In this document: piece after piece, positions 1 to 64,000 of the stretch
Layout: each line of letters begins with the position of its first letter
Numbering within the stretch: the first letter of the stretch is position 1
From: Eledone cirrhosa
Taxonomy: Eukaryota
Reading direction: 5' to 3'
Length of the DNA stretch: 64,000 bases
Assembly (NCBI GenBank): GCA_964016885.1
Contig: OZ024743.1
Coordinates: 58,218,001-58,282,000 of the forward strand
The notes under the pieces: generated by a model
What the model was told of the DNA's origin: nothing
Database searches by the model: none
The model's input: only the letters and a program-made list of their open reading frames with translations
Program-made: the position numbers and the translations under genes

Positions 1-1
1 T

Positions 2-2257
2 AGTATAGCTAGATCCGAACTTAGAAATATTATAGAACAATATAGCAAGAAGCATAATAGAATGGAGGCCCAGCAACTGGTAGAAAAATCTGCAAATGGC
101 TTGCGTAAGCTCATGCAGCGCTCACGTAATGGAGAGATAGCATGCTTTCCAACAGACAAGTCTGGCAGAATGTCGGTTGACAGCCTACCAAACTACATCC
201 AGGCAATGCAACCCCACATCACTAACACAAGATAGGTAACACCACAGGAGTATGAGGATAGAGAAAAAGCCCTTAATGCCCATATGGTGATGTGGACGAA
301 TATAATGCAGCCTAACAAAAGTACTGCCAACAACTTCCAGGCCTGGAACAATGACGTGCCGGTGTTGTATGGGCTTCGAAAAGACCATAAAACGAGCAGT
401 GACCCTGTCGCGGGACAGCCAACATGGCCAGTCTGTGGAGCTAACATTGCTAGTAACTACAGACTGTCCTACTTCCTCTCCCTGATCATACGCCCCATCA
501 TTGAAATGTCCCCAGATGTATGTGACAGCACGGAGGACCTCCTCAGCAGAATCGGCGTGAGTAACCGATCTAGGGACCTAACAAACTGCATAATAGGCAG
601 TATGGATGTTGTGTCCCTGTATCCATCTATTGACGTGGATTTTGCTGTGGAGAAATGCGTAGAAATGATCAGTGAGAGCAATGTTGAGTTCCGTGGGATT
701 GATACCAGTGAGCTGGGACGCCTACTTAAACTTACCTATAGTAATAATTACCTAGACACATATGACCTTAGCAACCTGTGCCCTACAAGACCAGCAAGAG
801 GCAGACCACCTACCATTACCTCAATGGCCAAGAAAACCTACACAGATAGATGGAACGGGTGGACCAGAGCCATACGGACACGCGAAAACCACGATGAACT
901 GAAGAAAATGATTGCACATGCGGTAGGGGCCAGCATAAAACTAACCCTTAAGGAACATATGTTCAAATTTAATGGAAAAACATATGCCCAAGAGCAAGGA
1001 GCAGCCATTGGTGTTAGCATTGCAGGCGACATAGCTAACTTATTCATGGTATGGTGGGACAGTAGACTTAAACTTAAACTTACAGAACAATTAGAAGACC
1101 CTTTAACCCTGATAATGTACTCCCGCTACGTTGATGATATAAACATCGTAGTTAAGACACCCCCACTAGAGAACAGTCAGGAACTAGAGAAAAACACAAT
1201 GGAAAGCATCCAGCAAATAGCAAACTCCATCCACCAGAGCATTAGAGTTACTATAGACTACCCAAGTATACACCCCAACCATCGATTACCTGTACTAGAC
1301 ACAGAGCTCTGGTTAGATACCATTAACAACAAAAAACAAATCCTCCATTCCCATTATGCCAAACCCATGACTTCCAAACATCTGATCCACCGAAACTCGG
1401 CCGTTTCGGACCATACCAAAATCAACATACTGATTGCGGATTTGGTACGGGTGATGAGAAACGTGTCCCGCATGTGCAACCCCGAAGAACTAGAGAGACA
1501 CATACAACACTTCATTCACCGTATGCAGTTCTCTGGCTACAATCAGAGAGATAAAATCAGAGTGTATAGAGGAGCCAGAACCAAATGGGAAAAAATGGTA
1601 AATAATGACATAAATGGGACCTGCCCCTTGTATAGAAGCAAATTTTGGAATAGAATAGAAAGAACTAGGAACAAGGCTAATAGAATAAACTCATGGTATG
1701 ATAGCAATAAATACCAGAGTGTAATGTTCATCGATACAACCCCTAGAGGTGAATTAGCTTACACATTTAGAAGGGCCCTAAATAAACATAAACTCAATAT
1801 TAAGATAGTAGAAAGACCAGGTACCTCCGTAAAAACACTTATTAGCAAGACATACCCTTTTCAAAGACCCTCATGTATAGATAAGAAATGTATAACCTGT
1901 AAAATAAGCCCCCATATTAACTGTAAAACTAGAAATGTACTGTATAGCATAAGATGTACTGAAGGACAATGTAGAGACAAAAATATAGTGTACATAGGTT
2001 ATACAGCTCGTAGTGTAGGGGAACGGATAAATGAACACTGGCGAGAGCTTCAAGATAGTAAAGAATCATCTGTACTCTACCAACATGCTAAAATAGAACA
2101 CAAGGGTAAATTAGAGAACATAGAAATAAAAATAGAATCTACACACAGAAAAGACGCAATGTTTAGACAAATTACAGAGGCAATAAACATAAAAGAATTA
2201 CAACCAAAATTAAATAGAAAACATGAGTGGAACAGCAACATCACAACTTACAATTAA
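2..2257 (+). pseudogene. Penelope-like element (PLE) polyprotein: RT + C-terminal GIY-YIG endonuclease; 5' end outside window; one in-frame TAG at 233-235
   Basis: Frame from nt 2 contains PTDKSG (PLE DKG-type motif) before the TAG. The 657-aa ORF has MDVVSLYPSI, QGAAIG, YSRYVDD, LPVLDT, a Cys-rich linker and VLY..YIG..R..EH..E..N (GIY-YIG). Confidence 0.9.
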
Positions 2258-2704
2258 GGACAAAATGAAAACACACACACACATAGAACAAACAACCAAC
2301 CAGTAACATGTAAATAAACAAATAAATAAATGAACATAAACACACACAGACACCCGGATGTGGCGCATGCGCAGACTGAGCACACAACACACACACAGAA
2401 ACAAAATGGCGTAGGACAGAACAAAGGAGAGGCACAGAAACAAAGAAAGGAATCCCCAGTCACTGAAGAGGTCACAGAGTGTGTGACGAAAGAACTATGA
2501 CAATATATAAACAACTTTCTGGTTGTGGAACCAACCAACCAACCAGAAATTTATAAATTTATTATAAATTTATTATAATAAATTGAAGTGAAAGCAACTG
2601 GTGCGTGTGTTTCTTATTGGCAACATGACCCTCCCAAAGTATAACAATATCGGTTTCAACACACGATTTCAGATAAAGAATCTTGCTAAACAAATTCAGA
2701 AACG

Positions 2705-2705
<1 letters not shown>
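2258..2705 (+). mobile_element. PLE 3' tail/pLTR with partial hammerhead core (CTGAAGA-G-GTCAC..GTGAC-GAAA at ~2463-2491)
   Basis: Core boxes and stem II are visible; stems I and III do not clearly close. 2624-2680 is homologous (inverted) to 9146-9218. Confidence 0.6.
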
Positions 2706-2764
<59 letters not shown>

Positions 2765-2770
<6 letters not shown>

Positions 2771-3112
2771 TGCCTCCAAGGCATCGAGTATGGCCATTGC
2801 ACGATATAACATTATGAATAATTATTAATTAATTCTATGGTGCAATGCCTGAGCGTGAAGATATTTTTTAAAGTGAGGAAAGACTGTGCACTGAGCCAAT
2901 CCCACTGTCTGAGCGACAGTAGCTATAACCCCGAAAGAATAACAGATCAACATCATCGGCAACAACTGAGCAGCAGGTTTTATATCGGAGTTATCCAAGT
3001 TTCTTGAGTTGCCTTCTCCTAGAAGAATTCCCTGACATAGGCTAAGGGTCCTTCACTCCCAGTGGTTTAACCGCGCGATCGGGTGTCCAGGCCGACTATT
3101 CTATGTCCCCGC
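2765..3112 (-). repeat. Interspersed ~350-bp repeat family (other copies 7237-7483 and, on the opposite strand, 51645-51970 + 59570-59612)
   Basis: Shared sequence, e.g. GAGGAAAGACTGTGCACTGAGCCAATCCCAC..GAGCGACAGTAGCTATAACCC, in all three places. Confidence 0.8.
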
Positions 3113-3201
3113 GTATATACATACATATGCACCCATGTATATACACACATACATATACATACATATGTACATGTGCATATACATATTTACACATACGAAT
3201 A

Positions 3202-3237
<36 letters not shown>

Positions 3238-3247
3238 GTGTGTGTGT

Positions 3248-3328
<81 letters not shown>

Positions 3329-3812
3329 TTTTGCTACGAGTATACAGAGAGACAACAGGTTATAAAGTGACAAATAGAGAAAAACAGATATTATGCTTTT
3401 AATAATATCGCTGGAAGAAATTATATCGAGAATAGCTGCTAAGGACATCATAATTGTCTCAATTAGGTATCAATAAAACAAGGGACAGTCTTTCTAGTTC
3501 ATATTAAAAGAATATTTGTGGCTATTGATTATCGTTGATACATACCTAAAATGCCAAGAAATAGAAAAATTACTTCCCCACTTCAAATACCGGAAATGTG
3601 TCCATGTTTTATTGCTGACGTCAGAAAAAATATGCTGTACCTGATTGATATATTGAATACTAGTAATATAAAAACCACTTAGAAGCTTAGAAATTAGCGA
3701 TTGACAGGAAATAATTACACAGGCGTTGCCATTGGGTACATTTTGATTTCATATCGACGATAAGCAGTCTATAAATCACTAAGTATTTTCTACATCCTAT
3801 TATGAATGACAG

Positions 3813-3852
<40 letters not shown>

Positions 3853-4724
3853 CTAGCAGTGGTACCCGGCGTTGCACGGGATAAGGTAATCGTGGAAAAC
3901 CTGCATGGACGATATGTAAAGAAAATAAACCGAATACTCTGATGGCTGGATAATCTTTAAGATTTTCCTCGATGAAGCAGGAAAATGCAGGTGTTCACCT
4001 AATGATTTTTTTTTAGTGCATAATATGCCTTAAAATTTCGGGAAAATCGGCTAAACGTAACGCCTCAAAAAAGCCCTAAAAAGCTAAAAAAAGAGACGTT
4101 TTTCACCTAATTTTAGACCATAAAAATGTTGAATTTTCTTCGCTCACGGTATAATAAAGAGACTGACTATTACATAGTTACAATTTCAAGGTAATAAGTC
4201 TAACGTAACGACTCAAAAAAGCCCTAAAAACCTGAAAAAACGCAGTTTTTCAACGAATGCGGGCCCTAGGGGATCAAAAAGTTGAATTTGTTTATGTGCA
4301 TAACGCTCTCTAAAACATAAGTAATAGACATGTATAGTTTGAAAAGAGTCGGTTTGGTACTTCTCGAGTTTTAGAGATTCAAACTCACAGACACACATAC
4401 ACACACTCACACACAGACAAACATCCTCAGGGAAGTGACGTAATGCAGACATACAGACATACAGACAGATATTATAAGAGCGCGACGTTATATGTATGTT
4501 ATATCTAAAAAGATAAAGACTAAGAATTATAGAGAGAGATCGCTAAATCGCCTAATGCGGTCCCTAGGGCATTGAAAATTTGAAATTTCTTTTCTCAGAA
4601 CACTTCCTGATACATAAGTATTATATGTGTAAGGTTTGAAAACAGTCGGTTGGGTGGTTCTAGAGTTTTAGGGATTCAAACTTACACACACACAGACAGA
4701 CATCCTCAGTTTTATATATATAGA
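3853..4724 (-). mobile_element. Non-autonomous Helitron, family A
   Basis: Minus strand starts A|TCTATATATAAAACTGAGG and ends with hairpin CCCGTGCAACGCCGGG followed by CTAG|T. Near-identical copies at 41739 and 60888. Confidence 0.8.
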
Positions 4725-4726
4725 TA

Positions 4727-4918
4727 GGAAACAAATGTTTAACCCCGACAGCAGAGCTCAACCCGTTTCGACGGCTATTTCTGGACTGAAATAGCCGTCG
4801 AAACGGCTTGAGCACTGCCGTCGGGGTTAGACATTTTCCTATTACCCACTCTACTACCCTAAGTAATGAGTCCTCTGGTGCGTTATGGTCCATCTGTTTC
4901 CTTACCACACCTCTTTCG

Positions 4919-4920
<2 letters not shown>
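4727..4920 (+). repeat. Hairpin-capped repeat (~110-nt foldback + conserved tail); related copies at 12197-12388 and 44919-45030
   Basis: Inverted arms CCCCGAC..CCGTTTCGACGGCTATTTC / GAAATAGCCGTCGAAACGG..GTCGGGG, followed by TATTACCCACTCTACTACCCTAAGTA. Confidence 0.75.
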
Positions 4921-4972
<52 letters not shown>

Positions 4973-4980
4973 ATATATAT

Positions 4981-5084
4981 AATTGTTTCTACTTTAGGCA
5001 CAAGGCCAGCAATTACCCAGTGCATTACTGGTACTTTATTTTATCGATCCCGTAAGGATGAAAGGCGAAGTCAACCTCGGCGGG

Positions 5085-5086
<2 letters not shown>
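4981..5086 (-). mobile_element. tRNA-derived SINE, partial
   Basis: Reverse complement of the CTTTCATCCTTACGGGGTCGATAAAATAAAGTACCAG family. Confidence 0.75.
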
Positions 5087-5134
<48 letters not shown>

Positions 5135-5799
5135 GTGTGTATATAAAGAGGAAAATGCGAAGTTGAAGATATTAGAGTCCTTTGTTAATTGAACCGTTAT
5201 GCATAATTCCGATTTCTTCAGAGAGTAAAAATTGATTAAAAGTTAACATTTCCGAGGCAAATTTAGGTGGAAGGGGCGGACTAAAAAAGCGGTGTATGTT
5301 TTTGCTTTGGGTATCCCCTTTCTTCTAACTTTCAGAACATCCTGACAGCCCTGCGCAGTCGCAGGGGTGTGGGTGGCTGACCACTCAATTACCAACTAGA
5401 ATACTACCAACCTTATTTGTTCTCTCTAGTTACAAGTCTACCACCCCCTCGGCCGACAACACTATACGGTCATTGGGAGTTCAAACCAGCCAAATTTGTT
5501 TACTGATAGGTTTGATGTCCAGTAGAAATTCGGTGTATTCGTACCCGTTACCCGTTTATTGTGGGGTAATATACAGATGAACAACCCCAAGGTGAGAAAG
5601 TTACCTACTGCTATCATTAATATAATTTATTATAACTTAAAATTGAATGCATTTACCCAAAATGTAGAACTGGTGTACATCATTGGATGCAAACGAAGTC
5701 ATAGGTTTTATATCAGAGTGACCTCTTAGCGAGATATCTTAATGAAGACTATGTGTATCTCATTTCACATACATACATACTTATATAAATATATATAAT

Positions 5800-6985
5800 A
5801 AAAACAACATTAAAATAAATCTCATTCTCCACAACATCTAACCTAGCTAGCCACATCGCATTCAGTAACCATCATAAACTAAGACAGTATAACTCCCACA
5901 CCGCGGTACAACCACCCCCTCAAATACACCACGCGACTACACCAGTACTTGCTCTAGTAGCATGCCTCCCCCCATCTAATCCTTCTAGCACGCACCAACT
6001 GCATAGTTTAAACAACCCTACCCTCACTAACAGCAGCAGTAACTGCAACTACCGTTACCCTAATGCATGCCCACTAAACGGACAATGCCTTACACCGAAT
6101 ATAGTTTATAGGTGTACAGTTAAAACAACATCGCATACCAGCTCATATATTGGCTCTACCTCTAACCATTTTAAGGTACGCTATAACGCGCACTAATTTT
6201 CCTTCCGAGACCCTAGCAATAGATGTTCGACATCTCTAGCTAGGCTCATTAAAAACCTTAAATTAACCAACATTGAACACTCACTAACATGGCATATCTT
6301 GGTTAGAGCCCAACCGTTCAATGGACGAAGAAAATCTTGTGATTTCTGTCTTACCGAAGCCTATTACATAACTCTATCACGATCACAACCGATTAATGAT
6401 AGAACGGAGCTAACTATTAACTGTCAACATCGAAGGGCTAATACTTTCGCCAGAAGAATATTTGACCCAACATAATCATCTAATCCCACTTTTTCTTATA
6501 CATAACATGTTATATAGTTATAGCTAACTTAGATAATTATAAGTTACCTCCCTTACATTGTCTCTCACTTAAACTCATTAGCACTTCTTAACTATAAGCC
6601 ACTTACAATTTCTAATTTCTCGAGGAGTTACTTCCCCTGACACTAACCTCTAATTAGTAAGATAAATATGTCCTTTAGCGGTCATCTTGCTACCCATAGG
6701 CAGATCTCGCATAACGCAGCCTCGACAGAAGAATATTGCTCACCTATGGCAGACAATAGATAGACCCAAGAGACCATAGTCAAATACCAATATATGGAAC
6801 ATTACATTCATGTAACCATCTTTGTTTACTTTAATATATATTCCTTTTGAAGTTGCGATGAACTGCTCCAATTTTACCTAAGTTAATTATCTTCAACTGA
6901 ACCAGATCAATAATGATCTATAATCATTTGATCGAGAAACATTATATGGAGTAGCGAAACAATTGTAAACGGACATTATTAGTAT
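5800..6985 (+). mobile_element. PLE (Naiad-like) 3' fragment: GIY-YIG domain with an internal stop, plus tail with a degenerate HHR
   Basis: CNYRYPNACPLNGQCLTPNIVYRCTV..SYIGSTSNHFKVRYNAH*..CDFCLTE..CQHR ends at TAA ~6475. GCGAAACAATTGTA at ~6955. Confidence 0.75.
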
Positions 6986-6996
6986 TATTATTATTT

Positions 6997-7180
6997 TGGC
7001 AGTATCAATTGAGGGTCGGACGCTATGCTTTGACGCATTGAGTTACGGCCTTGCCATTCTGAGTTCGAATCCCGCCGAGGTTAACTTTTGCCTTTCATCC
7101 TTACGGGGTCGATAAAATAAAGTACCAATAATGTACTGGGTAATTGCTGGCTTTGTGCCAATATTAGAAACAATTATTAT
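6997..7180 (+). mobile_element. tRNA-derived SINE (dominant family in this window)
   Basis: B-box GTTCGAATCCC, central CTTTCATCCTTACGGGGTCGATAAAATAAAGTACCA, tail TTAGAAACAATTATT. Confidence 0.8.
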
Positions 7181-7483
7181 TCTTTACATTCCTTTCATTA
7201 AACTACAACTATGTTTACAATTTTTAAATATATATAATGGCTTCTCCCTCGTTATCGAGTATGGCCATTTCACGATATACTATTATTAATAAGTATTACA
7301 TAATTCTATCGTGCAATACATGTGCGTGAAGATATTTTTTAAAGTGAGGAAAGACTGTGCACTGTGCCAATCCCACTCCCTGAGCGACAGTAGCTATAAC
7401 CCGAAAAGAAGAAAAGATCAACATCATCGGTAATTCCTGAGCCGCAGGTTTTATATCGGCGTTATCCCAGTTTCCTGAGTTCC

Positions 7484-8408
<925 letters not shown>

Positions 8409-8414
8409 GATTAG

Positions 8415-8589
8415 ATTCTACAGGACTAGAACTGTTTCATTCTTTAGAAATCATCAGGAATCCTGATGATTTCTAAAGAATGAAACAGTTCTAGTCCTGT
8501 AGAATGTCATCTATATTAAAACCTTTATACTCTGCTATGTATTGAGTACCTTACTTACTGTGGTTACCTCCGATTCAACCCGGAATAAC

Positions 8590-8590
<1 letters not shown>
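8415..8590. repeat. Perfect ~90-nt palindrome containing an HHR core (CTGATGA-T-TTCT AA AGAA-T-GAAAC..GTC), plus tail
   Basis: ATTCTACAGGACTAGAACTGTTTCATTCTTTAGAAATCATCAGGA-A-TCCTGATGA...CCTGTAGAAT. Confidence 0.7.
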
Positions 8591-8657
<67 letters not shown>

Positions 8658-8696
8658 ATATATATACACGGGTTTGTATGATTGTGTATAGAAGAT

Positions 8697-9081
8697 TATA
8701 TTAATAAAAGGAATTCCAACTTTGTCTGATTAACTCGCTTTATTTACAATCCTTTAAAATTAAAATGATATTATAATGAAATAGTATGGCAGAATATTAA
8801 ATGTTAATTGAACAAGTACTTTCATGCTTGCTTTCCAATTTTCAGGGTCGTATACATTGGTGACAGTCATGTTTGCAATTTCCGAATGTCGAAATTCTCA
8901 CAGTCGAAAATTGCAAATTTGACTGTGACCACTGAATGTGAACCTGAAGATTGCGAAAGCATGAAAGTAATTGTTCAATTAACATTTAATATTCTACCAT
9001 ACTATTTCATTATAACATCATTATAATTTTAAAGGATTGTAAATAAAACGAGTTAATCAGATAAAGTTGGAAATCATTTTA

Positions 9082-9088
<7 letters not shown>
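8697..9088. repeat. Imperfect ~390-bp foldback element with a minimal HHR-like motif at ~8939-8977 (+)
   Basis: The arms are reverse complements. Motif: TGAAC-CTGAAGA-T-TGC GAAA GCA-T-GAAAGTAATT-GTTCA. Confidence 0.65.
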
Positions 9089-9142
<54 letters not shown>

Positions 9143-9143
<1 letters not shown>

Positions 9144-11565
9144 AATATATTAGTTTTCGAGGTTTTTGATATGAAATCGTGTGTCGAAACAAATATTGTT
9201 ATACTTGGGGAGGGTCATATTTGTGTAATATTGCCAGAATGAATAACAGAACACACTCACTGTTTGGTTGGTTTTCGCTTTTCGCTTCTGCGTCTTTTAT
9301 ATCGGTTAATTTAATTTATTCGGTCCTCAATGTTGCCATTGACTGACCAACGGTCAAAAATACAGATACAATATAGACACAAACACATATATATAGTCTA
9401 TCAAAGTTCTGTCGCTTCACATCTGCAACATCGTCAGTGGTGCTATTGTTTCCTCCCGTTGCATTGTATGTCTACGCCATCTTTATTTAGTCTGTTTATA
9501 TATTTATTTATTTGTTTATTTTTTGTCTTCTTTGCGCATGCGTTTGCGTGTGTGTATAGTGTTTTGTTTGATGTGTGTTCGTGTTTGGGTGACTGTGTAT
9601 TCTATCTTTACTAGTGTGTGTTTATATGTGTTTGGTTTTATTCTGCTGGTGTATGTATTTATTTATTTATCCATTTATTTATTTATACTTCTCTTAGGTC
9701 AGTGTTGTTTGTATGGGTGTTGTTGTTATTCCATTCATTTTTTCTGTTCAGCCTTGGCCTTCTAACGTGAAGATCTACACCCAAAATGAGGGGGCAGCCA
9801 TTGGCGTCAGCATAGCTCGTGACGTTGCCAACCTTTTTATGGTATGGTGGGAAATGAGACTTAGAGAACTCCTTGATGAGAGCTCCATAGACCTCATCAT
9901 GTACTCTCGTTACGTAGACGATATCAATATAGTAATAAGAACATCCCCACAAGAGAGCACTAACACATTTGATTTAGAACGTAGCACAATGGAAAGCATC
10001 CAGCAGACAGCTAATTCCATACACCAGAGTATAACTGTAACTATCGACTACCCTTCCAAAAAACCTAACAATAGACTACCTGTATTAGACACGGAACTCT
10101 GGACTAACACTATAGACGAGAGAGCCCAAATTCTCCACTCACACTATGCTAAACCCATGGCCTCCAAATACCTGATAGTCAAAAACTCAGCAATGTCTAG
10201 TAGTGCTAAGTTTAATATTCTGATCGCAGACTTGGTACGAGTGATGAAGAACGTGTCCCGCATGTGCGACCCAACAGAAATGGAAAGATACATCCAACAC
10301 TTCATCAACCGCATGCAGTTCTCTTCCTACAACCAAAGAGACAGAATCAGAGTATACGAAGGAGCCACGGAGAAGTATAAGACCCTCATAGAACTAGTCA
10401 TGAAAGGAATTTGCCCATTATACAGGAGCAAATCATGGAATAGCTTAGATAGGACTAGACATAAGATAAGGAAAGCCACCTCATGGTACGACAAACAGAG
10501 ATACCAGAGTGTCATGTTTGTGGACGCTACCCCTGGAGGGAAATTAGCTAACCAGTGTAGAAAGGCTCTGAGAAAGACATACTTAAAGATTAAGGTGGTA
10601 GAAAAGCCAGGAACCACCATAAAATCCCTGATCAGCAAAACCTACCCTTTTAAGAAAACCCACTGTACTAATAGGAAATGTATCATATGTAAAGTAAACC
10701 CCCGGATACACTGTAAAACTAGAAACATAGTCTATAGCATAAGATGTACAGAGGGTACTTGCAGAAACATGACAACAACATACATGGGTGAGACAGCTCG
10801 TAGCATAGGTGAAAGGATAGACCAACACTGGGGGGAACTAAAAGGACGGAAAAACAGTTCAGTACTATACGAACATGCCAGACAACAACACGACGGTAAC
10901 ATAGACAGCATAGAAATTAGAATAATATCTAAACATAGAAATGACCCAGCAGATAGGCAAATCAGAGAGGCCAGTGAAATAGAACTTAGAAGGCCAAGGC
11001 TAAACAGAAAAAATGAATGGAATAAGAACAACACCCAAACAAACAACACTGACCTAAGAGAAGTATAAATAAATAAATGGATAAATAAATAAATACATAC
11101 ACCAGCAGAATAAAACCAAACACATATAAACACACACTAGTAAAGATAGAATACATTAACCAATACACAGTCACCCAAACACGAACACACATCAAACAAA
11201 ACACTATACACACACGCAAACGCGTGCGCAAAGAAGACAAAAAAATAAACAAATAAATAAATATATAAACAGACTAAATAAAGATAGCGTAGACATACAA
11301 TGCAACGGAGGAAACAATAGCACCACTGACGATGTTGCAGATGTGAAGCGAAAGAACTTTGATAGACTATATATATGTGTTTGTGTCTATATTGTATCTG
11401 TATTTTTGACCGTTGGTCAGTCAATGGCAACATTGAGGACCGAATAAATTAAATTAACCGATATAAAAGACACAGAAGCGAAAACCGAACACCAACCAAA
11501 CAGTGAGTGTGTTCTGTTATTCATTCTGGCAATATTACACACATATGACCCTCCCCAGTTATAAC
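9143..11565 (+). mobile_element. 5'-truncated PLE with an inverted copy of its own 3' end (arms ~9198-9765 and ~10986-11565)
   Basis: ORF from ~9766 to 11068 is homologous to the PLE at 2-2257 (EGAAIG, YVDD, LPVLDT, IVY..YMG). An inverted pLTR at the truncated 5' end is a known PLE hallmark. Confidence 0.9.
9766..11068 (+). pseudogene. PLE RT (C-terminal half) + GIY-YIG endonuclease, 5'-truncated, no internal stops
   Basis: ORF 9713-11068 of the track; its first ~17 codons derive from the inverted arm. Confidence 0.85.
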
Positions 11566-11622
<57 letters not shown>

Positions 11623-11826
11623 AGAATTAAGATAAATCAAAGTGAATTTAATCTAAATCAAAATTATGGGTGTCATGCCAGAAAGGCATGCGCCATATCA
11701 CCCGTAAAATAAGCTCCAAGATTCTAATGAATAGGTCCGAGCATCTTATAACAACTAGAAATTGGTTAACATATAAATAAACATATGAAACAATCACAGG
11801 GGATAATTTTTACAAATAAAACGAGA

Positions 11827-11869
<43 letters not shown>

Positions 11870-11896
11870 GGGGGGGGGGATTTATTTTGGCGAATG

Positions 11897-11930
<34 letters not shown>

Positions 11931-12196
11931 TGATGAAAGAAAAATTATCTGGTAATCAGGATTGAACATGTTTCAATGCTTATGGATTTTTCTTCACCTA
12001 ATACTGCACTGACAACTATGGGAAACCTATCAAACTAATCAAGAGAACTTGTCTTGATACGTGTGGTTACTATTGATTTAATATAGCAAGATATATATTA
12101 TTGATCTCTACGCTGGTATTGGATACTCGTTTAAGTATTCGCCAAAATAAATCCCCTGCACCCCCCCCCCCCCAATATATATATATATATATATAT

Positions 12197-12386
12197 AGGA
12201 ACAAGTAAGACCCCGACGGCTGAGCTCAAGCCGTTTCGACGGCTAAATCAGTACAGAATTAGCCGTCGAAACGGCCTGAGCTCAGCCGTCAGGTTCTTAC
12301 TTGTTCCTATTACCCACTCTACTACCCTAAGTATTGAGTACTTTGGTGCGTTATGGTCCACCTGGTTCCTTACCACATTTCCTTCG

Positions 12387-12388
<2 letters not shown>
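12197..12388 (+). repeat. Second hairpin-capped repeat copy (family of 4727-4920)
   Basis: Same foldback and same tail; flanked by (TA)n on both sides. Confidence 0.75.
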
Positions 12389-12436
<48 letters not shown>

Positions 12437-12505
12437 TATATAGTAATAATAATAAAATATATATATACTATATATAGTAAAAATAATAATATTTTAATAA
12501 ATATA

Positions 12506-12550
<45 letters not shown>

Positions 12551-14052
12551 TTAAAATAACAGATTAAAGTTTAAGCAAAGAATCGCTGCTTTCACCCTTA
12601 ACGGGATCTTCTGAAACTAACAAAGTCAATCTGTAAACGCAGAACTGGATATTTCAAAAAACGTTGCAACCGGAGGAAGACAGGAAGACGATACTTTGGT
12701 TCGTGGAAACGTTCGCTGGCTAAGAACGGGAAAAAACGAATATAAAAACGTCATTAATAGGAGCGGTGAAAAACAATTACGCGCAAAGACAGAACCACGT
12801 TTATGGTATAATAGAGGTCGTAGACTAATGTTCTCTTAGGTGGTGCATAAAGACGTTCTCTGGCGATGAACGAAAAAAAACGAAGATAATACGTCATATG
12901 TGGAGCGTGGAGAACAATAGCACGCAAAGACAAAATCACGTAAATGGTAAGCAGAAGTCGTAGACTAAAATTCTAACTAGGAGACCAAATGAATCTCCGC
13001 TACAGAGTTAAGAACAAAGTAAATAAATACAATACAGAAGTAATAGAAATAAATAAATACATACACGCAAACAGAAACGTACATACACAAGCATACGCAA
13101 AAACTTACCATAGGTAAATAAAACCACGCACATATAAATATGTGTGTGTGTGTAAGCGTGTATACAAATAAATAAATAATTATATAAACATATATAAATA
13201 AATAAATACGTATATAACAAGCTCACACACATACCTACATGTAAATACACGAATGTTCGGAGACGAAAGTCAACCAAAACATGAAGTACACATATACACA
13301 CGCCCTACATACGTACGAACCTGCATACTCACACACACTCAAAACTCCCGTATACACATAGCCGAACCATATGTAACTGAATATATAAAAAAGATTATAC
13401 GCCATAACAATCAAATATATGTACGAGAAGGTATACGTACCTTCACAAAACATACGGATAATATATACTTACCTATGCAAATAAGTAAAGGTATAAACAA
13501 AACATATACTTAGCTCCCACATCGCGACGTAAAATATCCACGTTATTTTAATAAATATTTGCTCTACGGTTCTTATATATTTGATATATATTTATCCTAA
13601 TCGAGCCCTCTTTGGATTTTAGTCTTCAAATTTATTATTATTACTATATATATATATATATATACTATATATATACTATATGTATGTATACTATATATAT
13701 ATATATATAGTATATATATATACTATATATATATAGTATATATATATATACTATATATATATATATATATATATATACTATATATATATACTATATATAT
13801 ATATATATATATATACTATATATATATACTATATATATATATATATATACTATATATATATACTATATATATATACTATATATATATATATACTATATAT
13901 ATATATATATATATATACTATATATATACTATATATATATAGTATATATATACTATATATATATATATATATACTATATATATATATTCTATATATATAT
14001 ATATATATATATATACTATATATATATATACTATATATATATATACTATATA

Positions 14053-14431
14053 TCTATACTATAAAGCTGACGGCCGTATATAAGTAACAAACTTTCCGCC
14101 AAGCGGCTGAACCAAACGGCACCAAATTTGCACCATAGATGTAACTTTTTCCAAGTAAGAAAATGAGGGTATTTTTGTCTACTGAATTTTGTTAAAGGAT
14201 TAAAGACATTATTTAAATATTCACATCTTTAAAATTTTCAAATGTCAATACTTCCGGTTATACGAAATTCCTAACGTCTTCACGAACCAAAGTATCATCT
14301 TCCTGTTTACTTTCGGTTGCAATGTTTTTCGAAATATTTACTTCTGCGTTCACACATTGATTTTTTAGTTTCAGAAGATCCCGTTAAGGGTGAAAGCAGC
14401 GATTATTTGCTTAAACTTTAATCTGTTATTG

Positions 14432-14470
<39 letters not shown>

Positions 14471-15074
14471 TATATTCGTGTACAGATATTTTTGCATACA
14501 CAAAAACAAAATATAAACAAACGTATTTATTTCACGAAAGCACAGACGGCTTATCGTCATTGTTACTGCCGATATGCCACCCAAAAAGTCCTAGCCTGGC
14601 CGCAAGATCAGATTTTCCAGAAGAAAAAATGTTACTAGAGCAACAGAGAGACTAAGCTTCGCGATTACCATCAACAAAGCTCAGGATCAAACCCTAACAG
14701 TAGCTGGCCTTCATCTGGGAAAACCATGGTCAATTGTATGTAGGATTCTCTAGAATGAGCTCGCCAAACAATCTCTTCATCTTTGCTCCCGAGGGCCGAA
14801 CAAAAAATATTGTATACTCTGAGGCTCTAACAATGTAATTTATGTATTTTCTGTTACTTGGAATTTTCATTATAGTTGTACAAATTATTGTAAAGTTTGT
14901 TAAAATGTTTGTTCTCTGTTCAACATTTATTGTTGTAACTGTCAATTCTCTTTAACGTACTGGCTGAGAAATGAAACCTACAATAAAAGAATATCTTAAA
15001 GTTTACGCAAGCCAAATGTTGTATTTATTAACATTTCTATCTGCAGGTTCCTAGCAACTTACTGGCGCTTTAGT
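14053..15074 (+). mobile_element. Internally deleted Helitron retaining the PIF1-helicase C-terminus (~14648-14838)
   Basis: 5' end TCTATACTATAAAGC. Translation RLSFAITINKAQDQTL..HGQLYVGFSR..TKNIVYSEAL*. The 3' hairpin/TTAGT is degenerate. Confidence 0.75.
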
Positions 15075-15505
15075 ATGGTATTGAATTCTCATATCGTTTT
15101 TGATTGATATGGTGCATATATCGCAGCTATTCATATGTTTTAAACATTAGATAACGATTGCTGGTGTATATTGTACGACAGAATTAGCTGAAAAATATTT
15201 TGAATGAACAAATAAATGAGATATAAAAGAGAGATGTTTGTTGGTTGGTTCCTTCGCGTATCACGAAAAAAAACGAAAAGTGACAATCGGAAAGTATGTA
15301 TAGGATTGGGATAAGAGTATATCCAGGAAAGTTTATTGATACTAATTTTATAACATCAAAGAAGAAGAAAGACATACCACGTATGCTAACCAACCTGACT
15401 CCTATTTCTTGCAAGTTGGGAATCAACCATAAGGGATTCTCTTTGCGAGTTTGTTGTCAGTGATGATCGTGTTTCGCGGCCTGTCTCCGATTCCAACGGT
15501 GGTTT

Positions 15506-15764
<259 letters not shown>

Positions 15765-15856
15765 TGTAAACAAGACAATGCATTCAATACAGACGTTTTC
15801 TCTTCTGCCGGTCTTTTATCATTTGTTAACCTTGGCTAAGCTGGATACTTCAGCTA

Positions 15857-15944
<88 letters not shown>

Positions 15945-16010
15945 TTCTGTGTGCTTTTGTAATTGCTGGACATTGTGGGATTACCAGGCAATATTACTTT
16001 CATTTTCCAG

Positions 16011-16078
16011 TATGCAGAGTCATTCAACTTTAATCCCCACAAATGGCTTCAAGTCAACTTTGATTGTTCATCAATGTG
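16011..16078 (+). CDS. DDC: DDC/AADC-like gene 1, internal exon carrying the PLP-binding lysine ([23 protein letters not shown])
   Basis: ttttccag|...|gtgagt; 68 nt; NPHK motif of group II decarboxylases. Earlier exons were not found in 1-16010. Confidence 0.93.
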
Positions 16079-17506
16079 GTGAGTTCCTTTGTAATTATAT
16101 TTAATCAGAAATCTTCCAAAATTCTTATTTTCATTCAGACCTTAGTGATAAGCTTCTTTAATTCGTAGATTAACCTGTTGATTATTCCAAATTAGCTTTT
16201 AGCTTATTGAGTAATGATCGGAGAAAAATATATAAAATTGTAAAACTGTATCAATATGCTATCTATCATTGCCTCGGATTTCATAAATTTTAATGTAAAT
16301 GTCGTGTCACTGTCTTGATATATGGCGTGTATTGGACATTTTAAACCTGGTTGTGCCTATTCCTCTCCAGATATATCCGCATTCCAAACTTTTCAGAGAA
16401 AGTGTAAGACAGAAAAATATAGAGAAGAGGAATTGACCACAGCGCTTGATTGGGACTTTATTTATCAACCCGAAAGGATGAAAGACTAGGTTTTCCTTGG
16501 CAGGACGTTACACGTTTCATACGTCTTACTAGTTGCATAGATTATACATTTTGCTATAATATTACTAATGAAAGACACTGCCTTCGAAGGCCAATTCATA
16601 GTCAAGAATTTGGGGATATTTAGTATCATGACTTACTTTCTCAATATTTAGATAGTGTTGGGAATATAAGTTAAGCCATGTTTTTACAAGAAAGTATGGC
16701 AGATGAATTTAGATACAGATAAATACTTTAAAATGAAAATAAAATAAAAATCTTTGTAGTGGAGAACTGTGGTAGATTTCAGGCGGTTTAGTAATAAGAC
16801 TTAAAGAAATTAAGTATATGTAACGTTATGTGTTGTTTTGCACATCCTTCGACTCCAAAATGAAATTAACAGTGCAAGTGTTTAAGCATTTCACAGGTAC
16901 GTGTTTAAGCATTTCACAGGTGCTCATAATGCAGTTCTCATTGGACTGCAACGTCCAAAAATATGGTGCCTTGCTCAAGGACACAATATGCTGCTGACGC
17001 TGAGAAACTATCGCCCTAATCACAAAGCCATGCACCATCAACATGTGTCGTAAAAGCACAATGAAACAAAATTACGATGATACAAATCCACAGAACTAAG
17101 ATATCACAGTGCCATATATTTTCCAATGGTTACTTCGTTTTAATAGGGACGAATTGGTAGAGCCGTTAGTGCGTCTGATAAAATATATTTTTTGCTTTTG
17201 TTCCGGCTCACCGTGCACTAAGTTCAAATCCTGTCGAAGTCAACTGTCACTATTTAAACTTTAAATGTCAAACTGAGGGTTCACTGAGGGCCACACGCGG
17301 CAACTAATTACGCACATTACAACTATTTCTTAAAATTTTCTATTACGAAGATAAAGCATGGTCGCGCTGTAAAAACTATTTTGCAGGCCGTAGGTGTGTT
17401 TCTAAAGGGTCACATGTTTGACATACCTGATTTAAAGGATGATAAATAAGTATCGGGCTAGACTAGGTCAAATCTTCCTCTATTACACCTTTTTTACTTC
17501 CCATTT

Positions 17507-17510
17507 TCCC

Positions 17511-17576
<66 letters not shown>

Positions 17577-17616
17577 TTCTCTCTCTCTATCTATCTATCT
17601 CTATCTTTCTCTCTCC

Positions 17617-17659
<43 letters not shown>

Positions 17660-17729
17660 CCCTCTCTCTCTCTCTTTCTCTCTCTCTCTTTCTCTCTCTC
17701 TATCTATCTATCTCTATCTTTCTCTCTCC

Positions 17730-17770
<41 letters not shown>

Positions 17771-17833
17771 CCCTCTCTCTCTCTCTCTTTCTCTCTCTCT
17801 CTTTCTCTCTCTCTATCTATCTATCTCTATCTT

Positions 17834-17893
<60 letters not shown>

Positions 17894-17910
17894 CCCTCTG
17901 TCTCTCTCTT
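17507..17910. repeat. (CT)n compound microsatellite
   Basis: Directly visible. Confidence 0.95.
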
Positions 17911-18091
17911 TCCGGGGAAATCGGAGAAGGATAGACGCTACAAAGTTTAAAATACCCAAGAAACTCCATTTATCACGACGGTGCACGCTTAACTCTATCA
18001 GGGTCTTTTCTTTCATTATTCCGTCTTCACCTTTAAGTTCAGGTTTATGTATAATGTTATTGTTTTTATGTTTATATTATTTCTTGTATAG

Positions 18092-18182
18092 GATAAAAGA
18101 CTGTCGAAACATCAGCCAAGCCTTTTCTGTTGATCCAGTTTATTTGAAACACGAGAATGAAGGAATTATGCCAGATTACAGA
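18092..18182 (+). CDS. DDC: DDC-like gene 1 exon, catalytic loop (W|IKDCRNISQAFSVDPVYLKHENEGIMPDYR)
   Basis: tatag|G...AGA|gtatga; 91 nt; completes the split Trp codon; DPxYLKH and PDYR motifs. Confidence 0.92.
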
Positions 18183-18209
18183 GTATGATGTTCCACTCAT
18201 TATTTTAAG

Positions 18210-18259
<50 letters not shown>

Positions 18260-18268
<9 letters not shown>

Positions 18269-21200
18269 TTCAAAATATTAACAAAATAGATATTTTTGTG
18301 ATCAAGTATATTTTATTATACATATTTCAGAGGTACTGAGTTAAGTTCAACAGTACGTCCTCATCAGATAAAATAAGATGATGCATGACATACCCTGACA
18401 TAGTAGATGGCTAAGATTCAGTCATAGTAGTGAGTAATATATGGCAACACTCAATATTTATATACCTTAATATTGAGAACATGAGAAAAATATATAATAC
18501 ATACAATAGATGTATTCAATATAACTGTAGATGTATTCAATAGATTAAAAAATATATGGCTTCAATATAACTGTTAAAAATGTAAATTACTGAAGAAAGA
18601 GGAAAGAAAGGAAAGCATAGAGGAAGAAACAGCTGATGAGATAATATAGTTAGTAGGTGCCTCGAAAGACAAAAGAGAGATGATTAAAGAGAGAGAGAGA
18701 CAAAGGGGAATAATTTATGTTCAAGTTTATAGACAATTATCCATATATGCAATATATTTATAGACAATAGGTTTTAAAAGTTAATAGGTATCTATATTAA
18801 TATATATATACTATCAAGTTTAATTTCTAAAATTCAAATTTTATGAAATTAAATTTAAAGGATTTACAAACACGAGAATGAAAATATAATGTTTTTATAA
18901 CCTCACGAAGGTAAACTTTACCAAAATTATGTATAATATTGACAACAGTTTATATAATATAATTTATAAAATAATTACAGTTATAATTATTAAAGAATTT
19001 ATGATTAACAATTTGAGTGCTTAAAGGATCAACAGGCCTTATAATTAAACTTAAAGAAGTCTGAATTTTAAATTACATGTATGTGTTAATAAAAAAATAT
19101 ACAAGGATTATATTGTCTAAAGTATTAAGGTGATACCTTTCAAATATACATAACATAAAACAATAATACAATAATACAATATAGTAAATAAGTTACAGAA
19201 AATATAAAAAAAAAAATATTGTTAAAAATTGATGTTTTATATCAATTATTGTAAAAGGGTCATTTAGTTGATATATATTATAAATATATAAGTCAAAACT
19301 ACATGAGTCCTAAGGATAAGGGCTAGATACAAAATAAATATAAAAATAAAAAGTGAAAAATAACGAATTGTTTGCGAAACTTAAAAATGCTCAATATTAA
19401 AAATATAGTTTAAAATGTAATAGGGTTTTAATATATAGTAGACAAAAGATACTTATAAAATGTCCAGCGAATGTGATAGAAAGAGGAGCTAAAGATTTGA
19501 AAAAGCCGAAGGTAATCTAAATTTAATTAAAATAAATTAAATTATATTAAATTAAGTAATAATCATTATATAATTTCGGACATCCAGGGAATATCTAACA
19601 CTTATAACAATAGAGAGTCATTTGAGGATCTAAATTATTTATAAATGTAACTACGAGTATGTTATTACACGAGATAAACATATTTGTACAACTATATAGA
19701 GAGAGTATTATAGGTATTAATGAAACGATATATATTTAATAAATAAATAATTATAATCATTATTAGTAATGCTATAATTGTGGTTTTATCTCCAGTTCAG
19801 TGGAGAGAGAGACCAATATTTGTCGACTAGTATGGTTTGTTACATTTATACCTAGATATATATAAAAAATATATACGTGCAAATCTAACTTTCTGAGTCC
19901 CCAAAACATACCCAAAATGGGTAAAATATATAAATGTATGAATGATCTACGGTTCAATTATAACCGATAATTTTACAAGTTAAATATCCAAATTATATAT
20001 TTAAAACAGAGACAGATAAATAAAGATTCGAGTCTAAATCATAAATATCTAAAATAATCCTAAGGTGAACAAGTTACCAAATAATATGTTTATATGCCTA
20101 ACCAGGATCCTTCATTCTAACATTAATTCTATCATAAATGATTAGAAAATAAAGTATTATTAAAGTTTTATAAACTGTTACAACAGTTGATAAGAGACGT
20201 CAAAAATTAAAGCCTGTTTGTTTACTGTTTTGTCCTGACTTTTTGTGAGGCTTGGAATGTAGATAAAGCTTTATGAAGGCAGTTTGAGAATAATTCACAA
20301 AGGTTGCAGTTAGTTGATATAGACGAGTTCGAGTATATTTTACTATTACAAAGCTTCGTCCAAAAAATGGAGTATTTTAAATTTTTGTCTTTTAATGACC
20401 ATATAAGTTGTGATAAAGAAATCGAAGACTTCCTATTAAAATTCGAAAATCAGCATTTGTGATTCGCAAATCTCGATTTAAATGTTGAAGAAGTTGCCCC
20501 TATGTAGTTGTATGTGTTGTTATTCGTTTTTACGGTGCATTTATACACCAAATTTCTATCCATACAATTATTTTGCAGAGAGCAATCTGGTTTATTTCTA
20601 CAATTACATTTCGATTTATTATTATTTATATTAACACTATTATTAACATCATTATGCTGATTTAGGTTTAGAATACTACTATTCAGTTTAGCGATGTTTT
20701 GGGCCATATCCTTTAAGCACTCAAATTATTAATCATAAATTCTTTAATAATTATAACTGTAATTATTTTATAAATTATATTATATAAACTATTGTCAATA
20801 TTATAAATAATTTTGGTAAAGTTTACCTTCGTGAGGTTATAAAAACATTATATTTTCATTCTCGTGTTTTTAAATCCTTTAAATTTGATTTCATAAAATT
20901 TAAATTTTAGAAATTAAACATGATAGTATATAGATATTAATATAGATACCTATTAACTTTTAAAACCTAAAATATTATTCATTACCTTGAACTAACTTAA
21001 ATTAAATATTTTGAATATTAACTGTCAAACAAATAAGTTTAGATATATATTGTATATATGGATAATTGTCTATAAATATATTGTATATATGGATAATTGT
21101 CTATAAACTTGAACATAAATTATTCCCCTTTGTCTCTCTCTCTCTCTCTTTAATCATCTCGCTTTTGTCTTTCGAGGCACCTACTAACTATATTATCCCA

Positions 21201-21415
21201 TCAGCTGTTTCTTCCTCTATGCTTTCCTTTCTTTCCTCTTTCTTCAGTAATTTACATTTTTAACAGTTATATTGAAGCCATGTATTTTTTAAGCTGTATT
21301 ACACGCACCCTCTCTATTGTATGTTATTGTATGTTAACTCAGTACCTCTGAAATATGTATAATAAAATATACTTGTTCACAAGAATACCTATTTTGTTAA
21401 TACTTTGAATTAATA
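18260..21415 (-). mobile_element. PLE (Naiad-like) 3' remnant: GIY-YIG fragment (~20220-20707), long AT-rich tail and inverted ~700-bp arm
   Basis: KCNCRNKPDCSLQNNC..LVYKCTV..YIGATSSTFKSRFANH. 18260-19029 is the reverse complement of 20708-21415, with indels. Confidence 0.8.
18309..18375 (-). ncRNA. Type I hammerhead ribozyme motif at the PLE 3' end
   Basis: TATTTTAT-CTGATGA-GGACGTACTG..CAGTACCTCT-GAAAT-ATGT-ATA-ATAAAATA; all three stems close. Confidence 0.7.
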
Positions 21416-21507
21416 TTAATAACTCTGGAAAACCATTAACTGTTGAGTGCTTCCAATCTATTGTAAAACTCATTGATTGATTTATTCATTGAACCTTGTT
21501 TAAATTT

Positions 21508-21580
<73 letters not shown>

Positions 21581-21581
<1 letters not shown>

Positions 21582-21985
21582 ACTGACATAGCTTAAGAGG
21601 CTGTTTGCATAGTTTCAAACGAATCGAATATTTTTATTAATATTCGAAAGACTCAGCTTTGCATTTCTTGTATTCAGCCATGTAGAGCGATAAAACGATT
21701 TGTTAGTTATTTGAGTATGGCAAAGCCGCCCATTAATCGCTCGTATACTGAAAACTGAGTGGCCTGTATGCTGATATGCAAATCTGGCTGATCAGTGGAT
21801 CTGCTAACATACAGATCTGATTGAACAGTCTGCTAATATGCAAATCGAGCCGATCAGTCCCTGCATATTTTAGAAAATATATATTTTCTCTAGCTCTGGC
21901 AGGTAAACAGTATAGGGTACTGATGATGGGTAATCACCCAGAAACATTATTGCCTGCCGTTCTGTGTGTATTCCAACACAAGTGT
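21581..21985 (+). mobile_element. HHR-bearing ~400-nt repeat (retrozyme-like), copy 1; cleavage triplet reads GCC
   Basis: Homologous to 59822-60260 in permuted order. CTGATGA-TGGGT AATC ACCCA-GAAAC at 21920-21945. Confidence 0.65.
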
Positions 21986-22188
21986 GTGTGTGTGTATGTA
22001 TATTATATATATGTGCGTGTGTATGTGTATTATATATATATGTGTGTGTGTAAGTGTGTGTCTACACACAAAAAACGCCGTCATTCATATGATATTTTAA
22101 ATATTTGCCCATTTCATAGTTCTAATTTGAATGAAGGTTCCATTTGTCAATGATTTGTTAAAATATTTCTTCTCTCTTTTGTTCAAAG

Positions 22189-22287
22189 CACTGGCATGTA
22201 CCATTAGGAAGGCGTTTCAGAGCCTTGAAACTCTGGTTCGTTTTACGACTGTATGGTATCAAAAGACTGCAAGAAATTATAAGAAGG
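22189..22287 (+). CDS. DDC: DDC-like gene 1 exon ([33 protein letters not shown])
   Basis: caaag|...|gtaagt; 99 nt; PLGRRFR.LK.WF signature. Confidence 0.95.
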
Positions 22288-22433
22288 GTAAGTGTTAAAG
22301 ACTTCTGTTAACTAACACTCTCATGGTCATCAGATATTGCCTGGTTTCTGCAGGGTGAACACCATGAGCCACCATCTCTGTCTTTTTTGTAGTATCCTTA
22401 TAAATTACATCCATGTAAAAAAAGACAGGATAC

Positions 22434-22496
<63 letters not shown>

Positions 22497-23634
22497 GGGG
22501 AATTTCCTCGTGTACTGGATTAGCACATTTTTTATCCACCTCCAAAGGTTGAATGCCAAAAATTGATCTTCGCAGGATTTGAACTCAGATTGCACAGTGC
22601 TAAAATGAATAGCGTGGAGGATGCTTTACACGTTCTAACGACTTTGCCAATTCACTACCTTATGCATGCATAGTCCCGTAACTCCCGAAGGTGTCGTAGA
22701 GGCGCTGTATTGACATACGGCGTTTCTAGGGCATTTCTAAACCTGGTGAAGTCCATCTCCTCTCCAGCAGATTTCCTCCGGAGAAAGATAGAGAATGAGG
22801 GCAAGGAATTAAGAGAGATATATATGGAGGAAGAATCGACCCCAGTACTAGATTGGTACTTTATTTATCAACCTCGAACGGATGAAAGGAAAATTTGATT
22901 TGAACTCAGCCGAAACGAATACCACAAACTATTCTATCCAAAGTTCTAACGTGTCTGCCAATTTACCGCCTACGCACTGCCTTATGCATCCATTCTAACA
23001 TTCTATCGTGTACTGGTTGCACTTTTTTATAGCACCAAGTTTAGAGAGTTCATGTATTGGGCAAAATTGATAAATCATCTATACACTGTATTGTCTCCGT
23101 TCGATTATCAACTACATTACAGAATGTATTGGGTCACCTTTATGTTGGCACTAGCAAACACACTATAAAACTATACTGAATGAAGTTTTGCGTGGTACTT
23201 GGAATGGGATTCTGTCGGTTTCCACAATAGCCTTTTCCAGCTGTTCAAACAAAGGAATAGTGTGCTCGTGAAATTAAACGTGAAATAGCAGAGAACGTCA
23301 CAAACACGACCACTCATAACACAATTCTTAACATCCAGCAAAATACACTGTATAACAATGCTGGTCCTTTGAATTACAGCTACAATCCATCCGACGGGCT
23401 GCCAAGCAGTTGAGGTCTACACTATTTCACTCATAATTTCACACACAAGGCTATGATAAATTACACTTGCCCAAGATGACACGCTGCGGAATCGAATCTG
23501 AGACATAATGATTATGAAGCATTCGGTTATGCCACGGATAAGCTATGGCCACTCATAGTACCAGCACTAGAGTGGATGCTATATATTCCACAATACTATA
23601 GAGACCTCTCTACTCAATATTATATTTGTTTGAC

Positions 23635-23810
23635 AATATCGGTGGTGGGTCGGACGCCATGCTTTCCAGCATAGTTACGTCCCTTTACGATCTGAGTTCA
23701 AATCCCGCCGAGGTTGACTTTGCCTCTCATCCTTACGGGGTCGATAAAATAAAGTACCAGTAATGCACTGGATAATTGCTGGCCTTGTGCCTAAAGTAGA
23801 AACAATTATA
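23635..23810 (+). mobile_element. tRNA-derived SINE
   Basis: GTTCAAATCCCGCCGAGG..CATCCTTACGGGGTCGATAAAATAAAGTACCAG. More degenerate minus-strand copies at ~16420-16510, 22510-22660 and 22840-22970. Confidence 0.8.
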
Positions 23811-23906
23811 TTTGTTTGACAATATTGTATTAGTTGATAACATCCAATACCTTTCCAAAACACCTACATGGATTATTTTCTGTATTATCTTTTTGTTAAT
23901 GCTTAG

Positions 23907-24008
23907 GACATAAAATTGGCTGTAGAATTCAAGAAGTTGATTGAAGCTGACGCAAGGTTCGAACTCTTTGGTGAAGTTAAAATGAGCCTCGTTTGCTTTC
24001 GTTTAAAG
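23907..24008 (+). CDS. DDC: DDC-like gene 1 exon (DIKLAVEFKKLIEADARFELFGEVKMSLVCFRLK)
   Basis: gcttag|...|gtaagt; 102 nt; D.RFE and LVCFRLK motifs. Confidence 0.95.
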
Positions 24009-24048
24009 GTAAGTTAAGTTTAATGTGTATCTGACTGGTATCCAAGTG

Positions 24049-24300
24049 AAGGTGCGTAGCTTAGTAGTTAGGATTTGCGACTCATCATTTTAATGTACGT
24101 TCGAACACCAGCGGTGCGTTGTCTCCGTGAGCAAAGCACTTTATTTCACATTACTCCAGTTCACTCGACTGGAAAAATGAAATGTACAAATAATTCATAA
24201 AGACGGCGTTGTCACATCTTGCGTGTCGCTGAATCTCACTGACACAATTTCACGGCCAGATTGATCTATTGATCAAACAATTGAAATACTCGTCGTTGGA
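24049..24300 (+). mobile_element. Older tRNA-headed SINE, CORE-like
   Basis: A-box-like TAGCTTAGTAGTTAG, B-box-like GTTCGAACACC, then CCGTGAGCAAAGCACTTTAT. Confidence 0.5.
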
Positions 24301-25433
24301 ACATTCAGGAATCTAAAAAATAATATCCAAAGATAAATAAATCACAAGTATCAACTACCGTTTAAACAGAATAAACTTTAAAATTATTGAATTTATTAAA
24401 TAAATATCTATCGAATAATTCAGTAGAGTTAGTTTATATGAAGTATCGTGAGATGTGTGATTATGAGTGTTGTGAGAAGCCGGTACAATGTAAAGTATAC
24501 ATAGAAGAGGCGAAACCCAGTGTAAAATAAAGAAAAAAGAAACAAAATCACACAAGTTTACTCATGATATTTCGATGTCACGACCACATTTTCAAAAGAA
24601 AAAAAATGTGCGAGGTGTTGATGACGAGCGGACGAATAGTTTTTAATTAAATATCCTCGCCAACATTAGATTTCAATCGAAATTATAAACTGAAATCTAT
24701 TGAAACATTTTCGAAGTATATTATATGATTTTATTCTTCCGAATCTGACACGTAAATACTATTTAATGTGAGCTACTGAGATTACGTTTTGATGCTGTTG
24801 CATCTCGGTCATAACTGACAAAATATAGTATTTATAACACTTCTTTAAATACTTCATATAAATGATGAAATATATACATAGTCACTGGACTTGCTAGATA
24901 TAGCAGCCCTTTCTTCTTCAGATCACATCTAACGTCTTAACAGAAAGGAGATTTTATAACATAAATAGTTCCTGATATATTCTATCTGAAAAGGTCATAT
25001 AGTCATTGTTGGAATATGTTTGATTAGAGATCTGCTGGATCAATGCTGACTTGGAGGTAAACAACAGCAACGAATCAATGACTTACTCTCTTTGTACCAG
25101 GGAGGAGATCAAAGACAGAAGATTCCTATTTGGAGAAAATCAATAAACATTGTAAATGTCAACACCATCTATGATGTTGTCACGCTATATTTGGTGGTAA
25201 GCTTTTAGTGAATGGAGCAGCAATTACAGCAATATTAACAAAGCTAAAGAATACAGATTATAGGTTGACTTCAGAGGAGAGTTACTGCCTGTAGGAGATG
25301 ATAATGATAGCGATAATTTCTCTTTACTTAATACAAGTGCAACAGAGAACAGTATTACAAATATCAAGATCAAATAAAATATAAACAAAGATACAAGAAA
25401 AGAATGGTTAGACACATTTGACTAATTACATTG

Positions 25434-25476
<43 letters not shown>

Positions 25477-25830
25477 AGGATTAGAATACTGGAGCGTGTT
25501 TGAGTCAAACACCCTCTTCGTATTATAGAAATGACAGTAAAAGGTATAGCTCAATGCAGTTAAACAGAGCCAAAAAATTAAGAGAGTAAAACAAAGAATC
25601 CTTTAATACATCAAAAGTTTCTATTCTATTTTATTATATTATATTGAATTATATAATTTTGTTGTTTATTATTTGTTATATGTGTTTCTTGTAATTATAT
25701 CATATTATTGCCTCATGTATATTGGGTAGATGTATTAGTATTATTTTCACTATTACCATGCTTATTTTTAATATTCAAACTTCTAATAGGGCTTAATTTC
25801 TGTGTAGTCGAACATGGATATGTGTGTTGT

Positions 25831-25861
<31 letters not shown>

Positions 25862-26207
25862 GCACATATATACATGTATATATTGTACCTTTTGATTTTT
25901 AATTTGGAATTTTAATGTTGGTAAAAGTATATTATTATTATAATGTATTATATTGTGTTATATATAACTCCTGCTCTATATAACCAAATTTGTTTAGATT
26001 TAGGTTGGTTGCTTTGGACTATATTTGTAATATGGTTCTTAATGTTATCTACATCCTTAGTTATTCTTATTATATATTTTTATTATTTTTATCTTTATTT
26101 TCATTTTTATTATCGTATATCTTTGTAAGACATTAGTGTATGTACACTCCATATTCTTCAGAGTTTCTGGCTTGTATCTGCCGATATTACCTCTTGTTGT
26201 TTTGACT

Positions 26208-26245
26208 GCCCTGATGAGTCCTTAATAGGACGAAATATTGTCGGC
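26208..26245 (+). ncRNA. Minimal type I hammerhead ribozyme with a canonical core, in the last intron of gene 1
   Basis: GCC-CTGATGA-GTCCT TAAT AGGAC-GAAA-TATT-GTC-GGC, inside an element bounded by inverted repeats 25577-25620 / 26252-26295. Confidence 0.8.
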
Positions 26246-26501
26246 TAATAAAAACTTTTGATGTATTAAAGGATTCTTTGTTTTACTCTCTTAATATATA
26301 TATTTATATATATATGAGGAAAAAAGCTGAAGTCCAAAATACAACTGGAGTCTTTTTAAGAATATTTATTTGGTTCCTTTACCGGCGGTTTCGTAGTTCT
26401 TGTGCTTTTGAAAAGTAGAATTGAGATGGAGGGCTCATTTTATGAATATTTAAACTCTACTTTGCTATAGAGTACTTTTTTCTCTCAGCCCTCAACTATA
26501 T

Positions 26502-26617
<116 letters not shown>

Positions 26618-27041
26618 TATATATATATATATACGCACACATATGAATGTCTATATATATGTACATTCATATATAAGTAACAACAATAAAGAAGAAAAAA
26701 CAAATTAGCTAAACAATTCAATAAAATGATGTTATCTTAGTTCGAAAATAACCTTAACGTTTCGGACGCCACTCTTTCATTGGTAGAGTGAAAAAGGAGA
26801 AGAGATAACATTTGGGGAGGAGAAAAAAAAGATAGACTGACGAGAATTAAAAAGAAAACATGAAAATGGTTAGAGAAGAGACAAAGCCTGTCTTGTTATA
26901 AGGTAATTCATAACGGATCTAGATATGACATAAAGCTTATAATTCTATTGCGTGTCGTTATAATTTAATTTTGATTAAGATCTGTCGCAAATCCCTTGTA
27001 AAACTATAAATCTCTTTTTATCTTTGCATTTATATTCACAG

Positions 27042-27257
27042 GGCGGCAACGAAAATAATGAAGATCTAGTGAAAGAGATAAACAAAGATGGCCGTATCCA
27101 TTTGGTACCATCGAAATGTGGCGATATATTCTTCCTTCGCTTTTCTGTCTGCACTAATCGTACGACATCTGAAGACGTGCAACATGCTTACAAAGTTATC
27201 ACAGAAATAGTAGAGAAAATATTGCAAAAGTCTCGAATATCGTTGGATTCCAAATGA
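27042..27257 (+). CDS. DDC: DDC-like gene 1 terminal coding exon (GGNENNEDLVKEINKDGRIHLVPSKCGDIFFLRFSVC...SK*)
   Basis: tcacag|GGC..TGA; matches the AADC C-terminal domain (IN..G.IHLVP, F.LRF.VC). Confidence 0.95.
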   Translation, partial: GGNENNEDLVKEINKDGRIHLVPSKCGDIFFLRFSVCTNRTTSEDVQHAYKVITEIVEKILQKSRISLDSK

Positions 27258-27464
27258 AACATTCGGGCAACACGTTATATTCTTCAGCGGAACAAAACCT
27301 TATGAAATCACATTTATTTTCATATAAAAGTATTGGCGGTGTTTTAAAGAATATTCACTCCCATATAAATGGCTATAAATATTTTGCTTATTAGTATTGT
27401 TTTTACGACAATTTCTTGTTTGGAATAATTGTACATTGGGGAAATGGTGGTTTACGATTCTGCT

Positions 27465-27490
27465 AATAAATAAACAAATAAATAAATAAA
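27465..27490 (+). promoter_or_regulatory. Clustered AATAAA hexamers, candidate poly(A) signal of gene 1
   Basis: Overlapping AATAAA ~210 nt after the stop codon; could also be an AAAT microsatellite. Confidence 0.4.
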
Positions 27491-28107
27491 TTATCCCTTT
27501 CTGGGGTAAACCTTTCTTTTCTGGCTGCTATTTCTAGTATGCCCAAAGATCACGCAGGTGGCCCCTGTTAGTTCATAGGAAATATATTTGAAACAGATTA
27601 ATTATGATTTCGTCACACTTCCTCTTATGCTTTTTTCTTGGTTTATACCACCAACATTTCTGTACTTTCCCAAAAACTAAACTAACATAGGATTTTCCAC
27701 TAGGTCTATCGTCATAGGAGAAATGACATCCCAAAATAATAAAATTTCCTGCGGATAGGGGCGATGGTAGTGTCAAGAACAACCAATCTTCCTGTTTAAA
27801 ATGCAGAATTCTGCAAAAGTTACCGAACAAAATTATAACCATTTACATTAGACGATTATTCAGAAATTCCGCCAAATGGTTCTTTAATACTGAAAGAAAT
27901 CATAGTTTGGTTTGCTTGTTTAGAGATTTATTTTCCAACCAGATCATACATATTACTGGTTATTTCAGCAGTTTCTGATTTGTAGATTATAATGTAATAG
28001 GTGTAATATTATAACTATGATTGTGATCAAATCTATTATGACTAGTAGCTTTAATTAATATATATATATATATTATGTATGTACATATTATATATATATA
28101 TTATGTA

Positions 28108-28157
<50 letters not shown>

Positions 28158-28181
28158 ATGTATATACATATATGTATGTTC

Positions 28182-28223
<42 letters not shown>

Positions 28224-28996
28224 ATATATATATATATAAGTTATATGAATCAAAGTTCTGTTCAAATCATTTATATGCTTACAATTGGTTCTTCCAAACC
28301 GAGGTTTGGAGTCTTCGGAGCAATTTATTAATGATTGATTACATACATGACCTCCTTTTCAACCCAAGAGACATACAGAAACATATGCATATATTGTTAC
28401 TCGGTGGGTTGACATCCATTATAACATTTAGCGTGGCAATATACATTTAAAGATTACAGTCATATCAAAAGAGGATAAAATTAAAATTAAAGTTAAATAC
28501 AACAATGGCAGTTCATGAAAATAATGCGATAGGATAGACAGAAGCAGTTAGTGTGTGCAATAGTTACACTTGTGGCAAGCACGTGTGTCTTATTTATGTA
28601 ATATTATAGTGCGGCAGGGTGTTATATGCAATACAAGCACTTCAAGCGGGCAATCAAGAGTATTAAGGGGGTTGTACTGGTAATGTATCTTTTATATGAA
28701 TGTTATAGAAGCTTGTGTGCAGAGAAATATTATAAATATAAAAGATATTAAAAATGTGTAGCAAATCGATGTTATGGTTTTCGTGTACAACACCATTCTC
28801 ACAGTCCGGGGAGCGTATTATCTAGATTATATGCCCTTCACATAATCTACGATGATTCAATATTGGATGTTTGATGATTCTGTTAGAATATCATAGTTTG
28901 TTGATCTTTAGTCCAATTTATATAGCAGGTTGTTTTAGTTGCGAGAATTAACATCGTATTATTTTCCGGAAAATAATACGATGTTAATTCTCGCAA

Positions 28997-29236
<240 letters not shown>

Positions 29237-29249
29237 TATATATATACAC

Positions 29250-29418
<169 letters not shown>

Positions 29419-29438
29419 CATATATTTATATATACATA

Positions 29439-29470
<32 letters not shown>

Positions 29471-29481
29471 CATATATATAT

Positions 29482-29560
<79 letters not shown>

Positions 29561-29562
<2 letters not shown>

Positions 29563-30415
29563 ATTATAAATGTAATCTATCGCGGTATTTTGATTAAAGA
29601 AATTATGGAACATTATTTAGCCTGATAGTGGGGTTAAGAACCCTCGGAGAAATGGAAAAAGATGAGTATTGAGGTACATGTGAGTCGAACCCACATCTTT
29701 GGTTATCCACACCACTATGCTACCATTACACTCATCTTTTTCTATTTCTCCGAGGGTTCTTAACACCACTATCAGGCTAAATAATTTTCCATAATTTCTT
29801 TAGTCAAAATACGGCGATAGCTTACATTTGTAATTTCAAACTCGCTCGCTGTTTCGAAAATATTCTTACTTGACATTTACAGTTGCTAAGATTATAGCTT
29901 ATAATTCGAATGGAAGAAGACGGGTGATGTGTTGGTGTAATGGTAGCACAGTGGTCTGGATAACCAAAGATGTGGGTTCGCCTCCCATGTACGTCAATAC
30001 TCATCATTTTCCATTTCTCCGAGGGTTCTTAACCCCACTATCAGGCTAAATAATTTTCCTTAATTTTTTTAGTCAAAATACGGTGATAGTTTACCTTTAT
30101 AATTCCTAACTCGCTCGCTGTTTCGAAAATATTCTTACTTAACATTTACAGTTGCTAAGATTATAGCTTCTAATTCGAAGGGAGAAAGACGGGTGATGTG
30201 TTGGTCTAATTGTAGCACAGTGTTCTGGATAACCAAAGATGTGGGTTCGACTCCTATGTACGTCAATGCTCATCTTTTTCCATTTCTCCGAGGATTCTTA
30301 ACCCCACTATAAGGCTAAATAATTTTCCATAATTTCTTTAGTCAAAATAAGGTGATTGCTTACATTTATAATTTTATAATTTCAAACTCGCTCAATGTTT
30401 CGAAAATATTCTTAC
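29561..30415 (+). repeat. ~270-bp tandem unit (~2.5 copies) with a tRNA-like segment, preceded by an inverted partial copy (29561-29730)
   Basis: CTCATC..TTTCTCCGAGGGTTCTTAACCCCACTATCAGG recurs at ~29731, 30000 and 30269. A-box TGGTGTAATGG, B-box GGTTCGACTCC. Confidence 0.8.
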
Positions 30416-30441
30416 TATATATATATATATATATATAAATT

Positions 30442-30549
<108 letters not shown>

Positions 30550-30593
30550 TATATACTTATATACATATACATTTATATATATATATATATACA

Positions 30594-30646
<53 letters not shown>

Positions 30647-30649
<3 letters not shown>

Positions 30650-30925
30650 GTTACACAACACTTAGTTCACCATACTAGTTCCCTTACATCTCTCGCACGC
30701 ATTTTAGTATTGCCTGTGTGAGGTGATCGTTTCTGCGCATGCGCGTTCGTACGGTTGTCCTTCCTGTTCCGTATAACCATGTCCATTACGAGCTGAGGAT
30801 TCGCTATGGTGAAACAATTGTTCTCGGTATGGTGAACTAACTGTTGTGTAACCACTTCTCCCTAACTCGTGTCATAGACTGAGTGCTCTACCACTACGGA
30901 TATTACCTTCCAATGTTCTACCACT
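30647..30925 (+). mobile_element. Small element with 29-bp inverted repeats and a minimal HHR at 30783-30832
   Basis: GTGGTTACACAACA..TAGTTCACCATAC / GTATGGTGAACTAACTGTTGTGTAACCAC. HHR: CGAG-CTGAGGA-..-GAAAC AATT GTT-CTCG. Confidence 0.6.
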
Positions 30926-31025
<100 letters not shown>

Positions 31026-31030
31026 CATAC

Positions 31031-31080
<50 letters not shown>

Positions 31081-31184
31081 ATATATATATACATATATGC
31101 AAAAGTTTTATTTAAAATGTTGGGTTACAACGAGTAAATATTTTATAACTGATATAAAAGCACTCAACAGGTTTTGGAGTATTT

Positions 31185-31548
31185 TACGATATTAAACAAA
31201 TGAAAGTTACATTTATAAAACCATATTTATTTCATTATATATATTTCAGGGATATCATATTAAAATATGGTATGCCCTCTTCAGACAAAATACAATATAT
31301 AGACAGTTTTATAAATAAATTTGACATACCTTAGAGTTTACAACTTCCATTAAAAAGTTGTTACTACCGTAACAACTTTTTAATGGAAGTTGTAAACTCT
31401 AAGGTATGTCAAATTTATTTATAAAACTGTCTATATATTGTATTTTGTCTGAAGAGGGCATACCATATTTTAATATGATATCCCTGAAATATATATAATG
31501 AAATAAATATGGTTTTATAAATGTAACTTCCATTTGTTTAATATCGTA
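31185..31548. repeat. Near-perfect palindrome (~180-bp arms) with an HHR on each strand (+: 31441-31505)
   Basis: Centre GTTAC-TACC-GTAAC. HHR: TATTTTGT-CTGAAGA-GGGCATACCATATT TT AATATGATATCCCT-GAAAT-ATAT-ATA-ATGAAATA. Confidence 0.85.
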
Positions 31549-31585
31549 TATACATATATATATACATACATATATATATATATAC

Positions 31586-31618
<33 letters not shown>

Positions 31619-31628
31619 CATATATATA

Positions 31629-31972
31629 TAATATATAAGAACAAAAGATGGTTAAAAGAGTTCCATGTATTTTATTATGCGCATTTCAAAAACAAATATC
31701 ATCATGCAATAATATTTGTGTTTTCATCAGATAAAACATGAAGACATGATATGAAGGTTAAAAAACACTTGTGGATAGTTCAGTTTTAAATCAACATATT
31801 GATATGTTGATTTAAAACTGAACTATCCACAAGTGTTTTTTAACCTTCATATCATGTCTTCATGTTTTATCTGATGAAAACACAAATATTATTGCATGAT
31901 GATATTTGTTTTTGAAATGCGCATAATAAAATACATGGAACTCTTTTAACCATCTTTTGTTCTTATATATTA
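31629..31972. repeat. Perfect palindrome (~170-bp arms) with an HHR on each strand (+: 31863-31933)
   Basis: Centre CAACATAT-TG-ATATGTTG. HHR: TGTTTTAT-CTGATGA-long stem II-GAAAT-GCGC-ATA-ATAAAATA. Confidence 0.85.
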
Positions 31973-32068
31973 TGTATACTCCAGTCCTACAAATTGTAGA
32001 GTGCTTATTATCCGATATCTGCATTGCTTTAGTGTACTACAATAAAACTCACCTCCTACATATACATA

Positions 32069-32100
<32 letters not shown>

Positions 32101-32114
32101 CATATATATATGCA

Positions 32115-32146
<32 letters not shown>

Positions 32147-32157
32147 CATATATATAT

Positions 32158-32196
<39 letters not shown>

Positions 32197-32334
32197 CATA
32201 TATATATATTCAGTTATTAGGAGTATTCCAAAGCTTGGTAGAACAAGTTGTGAGGAAAGTTCTCAACATACGTTAAGGTGACTCGACAGGTTGGTAGGGA
32301 TTCTGTAGTGGAAATACGAACAAACGAGGAGTGT

Positions 32335-34665
<2,331 letters not shown>

Positions 34666-34732
34666 CATATATATATATATTTATACATATATACATATAT
34701 ATACATATATATATATATATATACATACATAC

Positions 34733-34785
<53 letters not shown>

Positions 34786-36909
34786 CATATATATATATAA
34801 ATATATACATACATACATATATATATATAAATATATACATACATATATATATATACATAAATATATATATTTATACATACATATATATATATACATACAT
34901 ATATATATATACAATATATATATATATACACACACATACACACACACACACATATTTGTGTGTGTGTGATTGTGTATTTATACTCACGTAAGCACACATA
35001 CTTGTATATACGTATATAATCACAGAGGTAGCCCCTGTAGGCCTCAAAATATTGACACCAAATGATTTGTTGCAAAGAAAACCGCCTCAATATTATTTAT
35101 TGGATCGTGTTTCAAAAGTTTGCAGGGAATTTGAATTAAATTAAACTGGCTGCTATGTAAAACATTAGGCAAGATGATAGAAAATGTAGGTTTCAGATTT
35201 ATTGAACAAAAAATACCCATCACAAAGAAGTGAGAAACTGATATATCTTTGCCTTCTTCCGTCTACAATCAAAGTCTTCCGAAATATAGGTAAGCAAATT
35301 TATCTTTAATGGAATCTAGAAATTTGACACTTCTCGTCTGGAGCGCTCTGAAGACTGTTGTATTTTTCATCAACAGCCTTTAATATCAAACGATATTGTG
35401 GTACGTCCCATAATTCGTTCTCAACCTGCCCAGTAATATTTTGTTCTGCTTTAATGTTATCAGCACTTCCATTAGGCTCTCGTCATTCCGTTAAACATCT
35501 ATATAGTTCTAGGAAACTGCAAGTACACAGGCGCCTTTCTGCAGAAAACGTCCAGCTACCTACTTGTTTATATACTGCGTCAATTTTCTTTTGCTGCTAC
35601 ATTCTTTTCCAATTCTCTCTCCAATACGTTTCTATTTTCTGTTAAAACCATCTCCTATTCTTTAACTACAGAACTACAGATCTCGGCCCCGTACTGGCTC
35701 TGGGCTGGACGGTATATCGACTCGTTTGTTTTCTCGTTGCCCAAATCTGTTGGCTCTTGGTGTGTATAGTGCCATAGATAAAGGGATTTGTGTGTTTATA
35801 TTTTTGCTCTGGTAATAGTTTGTACTCTGACTGCTGGCAGTGACAGCAGTAGAATCAGTTATGGTCTTTGTGTTACTGCATTTAGTTTTGTCTGTCACTA
35901 AACTTTTTGTTACTTTTGCCATCTTCTTCCGGGCAGAATAATCTTAGACACTCATATATAGCTAGCTGGTCTTCTTTTCTGCACCACCAGTTTGGCTGAC
36001 GTCCTCCCATAGTATGGTATGTAGTTTTCAAGTGTCATTAAAACCTAAAGTCAATGCAATCTTCACATGAATCTATATTGTTGCAGGTTCTGCAATAAGC
36101 ACCTGCCCATACAATGCCACTAACATTTGACAACAAAGTAAATGTCTTCGTCTGCGATAATACTTCAGACTCTGACACTCATGTATCTCTCTTGACCATA
36201 TATTGCGACATCAATCAAAGGCTGGAGTGTTACCTGCCTGATTTCGTAGTCCATCTTCAATTTAAAAACATCAGTTACATGCTTCCATAAGCCCGGTCTG
36301 AATTAATGAATTGAAGCTCCTGCCAAATATCTACCAGGACTCTTTATAACTCTTAGTTCCAGAAAACGAAAATATTTCTCATATTTAGCAACACAAAAAC
36401 ATTTCACTTTTCTCCTTTCCATTTCTTGCACGGCTAGAGAGACCCCCCCCTCTCTCTCTCTCTCTCTCTCTCAACACACCTCGTCCATATATTTTCTTTT
36501 TTGCGGGACCAGCTTATATCCACTACTTCACTATAGACTGCTACGTTAAGAAAACACTCTTTTGTAGTTATTCTTGTTAATATTGATGCCTGTTATTGTT
36601 TTACTGTTTTCATCTATTAAATAATTATATTCACAACAATTTTCTGTGTTTTTCAACTAAATATACGTGACTGGTTCTCTGTTTGTTTAATTGCGCAATT
36701 TGCCCGTTTTGTTTTAAGAGTATTTCATGTTTTCGATTTAGAAACTAATAAAATGGAGAATATGCTTGATTTTTATTACTGCCACCATGTGATGATTACA
36801 AAAACCATTGTGACAATATAACATTCTGCAGGCACTCATGTGGCGCTCCTTTGAAACACAAACAAGCATGCAAACTGTCGCTTCACTCCGGACTTTGCTG
36901 AAGCGTTAA

Positions 36910-38146
36910 TACAAGGTTGCTCAGTTATTTGGGGACACGTATTTAAATAGCTCTAACTTTTTTCTGACTTGTTCTGATTATCAATGCTTTTCAGATAAAT
37001 GATGACAGACATCAAGCTAACTCGGCAAATAAAAAGGTACTCTGAAACCTTTGCCATAAAAGCAGAATATAGTGATTTAGAGGTTGCTTGCTTCCTGAAA
37101 GTTACACGGCTGTTTGTTGTCAAAGTTCGCAAAGAACTGGAAGACGCTGATGGGGATTCTAGGGCAGTAACCAAACGAAAAAAGCCTGCTATTGGTCCTA
37201 ATATAACAAATTTGAACGATATTTACAGAACATTATCGATATAATAACCCCAAAAGTCAATTAGTACCATTACTAAACAGCTCAACGTTTTAAGGCACAC
37301 TATCGGAAGAATCGTGAATGAAGTCTTTCGATATAAGTAATTATGTGATACAGAGTGGCCTGTTCCCTTCTGCAAAGACAAAAGATAACCGTCTGATCTA
37401 CAACAAGAGCTTGTTGAGCATAATGAAGCATCAAGAGCCTATAGTGCTTTGGTTTTCTCTGAAGAAAAAAGATTTTGGTCCGGATCAAAACAGCAACCGA
37501 AAGAATAACAGATGGTTATGTAAAAAACCTAAAGATATTCCAAGGGTTATACACAAAAAGCTTCCGGCAAATGTGATGATTCCGGAGGTCATGAACAACG
37601 ACGGTAATGTCATGCCTCCTCACTTCATTCTCCAGAATTTAAATGTCAATGTTGCTGACTATAACGAGGTGCTGAAGAGGGTTGGATGCTTTGGATGGAG
37701 AGCGTCAGCAACAGAAAACAGTACATAACCGATAAGCTCTGTGATGTCACATAAGGCTAAGATAACCCAAGAATGGATGCGTTAGCACATCACTCCAAAC
37801 ATATGGCCTCATAGCTATCCAAACCTGAATCCGTTGGACTACTACGTATGGGGCTTAGTCGGGAGGGAAGCCAATCAACAACCCAATAACGTTATAAAAT
37901 GTCTCACGTCCTCTATAACAAGCACAATGTCCAAGGTAGATAAAGATCATCTGATTCGGGCATGTCAACATTTAAGACCTCATTAAAACAATCATCGATG
38001 CTAACGGAAAATTCATTAAATAGATACCTCAAGAAACGTTTTATGATTATTCATGACAATGTTTTCTCAAATAAATCTCTTCCTTCATGACTTACGTGTT
38101 TTTTACTAAATTCATGCAACTGCCTCCACAGAACAGCAACACTGTA
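36910..38146 (+). mobile_element. Degenerate Tc1/mariner DNA transposon
   Basis: Fragments NRKNNRW, PANVM, MPPHF and WPHSYPNLNPLDYYVWG. Degenerate ends TAcaaggttgct...agcaacactgTA. Confidence 0.75.
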
Positions 38147-38514
38147 GATCCGGTCACCTTTTGCTAAATGTGCCATTGTGAAATGGAAAAAATAATTATT
38201 TTTCTTATTATGTAATACGGGTAAATTTATTTTCTTAGAGGATCTTCTAGAGACACCTCTTCATACCAGCTTTCAAGTACATAATAATAATAATGTTTCT
38301 ACTTTTGTCACAAGGCCAGCCATTACCCCAGTGTATTACTGGTGCTATATTTTATCGACCTTCTAAGGATGAAAGTCAAAGTTAAACTCGGCACGATTTG
38401 AACTAAAAACGTAAAGGGCCATAACTCTATGCTGCAAAGTATCGTGTCCGACACTCTACCGATAATTGTTTCTACTTTCTTAATAGTTGTTTCGACACTC
38501 TACCGATAATGCCA

Positions 38515-39940
38515 ATACAAAACAAAAATAGATATAATGGTGTTGCAAAACTGTAGAAAAAGAATGACAAATTTATGTGTGGCGTAGATTGATTACAGGA
38601 AGGTTTATGATATGATCCCCCACTCGTGGCTTTTGGAATGTCTAGATTTAGTGAAAGTGGCAGAAAATACTAAGGCATTGTTAAAGAACTCAATGATACA
38701 CTGGAGAGTCGAACTGACATCAAAATGAGATGTTTTAGGAGAAGTTAAAATAAAGAGAGGAATTTTTCAAGGAGACAGCTTATCACCGTTATTAATTGTG
38801 GTGGCAATGTTATCTCTGTATTTAGGAAAATAAAATGCAGTTATTCACTACAAAGAGGAAAAATCCCCTTGAATCATCTATTTTTCGTGGATGACCTCAA
38901 ATTATATGAGAAAAACATGAATGAGATAGATTCATTGATCCAGGCAGTAAGATTGTTTAACGAGGACATTGGAAGGTAATTTGAGATAGGTAATTGTACA
39001 ATAGTTAAAATTGTAAGAGGATAAAGATCAGTTCAGAAGGTATTCAATCACCTAACAATGAAGAAATTATTCGGTCATTGGAATCGGAGAGGGCTACAAA
39101 TATCTCGGAATACTCCAGACTGATAAGGTACTTAGCAAAGAGATGAAAAGAAAAATCATACAGGAGTATTTCAGCTGTGTCAAGGGCAACCTGGGATAGC
39201 ACCTTAATGCTTGAAACATAATAACGGCAATGAACACCAGAGCTGGCTTTATAATAAGAAATGGTGCAGGAATTATAGACGGGACGGTCGACGAACTCAA
39301 AAATATAGATCGAAAAACAAGAAAGATGTTGAATATATATCGAGGCTTACACCCCCAGGCTGGTGTTGACCGACTCTATGCGAAAAGAGCAGAAGATGGA
39401 AAAGGTCTTATCAGTGGTGAGAAGATAGTTTCAGCGGAGATAGGGAGCTTAAGCGAGTATCTAGAAAAGTAATAAAGAAAAATTGTTAAAGGACGTCATA
39501 AAAGAAGGAATCTATGATGGAAAGGGAGACACACAAAAAAGGAAAGTCGAAATAGATACAGAACGGAAAGCTAGATTTGAAGCGAAACCATTACTCTCAG
39601 CTTAGAAAGTAAACACAAGGGCTGTCAGAAATGATAATTGTTTCTACTTTTGGAACAAGGGCAGCAATTATCCCAGTGTATAACTGGTACTTTTGAAAAG
39701 TTGACACATAATTTGATTATGGCATCTTAGGACCAGGCAATAAAAAAATAAAATGGATCAAAGCTGATGTGCACAATGTGATCACATCACCACACTGTAG
39801 GATTTGTGGGTGGTACATGAGAAAATTAACCTTATTGCATCAGAATTCTCACAATTGACTCAAAATGAATAGAAAACCATTTTGTAACAAAAGAGATGAA
39901 AGTGCTGGGAAATTATAAAGTCAAAATTCCGTGGGATAGA
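38515..39940 (+). mobile_element. Decayed non-LTR retrotransposon, R4/Dong-like RT fragment, with short SINE pieces nearby
   Basis: IDYRKVYDMIPHSW, RGIFQGDSLSP, HLFFVDDLKLY, YKYLG, DRKTRK..LHP..VDRLY..GKGL, CRICG; many stops and frameshifts. Confidence 0.8.
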
Positions 39941-40213
39941 AGAAGAAGAAGAAGAAGAAGAAGAAGAAGAAGAAGAAGAAGAAGAAGAAGAAGAAGAATT
40001 TTGCTAACTAGAAGGTAGAATGTAGAAGGCAAAGACACACTCGCCTCGAAAGTTATAACTTTGTGTGTTTGGCTATAACTTTCCTTTGGCTTCGCTAGGC
40101 ATATCCCCGCACGCCTCGGCGTTCTATATTTGTCTATCTATAACATACATATATGTAGATGCGGACACATATACATGCATATAAATATATATACATATAT
40201 ACATATATATATA

Positions 40214-40275
<62 letters not shown>

Positions 40276-40377
40276 TGTATATATAGTGTATTTTGCAATA
40301 CACTGCATGCTTAATTAAAAGCATTTCGAAGATCTTACGCTATTGTTTTAGAGTAGTGAAATGCTTTTAATTAGGCC

Positions 40378-41502
40378 CGATTGTCTGAGTGCTGTGAGCG
40401 CTTGAAGAGATTCCTGTCTCCAAGTGCTCCCTCTCAGTCTTCGGTAGACTCAAGACTGCAGCTCAGTTAAGGAGACAAACTAGGGAAAAGCTAGTCTAGC
40501 GAAAAGGGAGCACACCTGTTCACCATCAAGGAAATGTTGGAGATGTCATAGGCTCAGCGCATATTTGCGCATCATCAGCCAAGGTATACCCAATCCTCTC
40601 CATAACGAATGTTGACAGCAGATGGACCACTTGACCAATGGAACCTGACTTTCCCATAAAAAGCGAAAGAGTAGACGTTCCAGTGTAGTCAGACGTGGGC
40701 TAATGCAAGGCACGACGACCAGGAGGTAGCAGATGGCGGGCGCGATGTATGCGTTGAAAACCTCTGACCAACATTTCAAGAATAGTTTCCTCTTTACCCT
40801 TTTCTGGGTGAGAGAGGCCACCTTACATGTTACCTCGTCCCAGGTTTTGCCCATCTGGAAGTCTGGTCCAAACCAGACCACGTGCAATTTAACCGGTCCG
40901 TCCGTTCATCACAAGACGACGCTGTTAGATGGCATGGACATACCTCTCCATGTGCCGAGCTGCAGGCCCACCGACTTTTCCTCGTTAAATATTGTTCCTG
41001 CTACCGCTTCGTACTATCTGAGAGTAGTGCAGATCATCACAAAGGTGTTTGACACGATTACGTTGGCGTCGTCGGTATATGGTGACGGACCTCCACATCA
41101 TAGTTCGCGCGGGATGCTCCTCAAAGTCTCTAATTTGTGTAGTAATAGCTCATACAAAAGGGACGAGGTGGGGGTGGGGCAACCTTGCTGAACTGAGTGC
41201 ATTATGTTGAATGGTTCCGAAAGGTGACCGTTAACTCTAATCAGAGAGCAGATGTCGCTGTGAATAGCAGCGATCCAGACCTTGAAAATAAGTCCGAAGC
41301 CGGCTGCTTTTAAGGACATCCACGAGGTAGCAATTGTGGACCCAATCGAAAGCCGTTGATTGATCTAAATAAGAGCCCCACCCGTGCTAGATTTCTTAGC
41401 CCCTATATGATATATCACATGAGGTGAAGGTTGTCGTGGATGGATCTGTCCGTAATTGAACATGTTTGTTCCTCCCCTACTAGACCACTAATGACAAGCA
41501 TC
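40378..41502 (-). mobile_element. L1/Tx1-type LINE RT fragment, same family as the 52-59 kb copies
   Basis: AAGFG..W..I.S..RVNGHLS..QGCP and LERLLFRFLW, shared with 55650-56650. Confidence 0.8.
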
Positions 41503-41738
41503 GGTTATTCGACTTATGACTTAATTAGATAAATGATATATGTTATCTGTTGCTCTTAAATGATTTGTATTGGTATTTTATAAATCGTTTGGGATTTTAA
41601 TTAAACTCTCATGATTCCTATAGTTTAATCTAACTAATAGCACATTGTTAAATAAAATAACTTGCTGTCGGTGGTATATACCTATGGTAAGAAACAATTG
41701 TCAGTGATTAAATGTCTTGAACTTTTAATTATGGTTTA

Positions 41739-43449
41739 CTAGCAGTGGTACCCACTGTTGCACGCAATAAGGTATTTTGGAACGCGAGCAGCCAACAGAC
41801 CTAATCGTGTAAAAACTTCATGCCTGGACAATATGTAAAGAAAATAAACCGAATACTCTGATCGCTGGATAATCGTTAAGATTTTCCTCGATGAAGCAAG
41901 AAAAATGCATGTTTTCACATAATGCAGGCCCTAGGGGATCAAGAAAATGAATTTTTTAATGTGTATAACATGCCTTGAAATTTCGGGAAAATCTGCTAGA
42001 CGTAACGCCTCAAAAAAGCCCTAAAAAGCTAAAATAATGAAGTTTTTCACCTAATGCGGGCCCTAGGCCATAAAAAAGTTGAATTTTCTTTGCTCACGAT
42101 ATAAAGAAGAGAATGACTAATACATAGTTACGATTTCAAGGAAATCAGTCTGACGTAATGTCTTAAAAAAACCCCAAAAAACTGAAAAAACGCAGCTTTT
42201 CACCTAATGCGGGCCCTAGGGGATCAAAAAGTTGAATTTTGTATGTGCATAACACTACCTGAAACATATGTAATACACATGTAAAGTTTGAAAAAGGTCG
42301 GTTGGGTACTTCTCGAGTTTTAGGGATTCAAACTCACACGCGCACACACACACACATCTTCAGGGAAGTGAGACATACAGACAGATATCAAGACAATCAG
42401 ACATAGACAGATATTATAAGGGCGCGACGTTATATGTATATATCTATCTAAAAAGAGAAAGACAAAGAATTATAGAGAGAGATCGCTAAATCGCCTAATG
42501 CGGTCCCTAGGGCATTGAAAATTTGAAATCCTTTTTGCTCAGAACACTCCCTGAAACATAAGTATTACATGTGTAAATTTGAAAACAGTCGGTTGGGTGT
42601 TCCTCGAGTTTTAGGGATTCAAACTCACACACACACACACACAGACAGACAACCTCAGTTTTATATATATAGACTAATAGAAAACCACCCGGTGGGCGGT
42701 TTTCTGCTAGCAATTCTAGTGTATATACTGATATTGTTGAGATTTGGATGAGAAATGTTTTCGGCACCACATGTTCACCGTCTCTCGGTGTGTCTTTTAT
42801 GCATGTATAAATATATATGTTATCTATACGGTGAAATCTTTGAAATAAATATATGTTAAAACGAAAAAGGAGAAAAGAGATTAGTGACGGAAATATAAAC
42901 GTTATGATACATAAACGTTATGATATAACGATAGAAATATATAAACGTTTACGATAAAACGATGGAAATAGAAACGTTTATATATAATGATAAGCCGAAA
43001 CACTTGTAAGCCGAAACACTCGTAAGTCGAAACACTCGTAAAGCGAAACGTATAAATAAAGATTAATGTAATGAATTTGAAAAGCATAGAGATTTGAAAC
43101 CGCGTCTATTTGTTTCCTTGGCATTTTTTACAGACGGACAGACAGACAAACAAATAGAGAAATGCCCATTATATATTATAAGTAGACTTGGCATGGTGTC
43201 AAGTCAGAACCGCCTCGAACTGGTTACTTCTGGCTTGTGCAAGGTGTCTCTATAGCGACCAGCGACTCCCTCGGCCTCAGTGACCAAAGTCAGTGGAGAG
43301 GGGAAGGTAATGTTTCTATAGCGACAGTGTTTCTCTTGGTAGTACCAAAGTGGAGAAAGGAAGGGGAAGGTAATATTTCTGTAGCACCTACATTTGAGTT
43401 TTAGGGAAGGACAGACAGTCAGACAGACAAACAGAGAAATGCCCATATA

Positions 43450-43520
<71 letters not shown>

Positions 43521-44800
43521 CACACACAGAAATATATATGTATTTCTGTGTGTGTATATATATATATATATATTACACACACAGAAATGTATATATATTT
43601 CTGTGTGTATATATATATATATTACACACACAGAAATGTATATATATTTCTGTATGTATATATATATATTTCTGTGTGTGTATATATATATATATATATA
43701 TTACACACACAGAAATGTATATATATTTCTTAGAACAAAATTATTATTAATGTTTTACTGTTCATAACAATTGGAATTGAAAAATTACTTTTGAAATTAT
43801 TAGTTATTTTACTAATGCTTAGATATGTAAAAATGAAGCAATGTTTCTAATAATTGTTTCTACTTTTGGCACAAGGCCAGCAATTCTCCAGTACATTACT
43901 GGTACTTTATTTTATCGACCCCGTGAGGATGAAAGGCAAAGTTACCTCGGCGGTATTTGAACTCAGACCGTAAAGGGACGTAACTCCATGCTATGAAGCA
44001 TGGTGTCCGACTCTCTACAGATTCTGCCAATCCACCGCCCTAATGTCTGTACGTAATGAGTGAGTGAGAGGGGAGAGAAAGAAAGGCAGATGTGATGTGA
44101 CGAAGTGATTCTCTCCTCCTCCTCCGTCTCCCCATTCGTCACAGCGATAGAGGGGAGGAATGTTAGTGTGTTACAAAGAGAAAGAGTGAGAGTGAGAGAA
44201 ACAGACAGACTAAAAGAGAGGGATAGCTGGGGAGAGAGAGAGAGATAGCAACAGATACAGTACAGTAGCTAAGGGATGTATATATATTTCTGTGTGTATA
44301 TATATATACATTTCTGTGTGTGTAATATATATATATATACACACAGAAATATATATACATTTCTGTGTGTGTATATATATATATATTACACACACAGAAA
44401 TGTATATACATTTCTGTGTGTGTGTGTATATATATATATATATTACACACACAGAAATGTATATATATTTCTGTGTGTATATATATATATATTTCTGTGT
44501 GTGTATATATATATATATTACACACACACAGAAATGTATATATATTTCTGTGTGTATATATATATATTTCTGTGTGTGTATATATATATATATATTACAC
44601 ACACACAGAAATGTATATATGTTTCTGTAGCACTCCTCAATTCCCCCCCTCCCTCCCGCTATCCCCCTCTTGTAGTCTGTCTCTTTCTTTCACTCTCACT
44701 CTCTCTCTACGCGTCGCGTGCGCAAAAAACATTCGCACGCGCGCACGTGTCTCCACTGTCGGACAGACAGAGAAATTGCTGGTTATGTATTATAAGGAGA
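41739..44800 (-). mobile_element. Composite non-autonomous Helitron (family B 42674-44800 + family A 41739-42673) containing a SINE and minisatellites; copy 1
   Basis: Minus strand A|TCTCCTTATA...CTAG|T termini; colinear with 60888-63146. Confidence 0.75.
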
Positions 44801-45031
44801 TAAGCAAATTGAAACTATATACTGGCGCTGGTTTATTCTATGATAGCATTGAGCTAAAATACACCTAGTAAATAAATAAGATTTATTCCCATAAATATTA
44901 CTATTAATATATATATAAATGAAAAGATTCAGGGGACTTGAATCTTTTCATATTACCCACTCTACTAACCCAAGTATCGAGTACTCTGGTGAGTTATGGG
45001 CTATCTGGTTTTTACCACACCCTATCTAATA

Positions 45032-45068
<37 letters not shown>

Positions 45069-45136
45069 TATATGGATTGTAACGTCCAGTTACTGTAGGG
45101 AATGAAGATCTAACACTTTTATTTTTATTAGTACAC

Positions 45137-45192
<56 letters not shown>

Positions 45193-46648
45193 GAATTAAA
45201 ATTAGATTTTATTAAATACGTCTAAGAAAAGGGTCACAGATATGAACTTACGTGATAGCTTAACTTAGATATAGGGTATAAAGTTTTTATGAAACAATTC
45301 ATGGTGTTGATAAAATACTTAAAAAAGGATGTCTTTTGTATAGTTAATCAGGGGGGAATAATTTTGTAAAAGAATGAGTGAAAAGTTCTCTGTGGACAAG
45401 AAGCAATTACCTCATTTTTAGATTTGAGAAAGATAAATTTAGAGTAATAATTTACATTAGAATGGTAAAGCCTATCAGAAATTATGACCTGAGGAACTTT
45501 GTCGTCGCCTTAATACCATTAAAAGGGTTGGGTTTTAATTTTGATTTCATTTACTTGGATAATTGTATGTTATGTTGTGTATTCTGTTGCTGAGTACTGA
45601 TATCTATTCTCTATCTATATTTTTTTTATTTTTAATTATATATACCTATCTTTACCAACTGTTGCAAAGTCCCCCGTTTTATTACTTTCAGCACAAAAAC
45701 CTTTTATTCGTTCATGTAATTTATGTTTAATTATTATTTAAACCATAGCCTACATGCATTAAGTTCATATACTTATATTTTAATTATTATTTAAATTATA
45801 GCCTACATTCATTAAGTTCGATTTTATTATACACAATTGGAAAATTATTTTAAATGTTTAGTAAATTATAATTTACTACGCATTTAGAATCAGGGGGAAT
45901 GGTTTTGTAAAAACATGAGTGAAAATTTCTCTGTGGACATGAAAAGATGACCTCAATTTTACGCACGCAAACCATATCATTGTATATGACATTGTTTTAG
46001 CCAAATATAGGCGGAGCAAGTTCATTTATATATTCTTGTTTAGTTTTCATATATTGGTTTATATATTCATTCTTTAGAATTAGATACCTTATTATTTGGT
46101 TAAACATACAGAAAAAGAAAGGAGCTTTGGAAAGGATTATAAATGCCGGTCCCTAGTTCGGACCAAGGAAATGTGTTTCCATGGCTGATACTCTCTGCCT
46201 ATCACAACTCCTGTCAAAATCGCCGCCGCATTTTTTATGACAGTATGCGGATTTGAACTCGTAAATCATAGATTCGGGACAGATACGCGAGGCCCACATT
46301 GTCAGCCAGAGAACTCCCTCCTGTCGGTTGAAAAGAAGGCCCAATTTCGTATAAACACTGTAATTATTCACTATTTGTTAAATAAACGATAAATACTTGT
46401 GTGTGTCTGTGTATGTAACCGTGTGTGTATGTATGTAAGCGGGTATATGCATGTGTGCGGGTGTAACTGTGTATGAGTGTGTGAGAGTATTTGTATAAAT
46501 GTTTATGTATGTGTGTACGTATGTGTATGGGTAGCTGTGTGAATCATTTCCAATGTATCTCTTAAATTCCAGCCAATTAATACACCTCTCCTTGAAGGCA
46601 TATGCTAATTGTAGCTTTCCCACACTTTTACTCCCTCTCTCTCCTCCC

Positions 46649-50670
<4,022 letters not shown>

Positions 50671-50672
50671 TA

Positions 50673-50754
<82 letters not shown>

Positions 50755-50878
50755 ATATCATCAAACATACGTCATATATTAGAGATATTTTAATTCCGTG
50801 ATATTTATAACAACTGCGTATAACATGTTTACATAAATGATACCAGAAATTCTGAACGCATTTCTTTTGAAGTAAATC

Positions 50879-51082
50879 ATGGAAAATACTGTCACATTCC
50901 AGGCTGCAACTCTCCAATTAGTGAAATATATCTCTGATTATTTTGAAAATATTCGAAGCAGAAATGTATATCCTGCAGTTGAACCTGGGTTCATGCGAAA
51001 TCTTATCCCAACTGAAGCTCCAGAAGCCGCTGATGATTGGGAAGATGTTTTTAGTGACATCGAAAACGTAATTATGCCGGGG
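50879..51082 (+). CDS. DDC/AADC-like gene 2, first coding exon (MENTVTFQ..DYFENIRSRNVYPAVEPGFMR.LIP..AP...IMPG)
   Basis: ATG...CCGGGG|gtaagt; 204 nt; AADC N-terminal motifs. A possible acceptor (ttcttttgaag) lies 6 nt upstream of the ATG. Confidence 0.93.
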
Positions 51083-51496
51083 GTAAGTTACCGATATTCT
51101 AAGTACATTATTAAAGTAGTTTTGATTCTTTTATTATGTTGTTCTTTACGGCCTTCCGTCATAATACTGCAGCCATGCTGCTGTTCAGCTCTGAAGGGAT
51201 TTAATAAATCATATCGACTCCAGTACATATTCTGAAGATTGGTACTTATTATATTGAACCGCGTAATCAAACGATGCTCGTAAACACATACACATAGATA
51301 TGTACGTATGCATGTTTGTAAGTCAACAGCTGCCACATCTATACTATTAATAATGGTTTGTAATGTAGGCACAAGGCTAGCAATTTGGGTGCAAGGGAAA
51401 GTCGATCAAATCGGCCCCAGTGCGTGACGTTGTTTTACCGACCCCGTAACGATGAATGGCAAAGTTAATCTCGTCGGGATTTAACATCAATGACAG

Positions 51497-51541
<45 letters not shown>

Positions 51542-51983
51542 TGTGTGTGTGTAAGTCAGTGGCGTGTGTGTGATTGTTTGTATGCATGAGTGTTTGTGTG
51601 TGTGTCGTATGTATGAGTGTCACTAAGTGACTGTTTTTTCATGAGCGGGCACGGGCACATAGAAATAATTATTTCTATTTAGCTCGATTATAATCAGGCT
51701 GAATACTCGATCACGTGGTTAAACCACTGGTAGTGAAGGACACCTAGCCTTTGTCAGGGCATTCTTCTAGGAGAAGGCAACTCATGAAACTGGGATAACT
51801 CCGACACGAAACCTGCGGTTACCGATGATGTTGATCTTTTCTTCTTTTCGGGTTATAGCTACTGTCGCTCAGAGAGTGGGATTGGCTCAGTGCACAGTCT
51901 TTCCTCACTTTAAATATAATTTTCACGCACAGGCATTGCAGGATAGAATTAATAATTATTAATAGTATTATTATTATTATTAT

Positions 51984-54900
51984 TGGTCTGATCGGATGTC
52001 TTTTTGCTTGCTCCCAGTAAGTCGCTTTACTTTCCTGTTATAATTATTTCTTGCTAAATTTGTTCTTGTTGTGTAAGGGATATAAGCCCTTGGACTTTGC
52101 CCTGTGACGGGGAAAGTATAATAGTTATGCCTTTTGGCCCAAATATTTGACCATTTTATTTTAAAAAGTATAAATAAAAAAACATGGCGGATCCACGTCC
52201 CCCAGCAATATGCCTGCTGTCGTGTGACAACGGCGTAAAAGTTGAGAGGGGGGGGTTACAGAAATTGATGCAACAAGCACCACCACAAACAACGTGAACA
52301 AAGACAGCAATGACAACAACACTGAGGACACTAATTTAAAAAAAAATTACGACACCAACTACAACAATAACAGCGACAACCAAAATACAGACAACAGAAA
52401 AAAATGACAACAAATGCAACAACGATATTAACGCCACTAACAAGAAAACAAACAACGACAACGCCAACATCGACAATATAAATTGCACCGAGAACAACAA
52501 GAACGGTGGCAGCAAAAAGACAACCCAACTACAACAGTGGCAACAGCAACAATACCAACAACACCGTTTGTAGCAGTAGCAACAGCAACAGCACCAACAA
52601 CATGACCAGTAGTAGCAGTAGCGGCAGCAATAATGGTGCCGCTGAAAAAGGGAGCACTTCTTTCAAATGTGTGGCCCGAAATATAGAAACAGTGCTAGTC
52701 ACGGAAGAGGAGATGGCAGTCACAAGGGCCACGGTGACAAGAAATGACGATAGAGTTTCCCTGAAACTTCCACCCGATTTTTTCAAGGACCAGCAGCTAC
52801 GGAAGGTGACTTACCGCACCGGAAGCAAAATGTCACATCGGGTGAAGAGAGCCACGGAGGCTCAAATCCAAAAGGCCTTGGGGTGCGTAGGGTGCGCAAA
52901 ACTCACATCACCCTAGGAAAAAAGTATGCCACAGTAGACGTACATTTCGCCACACCGCAAGAGGCGAAGTCTAACTCTTTGGAAACCCTAAAGAGTGAGG
53001 AGATAGTCTTGGTGCCCTCCTACTGCGGACAGAAAATTGTGAGGGTCAAAGTGAACCAGGTCCCGCCCGACGTGCCCATCCCATGGCTGGCCGCATCTGT
53101 CCTTGCTGGAAGCGAGGACTGGACCACCATACTGCAAATGCAGAGAATGGGAAGAGAGAACTGGTCAGGTATAGGCATGCAAATGCTAATACAAACTGAT
53201 CAGGAGTGTATCGAGGCCATCCCAGATATCATAGACCTCTAAACAGGACACCAACTCCCCAGAAGCATGGACGGAAGGCGCCCAAAGTGCTATCTCTGGG
53301 GCAAAAGGGTCACTCAGGGCCTTTTGCCCGCAGAAGACAGTCAAAAAGAGGCCCCCCCCCTCCTTCCGACGCCTGATCTGCTGCTACCAAGAGCAGGACA
53401 GGAAACAGAGGCAGAAGACCCTTCCATGGTGAGTAGGAGGGCAACGTCTGTGGCAACATACCAAGGCCACGGACAACACCAACAGTCGCAGTGGCTACAC
53501 CGGCGGAAAAATCGCCGGAGCGGGCTCCACTACCATCACCAACAGCAGTGAAGCTCATACCCCTCCCAGACGCCATGGAATCCAACATGGAGTATGAGGC
53601 GCGATGGAAGTGGCAAACGGTCTGTCACAAAAAAATAGAAAAAAGAAAAAACCCTTAGCTTCACCCTCCAAAAGCGAAGGCAAACAAAGAGGGGTAAAGG
53701 ATGCAAGGAGACTTGCAGCAACACCACAAGCATCACCACCACAAGCATCACCACCAACAACAACCACACCATCACCAGCATCACCAAAAACATCAACATC
53801 GCAAACACAACAAAGCACACACACCCAACAGCAACAACAAGAAAGCAACAACAAAACCACCACTCCCCCAACAAGTACACAGCATAAACATGGTAAATAA
53901 AGAACTCTTATAACCTATAAAGCAGCACACAGACATCACAGAAAAAAATTACTACACCCCACCAACACCAAGAACTCTCCAGAAAAATATAAAGATTATT
54001 GACATCAAAGTAGAACATTATAAACATTTAAAAGGAAAATTCCCCAACGCAGTTGGAGATTTCTGAGGGTCGGTTACCAAGAGGATATACACCGACATCA
54101 TCTTGGAAACACCCATGACCAGCCAAAGGGGCGGTTCGACTGTCCCTTTCCCACACGATCAGGGTAGGTGATCCTTTCTCCATAACTCCATTCCTCACGC
54201 AACCTGGCCTTACTGGCAGTATAAATGGCCTGGAGTCATCTTGCAAGCAGGGCCACCTGTTTAACGATCTCAGGTCACTAAACATAGATGTGGTGGCCAT
54301 CAGCGAGAACAGAATTTCCGCCTTCGCACCGATCTTCGGCGGCTACGATGTATACGCATCTCCAAGCCGTCCAGGATCGGGGGGAGGAGTTGCTGTGCCT
54401 TTTCGGGGAGGCCTGGATCTCGCCATACGGGCCATCTTCCTGAACCCAGAAGGTAAGTCGGTGGTGCTGGACGTGACCGGCAGCGAAGGCTAGTAGCCGT
54501 TTACGCCCCAAATGGGGCAGGACGGCCAGATTTCTTCAGACGTCTAGAGACCTTTCTTGGAACGTCCCGCTCTTTAGTGTTAGTGGGCGACTGGAACGGT
54601 ATCTTAGATGCGCGCTGGGATTATGTGGGGGTTATAGACGGGGCAGGAGGGTGTAAAAGCCTCAACAATCTGATCAGACGTTTTGAACTGTCTGACAGGT
54701 ATAGGCTGGATTATCCGAATGTGGCAATGTGGACATGAGCAAACCGCATCGGGTCATCCAGATCGTATTTAGATAGGGTATTCTGTAGGGAAACAGATAA
54801 GGCTAGTGTAGGTTGTCCATATTTTAAAGTAGTCGACTACACGGATCACGGAATTTGTGATCTGTGAAGTTGACTTATATAGACTACACAGGAAAGGGCC

Positions 54901-57738
54901 CGGTTACTGGAAGCTGAACGCGTCGTTCCCGGCGCGTAAAGTTTACAGAGACCGGATTAACGAATTAGTTAAGCGTGCGTTGACGGGTGCGATCGTCAAT
55001 AATAGGTGGTGGTTTACCCTGAAAAGGGCTATTATAGTAGAATCCATGAGGTTTAGCAAAGGAGTAGTGATAGAAGAAAAAAGAGTAGATGGAGAGTTAG
55101 TTAGAAAGCTAGAAGAGGCGTTTAGAACAGGCATCGTAACCGACGTGCTTGCGGCGAGATTGGCACTCGACCAATTCTTTAACGCAAAGCATGAAGGCTG
55201 CGTTGTCAGAGCTAGAGCGCGTGCTAAAAGACACGATGGGACGAAAGCCGTTCAATGGGCCCGGGCGGTGGAGGCGCGACGTGGCAATAAGTACACTATT
55301 CGGTCTTTGCCTGATCAAAACGGGCGCATGTTGCTCGAACCCGAGCAGATGTGTGCGGCTTTTCAACAGCACTTTGCTCAATTGTTCGGGAGCGGCGACG
55401 GGCCGGTTCGGAGTATGGACTTCGGTGCATACCTCGATGGACTGCTGCAGCTCTCGACGACTGCAGCGCAGTTCTGCAAAAAGCTGAAAATAGCAGGTGA
55501 AATACTGGAAGCGATGTCTGACTGCACGAGGGAGCATTCCCAGTTTTATGAGCCGGGAGCGGTGGCCTGCTGAGAAAAGACCCGAACAAGGGGGACGTTA
55601 TAGAAAACTTCAGGACCATAACTCTGCTAGACACAGAGTTTAAGATTTTGGCAAAGGTGTTAGCAAAGAGATTGGCGCTTGTCGTCGGTGATCTGGTGGG
55701 AGAGGCGCAGACATGCGCTATTCCGGACAGATCCATCCACGGCAACCTCCATATCATGCGATACATCATAGAGAGGGGGGTTAAGGAACCTGGCACGGGT
55801 GGGGCCTTGATAAACTTGGATCAATCTAAAGCATTTGATAGGGTCGATCATCGGTACCTGGCTGCGGTCCTCGAAGCGGCTGGCTTCGGGCCCGTTTTTA
55901 GGGGCTGGATCGCTGCGATGCACAGCGACATCTGCTCGGTTGTGAGGGTGAATGGTCACATGTCGCAGCCTTTGAGCATCATGCGTCGGTCCGCCAGGGT
56001 TGTCCCCTCTCGTCCCTCTTGTACATACTGGCCCTCGAGCCGTTACTGCACAAATTGGAGTCGATGAGGGGGGTCCCACGCGAACTGGGATCGGGAGATC
56101 CGTGTTAGCTTACGCCGACGATGTCACCGTGGTAGTGTCGAGCACCAAACAGGTCCAGATGCTCGGCACCGCTCTCAAGGAATACGAAGCCGTGACAGGA
56201 ACAAAGATAAATCAGGAAAAGTCGGTGGCCTTGCAATACTGCACCTCAAGAGGCAAGTCAATGCCGTCCGACAGCGTCTTAGGGCGCTGGACAGAAGGAC
56301 CGGTTAAGTTGCTGGGGTTCTGGTTCTGTCCGGACCTCTAGACGTAGAAAAACTGGAGCGAGGTGACGAGCAGGGTGGCCTCACTCACTCAGAAATGGTC
56401 CGAGAGGAGGTTGTCTCTGAAAGATCGGGCAGGGGTGGAGAATGCGTACATCGCGTCCGTCATCTGCTACCGCCTGACCGTCGTACCTTGCCCGCCCAAC
56501 TCTGACCAAAATGGAGCGCCTGCTCTTCCGCTTTTTATGGAAGGGACGTGCTCCCATGATCAGACGATCCATTTGCTGTCAACACCCGTTGCGTGGAGGA
56601 CTAGCATGCCGTGGCAGATGTGGCGCAAACATGCGCTGAGGCGGCTACATCTCTGGTGCTTCCTTGACGGTGAACAGGTGTGTTCGCCTTTTGCCAGACG
56701 CACTTTTCCCCAGCTCGTCTCCTTGGCGGAGCTGAAGTCCTGGACCAGGAAAAGACCGAGGGATAGCGGCTGGAAGCTGGAATGTCTCCAAGCGCTCAAC
56801 ACCCTCTACCAGGTGGGCACTAGTATCAGTGGAACATCCACCTCGGCGTTCTATAGAGGGCTAGTGGAGGGAAAGTGCGACGACGTTCTCGGGGAGACAC
56901 TGGGCGCCGAAGACGATCAGCTGTTCGCTCTCTTCAAGAGAATTTCAGCCCAGGGCCTATGGACAACTACCAGAAATCCCTGGCCTGGCAGTGCTACCGC
57001 GGAGCGTTGCCAGTTCGGGATAAGCTCTACAGGCACGGAGGTGCTGTCAGCCGATCCTGTCCGAGATGCGCACAGGGCGACGAAACCATCCTGCACGCAA
57101 TCGTTCAGTGCCTGAGGATTGCTGACTTGTAGAGCTTTTGTCGAACAGCTTCTTCCCGTGTAGGACGGATCCGGTTATCGACTGAGTCCATTGTGCAGAT
57201 AGCCCCGCTATTCTCCTTTAAAGAGGAGGAAGCGCAGGCAGTTTTCATCTGTCTGGTGGTCATGGCGAAAGAGATTGGGTGGTGGACAAGTTTGAAAGGG
57301 TTGAAGACGGACACTCTCCTCTACGGCTAATCCCTGATTAACTTTTTCAAGTTTCACTTGAAGAGGAAAATCAGGGTGGAGATGCAAGTGCTGTCTTCTA
57401 GTAAGGCTGTTGAAAGGTGGGTGAAAGTGGCGAGTCTGGTCCGATTGAACTGGCCCGCACTGAGTATGCGTGGGAAAACTGAGAGAGGGCACTTGCCCTG
57501 GTGGTCAGGGTGGGCGTGGTCTTTTTGTGTGGGTTTCGCCACGAGTGGCCCTCGGATGTTTCCCCCTTTTGGGGGAAGTTTTGATGTTTGAATTTTTTTT
57601 TTATTTCTCGCCCGATTTTGTTATAACCTGTTTACACGAACAAAACCCACTTTGTATCGTCCTGTACTGTTCTGTGTCGTCTCTAATGTTTTTCTTCATG
57701 TTAGTTCTTGTGGCCAATAAAGAAACCATTATTATTAT
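51984..57738 (+). mobile_element. Near full-length, disrupted L1/Tx1-type LINE (ORF1 ~52184-54118 with CCHC-like knuckle; ORF2 APE-RT ~54170-57480), in intron 1 of gene 2
   Basis: GDWN, SYLDR, TDH, GPGYWKLN, FRTITLLD, LDQSKAFDRV, YADD, CPRC..E..H...C; ends AATAAA-GAAA-(ATT)n. Confidence 0.9.
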
Positions 57739-57739
57739 T

Positions 57740-58238
57740 TCCCGAGCATTGCTGACTTATGGAGCTACGTCGAACAGTTGCTGTCTCGTGTAGGACTGAT
57801 CCGTTATCGACTGAGTCCATTGTGCAGATGGTCTCGCCGTCTTCCTTCGAAGAGGAAGGGCAAGCGGTTTTCATCTGCCTGGTGGCCATGATGAAAGAGA
57901 TTGTGTGGTGGACAAGGTTGACAGGGTTAAAGACAGACACTTTCCTCTTCGGCGAATCCCTAATTAACCTTTTCAAGTTTCACTTGAAGAGGAACATCAG
58001 GGTGGAGAGGCAAGTGCTGCCTTCTATAAGTTTGTTGAAAGGTGGGTGAATGTAGCGAGAATGGTCCGAGTGAACGGGACCGCTCTGAATATACGCCTGT
58101 AGTTTAAGAAATGGAAACATTGAGAGAGAGCCGCACAAAACCCACATCGTACCGTCCTGTACGGTCCTCTGCTGTCTGAACTGTTTTTCTTGATGTCAGC
58201 CCTGGTGGCCAATAAAGAAATCATTATTATTATTATTG
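57740..58238 (+). mobile_element. Second, 5'-truncated copy of the same LINE
   Basis: Repeats the ORF2 C-terminus (STESIVQ..FICLVAM..FKFHLKR) and the GTGGCCAATAAAGAAA-(ATT)n end. Confidence 0.85.
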
Positions 58239-58239
58239 T

Positions 58240-59517
58240 TCTTTGAGTCTCTACTACCTCCTGACCGTCGCACCTTGTCCTAATCCCCGCTTGATTGCGC
58301 TGGAGCGTTTGCTCTTTCGCTTTTTGTGGAAGGGACGCGCTCCGATGGTCAGGCGGTCCATCTGCTGTCAACACCCGCTACGTGGAGAGCTGGGCATGCC
58401 GTGGCTGATGACGCGCAGACACGCGCTACGACATCTCCACCTCTTCCTCGACGGTGATCAGGTATGGTCGCCGTTTGCTAGACACGTCTTTCCCCAGCTC
58501 GTCTCCTTAACGGAGCTGCAGTCCTGGGTCAAGCGAAGACAGAGAGGGAGCGCTTGGAGACTGGAATGTCTTCAGGCGCTCACAGCCCTCGACCAATCGG
58601 GCAATGTGATCGGTGGAAACTCCACCTTGGCGTTCTATAGAGGATTAGTGGAGGGGAAGAGCGACGACGTACTTGGAGACAATCTAGGCGTCGACGAAAA
58701 TCAACTAACCAATCTCTTCGGAAGGACTTTCGGGCCGGAGCCTATGGACAACTTCGAGTAATCCCTGGCCTGGCAGTGCTACCGAGGAGCTTTGCCAGTT
58801 CGGGATAAACTCTACAGGCATGGAGGTGCCGTCAGCCAGGCATGTTCGATATGCGTGCAGGCCGACGAAACCGTCCTGCACGCACTCGTCCAGTGTCCGA
58901 GCATTGTTGACTTGTGGGTTTATGTCGAACACCTGCTGTCACGTGTAGGACGGATCCAGCTATCAGCTGAGTCCATCGTGAGGATTGCCCCGCCCTCTTC
59001 CTTTAGCCGGGAAGGGCAGGCAGTTTTTATCTGTCTGGTGGCCATGGCGAAAGAGATAGTATGGTGGACACGTTTCAAAGGGCTGAAGACGAGCACTTAC
59101 CTCTTCGGTGATGCCCTGATTAACTTTTTCAAATTTCATTTGAAAAGGAAAATCAGAGTAGAGAGGGAAGTGCTCTCTTCCCAGCATTTTGTTGAAAGAT
59201 GGGTGAGAGAAGCAAGTATGGCCCGAGTGAATGGGCCTACTCTGAGTATGTGTCTGTAAATTAAAGGTGGAAAACTGGGTGAGGGCACTTGCCCTGGTGG
59301 TCAGGGTCACTGTGGTCTTTTAATGGGCTTTCTCCACAAATGTCCCTCGGAAGTCTCCTCCCTATTGGGGAATTTTTCTTTGTTATTTTATTTCATCCTC
59401 TTTTTTTTTTTACACGCAGAAATGCCCATTTGTACCGTCCTGTATTGTTCTGTACTGTCCTTAATGTCTACTTTATGTAAACCCTTGTGGTTAATAAAGA
59501 AAACATTATTATTATTA

Positions 59518-59560
<43 letters not shown>
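58240..59560 (+). mobile_element. Third, 5'-truncated copy of the same LINE
   Basis: ORFs 58243-58761 and 58792-59259 match the ORF2 C-terminus; AATAAAGAAAAC-(ATT)n tail. Confidence 0.88.
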
Positions 59561-59561
<1 letters not shown>

Positions 59562-59821
59562 TTTTTTTTTGGTTCGTGCAATGGCCATAATCGATAACGT
59601 GGGGAAAGACATGTATGTATGCATGTCAGCTCACTCTTGAGTGCTGCAGGTAGAATGTAACCCAGTACAACCTGTTGCCCCCACCAAGTTTACTTGGTGC
59701 GGAGTATATTTTGGACAGCCTGCAGGACAAAAAATAAAAAAACGGACTATGTGTGTATGTATATATGTATATACATGTATACATATGTATATATATATAT
59801 ATGCGCGGGGACATAGAAATA

Positions 59822-60260
59822 ATTATTTGAATATGGCAAAGTCGACTATTAATCGCTCGTATACAGGAAACTGACTGGGCAGTCTGCTGATATGCAAATC
59901 TGGCTGATCAGTGGATCTGCTAATATGCAGATGTGACTGATCAGACAGTCTGCTAATATGCAAATCAGGCTGATCTGTCACTGAATATTTTAGAAAATAT
60001 TATATAGTTTCACTAGCTCTGAAAATTGGCAGGTGAACAGTGAGCTGTACTGATGAAGGGTAATACCCAGAAACATTAGTGTCTGCAGTTCTGTTTACAT
60101 GCCAACGCAAGAGCAAGAATAAGGTGTTCATTCTACTGACATTGCTTTAAAAATGAGACTTGTATGCATAATTGCAAACGAATCGAATATTATTATTAAT
60201 ATTCAAAAAACTCAGATTACATTTATTGTATTCAGCCATGTAGAGCGAGAAAAAACATTT
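59822..60260 (+). mobile_element. HHR-bearing ~430-nt repeat (retrozyme-like), copy 2
   Basis: Homologous to 21581-21985 with the segments in swapped order. Confidence 0.65.
60042..60091 (+). ncRNA. Type I hammerhead ribozyme motif
   Basis: GAGCTGTA-CTGATGA-A-GGGT AAT ACCC-A-GAAAC-ATTAGT-GTC-TGCAGTTC; 8-bp stem I, GTC site, A.A at the base of stem II. Confidence 0.72.
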
Positions 60261-60315
60261 TTTTAATAGTACACCTAATAACTGCAAATATTAAACTTTG
60301 ATTTTCACCCAACAG

Positions 60316-60429
60316 CTATGCCACTGGCAACATCCGAACTTCGCTGCCTACTTCCCATCACAAACATCGCATGCTGCAATTCTGGCAGAAATGCTCTCGA
60401 GTGCATTGGCGAATGTAGTAATATCTTGG
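60316..60429 (+). CDS. DDC/AADC-like gene 2, second coding exon (LCHWQHPNFAAYFPSQTSHAAILAEMLSSALANVVISW); gene continues beyond the window
   Basis: aacag|...TGG|gtgagt; 114 nt, phase 0; HW.HP.F.AYFP motif. Confidence 0.92.
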
Positions 60430-60694
60430 GTGAGTCATATATAAACTACTTCATTTGCTTCCATTATAAAAAATATAAACATGAAATTAGTAAACCTTAA
60501 TATGCATTTTATGCACGGTAATATTATGATATCGTCTGCTGAAGATCAGTAGAAGTATTAAAATACGACACTCGTACACAGATACTGAGCTAGCTGTTAT
60601 ATGATCACTGTTGAAAAGGCCGAGAGCTGTGACTGAAACCAGTAAAAGAATAAAAAAAATATAGTGTAAATTACATTATTATTTATATTATACT

Positions 60695-60808
60695 TCAAAT
60701 CCCGCCGAGGTTAACTTTGCCTTTCATCCTTATGGGGTCGATAAAATAAAGTACCAGTAATGTACTGGGTAATTGCTGGCCTTGTGCCAAAAGTAGAAAC
60801 AATTATTT
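60695..60808 (+). mobile_element. SINE, 5'-truncated
   Basis: Same family as 6997-7180. Confidence 0.8.
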
Positions 60809-60887
60809 ATATTATACTTAAACAGCGTAATATACGGTATGATATATCCTGTAACATAATAAAATGTAGTAATATATTTATTATATA

Positions 60888-62438
60888 CTAGCAGTGGTAC
60901 CTGGCGTTGCACGGGATAAGGTATTTTCGAACGCGGGCCGCCAACAGACATAATCGTGGAAAAACTGCATTCCTGGACAATATGTAAAGAAAATAAACCG
61001 AATACACTGTGGCTGGATAATCTTTAAAGTTTTCCTCGATGAAGCAGGAAAAATGCAGATTTTCAACTAATGCGGGCCCTAGGGGATCAAGAAAATGAAT
61101 TTTTGTTGTGTGCATAATATGCTTTGAAATTTCGGGACAATCGGCTAGAGGTAACGCCTCCAAAAAGCCCTAAAAAGCTGAACAAATGTGTTTTTTTACC
61201 TAATGCGTGCCCTAGGCCATAAAAAAGTTGAATTTTCTTTGCTCAGGGCATGAAGAAAAGACTGACTAATACATAGTTACAATTTCTAGGAAATCGGTCT
61301 GACTTAACGCCTCAAAAAACCCCTAAAATCTTAAAAAACGCAGTTTTTTACCTAATGCGGGCCCTAGGAGATCAAGATGTTGAATTTTTTATGTGCATAA
61401 TACTCCCTAAAGCATAAGTAATACACATGCACAGTTTGAAAAAAATCGGTATGTACTTCTCGAGTTTTAGGGATTCAAACTCACAGACACACACACACGC
61501 ACATACACAGACAGACATCCTCAGGGAAGTGACGTACGTAATGCAGACAAACAGACATACAGACATATATTATAAGGGCGCGACGTTATATGTATCTATC
61601 TAAAAAGAGAAAGACTAAGAATTATAGAGAGAGATCGCTAAATCGCCTAATGCGGTCCCTAGGCCATTGAAAATTTGAAATCCTTTTTGCTCACAACACT
61701 CCCTGAAACATAAGTATTACATGTGTAAAGTTTGAAAAGAGTCGGTTGAGTGGTTCTAGAGGTTTAGGGATTCAAACTCACACACACACAGACAGACATC
61801 CTCAGTTTTATATATATATACTAGCAGAAAACCACCCGGTGGGCGGTTTTCTGATAGCAAATCTAGTGTATATACTGATATTGTTGAGATTTGGATGAGA
61901 AATGTTTTCGCCACCACATGTTCAGCATCTCTCGGTGTGTCTTTTATGCATGTATAAATATATATGTTATCTATACGGTGAAGTCTTTGAAATATATATA
62001 TGTTAAAACGAAAAAGGAGAAAAAGAGATTAGTGACGGAAATATAAAATTTATGATACATAAACGTTATGATATAACGATGGAAATATATCTTCAAATGG
62101 TCTTTGGCATGGTGTCAAGTCAGAACCGCCTCGAACTGGTTACTTCTGGCTTGTGCAATGTGTCTCTATATCTATAGCAACCAGCGATTCCCTCGGCCTC
62201 AGTGACCAAAGTCAGTGGAGAGGGGAAGGTAATGTTTCTATAGCGACAGTGTTTCTCTTGGTACTACCAAAGTGGAGAAATGAAGGGGAAGGTAATATTT
62301 CTGTAGCACCTACATTTGAGTTTTAGGGAAGGTCAGGCAGACAGACAGACAAACAGACAAACAGAGAAATGGCCATATATTTCTGTGTGTGTATATATAT
62401 ATATATATATTACACACACAGAAATGTATATATATTTC

Positions 62439-62471
<33 letters not shown>

Positions 62472-63146
62472 TACACACACAGAAATGTATATATATTTCT
62501 GTGTATGTATATATATATATATTACTCACACAGAAATGTATATATATTTCTTAGAACAACATTATTATTAATGGTTTGCTGTTCATAACAATTGGAATTG
62601 AAAAATTACATTTGAAATTATTAGTTATTTTACTAATGCTTAGATATGTAAAAATGAAGCAATGTTTCTAATAATTGTTTCTACTTTTGGCACAAGGCCA
62701 TCAATTCTCCAGTACATTACTGGTACTTTATTTTATCGACCCCGTGAGGATGAAAGGCAAAGTTAACCTCGGCGGTATTTGAACTCAGACCGTAAAGGGA
62801 CGTAACTCCATGCTATGAAGCATGGTGTCCGACTCTCTACAGATTCTGCCAATCCACCGCCCTAATGTCTGTACGTAATGAGGGAGTGAGAGGGGAGAGG
62901 AAGAAAGGCAGAGGTGAAGTGACGAAGTGACTCTCTCTTCCTCCTCCTCCTCCCCCATCTCCCCATTCGTCACAGCGATAGAGGGGAGGAATGTTAGTGT
63001 GTTACAAAGAGAAAGAGTGAGAGTGGGAGATACAGACAGACTAAAAGAGAGGGATAGCTGGAGAGAGAGAGAGATAGCAACCCCGCGCTCACGTGTTTCC
63101 ACTGTCAGACAGACAGAGAAATTGCTGGTTATATATTATAAGGAGA
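60888..63146 (-). mobile_element. Composite non-autonomous Helitron (B+A), copy 2, in intron 2 of gene 2
   Basis: Same termini and internal SINE as 41739-44800, with different flanks. Confidence 0.75.
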
Positions 63147-63229
63147 TATGGATATAGATATGATATAAAAGAAATTACCCCTAAATCAGTTAATGTTTCA
63201 CGACGTATTCCCCAATATTTTATGATAAT

Positions 63230-63415
63230 ATTTGTTTCTATTTAAGGCACAAGGCCAGCAATTACCCAGTACATTACTGGTAATTTGTTTTATCGACCCC
63301 GTAAGGATGAAAGGCAAAGTTAAACTCGGCAGGATTTGAACTCAGATCGTAAAGGGACGTAACTATGCTGGAAAGCATGTCTGACCCTCTACCGATACTG
63401 CCAATTCACCGCCCT
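63230..63415 (-). mobile_element. tRNA-derived SINE, near full length
   Basis: Reverse complement of the 23635-23810 family. Confidence 0.8.
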
Positions 63416-63896
63416 ATTTTATTATAATATTGATTATTAATAGTTATAAAGAAAATATCAAGTACAATAACATATAATGTTCTCTCACCAATTATAATGC
63501 CATAAATCAAATCAAGATATAAGCTTACTGAAATGAATAAGAGTAAGTGCAAGAAGGGAATTTACTCAGGATCATATTGGTAATGTTATCAATTGGCCAA
63601 CACAAAGAAAACATGAGCAAACATGTCTCCTTGCTTGATACCTGCGACAATATTGTTGGCAGAGATGAGCTTACTTGGTGACCCATAAAAGAAGAATTTC
63701 TGCTTTCACCCTTTTACAGGATCTTTTGTATATATATAGGAAAATCTGCTTCGTTGAATCGAGACGTATCCGTCGACCGTGTTGATTTCAGACTCAGGTG
63801 TGATCACCATATCGATCGTGCCTCGAGCTGGTCGCCCGAGAAACAAGTGTAATATGCCCAATAAATTCCTTGCGTTGCAACACTGATTCTCTTTTT

Positions 63897-63937
<41 letters not shown>

Positions 63938-64000
63938 TTTTTGCTACAATATTTTCTATACCTTTCATTTATATATATATATAGATATATATACGATATT

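Follow-up and report, generated by a model that had tools for sequence, protein, structure and literature searches.

The window analysed here is a stretch of 64,000 nucleotides from Eledone cirrhosa (G000:C4:58218001-58282000), and a Pfam scan together with exon searches placed four DDC-family genes in approximately 220 kb of this region. Judged from their sequences, gene A is a canonical DDC and gene B is the second of four in a tandem cluster. The genes are arranged as follows (contig coordinates; all from the Pfam scan and exon searches):

C4 58183483-58245257, plus strand: gene A
C4 58268879-58315429, plus strand: gene B
C4 from 58377866 to about 58323200, minus strand: gene D
C4 58403396-58380536, minus strand: gene C

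The features of genes A and B that concern us here are given below in window coordinates, except for the part of gene B that extends beyond the window:

16011..16078, plus strand: gene A exon 8, with the NPHKW PLP motif (gene model)
18092..18182, plus strand: gene A exon 9, with the catalytic-loop tyrosine (gene model)
22189..22287, plus strand: gene A exon 10 (gene model)
23907..24008, plus strand: gene A exon 11 (gene model)
27042..27257, plus strand: gene A exon 12, with the stop codon (gene model)
50879..51082, plus strand: gene B exon 1, the first coding exon counted from its ATG, 68 aa (exon search, gene model)
51083..60315, plus strand: gene B intron 1, 9233 nt, with a broken LINE-like retroelement (RVT_1 and zf-RVT pieces)
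60316..60429, plus strand: gene B exon 2, pocket loops 1 and 2 (AG/GT borders, open frame, PF00282 match)
60349..60363, plus strand: codons Y79 F80 P81 S82 Q83, canonical Y F P T A/G (residue alignment)
60412..60423, plus strand: codons N100 V101 V102 I103, canonical C I G F (residue alignment)
G000:C4:58282726-58315429, plus strand: gene B exons 3-12, outside the window (gene model)

The models of genes A to D are homology-based predictions made without RNA. Each gene has 12 coding exons with identical phases, and 11 of the 11 introns are of the GT-AG type. The predicted proteins of A, B and C have 483, 496 and 481 aa, respectively, and the reading frame of gene D stays open until it meets a stop 97 codons into exon 12. 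Neither stops nor frameshifts were found in the B, C or D models, and the full coding sequence of gene B could be assembled from its 12 exons without any broken splice site. Gene A shares 90% identity with Octopus DDC and 87% with its Argonauta counterpart; for gene B, identity is 53% with A and 64% with both C and D. An alignment of exon 3 against the genome gave five matches among 10 candidates, namely the four cluster genes and one match on C7.

Additional family members were observed elsewhere in the genome, including an HDC-like gene (G000:C7:11827658-11881600) and a TDC-like gene (G000:C6:75658900-75661400), both as partial exons that resemble a named HDC and a named TDC, respectively. 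Further partial exons on C8 and elsewhere on C4 have a motif by which we take them to be GAD-like. The cluster also contains traces of mobile elements. LINE-like remains (RVT_1, zf-RVT) lie at approximately 52750-59260 (+) of the window, in intron 1 of gene B, with kindred pieces in introns of A and C, and a broken Helitron (Helitron_like_N matches) is located at 47731-48836 (-), about 2 kb 5' of the gene B start codon. Within gene A or behind it, three long open frames, at 236-2254 (+), 9698-11065 (+) and 32852-34480 (-), are probably retroelement remains; RVT_1 matches the first one weakly (E 6e-4), and the other two match nothing in Pfam.

Exon 2 of gene B (window 60316-60429, +) is a 114-nt phase-0 exon flanked by AG and GT, and the reading given in a preliminary description of this DNA (YFPSQ, an end in SSALANVVISW, intact splice sites and frame) was confirmed on the sequence. 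The exon scored 27.5 bits against the PF00282 profile (cut-off 27), which further gene B exons also match, and it matched 16 PDB decarboxylase sequences. As the ruler for human numbering we used the O. sinensis DDC P0002, which aligns without gaps to chain 3rbf (residues 1-478). On this ruler, gene B carries T82S, A83Q, C100N, I101V, G102V and F103I, and the four substitutions that had been named earlier (G>V, F>I, C>N and T>S) are all right. Their placement in the substrate pocket also agrees with the literature, as excerpts of PMC8003434 describe I101, the neighbouring Phe (F103) and T82 as contacting the catechol ring of carbidopa.

The frequency of these residues was examined in a homologue search in which 7993 candidates were scored and the best 120 listed. 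Among these 120, nine rows, all from Octopus, belonged to the subfamily described below, and the newly listed non-subfamily rows numbered 108. The canonical residues were almost universal in these 108 matches (F103 in 108/108, G102 in 106/108 and C100 in 103/108). Since I103, V102 or N100 was present in none of the 108 non-subfamily matches listed, the pocket changes go beyond chance. On the other hand, T82S is not unusual (5/108 of the same matches, and also plant PDB chains), and I101V was found in 3/108. Genomic contigs of runs X1-X3, which may come from the assembled sample, cover exon 2 with 0 differences; these contigs extend through introns and the runs are thus DNA. They argue against an assembly error as the origin of the exon 2 substitutions, and no more than that. 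The run search listed these three and no RNA run, an outcome that is neutral as to expression.

The remodelled pocket had been described for one gene. It is real in gene B but not unique to it, as it was also found in two more paralogues of the same genome and in three Octopus species. By alignment, genes B, C and D share it, and among the matches listed it was found in octopuses only. Homologue searches recovered same-pocket proteins from O. bimaculoides, O. sinensis and O. vulgaris, and NVVISW or TDVISW was present in 11 of the 134 proteins that include the motif region (275 proteins in all), all 11 of them from Octopus. Such entries, e.g., XP_014775469.1, XP_014775473.1, XP_014775474.1, XP_036356876.1 and CAI9719284.1, are listed in the database as 'aromatic-L-amino-acid decarboxylase(-like)'. 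They belong to the same subfamily and have the same pocket motif as gene B, with no more than 68% identity to it; they differ from B in that they keep H302, they have automatically been named as ordinary AADC, and they are not one-to-one orthologues of B or D. Two models in this set deserve caution: P0275 (CAI9719283.1), a 900-aa O. vulgaris model in which a divergent copy is fused to a canonical DDC, looks faulty, and P0006 (XP_036356878.1), an O. sinensis isoform, appears to combine parts of two paralogues. With exon 1 of gene B alone as the query, a homologue search gave no match (8 candidates), and the matches from a search of 50% representatives were mostly single-exon fragments. P0126, an unnamed exon-1 fragment of 80 aa that does not include the pocket exon, is slightly nearer B and C than A and may belong to the subfamily in another octopod.

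We compared seven subfamily proteins (genes B, C and D plus four Octopus paralogues, approximately 55-76% identical for most pairs) with 104 canonical proteins of 440-530 aa. Among 162 positions at least 95% conserved in the canonical set, 92 are kept and 26 are lost in all seven. W71, H192, D271, K303, Y332, G354 and R355 are kept in 7/7; the loss of the PLP lysine, K303, was thus found neither in B nor in any other member. A148, S149, R347, H348, F309 and D310 are lost in 7/7, position 300 has changed from Asn to Ser in six of the seven, and the new residues fixed in all seven include V102, I103, A111 and C353. G102V, F103I and L353C distinguish the subfamily (7/7) from the other matches listed (0/108), none of which has V102, I103, N100, S300, Q302, T347, C353 or P356. 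Positions lost in all seven are enriched in the active site (7/20 vs 19/142 elsewhere; one-sided Fisher p 0.022), a value to be read with the fact that the 20-position list was drawn from papers after the alignment had been seen.

Beyond the window, gene B carries R347T, H348N, L353C, N300S and H302Q. It is without the canonical loop-3 latch and phosphate ligands, having N345, T347, N348, S300 and Q302 where canonical enzymes have D345/R347/H348 and N300/H302, and without the canonical aromatic pocket of I101-G102-F103, T82 and L353, which is V-V-I, S82 and C353 in B. H302Q, next to the PLP lysine (motif SPQKW; exon 8, G000:C4:58303572-58303574), is found in gene B only and in 0/108 of the other matches listed. 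An assembly error is unlikely here, because the Gln302 codon is also present in a run X1 DNA contig of another haplotype, which shows 3 differences from the assembly in 271 positions, although the run may be from the assembled sample. At position 101, Asp replaces Ile in gene D (exon 2, G000:C4:58375077-58375190) and in the Octopus paralogue x3 (P0274/P0012); as these two are not orthologues, convergence towards a polar or basic substrate is possible. In gene D, the otherwise conserved Trp349 has become Met (exon 10, G000:C4:58336283-58336381) and Ser is found at 272. A Tyr332-to-Phe aldehyde-synthase switch in gene D was considered and rejected, as the Phe concerned is at position 346.

To place the subfamily, we built a quick tree of 46 rows and a careful one of 22 rows; the latter left out the probably chimeric P0006, the HDC and TDC rows and most of the distant DDCs. 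In the quick tree, HDC and TDC formed separate clades. In the 22-row tree, support for the subfamily as a clade was 100/100. It branched within the cephalopod DDC group, which also had 100/100 support and took in one unnamed protein, and its sister was octopod DDC, with Argonauta among the members (93/88); this placement suggests that the duplication is older than the Argonauta split. The subfamily stem measured 0.68 substitutions per site versus 0.095 for DDC (approximately sevenfold), and because of this long stem the attachment point should be taken loosely. B, C and D clustered together (98/99). AU tests rejected one-to-one orthology of B with O. bimaculoides x2 (p 3.5e-6) and of D with x3 (p 9.7e-5), and did not reject that of C with x1 (p 0.08). 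These results imply that, in each lineage independently, the copies either multiplied or underwent homogenisation. Such a pattern would fit gene turnover as well as it fits stable new functions.

Selection was estimated in several ways. Pairwise NG86 omega over 480 codons was 0.40 for B-C, 0.51 for B-D and 0.64 for C-D, with bootstrap intervals below 1, and comparisons with gene A were near saturation. A one-ratio ML omega of approximately 0.4-0.47 for B, C and D was about 38 log units better than omega=1. A custom free-ratio codon model (468 codons) gave 0.24 for B, 0.43 for C, 0.55 for D and approximately 0.09 for the path to A. Under both topologies, omega=1 was rejected for B (p 1.8e-9 and 0.009) and for D (p 0.014 and 0.012); for C it was rejected in one of the two (p 0.13 in the other). 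Gene B is the most constrained of the three, and its branch, with an omega of approximately 0.24 and not near 1, is under purifying selection.

An AlphaFold2 model of O. bimaculoides P0272, the nearest named relative of B (68% identical), had a pLDDT of 92.5 and matched human AADC 8ORA with a TM of 0.97. Since the modelled chain is a single subunit, from a relative and not from B itself, and the pocket forms between subunits, the model is silent on pocket shape. A fold prediction from a 6-row alignment reached a pLDDT of 38.

Gene B has descended from cephalopod DDC through a burst of change on the subfamily stem followed by purifying selection. By profile and residues, with the Schiff-base Lys303, Asp271 and the ring-stacking His192 kept, the subfamily would be classed as a group II decarboxylase, and it fails the residue tests for a canonical DDC, an aldehyde synthase, an HDC or a TDC. 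We consider the chance about even that gene B is a neofunctionalised PLP decarboxylase whose predicted substrate is other than DOPA or 5-HTP. The neofunctionalisation put forward in the preliminary description is partly supported, by the intact gene, the PLP lysine, an omega well below 1 and the subfamily-wide pocket changes, and its substrate part rests on residue chemistry. By analogy with DDC structures, K303 would hold the PLP; after the loss of CO2, Y332 and H192 would protonate the carbanion and the amine would be released. The side-chain pocket (101-103, 353) would be built by the partner subunit. With its phenylalanine wall lost, and beta-branched residues and a cysteine gained, this pocket would accommodate catechol and indole rings poorly. 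A smaller hydrophobic substrate, such as a branched-chain amino acid, methionine or unhydroxylated phenylalanine, is our guess from residue chemistry alone, and the Asp101 copies might accept a polar or basic side chain. In plant AAADs, a few pocket changes are enough to switch substrates, according to excerpts of 10.1101/404970. B itself may be slow, since N300S and H302Q are located at the PLP phosphate.

What counts against reading B as a decarboxylase is that it is altered at R347, L353, N300, H302 and C111, all of which are hit in impaired mammalian DDC mutants. The sections of PMC8003434 available to us report that L353 is linked with F103 and R347, that G102S raises Km approximately 11-fold and lowers kcat approximately 6-fold, that R347Q/G and L353P are catalytic mutations with DDC activity nearly abolished, and that activity falls and half-transamination appears with H192Q, D271E, N300A and H302Q, none of the four being essential. 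C111A also lowers the activity of mammalian DDC (parts of PMC8003434 and PMC12443470), and loop 3, which positions Y332, is stabilised by R347 and L353 (part of PMC12443470). Because several changes in B cut mammalian DDC activity, weak activity or altered chemistry stays alive as a reading.

In the altered-chemistry version, which we hold to be unlikely, the changed loop-3 latch (R347, H348, D345) and phosphate contacts (A148, S149, N300, H302) let a side reaction dominate, and oxidative deamination, half-transamination or Pictet-Spengler cyclisation yields aldehydes or cyclic adducts. Excerpts of PMC8003434 are consistent with this, as mammalian H302Q and N300A half-transaminate and G102S and L353P yield Pictet-Spengler adducts, and aldehyde synthases have evolved from the same fold in insects and plants (parts of PMC12078590 and 10.1101/404970). 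However, both known switches are absent, with H192 and Y332 kept in 7/7, and B has Y79-F80, the decarboxylase-type pair in the available part of PMC12078590. Alternatively, the copies could be PLP-binding pseudoenzymes, DDC-modulating partners or birth-and-death duplicates under relaxed selection. B combines many changes that are damaging in mammalian DDC, among them the H302Q that no other member has, the omega values of C and D are high, and copies turn over between lineages; nevertheless, the bond-making K303, D271, H192 and Y332 are kept in all seven in spite of the low identity of most pairs, B has an omega of 0.24, and B, C and D are free of stops and frameshifts, so that non-catalytic or decaying copies appear quite improbable.

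We give similarly little credence to an unchanged job, in which aromatic amino acids would remain the substrates of the copies, for instance to supply a gland with serotonin or tyramine in bulk, and the changes at 102, 103, 347 and 353 would offset each other. B keeps W71, Y79, F80, G354 and R355, the interaction of F103, L353 and R347 in DDC makes a joint change conceivable (PMC8003434, in part), and serotonin is abundant in octopus saliva (PMC4760938, in part). Against this, F103 and G102 are nearly invariant in the other matches listed (108/108 and 106/108), the genome already has canonical DDC, HDC-like and TDC-like genes, and the available part of the O. vulgaris salivary-gland proteome table includes a TDC-like protein and nothing under the name aromatic decarboxylase.

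The same proteome bears on the proposal that a changed enzyme could matter for salivary or venom amines, which received no support here. Octopus saliva contains serotonin and other amines (excerpts of PMC4760938). The O. vulgaris posterior salivary gland proteome includes a protein 54% identical to C. elegans TDC-1 (excerpts of PMC7693380), and the portion of its table that we searched has 0 matches to 'aromatic' and no DDC-like entry. This single weak datum points away from the link. In the accessible text of the literature on octopus gland, venom, ink, gonad, white body and brain, no DDC paralogue is mentioned, and term searches of the available parts of PMC12607849, 10.64898/2026.04.09.716377, PMC7656900, PMC6522055, PMC11191162, PMC11202624 and PMC10142993 gave no description of the subfamily. 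It is thus apparently undescribed so far, within a literature search that fell short of most subscription papers and of preprint supplements.

The pockets of animal DDC, TDC and HDC are nearly invariant, and a well-studied offshoot, insect DHPAA synthase, alters the catalytic histidine and not the pocket. A conserved, fast-evolved subfamily with the catalytic set kept and the pocket rebuilt suggests a so far undescribed pathway for amines or aldehydes. It also offers a natural experiment on G102, F103, R347, L353 and H302, at which substitutions cause or model human AADC deficiency. For octopus neurobiology, several AADC-named database entries are not safe markers of dopamine or serotonin unless checked. 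More speculatively, benthic octopuses might have a private DDC branch making amines unmade by known animal AADC, aliphatic ones by the Val/Ile-walled copies and polar or basic ones by the Asp101 copies that arose in two lineages. We regard this as doubtful; if true, such amines would represent an unrecognised signalling or secretion chemistry.

Among known systems, animal DDC/AADC (human 3RBF/8ORA, Drosophila 3K40) represents the parent gene, and B has the same 12-exon layout as its neighbour A. The subfamily resembles these enzymes in the predicted fold (relative P0272) and in keeping K303, D271, H192 and Y332. It differs from them in G102V, F103I, L353C and I101V/D, in R347T/M and the loss of H348, in the changes at A148 and S149, in N300S (6/7) and, in B only, in H302Q. 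In Drosophila, amd adjoins Ddc. Insect DHPAA synthase/alpha-methyldopa resistant protein (6JRL) and the plant aromatic aldehyde synthases are, like the octopus copies, DDC-family paralogues with an altered active site, and the loops with 103 and 353 have been implicated in DHPAAS as well (PMC12078590, in part). Excerpts of PMC12078590 and 10.1101/404970 show that aldehyde synthases arise by His-to-Asn or Tyr-to-Phe changes, and these features are absent from the octopus copies, in which 192 is His and not Asn and 332 is Tyr and not Phe in 7/7. The insect and plant enzymes keep F103/L353 and change H192 or Y332, whereas the octopus copies do the reverse. HDC and TDC are, again, DDC-family enzymes whose substrates differ through pocket changes, as is predicted for the octopus copies; however, they form separate clades and have Ser354, whereas Gly354 is present in all seven octopus copies.
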